From contig NZ_CP011391.1 of assembly GCF_001564455.1 (NCBI RefSeq), positions 1 to 32,000 on the forward strand: a stretch of DNA of 32,000 nt, given 5' to 3'. Positions within the stretch are counted from its first letter, which is position 1. Each line of letters opens with the position of its first letter. Shown here in pieces: positions 1 to 32,000 of the stretch. Source of the stretch: Faecalibaculum rodentium. Its GTDB lineage: Bacteria > Bacillota_I > Bacilli_A > Erysipelotrichales > Erysipelotrichaceae. The notes beneath the pieces are model-generated. The model was not told the DNA's origin and did not search any database. It saw only the letters and a list, made by a program, of their open reading frames with translations. Both the position numbers and the translations under genes were made by a program.

Positions 1-10845: not shown

Positions 10846-10980
10846 GTGGAAATGATATATTGAATCTGCTGCTGCAATAGCATCTTATGAACCGGGTCAG
10901 ATAGGGAACTAAGCAGCCCTAAGTAATGCTCTGTTATGTGCGGCAGTTTTTTTATACCTTTTACAGCGGGAGGCATTCAG

Positions 10981-11478
10981 ATGGAACACAATGATGAATG
11001 GTATATGCACAAAGCAATGACGGCAGCCCGTTGGGCGGCACAGCTGGATGAAGTTCCAGTTGGCTGTGTAATCGTAAAACATGATAAAATCATCGCCTGG
11101 GGCTGGAATTCGCGTGAAGAGACTCAGGACCCCACAGGTCATGCTGAGATCATGGCTATCCGTAAAGCGGCAGAATATCTTGGAAGCTGGAGACTGGATG
11201 ACTGCACAATGTATGTCACACTGGAGCCGTGCTGCATGTGTGCAGGTGCTCTTGTACAGTCGAGAGTATCAAGAGTTGTGTTCGGAGCCAGTGATCCTAA
11301 AGGCGGATGTGTCGGATCCTGTCTGAATGTATTTTCAATACCGGAATTCAACCACCATCCGGCAGTAGACTCCGGATGTCTTCAAACGGAGTGCGGTAGA
11401 CTGCTGCGCGATTTTTTCAGACAGAAACGACAGAGAACAAAGCAGAAAAAGAAAATACAGGCAGGCTTCGGGTGCTGA
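10981..11478 (+). CDS. tadA: tRNA-specific adenosine deaminase TadA
   Basis: The ORF track starts at 10936, but ATG 10981 has GGGAGG 7 nt upstream. Zinc-binding deaminase motifs HAEIMAI and LEPCCMCAGAL are present. A Lys/Arg-rich C-terminal tail follows. Confidence 0.92.
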   Translation: MEHNDEWYMHKAMTAARWAAQLDEVPVGCVIVKHDKIIAWGWNSREETQDPTGHAEIMAIRKAAEYLGSWRLDDCTMYVTLEPCCMCAGALVQSRVSRVVFGASDPKGGCVGSCLNVFSIPEFNHHPAVDSGCLQTECGRLLRDFFRQKRQRTKQKKKIQAGFGC

Positions 11479-11497
11479 AAATGGAAGCCTGCTTTTA
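11461..11497 (+). terminator. Hairpin and T-run overlapping the tadA stop
   Basis: 9-bp stem GCAGGCTTC/GAAGCCTGC (11461-11469 / 11484-11492) with a 14-nt loop containing the tadA TGA, followed by TTTTACG. Confidence 0.55.
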
Positions 11498-11529
11498 CGT
11501 TATAATATGTAACGAAAAGGAGGATGCTT

Positions 11530-13260
11530 ATGGCCTACCAGGCATTATACAGAAAATATCGACCAGCGGTCTTCGAGGATATGGCAGGTCAGAAGCAGAT
11601 TGTCCGTACGATTCAGAACGCGATTCAGAACGACAGAATCTCACATGCATATCTGTTTTGCGGTCCCAGGGGAACTGGAAAAACATCCGCTGCCAAAATA
11701 TTTGCCAGAGCGCTCAACTGTACTTCCGATGGATTGAAGCCCTGCGGGCATTGTGAAAACTGTATGGCTGTCGATCATCCGGACATTGTGGAAATTGATG
11801 CTGCTTCCAACAATGGTGTGGAAGAAGCCAGAAATCTTGTTGAACGAGTAAAGTATGCCCCAATGATGGGTAAATACAAAATTTATATAATCGATGAAGT
11901 CCATATGATGACGGCAGGAGCGTTCAATGCTCTTCTAAAAACAATTGAAGAACCTCCGGCTCATGTCGTATTCATTCTCGCAACAACAGAACCTCATAAG
12001 GTATTGCCAACCATTCTGTCCAGATGTCAGAGATTCGACTTTAAAAAGGTCCCTCAGAATGAAATCCGTCAGAGGCTGCTGCAGATTGCAGAGAAGGAAG
12101 GAACAGTACTGGATCAGCAAGCTGCTGAACAGATTTCCCTGCTTTCTGATGGAGGGATGAGAGATGCATTATCTATTCTGGATCAGTGTATTGCATACGA
12201 GCCTGAGCATTTAACAGCTGAAGATATACGAGCTGTGTATGGCGTTGTTTCAGATGCTGACATCAGCGATATTTTCGGCTTATTGCAGCGCGGCCAGGCT
12301 GATCAGCTTATAAATGCCATCAAGACCCTGTATGACAACGGAATGGATCTCGAACGGTTCACTGCTGACCTGATCACACTGGTAAAGGATAGCCTGATTT
12401 ATTCCTGCTCTTCTGAAACTACACTTTTGTCAGAGGAAAGAAAACATTTGCTGCAGGCGTCATTCTCAAAAGCATCCATAGAATTCAGAACCCGTTTCCT
12501 GAAAGAACTCATGGATGTATATCCAAAATATTCCCATGCATCCAGCGTCCTGGATTATCTGGAGGCTGTCCTTCTGAAGTACGTACAACATGAAACAATC
12601 AATTCTGAATATGATTCATCAGTTCCCGTTCAGATACCTGTCAGAAATTTATCGGAAAATATCGGTGAATCAGATTCCAAAACGGCTGGAAGTGTAAATA
12701 AACCTGTCACTGAGAAGCAGAATGTGAAATCAGAATCTGATGTTTCACGTGAAACATCTCTGAAGAAGAAAGCGACACCTGATCCACTCGAAACACCAGA
12801 GTATACGAATGACCAGATTGTCGGTCTTCTTCATACAGCTGATAAATCTTTACGCGAAAAGGATATGTCAGCATGGAAAACCCGTATGACATTCAGTGGC
12901 TCTCTGCAGTCAGGAAAATATGCGAGAGCAGTTGCCAATGCGAAGCTTGCAGCTTCTGGCAGTAACTATATAATCGTATATACTTCAAAACAGATGGAGT
13001 CAGACGCGATCAATGATCTCCAGAAAGCTGAAGGCTTTGAAGATTTCATGGAACTGCTCACAGGGACAAGGAAAGCCGTGATTGCAGTGTCAGCATCCAG
13101 ATATAAAGAAGTACTGGATACATTCAGGGCATGTATGAAATCAGGAACATTCCCTGCAGCCCCGGCCATTCAAACATGTGAAGTAGATGTTGGTCATATG
13201 AAATCTACAGAGGAGGAACTTCGGGTGATGTTTCCAAATCTGAAAATCATAAATGACTGA
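11530..13260 (+). CDS. dnaX: DNA polymerase III subunits gamma/tau
   Basis: The second ATG (11530) is 6 nt after AAGGAGG; the track start 11524 abuts the SD. Walker A GPRGTGKTS, zinc module CGHCENC, DEVHMM, SRC motif (ILSRCQRF). Confidence 0.95.
   Translation: MAYQALYRKYRPAVFEDMAGQKQIVRTIQNAIQNDRISHAYLFCGPRGTGKTSAAKIFARALNCTSDGLKPCGHCENCMAVDHPDIVEIDAASNNGVEEARNLVERVKYAPMMGKYKIYIIDEVHMMTAGAFNALLKTIEEPPAHVVFILATTEPHKVLPTILSRCQRFDFKKVPQNEIRQRLLQIAEKEGTVLDQQAAEQISLLSDGGMRDALSILDQCIAYEPEHLTAEDIRAVYGVVSDADISDIFGLLQRGQADQLINAIKTLYDNGMDLERFTADLITLVKDSLIYSCSSETTLLSEERKHLLQASFSKASIEFRTRFLKELMDVYPKYSHASSVLDYLEAVLLKYVQHETINSEYDSSVPVQIPVRNLSENIGESDSKTAGSVNKPVTEKQNVKSESDVSRETSLKKKATPDPLETPEYTNDQIVGLLHTADKSLREKDMSAWKTRMTFSGSLQSGKYARAVANAKLAASGSNYIIVYTSKQMESDAINDLQKAEGFEDFMELLTGTRKAVIAVSASRYKEVLDTFRACMKSGTFPAAPAIQTCEVDVGHMKSTEEELRVMFPNLKIIND
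12741..12756. promoter_or_regulatory. parS: parS (ParB/Spo0J binding site), perfect consensus
   Basis: TGTTTCACGTGAAACA at 12741-12756 matches the Bacillus-type parS consensus TGTTNCACGTGAAACA at every position. With flanks it forms a 20-bp perfect palindrome GATGTTTCACGTGAAACATC. It lies in-frame in the dnaX linker region (codons DVSRETS). Confidence 0.85.
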
Positions 13261-13271
13261 AAGGAGTAACT

Positions 13272-13865
13272 ATGTATCCTGCCAAATTCGAAAATCTGAT
13301 TGCCGCATTCAGAAGGCTTCCAGGTGTTGGGATGAAAACAGCAGAGCGGTACGCTTTTGAAGCTCTGAATTGGGATGAGGAAACAAGAAAAGAAGTAGAG
13401 AGGAGTCTGCAACAAATATCTGAAATTCATACATGTCGTATTTGTGGAAATCTCTGTGATGAAGATGAATGTGAGTACTGCAAAGATCCAAACCGAACGG
13501 ACCATTTGATCTGCATTGTGCAGTCACCAAAAGATCTTCAGGCCCTTGAGTCAGCCGGGGTCTTCAATGGAAAATATCATGTATTAAATGGAACCATAAA
13601 TATGGCTAAGGGAGTCCTGCCGTCAGATTTAAACATAGATACACTGATTCAACGTATCAATGAAAATATAGATGAGGTGATTCTGGCCACTGAACCCACC
13701 GTTGATGGAGAAACAACGGCATTGTATTTGACAAAACTGCTGCAGGGAAAAGTGAAAGTCACACGATTAGCGAACGGTATTCCTATGGGAGGCCATTTGG
13801 ATTATTCCGATGCAAGAACTCTTCAAAGAGCATTTCAAGGTAGAACCAATGCTCAAAGTGAATAG
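13272..13865 (+). CDS. recR: Recombination protein RecR
   Basis: 197 aa. N-terminal HhH (FRRLPGVGMKTAERYAF), C4 zinc finger (CRICGNLCDEDECEYC), Toprim region. Directly follows dnaX. Confidence 0.95.
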   Translation: MYPAKFENLIAAFRRLPGVGMKTAERYAFEALNWDEETRKEVERSLQQISEIHTCRICGNLCDEDECEYCKDPNRTDHLICIVQSPKDLQALESAGVFNGKYHVLNGTINMAKGVLPSDLNIDTLIQRINENIDEVILATEPTVDGETTALYLTKLLQGKVKVTRLANGIPMGGHLDYSDARTLQRAFQGRTNAQSE

Positions 13866-13875
13866 AAGCAAAAAG

Positions 13876-13904
13876 AGGAGAGCTCATCTGGAACTCTCCT
13901 TTTT
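13876..13904 (+). terminator. Intrinsic terminator after recR
   Basis: AGGAGAGCTC/GAACTCTCCT stem (10 bp, one mismatch), loop ATCTG, followed by TTTT (13901-13904). Confidence 0.75.
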
Positions 13905-14999
13905 CATATGGGCGGATATTATAAAATGGCATACTTTCTGATGAATCATAAGAATAATATATGAGCTTGAGAAAAGACGTCTTTTGATAGTTCTACAGTT
14001 TTACAGCCTTACGGCACCATTAATGGGAGAAAACCTAAGCTACAGAGATGGATTTCAGACTGTTGTTTTATCCTATTATTGTCATAAGAGTAATCACATT
14101 ACATAATCCAAAGAGATATATAAATCATATGAAATGATGGTACCATGAAAAAAGAACGTTATTTTCATATGAATAATTCCTTTAAAGAGTGACCAGACGG
14201 CATAAGAGGCAATCAAGTATAAGCAAATTCGTAAGAATTGTCAGACAGGTATTCTTTCATCTGAAAACAATATGAGTGGAATATGAAACACTCATTATTG
14301 CCTCAGTAAAATCAAATCAGAATAAGACAACGAAACTCACTGAAATATAGGTGTTGTCTTAGATATGAATAGAATATGAAAAGATGCAGCAATAAGACAT
14401 TACACTGTATGATTTATCCTGCAGTATTTGCCAAAATCTTACCAATCATATGAATAAAGTAGGACAGTAAGAAAACTTGACCTGACAGCATTCTGATTCA
14501 ATAGATACCCCTAGATTGAAAAGTTAGATGAATACACTTACAGCAACATTAGTCGGTTTTTTACGAATTAAAATATATGACAAGAATATGAAAATGATGA
14601 ATTCCTAAAATCTAATATGAACAGTGAATATGAATCATATGACATGATGGGAATATTCAGATTCAGATTGCTGTAGATTAGCCCGATCACCATGAATGCT
14701 TCTTTAATATGACTATCGAAGCTGGAAATGGATCCCCAACATACAATTCGTTTATATATGTATGATTTTCTCGATAGTAATCATATGACTTCTGTGGTAT
14801 AGCAGTATTAGTATCTATAGAACTGGACATGAAAGTCATATCTATGAGTCTCCGGTAACAGACAAAAACAAGGGAAAATTCTGAAAATTCTTTGTTCATA
14901 TGATTGCGGATTCCATATGTAGAGATATTCATATAATGTATCTGAATTGCAGAGAATATCGGGCTAAGGCATAATACTCAACTGTCAAGTATCATATGA
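13904..14999 (+). repeat. Dispersed iteron-like array of ATATGA / TCATATGA motifs in ORF-free AT-rich DNA
   Basis: There are 17 plus-strand ATATGA copies. Seven are the palindrome TCATATGA (14125, 14165, 14446, 14635, 14781, 14896, 14992). Three doublets share exact 11-bp phasing (14270/14281, 14363/14374, 14575/14586). A longer variant ATCATATGA[A/C]ATGATGG occurs at 14124 and 14634. Confidence 0.8.
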
Positions 15000-15024
15000 A
15001 ATCATAGAATGTCCGGAAGAGCTA

Positions 15025-15033
15025 TGATATAAT
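15025..15033 (+). promoter_or_regulatory. Extended -10 promoter (TGaTATAAT) for the HTH/coiled-coil gene
   Basis: TGATATAAT at 15025-15033, ~55 nt upstream of the ORF. The last TCATATGA copy (14992-14999) lies just upstream of the expected -35 position. Confidence 0.55.
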
Positions 15034-15088
15034 GCCACCGCAATCCTAAGAAATACGTAAGATGCTGTGATGAAAGGAAGTGATTGGT

Positions 15089-15637
15089 TTGACGGATTCA
15101 GATAAAACGATAGATGTTTTTTATGATATGGACATTGCCCAGATCTGCCAGCACTTCAACAAATCACGGAATACAGTGGATAAAGCAATCGCGAAACTGG
15201 TAAAGGACAATCCTGACAAGGACTGGAAATATAAAAATCCTGAAACCAGACGGATCACCATAAAAGCAGAAGGAGTTGAACGCCTGAGTACATATTTTCG
15301 GAAAGAGAAACATGAAGTCTCTGCAGTGGAAATGGAACTCAGATATGAAAATGAAAAACTCAAAGCTATCATAGATGAAAAAGAGAAAGCATTTTCCCAG
15401 ATAGAAACGCTGTACAATCAAAGACTTCTTCTGGAGCTTGAAAACTCCAAGAAAACATATCTGCTTGAAACTCAGACAAAAGATGAAAAAATATCTGAAC
15501 TGGAGTCTGAGAATCAAAAATTGAAAACACAGTTATCGGATACAGAATCCATTTCTTCGAAATATGAAGAACTAAAAAAAAAGGAAGAAGAGTACAACTC
15601 AAAATCCTTTATTTATCGATTGCTCCACAAGTTTTAG
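15089..15637 (+). CDS. Small HTH plus coiled-coil DNA-binding protein (function unknown; RacA-like or plasmid replication-associated-like architecture)
   Basis: The ORF track gives 15080..15637 with a GTG start. TTG 15089 is better spaced from AAAGGAAG (15073-15080), and ATG 15128 is also possible. N-terminal HTH-like segment DIAQICQHFNKSRNTVDKAIAKL, ~90 aa of E/K/L/Q heptad-rich sequence, short hydrophobic C-terminus SFIYRLLHKF. Confidence 0.7.
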   Translation: MTDSDKTIDVFYDMDIAQICQHFNKSRNTVDKAIAKLVKDNPDKDWKYKNPETRRITIKAEGVERLSTYFRKEKHEVSAVEMELRYENEKLKAIIDEKEKAFSQIETLYNQRLLLELENSKKTYLLETQTKDEKISELESENQKLKTQLSDTESISSKYEELKKKEEEYNSKSFIYRLLHKF

Positions 15638-16203
15638 ACATCAGCATATGAAACTGCCCTTGCCAGCTTGGACGGGGCATTTTTTGTATATTCCAATCCG
15701 ATCTTAGAGAGTATTCTGTTGAATTTCTCAATCCCGTCATGGCTTTCTGTATATTCATATTCAATTTCATAATCCAAATAGTTTCTGTGAATTCCAAATG
15801 CCGTTTCGTCCAGACATAACTCTGCTGACGGGAGATGTAATACGTACCGTTTGGTTTGTGATACAGCAAAGGGCTTCACGGTAAGCGGTATACCATATTG
15901 TTTCAGCCAGCCGAGAATTTCAGGGTCCTGAATATTACGGATGGAATCAACTGGTATCTTCTTTTCCAGTTCAGTCTGTGTAATGGAGTCCCTTCGGATT
16001 TTCAACGTAAATATATGCTGCTCACCAATCGTACGAATGCGCAATGCCCCCAGTTTTCTTACAGATCCCTGATCATCATCAAAATATACATTGGTCTGCA
16101 GAACTGGTTTTCCAAAGTCATATGAATGGAGTATCTGGCAGAACTGCTCTTTGTTTACGAGAATTTTCAGTTCCCGTTCGATTTGATCATACATATTCAT
16201 CAC
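15634..16203 (-). CDS. CYTH-domain protein (triphosphate tunnel metalloenzyme, YjbK-like)
   Basis: N-terminal ExExK signature (IERELKIL) and CYTH-like beta-strand pattern (LRIRTIGEQHIFTLKIR...LDYEIEYEY). The start may be the fourth codon (ATG 16194, 9 nt from AGGTG). Association of CYTH with NAD kinase is also seen in B. subtilis yjbK...ppnKA. Confidence 0.85.
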   Translation of the reverse strand: MMNMYDQIERELKILVNKEQFCQILHSYDFGKPVLQTNVYFDDDQGSVRKLGALRIRTIGEQHIFTLKIRRDSITQTELEKKIPVDSIRNIQDPEILGWLKQYGIPLTVKPFAVSQTKRYVLHLPSAELCLDETAFGIHRNYLDYEIEYEYTESHDGIEKFNRILSKIGLEYTKNAPSKLARAVSYADV

Positions 16204-16257
16204 CTGTCGTTTCTGTTAAAATAGTACTGTTATCCGAAACAGAAAGGAAGGGATACT

Positions 16258-17028
16258 ATGCGCTTTGCTTTGGTAGACCGCGGGGATATCCATTCACAGA
16301 GACTCGCCTGTGAATTGAGAAAGAAACTCGAAGCTATAACCTGGCAGGAAGATGCAGAATATCCTGAGAGAATTTTCTGCATTGGTGGTGATGGGACAAT
16401 GCTCCGTGCAATTCACGAATATATTGACCAGCTTGATACAGTGGCGTTCATTGGAATACATACAGGAACCCTGGGATTCTTCACAGACTTTACAGCAGAT
16501 GAAATGGATGAGATGCTCCAGCTTCTGGCCGGAGATGCAGAATTCGAAGAATGCCGGCTGGTCGAGGCTGTGTTTCCGGAGAAGGATCTGGTCCTCAGAG
16601 CCTTGAATGAAATACGCCTTGAATCCATCACGAAGACGCTTACTCTCGACGTCAGCATAGATGGTGAGTTCTTCGAACGCTCCAATGGATCTGGAATCTG
16701 CGTCAGCACACAGCCTGGAAGCACAGGAATCAACCGGTCATTGAATGGAGCCATTGTAGATGATGGCCTGAGCATCCTTCAGCTTACAGAAATCATGCCA
16801 ATTGCTCATCACAATCACCATACATTACGGAATCCCTATGTCATGAAAGGAAGCCGAACAATAGAACTGAAGACAAAGCCGATGCATGATGTAGTATGTT
16901 CATATGATAATCTGAAATATAAACCTGACGGAGAAACAGGTGTCATCATCCGGCTTTCAAAACAGAAAGTAAGGTTTGTCAGGTACAGGCCCTATTCGTA
17001 TATTCGGCGCCTGAAAAATCTGTACTGA
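16258..17028 (+). CDS. nadK: NAD kinase
   Basis: 256 aa with the GGDGTMLRA motif and an NE/TGxN region (PGSTGINRSLNGA). SD AAGGAAGGG upstream. Confidence 0.93.
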   Translation: MRFALVDRGDIHSQRLACELRKKLEAITWQEDAEYPERIFCIGGDGTMLRAIHEYIDQLDTVAFIGIHTGTLGFFTDFTADEMDEMLQLLAGDAEFEECRLVEAVFPEKDLVLRALNEIRLESITKTLTLDVSIDGEFFERSNGSGICVSTQPGSTGINRSLNGAIVDDGLSILQLTEIMPIAHHNHHTLRNPYVMKGSRTIELKTKPMHDVVCSYDNLKYKPDGETGVIIRLSKQKVRFVRYRPYSYIRRLKNLY

Positions 17029-17088
17029 AACAAAAAAGCTGAAGAACCTGAACCAATGTCCTTCACTTAAGGGTGAATAACCACAGAA

Positions 17089-17122
17089 CCTCCGATTAAT
17101 TCGATAATCGGAGGCTCTTTTG
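17089..17122 (+). terminator. Intrinsic terminator after nadK
   Basis: Perfect 10-bp stem CCTCCGATTA/TAATCGGAGG (17089-17098 / 17105-17114), 6-nt loop, followed by CTCTTTTG. Confidence 0.8.
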
Positions 17123-17217
17123 TCTTTATACTTCTTCTTAAAATCAAGAAACGGCTTGACAAACAAAATCCGGCCTTAATCGATAATCCGCAGGAAATTG
17201 AAGGGAGGTATTTACCT

Positions 17218-17463
17218 ATGAATTCAATTTGCCCAGTCGGCCCAGCTTTAAAGGATTACTTCGCTCTGTCTCTCGTATGCGAAAATACCGCTCCATACTG
17301 TCTGGATCCAGTCGCAAATTTGACCCGAAAACGGAAACTGACAGCGGACAAACTCATTACTTTTCTTACTGCCATGCAGAAAAAAGTGATGAACAGTGAA
17401 ATCTGTGAATTCTTCCCGGAAGATGTTCGTGCTGTTCATCATGAAAAAACCTCTCAAAGCTAA
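17218..17463 (+). pseudogene. Truncated transposase N-terminal fragment (IS4/DDE-type, recalled from memory)
   Basis: 81-aa ORF. The segment NLTRKRKLTADKLITFLTAMQKK resembles the conserved N-terminus (FTRNRKL..LI.F.L) of ~400-aa clostridial DDE transposases. No DDE domain follows. Has its own SD (GGGAGG at 17202-17207). Confidence 0.5.
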
Positions 17464-17472
17464 TCAGTCACG

Positions 17473-17509
17473 AAAAAACCGGAATAAACCACAGTGCGGT
17501 TCATTCCGG
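17473..17509 (-). terminator. Intrinsic terminator for the minus-strand SEDS gene
   Basis: 12-bp stem (one mismatch) CCGGAATAAACC/GGTTCATTCCGG (17479-17490 / 17498-17509). On the minus strand it is followed by T6 (complement of A-run 17473-17478). Confidence 0.7.
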
Positions 17510-17595
17510 ATAAAAAGTCTGCACCCTGACTAAAGCAGTCATTCAAGCCACAGGGAGATAGCCTTGGTTAAGCGAATGACATTGGAACCTGAACT

Positions 17596-32000: not shown

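Follow-up and report, generated by a model that had tools for sequence, protein, structure and literature searches.

A helically phased array of ATATGA sites upstream of orfX in the Erysipelotrichaceae: a candidate origin-proximal docking site

Downstream of recR, the chromosome of Faecalibaculum rodentium carries a long AT-rich spacer in which one short word, ATATGA, recurs many times, and this raises the question of what such a collection of repeats is for and which protein would bind it. In the window analysed here (32,000 nt, positions 1 to 32,000 of contig NZ_CP011391.1), the spacer between recR and the following gene, which we call orfX, comprises 1,223 nt of non-coding DNA and has the lowest GC content of the entire stretch (33.0%, against 49.1% for the whole window). 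The original prediction had proposed a protein-binding repeat array beside a DNA-binding gene, and this proposal gains support at several levels: from the phasing of the repeats, from the conserved density of sites and from the absence of any RNA signal, but also from the winged helix-turn-helix (wHTH), coiled coil and amphipathic tail predicted for the orfX product, from the plasmid-borne relatives of this protein and from a parS site at a distance of 1.1 kb.

Site content and helical phasing of the recR–orfX spacer

The spacer begins with the intrinsic terminator of recR (13876–13905, forward strand), which is visible in the sequence, as had been described, as a hairpin (13876–13900) followed by a T-run that continues into the first TCATAT. 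It was likewise correct that the spacer holds no forward-strand ORF of at least 60 aa and that the only one on the minus strand spans 81 aa (14687–14932). A hidden or decayed gene could be ruled out: the short ORFs have only low-complexity translations, and alignment with the nearest relative (locus L001) extends over the last ~100 nt only, with nothing outside this promoter block alignable, which also disfavours a gene. The block contains the likely promoter of orfX as inferred from the sequence (15005–15033, forward strand), with a weak -35 element (TAGAAT) and an extended -10 element (TGaTATAAT, 15025–15033), the latter recurring as TGnTATAAT at the same place in most genera. Further downstream lie a ribosome-binding site (AAGGAAG) and the TTG start codon of orfX (15074–15091, forward strand), from which the N-terminus of the protein aligns with its homologues.

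ATATGA occurs 17 times on the forward strand of the spacer (starts at 13959, 14127, 14167, 14270, 14281, 14363, 14374, 14448, 14575, 14586, 14615, 14628, 14637, 14707, 14783, 14898 and 14994), compared with a mean of 2.47 and a maximum of 9 in 2,000 dinucleotide-preserving shuffles. The palindrome TCATATGA is present seven times, compared with a mean of 0.16 and a maximum of 2 in the same shuffles, and no 6-mer exceeded 10 copies in any of the 500 shuffles that were scanned for their most frequent 6-mer. All 17 and all seven starts given in the original prediction proved exact, and the control that it had suggested fell out in its favour, with shuffled sequences failing to reproduce the ATATGA density. 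The chance expectation of about one ATATGA per strand had been set too low (shuffles give ~2.5), and TCATATGA is found six times outside the spacer rather than four, the copies at 8331 and 13194 having been overlooked. Three copies described as degenerate, at 13904, 14836 and 14929, are in fact exact TCATAT and hence sites in the opposite orientation: the array (13904–14999) therefore consists of 20 distinct sites, among which both orientations occur and the forward strand is favoured, so that the earlier description of same-orientation repeats holds for the bias, but not for a purely same-orientation set.

Palindromes account for seven of these 20 sites: 14125–14132 and, 40 bp from this first copy, 14165–14172, then 14446–14453, 14635–14642, 14781–14788, 14896–14903 and finally 14992–14999, the last being a promoter-proximal copy just upstream of the -35 position that is kept in the otherwise unalignable spacer of L001. 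The fourth palindrome closes a triplet of forward-strand sites (starts at 14615, 14628 and 14637; 14615–14642). The three doublets that had been reported are real: ATATGAgtgGAATATGAAA (14270–14289), ATATGAataGAATATGAAA (14363–14382) and ATATGAcaaGAATATGAAA (14575–14594), all on the forward strand, exhibit half-sites 11 bp apart (14270/14281, 14363/14374 and 14575/14586) and have in common the word GAATATGAAA, which is absent elsewhere in the window. The longer copies of the form ATCATATGA[A/C]ATGATGG at 14124 and 14634 could also be confirmed. We take the palindrome TCATATGA to be the probable full site and ATATGA(A) the probable half-site.

The 11-bp phasing claimed for the doublets is genuine, but it is not confined to them: site pairs in the window that lie within 130 bp of each other all enter a coherent 10.3-bp phase (R = 0.54; p = 0.0014 by permutation), and the sites of the array lie on one face of the helix. 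In 28 non-redundant spacers from related loci, distances between sites peak at 11–12, 21–24, 29–32, 40–43, 51–53 and 61–65 bp, with a Fourier power at 10.25 bp of 370 compared with a null mean of 8.5 and a null maximum of 65. A period of ~10.3 bp is that of the B-DNA helix, and it thus speaks for double-stranded DNA rather than for RNA as the form in which the sites are read. This bears on the suggestion that the spacer encodes a long non-coding RNA or a 5' leader, in which repeated AUAUGA would bind or sponge an RNA-binding protein: whilst the forward-strand bias of the half-sites and the long ORF-free stretch would suit such an RNA, the palindromic nature of 7/20 sites and the presence of both orientations would not, and furthermore recR is closed by a terminator, with the sole conserved promoter located at the 3' end of the spacer. 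Known non-coding RNAs were ruled out by Rfam at two thresholds and by RNA folding. Rfam 15 at gathering score, a check that had been called for, returned the SRP RNA (10866–10952) as the sole match in the whole window and thus none in the spacer, a search of the spacer at E <= 1 gave a single sub-threshold chance match to SNORD18 (a snoRNA), and the folding energy of the spacer is ordinary (z = -0.58). We regard a function at the RNA level as extremely improbable.

Two further candidates were rejected. A DnaA-box cluster or second origin was ruled out, as the spacer is free of DnaA boxes and their number across the window is at chance level. The -35 element of sigma-E resembles TCATATT, and sporulation sigma-factor promoter elements were dropped in view of the invariant G of the hexamer and the helical phasing, and because most of these Erysipelotrichaceae genera are not known as spore formers. 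A literature search for TCATATGA returned nothing but primers with NdeI sites.

Conservation of the array and its linkage to parS

The order of recR, AT-rich spacer, orfX and CYTH gene is kept in 49/49 related loci from ~15 genera, and in every locus the AT content is highest in the spacer. ATATGA is the most frequent 6-mer in most of these spacers: across the 28 non-redundant ones it was observed 429 times compared with 73 expected (z = 40), to be read in the light of the phylogenetic non-independence of the 49 loci, which inflates some of the family-wide statistics. Array sites reach 15.5 per kb in the spacers compared with 2.1 per kb in AT-matched control windows, with motif counts covering spacers and 8–17 kb flanks. 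The arrays comprise 10–20 phased sites over 0.4–1.4 kb upstream of orfX. Aligning the orthologous regions downstream of recR, as the original prediction had recommended, revealed that motif density is kept family-wide while the sequence of the spacer turns over: the related spacers are mutually unalignable yet retain their sites, and selection therefore acts on motif density and not on sequence.

This result also weighs on the idea that the spacer has no specific function, being either an AT-rich foreign or decayed remnant or a stretch of intrinsically curved DNA ahead of a promoter, with the abundance of a short AT-rich word due to chance. The base composition of the spacers would agree with such an origin, but neither dinucleotide-matched shuffles nor AT-matched windows attain the density of sites, and the hexamer with its invariant G is kept in genera of 28% to 50% GC amid unalignable sequence. 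Family-wide conservation argues strongly against a spacer lacking specific function, which we consider very improbable.

The array is linked not only to orfX but also to a perfect parS (TGTTTCACGTGAAACA, 12741–12756) that lies inside dnaX, 1,125 nt upstream of the array. The same 16-mer, read as DnaX codons D-V-S-R-E-T, is found at the same relative position in 48/49 related loci, and within dnaX the stretch directly ahead of parS is enriched in sites (6.2 per kb compared with 1.7 per kb). Lone copies of TCATATGA are present in the window at the 3' end of dnaX (13194–13201), with many genera exhibiting a site at a similar distance (642–682 nt from the recR stop), as well as inside the CYTH gene (16118–16125) and inside the NAD kinase gene (16900–16907). 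The copy in the CYTH gene, which falls on the minus-strand codons S-Y-D, is conserved at the nucleotide level across genera: TCA-TAT is used in 17/21 loci compared with 25% expected from codon usage. Over the flanks of the related loci, TCATATGA was observed 267 times with 34–82 copies expected.

Over-representation throughout the flanks and the cluster upstream of parS would both fit a different trans-acting factor, be it a global regulator, a nucleoid-associated protein or a partner of ParB, in which case the adjacency of orfX would be a coincidence of its origin-proximal location. Also consistent with such a factor are two genomes in which orfX is present with the array nearly absent (L002 with 4 sites, L049 with 1 site) and the lack of co-variation between array motif and orfX within the family, which arises because both are nearly invariant; an Allobaculum-like clade combines long spacers and few exact sites with a nearly unchanged DNA-binding domain of the orfX product. 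On the other hand, the array always lies directly upstream of orfX in ~15 genera while the rest of the spacer turns over, and of the genes scanned in the neighbourhood, orfX alone has a product that is predicted to bind DNA sequence-specifically, the others being dnaX, recR, the CYTH gene that is convergent and next after orfX, the NAD kinase gene, an FtsW/RodA gene and mutS. As the arrangement of repeats upstream of an orfX-like gene is moreover found on plasmids (see below), we judge a factor other than orfX to be distinctly unlikely.

The orfX product and its plasmid-borne relatives

The protein most likely to bind the array would thus be the product of the adjoining downstream gene. orfX (15089–15637, forward strand) encodes 182 aa, for which an AF2 model and the alignment of homologues indicate a wHTH (~aa 14–58), a long helix (60–181) and the tail KSFIYRLLHKF. 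The model (pLDDT 84) comprises an HTH at residues 16–40, a wing at 47–58 and one long helix, with the N-terminal domain predicted to adopt a MerR/Xis-type wHTH fold; this DNA-binding region is nearly invariant among homologues. The single helix, with pLDDT values of 90–96 at its centre, is predicted to form a central coiled coil, and its length differs between homologues. In Foldseek searches, the top matches were Tn916 Xis (probability 0.97) and the DNA-binding domain of RacA (5i44_B, probability 0.98), followed by the RdfS and Pukovnik excisionases, BldC, GlnR and BmrR. The E-values of these matches are weak (0.03–0.9) because the DNA-binding domain is small; superposition on 5i44_B from the RacA–DNA complex gave an rmsd of 2.6 A over 58 columns and TM scores of 0.51/0.59. 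The orfX product may thus be pictured as a small wHTH of Xis/RacA type, followed by a long coiled coil through which it would dimerise and by a short tail, basic and amphipathic, of MinD/RocS type. The tail, KSF(F/I)YRL(T/L)HKF, is conserved, with a hydrophobic moment of 0.52–0.59 and a net charge of +3, and has K-x-F-F-x-R-L in common with the membrane-targeting peptide of RocS, KKGFFARLFGGK (PMC13042908).

Sequence comparison placed orfX in no Pfam or NCBIfam family, with only coiled-coil noise and sub-threshold HTH matches obtained, and DUF536 (PF04394) was not listed for orfX or P0101 in a Pfam scan at E <= 10. Searches of PDB sequences with orfX gave nothing relevant. [quoted passage not shown] The comparison with RocS and Par is based only on this plasmid protein and on the descriptions in PMC11500499 and PMC13042908.

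The only remote relatives of orfX are encoded on small Rep3 plasmids of 3.1–3.6 kb, and tblastn of orfX and of P0138 against PLSDB gave no matches. These relatives exhibit the same three-part layout, with MinD-like tails ending in GFWDRLFNKGGK or LFQRLFKK. In one of them, four TATAAC repeats spaced by 12, 11 and 12 bp immediately precede the gene; others have palindromes or paired repeats in the corresponding position. On plasmid L050, iterons of 22–23 bp lie beside the Rep3 gene, apart from the orfX-like gene.

Proposed role and comparison with known systems

Taking these results together, we propose, with a probability of roughly one half, that the spacer is a phased binding-site array for the orfX product which serves as an origin-proximal docking site and as an autoregulatory operator. 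Dimers of orfX would bind the palindromes, with neighbours binding cooperatively to half-sites one helical turn apart; a large nucleoprotein complex could then build up ~14 kb from dnaA and 1.1 kb from the conserved parS, and the C-terminal tails may attach this complex to the membrane. The outcome would be an origin-proximal docking or centromere-like site, as in RicO/ricS, RacA/ram and pSK1 Par, and the promoter-proximal site or sites would autoregulate orfX. Since the array is found in nearly every genus of the family, upstream of a tether-shaped gene and 1.1 kb from parS, it is most likely a centromere-like docking array, of a previously undescribed kind that is related to RacA, RicO, RocS and Par. 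A counter-point to docking is that the known chromosomal systems have dispersed single sites over hundreds of kb and not a dense 1-kb array. The genomes in which orfX is accompanied by hardly any sites, the scarcity of exact sites in the Allobaculum-like clade, the weak Foldseek E-values and the lack of a DUF536 match or of significant similarity to RacA and to the RocS-like plasmid protein also speak against it.

A simpler possibility is that the sites act as a transcriptional operator only, through which orfX or another regulator controls orfX and perhaps neighbouring promoters, and that they take no part in organising the chromosome. In favour of this, a TCATATGA directly adjoins the -35 position of the promoter with the conserved extended -10 element, several genera have a site or the one-mismatch variant TCATAGGA beside or over the ribosome-binding site, and wHTH proteins of the MerR/Xis type frequently act as regulators. 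For autoregulation, however, one site or a few at the promoter are enough, with no need of 10–20 phased ones over 0.4–1.4 kb; an operator alone also leaves unexplained the long coiled coil and membrane-type tail of orfX, the plasmid relatives beside Rep3 genes, the proximity of parS and the sites kept inside flanking genes. We therefore consider a purely regulatory array unlikely.

Extending the docking array to its possible origin, we tentatively suggest that Erysipelotrichaceae chromosomes may have domesticated a plasmid-type partition or anchoring module, in which a RocS/Par-like orfX tether and a dense, phased TCATATGA centromere of 10–20 sites are coupled to the parS in dnaX to form a composite centromere. 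If true, a RocS-like tether would for the first time have a defined, specific cis-site of high density, and the module would be a natural system for studying cooperation or competition of a tether with ParB and SMC loading. Few tethers of such build are known (RocS, 2019; RicO, 2026 preprint; pSK1 Par), and it is still under study how bacteria that lack a complete ParABS system, or can dispense with theirs, position and separate their origins. A chromosomal locus would also be connected with small Rep3 plasmids from gut metagenomes, a hint at how plasmid partition modules become chromosomal. The 8-bp palindromic core, the 10.3-bp phasing and the nearby parS offer a ready substrate for binding and structural work, and comparing deletion of the array with deletion of the gene is a clean genetic test in a group of prominent gut commensals (Faecalibaculum, Dubosiella, Holdemanella, Allobaculum) whose cell biology is almost unstudied.

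The original prediction had named iterons, parC/tubC-type centromeres and operator arrays as the nearest likenesses, and as a set these are supported; of these, the iteron has the least in its favour, since a Rep gene is missing and the repeats measure 6–8 bp and not ~20 bp. Iterons combine direct repeats of ~17–22 bp with a Rep gene beside them, and the scan of the neighbouring genes returned no protein of a Rep family. R1 parC consists of ten 11-bp repeats, and the array resembles it in that short repeats, spaced by one helical turn, precede the gene of the (here putative) binder, and in the higher-order complex that would form. ParR, in contrast, has a ribbon-helix-helix fold and acts together with ParM, an actin-like protein, whereas orfX is a predicted wHTH protein; in the window we saw no ParM-like gene, the mark of a type II partition locus. 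Xis and BldC, which have their fold class in common with orfX, line up head to tail on direct repeats that are phased, but are without a coiled coil and a membrane tail.

[quoted passage not shown] The ram palindrome differs in being GC-rich and 14 bp long, with 25 dispersed sites, and RacA reaches the membrane via DivIVA and not through an amphipathic helix of its own, is sporulation-specific and has no significant sequence similarity to orfX. In case of RicO from Staphylococcus aureus, one ricS is located upstream of its own gene and the sites are interspersed with parS, but ricS is an 18-bp non-palindromic, non-repeated motif with nine single intergenic sites over ~700 kb (bioRxiv 10.64898/2026.03.06.710092). 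The array has a 6–8-bp palindromic core in ~20 copies over 1.1 kb, with further copies inside genes: compared with the dispersed single sites of RicO and RacA, it is dense and local, with extra TCATATGA over-represented in the 8–17 kb flanks.

RocS of Streptococcus pneumoniae interacts with ParB, is thought to read DNA topology with no specific site known, and belongs to a clade that includes Erysipelotrichia proteins in the tree of the RicO authors (bioRxiv 10.64898/2026.03.06.710092). Its tail, KKGFFARLFGGK, resembles the KSFFYRLxHKF of orfX; in contrast to orfX, RocS carries DUF536, with three conserved glutamines before the C-terminal helix. For the staphylococcal plasmid pSK1, work by Simpson and colleagues (2003) and by Chan and colleagues (2022) is said to have placed centromere-like repeats directly upstream of par, where they are also autoregulatory. 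In pSK1 Par of S. aureus, a partition system made of one protein, the MerR-type wHTH at the N-terminus is followed by a coiled coil in the centre, and the C-terminus holds a stretch like that of MinD and RocS (PMC11500499). A similar layout is predicted for orfX, the remote relatives of which are also found on small plasmids beside rep genes. orfX differs in being chromosomal, in being without a DUF536 match and in having no detectable sequence similarity to the RocS-like plasmid protein, and the Erysipelotrichaceae array is far larger than the repeats of pSK1 par (~20 sites over 1.1 kb), is built from a different motif and lies near parS.

Motif enrichment and helical phasing of the spacer

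Recounting of the 1,223-nt spacer between recR and orfX (13866-15088) returned the 17 plus-strand copies of ATATGA and the seven copies of the 8-bp palindromic full site TCATATGA listed in the original prediction, with every site coordinate exact. Three of the copies described there as degenerate proved to be exact sites in the opposite orientation, giving an array of 20 distinct sites (13904-14999), and TCATATGA, reported four times outside the spacer, occurs there six times. The three doublets do share GAATATGAAA at an offset of 11 bp, and this 10-mer is absent from the rest of the window. The claimed recR terminator is clear at the recR end, and no plus-strand ORF of 60 aa or more interrupts the spacer: the sole ORF of that length is the 81-aa one on the minus strand, and shorter ORFs are noise-like. 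When the spacer, with a GC content of 33.0% vs 49.1% for the window, was shuffled 2,000 times with dinucleotide composition preserved, ATATGA occurred 2.47 times on average (maximum 9, vs 17 observed) and TCATATGA 0.16 times (maximum 2, vs 7 observed), whilst the best 6-mer count was 10 or lower in every one of 500 shuffles scanned for it; the asserted excess over chance is upheld.

Retrieval through alignment of orfX homologues, with one genome per species, gave 49 related loci from Faecalibaculum, Dubosiella, Ileibacterium, Holdemanella, Faecalicoccus, Faecalitalea, Floccifex, Catenisphaera, Absicoccus, Allobaculum and unnamed Erysipelotrichaceae. The order recR, AT-rich spacer, orfX and convergent CYTH gene is maintained in all loci with enough upstream sequence, with spacers of 230-1,460 nt, and the commonest 6-mer in most spacers is ATATGA, along with TATGAA and TCATAT. 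In a non-redundant set of 28 spacers (less than 5% of 12-mers in common), ATATGA was found 429 times on both strands vs 73 expected (z = 40), and the other enriched one-mismatch words (ATAGGA, ATCTGA, ATGTGA and ATACGA) differ solely at the two central positions. Between the window and L001, its nearest relative (91% identity in orfX), the spacers can be aligned only across the last ~100 nt: motif and density are conserved, the positions of the sites are not. Site density reaches 15.5 per kb in the spacers, vs 1-3 per kb in the remainder of these loci; the small number of control windows matched for AT content gave 2.1 per kb. We regard it as very improbable that the spacer is non-functional AT-rich DNA.

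Departures from this pattern were also seen. Dubosiella muris (L002, 7650-8000) and Firmicutes bacterium M10-2 (L049, 7770-8000) keep orfX behind spacers of 351 nt with four motif copies and 231 nt with one copy, respectively, and no substitute site cluster lies within 8 kb in either. Allobaculum-like loci (L033, L034, L036 and L040) have spacers of 1.15-1.33 kb in which exact ATATGA is scarce and ATCTGA, ATCAGA and ATCCGA are enriched, with the DNA-binding region of orfX almost unchanged.

Measured from centre to centre, intersite distances across the 28 spacers peak at 11-12, 21-24, 29-32, 40-43, 51-53 and 61-65 bp, with a Fourier power of 370 at a period of 10.25 bp (mean 8.5, maximum 65 over 1,000 random placements); the window by itself is phase-coherent at 10.3 bp (R = 0.54, p = 0.0014). 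As 10.3 bp is the helical repeat of B-DNA, the sites lie on one side of the duplex. This phasing, together with the palindromic core and the presence of sites in both orientations, argues for duplex DNA occupied by a protein complex rather than for an RNA element. The latter is the least probable of the explanations considered: an Rfam search of the spacer found no RNA family and, folded as RNA, the spacer has an unremarkable energy (z = -0.58).

Gene setting, parS and the promoter end

The window comes from a part of the chromosome close to the origin. Large ORFs read as dnaA, dnaN, recF, gyrB and gyrA by order and sizes precede serS, a tadA-type deaminase gene, dnaX (11524-13260) and recR (13272-13865), the latter four assigned with Pfam, and an SRP RNA was found by Rfam at 10866-10952. 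The gap of 11 nt between dnaX and recR (13260-13272) holds no ybaB/yaaK gene; the customary order in Bacillota is dnaX-ybaB-recR. On the other side of the spacer lies orfX (15089-15637, plus strand, TTG start). Its product shares 98-99% identity with a hypothetical protein from Faecalibaculum rodentium, which identifies the organism as this species or a very near relative within the Erysipelotrichaceae. The gene is followed by the convergent CYTH gene, an NAD kinase gene, an FtsW/RodA gene, mutS and a 675-aa ORF read as mutL. GC content rises from 41-46% (8.5-18 kb) to 51-61% from mutS onward (19-32 kb), and the spacer is the minimum (32%).

A perfect parS, TGTTTCACGTGAAACA, lies inside dnaX (12741-12756), 1,125 nt before the array, where it is read as the codons D-V-S-R-E-T. 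In 48 of the 49 loci the identical 16-mer occupies the equivalent position (-1115 to -1833 nt relative to the recR stop), and the remaining locus, L030, has one mismatch. Sites also occur in flanking genes: over ~720 kb of flanks there are 267 copies of TCATATGA outside the arrays, where Markov models (orders 1-4) predict 34-82, and some copies lie at positions conserved across genera. One of these, inside the minus-strand CYTH gene (16118-16125), covers codons for S-Y-D/E. Among 21 non-redundant loci with S-Y retained, 17 have exactly TCA-TAT vs 25% by codon usage, a count that ignores phylogeny, and this is a sign that the DNA word itself may be under selection within the CYTH gene. In 28 loci the 300 nt upstream of parS carry sites 3.7-fold more densely than other flanks (6.2 vs 1.7 per kb), and the hexamer abutting parS is ATCTGA, TTCTGA or ATATGA in 41 of 49. 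The ATATGA/TCATAT-rich segment before parS corresponds to the variable C-terminal linker region of dnaX (window 12540-12740), and protein-coding constraint (S/Y-D) may account for part of both the enrichment and the abutting hexamer. Taken together, these comparisons show a conserved, helically phased array on DNA of what would be protein-type binding sites, tied in position to orfX and parS.

The sole block that can be aligned between the window and L001 comprises TCATATGA (14992-14999), a weak -35 and the extended -10 TGaTATAAT (15025-15033). TGnTATAAT stands at the equivalent place in most genera, and in several the site or its variant TCATAGGA adjoins or overlaps the ribosome-binding site; this layout would fit autoregulation of orfX. 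In many genera the near-motif TCATAGGAA overlaps the orfX Shine-Dalgarno (aaaatCATAGGAAgggg) within the last 30 nt of the spacer (e.g. L010, L015, L021, L039 and L041), and in L027, L045 and L046 an exact TCATATGA lies 8-10 nt before it. That the array is purely a regulatory operator we consider unlikely, if the strongest of the rival readings.

The orfX product as candidate binder

No Pfam or NCBIfam family was found for the 182-aa orfX product, with only sub-threshold HTH matches at residues 11-40 and coiled-coil noise. Residues ~1-80 are almost invariant in the family, with KSRNTVDKA in the second helix, followed by a middle region of variable length and a conserved end of 16 residues, EEYNSKSFFYRLxHKF. 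The AlphaFold model (pLDDT 84) places helices at 16-23 and 27-40, a beta-hairpin wing at 47-58 and a single continuous helix at 60-181. By Foldseek the N-domain matches the RacA-DNA complex 5i44_B (probability 0.98, rmsd 2.6 Å over 58 columns) and Tn916 Xis (0.97), followed by other excisionases, BldC, GlnR and BmrR, with E-values that are weak because the domain has only ~60 residues; as modelled, it is a winged HTH of the MerR/Xis class. Profile comparison with RacA sets the HTH in register without significance (E = 0.016), and RacA R19, essential for DNA binding, aligns with the invariant K32. The terminal KSFFYRL, amphipathic with a net charge of +3, conforms in pattern to the membrane-targeting peptide of RocS, KKGFFARLFGGK.

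We put at roughly one half the probability that the orfX product, the predicted binder of the array, assembles a large complex there and would tie origin-proximal DNA to the membrane, with the promoter-proximal sites conferring autoregulation. Several points count against it: significant sequence links to RacA or RocS-like proteins and a DUF536 are lacking, orfX persists with almost no array in L002 and L049, and exact sites are few in the Allobaculum-like clade, where the DNA-binding domain is almost the same. That the sites belong to a factor other than the orfX product seems slightly less probable still than a purely regulatory array.

Plasmid relatives and known DNA tethers

A full HMMER search with the N-domain profile against 1.8 billion representative proteins returned only 33 proteins. 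The more distant of these (160-220 aa) share the three-part layout of orfX, with MinD-like C-terminal tails such as GFWDRLFNKGGK, LFQRLFKK and FGLYKKKGK. Wherever the context was sufficient, they lie on contigs of 3.1-3.6 kb that carry Rep3 genes, including two closed circles and one contig with a Mob gene too. Immediately before its ribosome-binding site, the gene of the small-plasmid relative P0135 has four direct TATAAC repeats spaced by 12, 11 and 12 bp (L054:691-812, identical in L055 and L056); GTTATAAC and GTTATA occur 11 bp apart further upstream. The 3.1-kb circular Rep3 plasmid L051, encoding relative P0136, carries the 22-bp perfect palindrome AGGTAGGTAACATTACCTACCT three times (951-972, 1793-1814 and 1911-1932), two of them upstream of the P0136 gene. 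At least one plasmid relative thus has its own short phased repeats before the gene, others having palindromes or paired repeats upstream, and the chromosomal locus looks like an expanded form of this layout. On the 3.5-kb circle L050 (Mob_Pre, orfX-like gene, Rep3), four 22-23-bp iterons lie between the orfX-like gene and rep (2230-2313): true iterons are thus elements separate from orfX-type repeats. In Leuconostoc (L058:2066-2557) and Priestia (L059:1850-2560), plasmids encode proteins with both an HTH and a coiled coil, for which the annotation reads only 'hypothetical' and 'MerR family'; their C-termini, SKKGFWARLFGGK and NKKGFFARLFGN, differ little from the membrane-targeting peptide of RocS.

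RacA of B. subtilis, RocS of S. pneumoniae, RicO of S. aureus and Par of pSK1 all act in DNA positioning or segregation and pair a coiled coil with a RacA-like wHTH; in the last three, though not in RacA, the C-terminus has a MinD-like helix as well (PMC11500499; bioRxiv 10.64898/2026.03.06.710092). RicO binds nine 18-bp ricS sites within ~700 kb around oriC, interspersed with parS and with one upstream of ricO; for RocS no specific site is known, and unnamed Erysipelotrichia proteins fall in the RocS clade of the RicO authors' tree (bioRxiv 10.64898/2026.03.06.710092). Neither array nor motif was found described in the literature searched. The array is neither an iteron set nor a type II parC, nor does it correspond to a known RNA, and membership of orfX, which lacks DUF536, in the RocS/Par DUF536 family is not supported. 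In its proposed working, the array with orfX resembles the RacA, RicO, RocS and Par tethers, and in its placement a plasmid centromere sited upstream of the gene for its binding protein.

Follow-up and report, generated by a model that had tools for sequence, protein, structure and literature searches.

In Faecalibaculum rodentium, the gene that lies between recR and the CYTH gene encodes a small protein with a predicted winged helix-turn-helix (wHTH), a long coiled coil and a cationic amphipathic tail, and it stands directly downstream of a dense array of ATATGA-type sites. We suggest, with a probability of roughly 0.55, that this gene is a divergent chromosomal member of the group formed by RocS, pSK1 Par, RicO and RacA, and that its product tethers origin-near DNA to the membrane via the array. 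DNA binding, membrane binding and a role in segregation are what we infer for the protein. The window is the whole stretch of DNA analysed, 32,000 nucleotides of the chromosome of this mouse-gut bacterium beginning at dnaA.

Architecture and relatives of the protein

The open reading frame, and the segments quoted for it in a preliminary description of this DNA (DIAQICQHFNKSRNTVDKAIAKL, an E/K/L/Q-rich stretch and the tail SFIYRLLHKF), are all found in 15080-15637 (Table 1). Its true start is probably TTG 15089, the position at which homologues begin and from which the length, 182 aa, equals that of near-identical proteins in databases. The combination of an HTH with a coiled coil, proposed earlier from the sequence, is reproduced by AlphaFold2, whose model of the protein (pLDDT 83.6) joins a small winged HTH to a single helix of ~120 residues. 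The modelled wHTH runs in order through a short strand, helix 19-26, recognition helix 30-43, a beta-hairpin wing (50-61) and helix 63-77, and a domain-only model gave a beta-alpha-alpha-hairpin-alpha arrangement, which is the MerR-type topology. In the monomer model the continuous helix covers residues 63-184, is heptad-rich and has pLDDT >90 over most of its length. In the family alignment this helix includes a conserved LY..RL.LELEK..QTFLLE block and a central part whose length varies, and residues ~12-100 are near-invariant between genera.

The preliminary description had called the tail short and hydrophobic, but it is cationic (net charge +3) and amphipathic, with a hydrophobic moment of 0.44-0.50 and an amphipathicity at least equal to that of RocS, Par or MinD. 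The conserved family tail, EEYNSKSFFYRLTHKF, can be set against TKKGFFARLFGGK in RocS (PMC13042908) and TKKGFWSRLFGG in Par. Its core reads K-S-F-F/I-Y-R-L here, K-G-F-F-A-R-L in RocS and K-G-F-W-S-R-L in Par; at the sequence level KSFFYRL fits the RocS/Par/MinD membrane-targeting motif KGFFxRL, with Ser replacing the Gly of the RocS 'kink' (KS vs KG). Chromosomal and plasmid relatives alike conserve the tail, which is a candidate amphipathic membrane-targeting sequence of the RocS/MinD/Par type.

Structure comparison of the predicted DNA-binding domain with Foldseek returned chains of RacA-DNA complexes as the best PDB matches (probability 0.96-0.99, TM 0.57-0.68), with the pSK1 Par domain also among the matches and with E-values of only ~0.1. 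The RacA-like architecture named in the preliminary description thus has a structural counterpart. Sequence searches of the PDB, run with the protein alone or with profiles of the family, matched neither RacA nor Par, and searches of Pfam, NCBIfam, PHROGs and PDB sequences gave solely sub-threshold HTH or coiled-coil noise. A further word-indexed protein search with the broad alignment brought back close homologues and nothing new. The weak Pfam matches were to generic HTH families (HTH_36 and Sigma70_r4_2, and MarR_2 in plasmid relatives), while NCBIfam produced a full-length but non-significant alignment to a 'plasmid replication DNA-binding protein' (E=1.1). A phage structural or scaffolding protein, which the earlier description had named as a refuting case, was considered and rejected: PHROGs yielded coiled-coil noise only (E>=7e-4), with no matched stretch passing alone for the window protein.

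Profile comparison with hhalign linked the family to an alignment of RocS and Par with a probability of 96.3% over 94 columns, and the domain only with 91.5% (score 34, against <=14 for reversed and shuffled controls), in a single pairwise test of shallow profiles (Neff 3-4) where an HTH-to-HTH match is little family-specific. The RocS sequences used came from metagenomes, which were scanned with a degenerate DNA pattern. The signal appeared only against the RocS/Par alignment: hhalign found no match between the family and the lone pSK1 Par sequence, and single-sequence comparisons of the window protein with pSK1 Par were not significant. The halves of the coiled coil aligned with a probability of 18%, leaving the DUF536 region uncovered, and BLASTP gave a local resemblance only (LELENSKKTYLLETQ vs LALESNKKIQKLEHQ, E=0.005). 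None of 28 family members matched DUF536 (PF04394) at E<=1, whereas pSK1 Par itself matches at 27 bits.

Distant relatives with a like three-part layout are encoded on small plasmids, one a Rep_3+Mob_Pre plasmid of ~3.8 kb and others Mob plasmids of 5-6 kb. GGTTAA repeats precede the gene of the Rep_3-plasmid relative; no clear array was seen upstream of the gene on the Mob plasmids (L051), and tblastn of one plasmid relative against PLSDB gave no match. Of the earlier assignment to plasmid-partition or DUF536-type proteins, the first part finds support in the RocS/Par profile link and in the relatives on Rep_3 theta and Mob plasmids, whereas the DUF536 motif is undetectable.

A phased site array at a conserved locus

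The wHTH/coiled-coil gene belongs to the core set of at least 10 genera of Erysipelotrichaceae, and the order dnaX-recR-spacer-gene-CYTH-nadK-ftsW-mutS is common to 49/49 loci. At 55-90% identity, its protein outdoes those of its housekeeping neighbours (~46% for DnaX and 50-60% for RecR, CYTH and NadK). It is a vertically inherited core gene and not a recent orphan plasmid module, one of the two origins entertained for it earlier.

That homologues neighbour ATATGA arrays, a prediction of the preliminary description, was found for most of the 48 related loci whose spacer could be measured: ATATGA density is 10-41 per kb in most spacers vs 1-5 per kb in the flanks, ATATGA/TTCATATGAA sites reach ~10x the local background, and ATATGA is the top k-mer over all spacers. 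Sites are few in one subclade (L034-L036). Because synteny is frozen across the clade, the co-occurrence of gene and array represents one phylogenetic event and is therefore weaker than 48 independent observations. For the Allobaculum-like subclade, a comparison of helix and motif co-variation was uninformative, since the recognition helix is unchanged there. Between two species of Faecalibaculum, the spacers can be aligned over only 55 bp, a stretch that coincides with the predicted promoter region, yet 18-27 sites are kept in both.

Table 1. Positions of the gene, its upstream sites and associated elements in the window
Feature	Position	Strand	Basis or remark
Remaining TCATATGA copies outside spacer	7360 and 8331 (gyrA); 16118 (CYTH); 16900 (nadK); 22512 (mutL)		
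Outlying TCATATGA within dnaX 3' end	13194..13201	.	1 of 6 copies outside spacer
GC-rich hairpin with T-runs on both strands, right after recR	13876..13900	.	likely bidirectional terminator
ATATGA-type array, recR-to-gene spacer	13904..14999	.	20 distinct sites: 7 full palindromes TCATATGA and 13 half-sites
Two palindromic sites, 40 bp apart	14125-14132 and 14165-14172	.	motif scan
Direct doublet ATATGA-N5-ATATGA, 11-bp spacing	14270..14286	+	motif scan
Further ATATGA-N5-ATATGA doublets	14363-14379; 14575-14591		motif scan
Palindromic site TCATATGA	14446..14453	.	motif scan
Triplet	14615..14642	.	ATATGA at 14615 and 14628, palindrome TCATATGA at 14635-14642
Other TCATATGA palindromes	14781-14788; 14896-14903		motif scan
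Promoter-proximal palindrome TCATATGA	14992..14999	.	25 bp upstream of extended -10; candidate operator
Predicted promoter	15005..15033	+	weak -35 TAGAAT 15005-15010, 14-bp gap, TG 15025-15026, TATAAT 15028-15033
Ribosome-binding site AAAGGAAG and candidate starts GTG 15080, TTG 15089	15071..15091	+	TTG 15089 favoured
wHTH / coiled-coil / amphipathic-tail CDS	15080..15637	+	185 aa from GTG, or 182 aa from TTG 15089
MerR-type winged HTH, N-terminal, residues 14-77	15119..15310	+	AlphaFold2 models, structure matches, profile alignment
Single long helix / coiled coil, residues 63-172	15266..15595	+	alignment and AlphaFold2 model
Cationic amphipathic tail NSKSFIYRLLHKF, residues 173-185	15596..15634	+	candidate membrane-targeting sequence

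In the window, the 1214-bp spacer contains ATATGA 27 times, both strands taken together, vs 3.75 +/- 2.0 expected from 5000 first-order Markov simulations of the spacer, among which the maximum was 14; TCATATGA occurs 7 times vs 0.15 expected. The family consensus of the site is tTCATATGAAt, a TTCA-TA-TGAA arrangement whose half-sites stand close together for a classical HTH dimer. The centres of the sites follow a phase of ~10.25-10.5 bp (window alone: Rayleigh R=0.55, p=0.0005). Taken individually, the window and most of the genus representatives show significant phasing, and pair distances of sites in the family spacers peak at 11, 21-24, 31, 42, 52-53 and 63 bp. The '22-bp doublets' remarked on earlier correspond to ATATGA pairs 11 bp apart (14270/14281, 14363/14374 and 14575/14586). 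A genome-wide over-representation of TCATATGA was ruled out for the 42 kb of genome examined, in which all 13 copies fall between 7.3 and 22.5 kb and 0 in the remaining ~27 kb.

The preliminary description correctly placed the extended -10 element TGATATAAT (15025-15033) and the final TCATATGA copy (14992-14999). An extended -10 of the form TGnTATAAT is found in most relatives, 45-60 nt upstream of the start codon. A consensus promoter scan did not call the predicted promoter at 15005-15033 because it needs a better -35. Judged from its position in the sequence, the site at 14992-14999 is a candidate operator for autoregulation of the gene; relatives differ in the distance from site to -10, which makes this autoregulation uncertain. 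At the other end of the spacer, the hairpin at 13876-13900 is likely a bidirectional terminator that would shield the array from recR transcription. The spacer gave 0 Rfam matches at gathering thresholds and 0 tRNA, and no hidden small ORF within it was conserved, even in the congener.

Comparison with known partition and tethering systems

The order of parts in the window protein is like that in pSK1 Par, the DUF536-annotated, single-protein partition factor of a Staphylococcus aureus plasmid, which consists of an N-terminal MerR-type wHTH, a coiled coil and a K-G-F-W-x-R-L-F tail (PMC11500499). Both loci have a repeat array upstream of the gene and both are without a partner NTPase gene: as the preliminary description had pointed out for Rep, ParA and recombinase genes, none of these is nearby, and the window contains no ParA/ParM/TubZ gene. 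The pSK1 par array, directly upstream of the gene, comprises at least 5 copies of TTTACYRCCTAA within 140 bp, whereas the window array is ~5x larger, with 20 palindrome-based sites over 1.1 kb at ~10.5 bp phasing. The two also differ in that pSK1 Par is plasmid-borne, while the window gene is a chromosomal, clade-wide core gene between recR and CYTH in 49 genomes. Moreover, pSK1 Par carries DUF536, none of which is detectable in the window family, and has an ~80-residue low-complexity region ahead of the tail that is missing from the window protein.

RocS and RicO, the closest functional precedents, were absent from the preliminary description. RocS of Streptococcus pneumoniae, with 163-164 aa vs 182 here, has a wHTH, a coiled coil and an amphipathic tail in equal order, and shares the tail core KxFFxRL with the window family. 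Its DNA-binding domain, oligomerisation and amphipathic helix are all required, as are three functionally essential glutamines in its DUF536 (PMC11500499), a domain that is undetectable in the window family. The streptococcal rocS genes that we recovered have short, ordinary upstream regions without repeats, in contrast to the array of the window gene. A preprint on RicO assigns Erysipelotrichia sequences, which it leaves unnamed, to the 'parallel dimer' clade of RocS (bioRxiv 10.64898/2026.03.06.710092).

RicO of Staphylococcus aureus combines a DNA-binding domain and a coiled coil with an amphipathic helix at its C terminus, a layout like that predicted for the window protein. It bridges origin-proximal sites to the membrane, domain and helix both being required, and RicO-type coiled coils are predicted as tetramers or trimers (bioRxiv 10.64898/2026.03.06.710092). 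The likeness is one of architecture and of origin-proximal sites by description, set against 42 kb of the F. rodentium genome. RicO has nine dispersed 18-bp ricS sites over ~700 kb, whereas the window has one dense, gene-adjacent array with a few outliers within ~8 kb.

RacA of Bacillus subtilis, the best structural match of the domain, unites such a domain with a coiled coil, origin-proximal sites and envelope anchoring, much as is proposed for the window protein; it binds origin-proximal centromere-like sites, anchors via DivIVA and acts in sporulation (PMC11500499). RacA is without an amphipathic tail, whereas the window protein has a predicted one. The ram sites of RacA, 14-bp inverted repeats rich in GC, are scattered across hundreds of kb, in contrast to the AT-rich, clustered TTCATATGAA sites of the window. 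A further point of comparison is the type II ParR/parC system, which also has a repeat array beside the binder's own gene. In R1 parC, short repeats at about one helical turn, within the promoter of the binder's operon, give rise to a cooperative nucleoprotein complex and to autoregulation. ParR is a ribbon-helix-helix protein that works with the ParM motor; the window has no NTPase gene, and the output proposed for its system would be membrane attachment.

Proposed origin tethering and alternative readings

Under the tethering reading, the MerR-type wHTH domains would bind the TTCATATGAA palindromes and ATATGAA half-sites and build a large nucleoprotein complex. The bound sites would lie on one DNA face, at ~10.5-bp phasing, across the ~1.1 kb directly upstream of the protein's own gene; co-occurrence, phasing and the pSK1 Par precedent all point to this binding step. 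The model and the example of RocS suggest that the long helix may bring about dimerisation or oligomerisation. Multivalent C-terminal amphipathic helices could fix the complex to the cytoplasmic membrane, as the K-[GS]-F-[FW]-x-R-L match and the characterised RocS tail would predict. By analogy with RocS and RicO, the oriC-proximal region, ~13 kb from the DnaA-box clusters, would be anchored or positioned in this way and would help origin organisation and segregation. The weakest step is the last, in which protein bound at the promoter-proximal site or sites would probably act back on the extended -10 promoter of its own gene.

More tentatively, the array may be a true chromosomal centromere, serving a partition system that has one protein and is independent of any NTPase. 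It would then be the chromosomal counterpart of pSK1 par, ~13 kb from oriC and clade-wide. The canonical jag-gidAB-noc-parAB block is missing beside oriC in the 42 kb of genome seen, and the system may therefore replace ParABS in origin segregation. If the centromere reading is true, the array would be the first defined, dense, cis-acting site for RocS-type tethers. Such proteins are the main segregation factors in bacteria where ParABS and SMC are dispensable. For the questions of how they choose their DNA and how directional segregation arises from a passive membrane tether, the locus is a natural system, kept in at least 10 genera despite spacer turnover, in which a protein, a sharp palindrome and a compact, helically phased array of ~20 sites stand together beside oriC. 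Short pieces of DNA would thus suffice for direct tests of binding, stoichiometry, membrane recruitment and centromere function, and the array could be transferred to other loci or plasmids. The family may also form an evolutionary bridge between plasmid single-protein partition, as in pSK1 Par and the Rep_3-plasmid relatives, and chromosomal tethers.

The protein could alternatively be an autoregulated transcription factor or nucleoid-associated protein that does no tethering, with the array as a titration 'sponge' and the tail as an element for interaction or stability. The generic HTH families among the weak Pfam matches (HTH_36, Sigma70_r4_2, MarR_2), the site adjoining the promoter and the occurrence of MerR-type domains mostly in regulators are in line with this. 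We nevertheless consider it unlikely: 20 helically phased sites over 1.1 kb far exceed operator needs, the tail fits an experimentally defined membrane-targeting motif and is kept in chromosomal and plasmid relatives, and the plasmid relatives occupy the position of a partition protein.

We also see little likelihood of a Noc-like role for the protein in nucleoid occlusion or at the division site, in which its DNA-membrane bridge would block or guide Z-ring assembly rather than segregate origins. The DNA-plus-membrane logic is common to B. subtilis Noc, and the first description of RocS gave it a part in nucleoid protection as well (bioRxiv 10.1101/359943). An ftsW/rodA-family gene lies 2 kb downstream of the window gene. 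Noc sites, however, spread over most of the chromosome, whereas those of F. rodentium form one local cluster near oriC in the 42 kb seen.

We consider it improbable that some other factor targets the array, or that it serves as a structural DNA element, for instance an AT-rich, curved insulator or a site for SMC loading or another organising function, with the gene linked to it only by frozen synteny. The single phylogenetic event behind the co-occurrence would allow for this, as would the recurrence of TCATATGA within neighbouring coding regions and the fact that we infer the binding of array by protein. But centromere binders of like build have their sites directly upstream (pSK1 Par, and GGTTAA for the Rep_3-plasmid relative), the domain is near-invariant over genera that have the motif in common, and a palindromic motif suits a dimeric wHTH.

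The spacer as oriC was also considered and rejected. The spacer (13866-15079) is AT-rich and contains no TTATCCACA-type box (<=1 mismatch) and no TTWTCCCC box, and neither gene orientation nor GC skew switches at it. All 13 of 13 TTWTCCCC boxes flank dnaA (1-1353) in a canonical bipartite oriC, 12.5-13.6 kb from the array, which is therefore not the origin. A remnant or second replication origin, or an integrated-replicon control region with ATATGA as iterons and the protein as a RepX-like replication factor, has hardly any probability: relatives do accompany Rep_3 initiators on theta plasmids, NCBIfam did offer its non-significant replication-protein alignment and the spacer is AT-rich, but it is free of DnaA boxes of either type, the window has no Rep gene, orientation and skew hold steady across the spacer, and the canonical oriC sits around dnaA.

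Synteny and the site array

The open reading frame proposed downstream of the array is real, and its translation contains the HTH-like segment, the stretch rich in E, K, L and Q, and the tail SFIYRLLHKF that the preliminary description had quoted; the extended -10 promoter TGATATAAT and the last full palindromic site, TCATATGA, also lie where it had placed them. Translation from the GTG gives 185 residues and from the TTG 182. The TTG lies 8-10 nt past the ribosome-binding site AAAGGAAG and is the probable start, because database proteins have 182 residues and homologues begin there. A 99%-identical database protein is labelled 'hypothetical protein [Faecalibaculum rodentium]'.

Window position 1 is the dnaA start codon, followed by dnaN, recF, gyrB, gyrA, serS, the SRP RNA, tadA, dnaX and recR, and then by the 1214-bp spacer, the window gene, a convergent CYTH gene, nadK, ftsW/rodA, mutS and mutL. 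With one genome scanned per species, 49 loci were recovered, all with the gene (a few MAG bins are plainly mislabelled), spanning Faecalibaculum, Dubosiella, Holdemanella, Faecalicoccus, Ileibacterium, Faecalitalea, Floccifex, Catenisphaera, Allobaculum, Absicoccus and other relatives. The order (serS-tadA-)dnaX-recR-spacer-gene-CYTH(-)-nadK-ftsW(-)-mutS was found in 49/49. Protein identity to the window copy was 55-90%, on a par with SerS, compared with about 46% for DnaX and 50-60% for RecR, CYTH and NadK. The gene belongs to the vertically inherited core and is strongly constrained, rather than being the orphan domesticated plasmid module suggested earlier; fixed synteny and this level of identity rule out a recently captured plasmid module.

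Features of the window and its left flank
Feature	Position	Remarks
DnaA boxes of the origin	1364-1434; L183 9614-9927	L183, F. rodentium contig across the window start
TCATATGA outside the spacer	7360, 8331 (gyrA), 13194 (dnaX), 16118 (CYTH), 16900 (nadK), 22512 (mutL)	
Bacterial small SRP RNA	10866-10952	Rfam RF00169, 58 bits; between serS and tadA
dnaX-recR gap	13260-13272	11 nt
GC-rich hairpin, T-runs on both sides	13876-13900	just after recR
ATATGA-type sites	13904-14999	spacer
Last TCATATGA before the gene	14992-14999	
Extended -10 promoter TGATATAAT	15025-15033	
Window gene	15080-15637 (+)	GTG 15080; TTG 15089
Region where window gene and convergent CYTH ORF meet	15634-15686	4 nt shared at the stop codons
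GC-rich hairpin, then T-run	about 15655-15686	within the 3'-terminal part of the CYTH ORF

Homologues were expected to adjoin ATATGA arrays, and most do. Counting both strands, the window spacer holds 27 ATATGA, where composition-matched simulations give 3.75 +/- 2.0 (maximum 14), and 7 copies of TCATATGA, where 0.15 are expected. Most of the 48 loci with a measurable spacer carry 10-41 ATATGA/kb there versus 1-5/kb in their own flanks, with enrichment throughout a range of genomic G+C of 29-50% and in spacers from 225 to 1455 bp long. That gene and array occur together across loci counts as a single phylogenetic event. In the pooled spacers ATATGA is the commonest hexamer and ATTCATATGA the commonest decamer, and the position-weight matrix reads tTC-ATATGA-At, the full site being a 10-12 bp palindrome, TTCATATGAA. 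Full palindromes make up ~30% of sites and half-sites the remainder. Distances between site centres peak at 11-12, 21-24, 31, 42, 52-53 and 63-64 bp, a ~10.5 bp period that places the sites on one helix face. The window by itself shows significant phasing (R=0.55, p=0.0005), and so, each independently (p<0.05), do representatives of Holdemanella, Ileibacterium, Faecalitalea, Catenisphaera, Allobaculum stercoricanis, Absicoccus and two further lineages. Between the two Faecalibaculum species, spacers are alignable for just 55 bp surrounding the promoter, and none of the small spacer ORFs of the window is conserved in the second species. Such retention of motif content and phase, but not of spacer sequence, is the signature of a putative protein-binding array. 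An extended -10, TGnTATAAT, lies 45-60 nt upstream of the start codon in most relatives; the distance to it from the last site varies, so autoregulation through the promoter-near site is only plausible.

Allobaculum-like spacers (L034, L035, L036, L040) are long (1.1-1.3 kb), hold few ATATGA and are enriched instead in ATCTGA/ATCAGAT, among them the palindrome ATCTGATCAGAT. The corresponding proteins have an unchanged recognition helix, and these motifs may represent a drifted or relaxed site.

The palindrome also occurs outside the spacer, six times in the window against a mean of 0.41 for 63 other composition-matched palindromes. A further 224 copies lie in flanks of the 48 loci, for which the comparison values are 16 on average and 67 at most. 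Flank copies are concentrated <2 kb from the spacer at recurrent positions, some of which coincide with conserved peptides (e.g., DnaX DEVHM). At the CYTH site, 40 loci encode S-Y-D/E, 33 of them with the codons TCA-TAT-GA, and the adjacent codons vary, which hints at constraint at the DNA level, with shared ancestry as an alternative. All 13/13 copies in F. rodentium fall between 7.3 and 22.5 kb, and the other approximately 27 kb (10 kb left of dnaA, 1-7.3 kb and 22.5-32 kb) contain none; the copies form a local cluster within the 42 kb examined.

Position relative to the origin

We considered whether the array might itself be oriC. The spacer gave no Rfam match at gathering thresholds, no tRNA and no DnaA box, either canonical (<=1 mismatch) or of the local TTWTCCCC variant. 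On contigs spanning the window start, rpmH-rnpA-yidC-jag lies left of dnaA on the other strand; of 13 TTWTCCCC boxes (2 expected), ten lie between rpmH and dnaA and three between dnaA and dnaN, with none elsewhere in 21 kb. These dnaA-flanking clusters are a standard bipartite Firmicute oriC. Neither gene orientation nor GC skew switches at 14-15 kb. We therefore rejected the array as oriC and regard it as an element of its own, lying 12.5-13.6 kb rightward of the origin.

The DnaA box of this origin is TTWTCCCC(A) rather than TTATCCACA. Over 10 kb to the left of dnaA in F. rodentium (L183 1-10000), jag is followed by pth, mfd and genes for S4, NUDIX and HD proteins and argS; the mnmE/gidA/gidB/noc/parA/parB block that Firmicutes usually have after jag is missing from this interval. 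The gene for the nucleoid-associated protein YbaB/EbfC, which usually sits between dnaX and recR in Firmicutes, is absent from that position.

Fold and relatives of the window protein

Sequence searches of Pfam, NCBIfam, PHROGs and the PDB returned only sub-threshold HTH matches (HTH_36, Sigma70_r4_2) and coiled-coil noise, placing the window protein outside every curated family searched. Two homologues (P0101, P0107) carry a precomputed match to PF28219, which may be a recent family covering it. An AlphaFold2 model built from a 19-sequence alignment (mean pLDDT 83.6) has a small N-terminal domain followed by a single unbroken helix (residues 63-184). When only the N-terminal 80 residues are modelled, they form a short strand, helices at 19-26 and 30-43, a beta-hairpin wing (50-61) and a helix at 63-77, a predicted MerR/excisionase-type winged HTH. 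The proposed layout of HTH plus coiled coil is thus reproduced in the model, and the suggested RacA-like or plasmid-partition-like architecture is in keeping with structural matches to it. Chains of the RacA-DNA complex 5i44 were the best PDB matches from either model (Foldseek probability 0.96-0.99; TM 0.57-0.68 normalised to either chain), with E-values of only about 0.1, followed by the MerR-like GlnR, CarH, CadR, BldC and excisionases; the pSK1 Par DNA-binding domain (8csh) was also among the matches. In the alignment, residues 12-100 or so are almost invariant between genera, the mid-helix varies in length (proteins of 182-250 aa) around a conserved block, LY..RL.LELEK..QTFLLE, and the C-terminal 16 residues, EEYNSKSFFYRLTHKF, are again conserved.

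A word-indexed search found 196 proteins, all from Erysipelotrichaceae wherever the source organism was named. When 1.84 billion cluster representatives were searched exhaustively with a profile, just 40 matched, comprising fragments, close relatives and about 20 full-length proteins of 140-221 aa; the latter are 24-35% identical to the window protein, keep its three-part layout and were found solely on short metagenomic contigs. One is encoded on 5.3-6.4 kb contigs that are mutual circular permutations with a Mob_Pre relaxase, and another (P0169, L057) on a tandemly assembled ~3.8 kb unit with a Rep_3 initiator, three small ORFs and a Mob_Pre relaxase, so the wider family is plasmid-borne. 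The precedent cited earlier, of small HTH/coiled-coil proteins on Gram-positive theta plasmids, fits these relatives. Four to five GGTTAA/TTAACC repeats in the 120 bp upstream of P0169 (L057 1840-1960) may be its own small site array. On the Mob plasmid carrying P0136, the relaxase gene is preceded by a perfect 15-nt inverted repeat (ATATGAATATTATAC/GTATAATATTCATAT; L051 1999-2051) that contains the ATATGAAT motif and may reflect chance or oriT.

RocS and lactococcal-type plasmid homologues were recovered by a degenerate DNA scan for KKGFFARLFGGK and aligned with Par from pSK1 and pN315 (seven sequences). Against this alignment the window family profile scored an hhalign probability of 96.3% over 94 columns. 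The DNA-binding domains alone gave 91.5% over 29 HTH columns and a score of 34, far above the controls (10 for a reversed template, at most 14 for 30 column-shuffled templates), and the window domain is on this basis probably homologous to that of RocS/Par. The coiled-coil halves did not match (probability 18%), and the structural and profile statistics are suggestive of these family links, not decisive. Overall architecture and tail match those of RocS and Par, but 0/28 window-family members match Pfam DUF536, a 43-position model on which pSK1 Par itself scores only 27 bits. Given this result and its chromosomal location, we did not file the protein as a DUF536/Par member in the Pfam sense, but as a divergent branch of the RocS/RicO/Par superfamily. 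The class is already known, and a March 2026 preprint unites RicO, RacA and RocS in one Firmicute family and mentions Erysipelotrichia relatives in passing, within the RocS 'parallel-dimer' clade (bioRxiv 10.64898/2026.03.06.710092).

DUF536-type proteins of 154-159 aa ending in KKGFFARLFGGKL (L173, L146) directly follow a RepB-like gene, so called by eye from a C-terminal peptide only, for its resemblance to lactococcal theta-plasmid RepB. If that resemblance is right, they are the RepX/OrfX-type proteins referred to in the preliminary description.

The C-terminal tail and a possible role

For S. pneumoniae RocS, experiments have characterised AKEEVQATKKGFFARLFGGK as the membrane-targeting sequence (PMC13042908). 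pSK1 Par ends in TKKGFWSRLFGG, the window family in SKSFFYRLTHKF and the plasmid relatives in RGFWDRLFNKGGK, NKSLFQRLFKK or RGLWARILNKPE; all share the core K/R-[GS]-[FL]-[FW]-x-R-[LI]. RocS has a kink-forming Gly where the window protein has Ser. Treated as a helix, the tail of the window protein reaches a hydrophobic moment of 0.50 (RocS 0.20, Par 0.35 and MinD 0.39 on the same scale) and carries a net charge of +3. The short tail described earlier is present, but rather than simply hydrophobic it is best read, from the shared core, moment and charge, as a predicted amphipathic membrane anchor of the MinD/RocS type.

We propose, by analogy, that the window protein acts as RocS and RicO do, with a gene arrangement like that of pSK1 par. 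A dimer or oligomer formed through the coiled coil would set its MerR-type winged HTH domains on phased palindromes and half-sites, and the resulting multivalent complex would present many amphipathic tails, dock at the membrane and so anchor origin-proximal DNA. In RocS, one amphipathic helix is insufficient and membrane binding needs oligomerisation (PMC11500499); a 20-site array would supply local multivalency of this kind. RicO, a Firmicute protein of like architecture, links DNA sites near the origin to the membrane, and segregation requires both of its ends (bioRxiv 10.64898/2026.03.06.710092). The pSK1 par locus resembles the window locus in having a gene-adjacent array and no NTPase. 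No such array accompanies streptococcal rocS genes. What is new is a dense, phased, palindromic array, adjacent to the gene and near oriC, kept across at least 10 genera, together with plasmid-borne sister proteins that tie plasmid partition to chromosomal tethers.

The scan for the RocS tail also matched membrane proteins of ~1240 aa with an internal KKKGFFASLFGGKK segment (at L071, L162 and about 40 more metagenome loci), in which the MinD-like motif is non-terminal.
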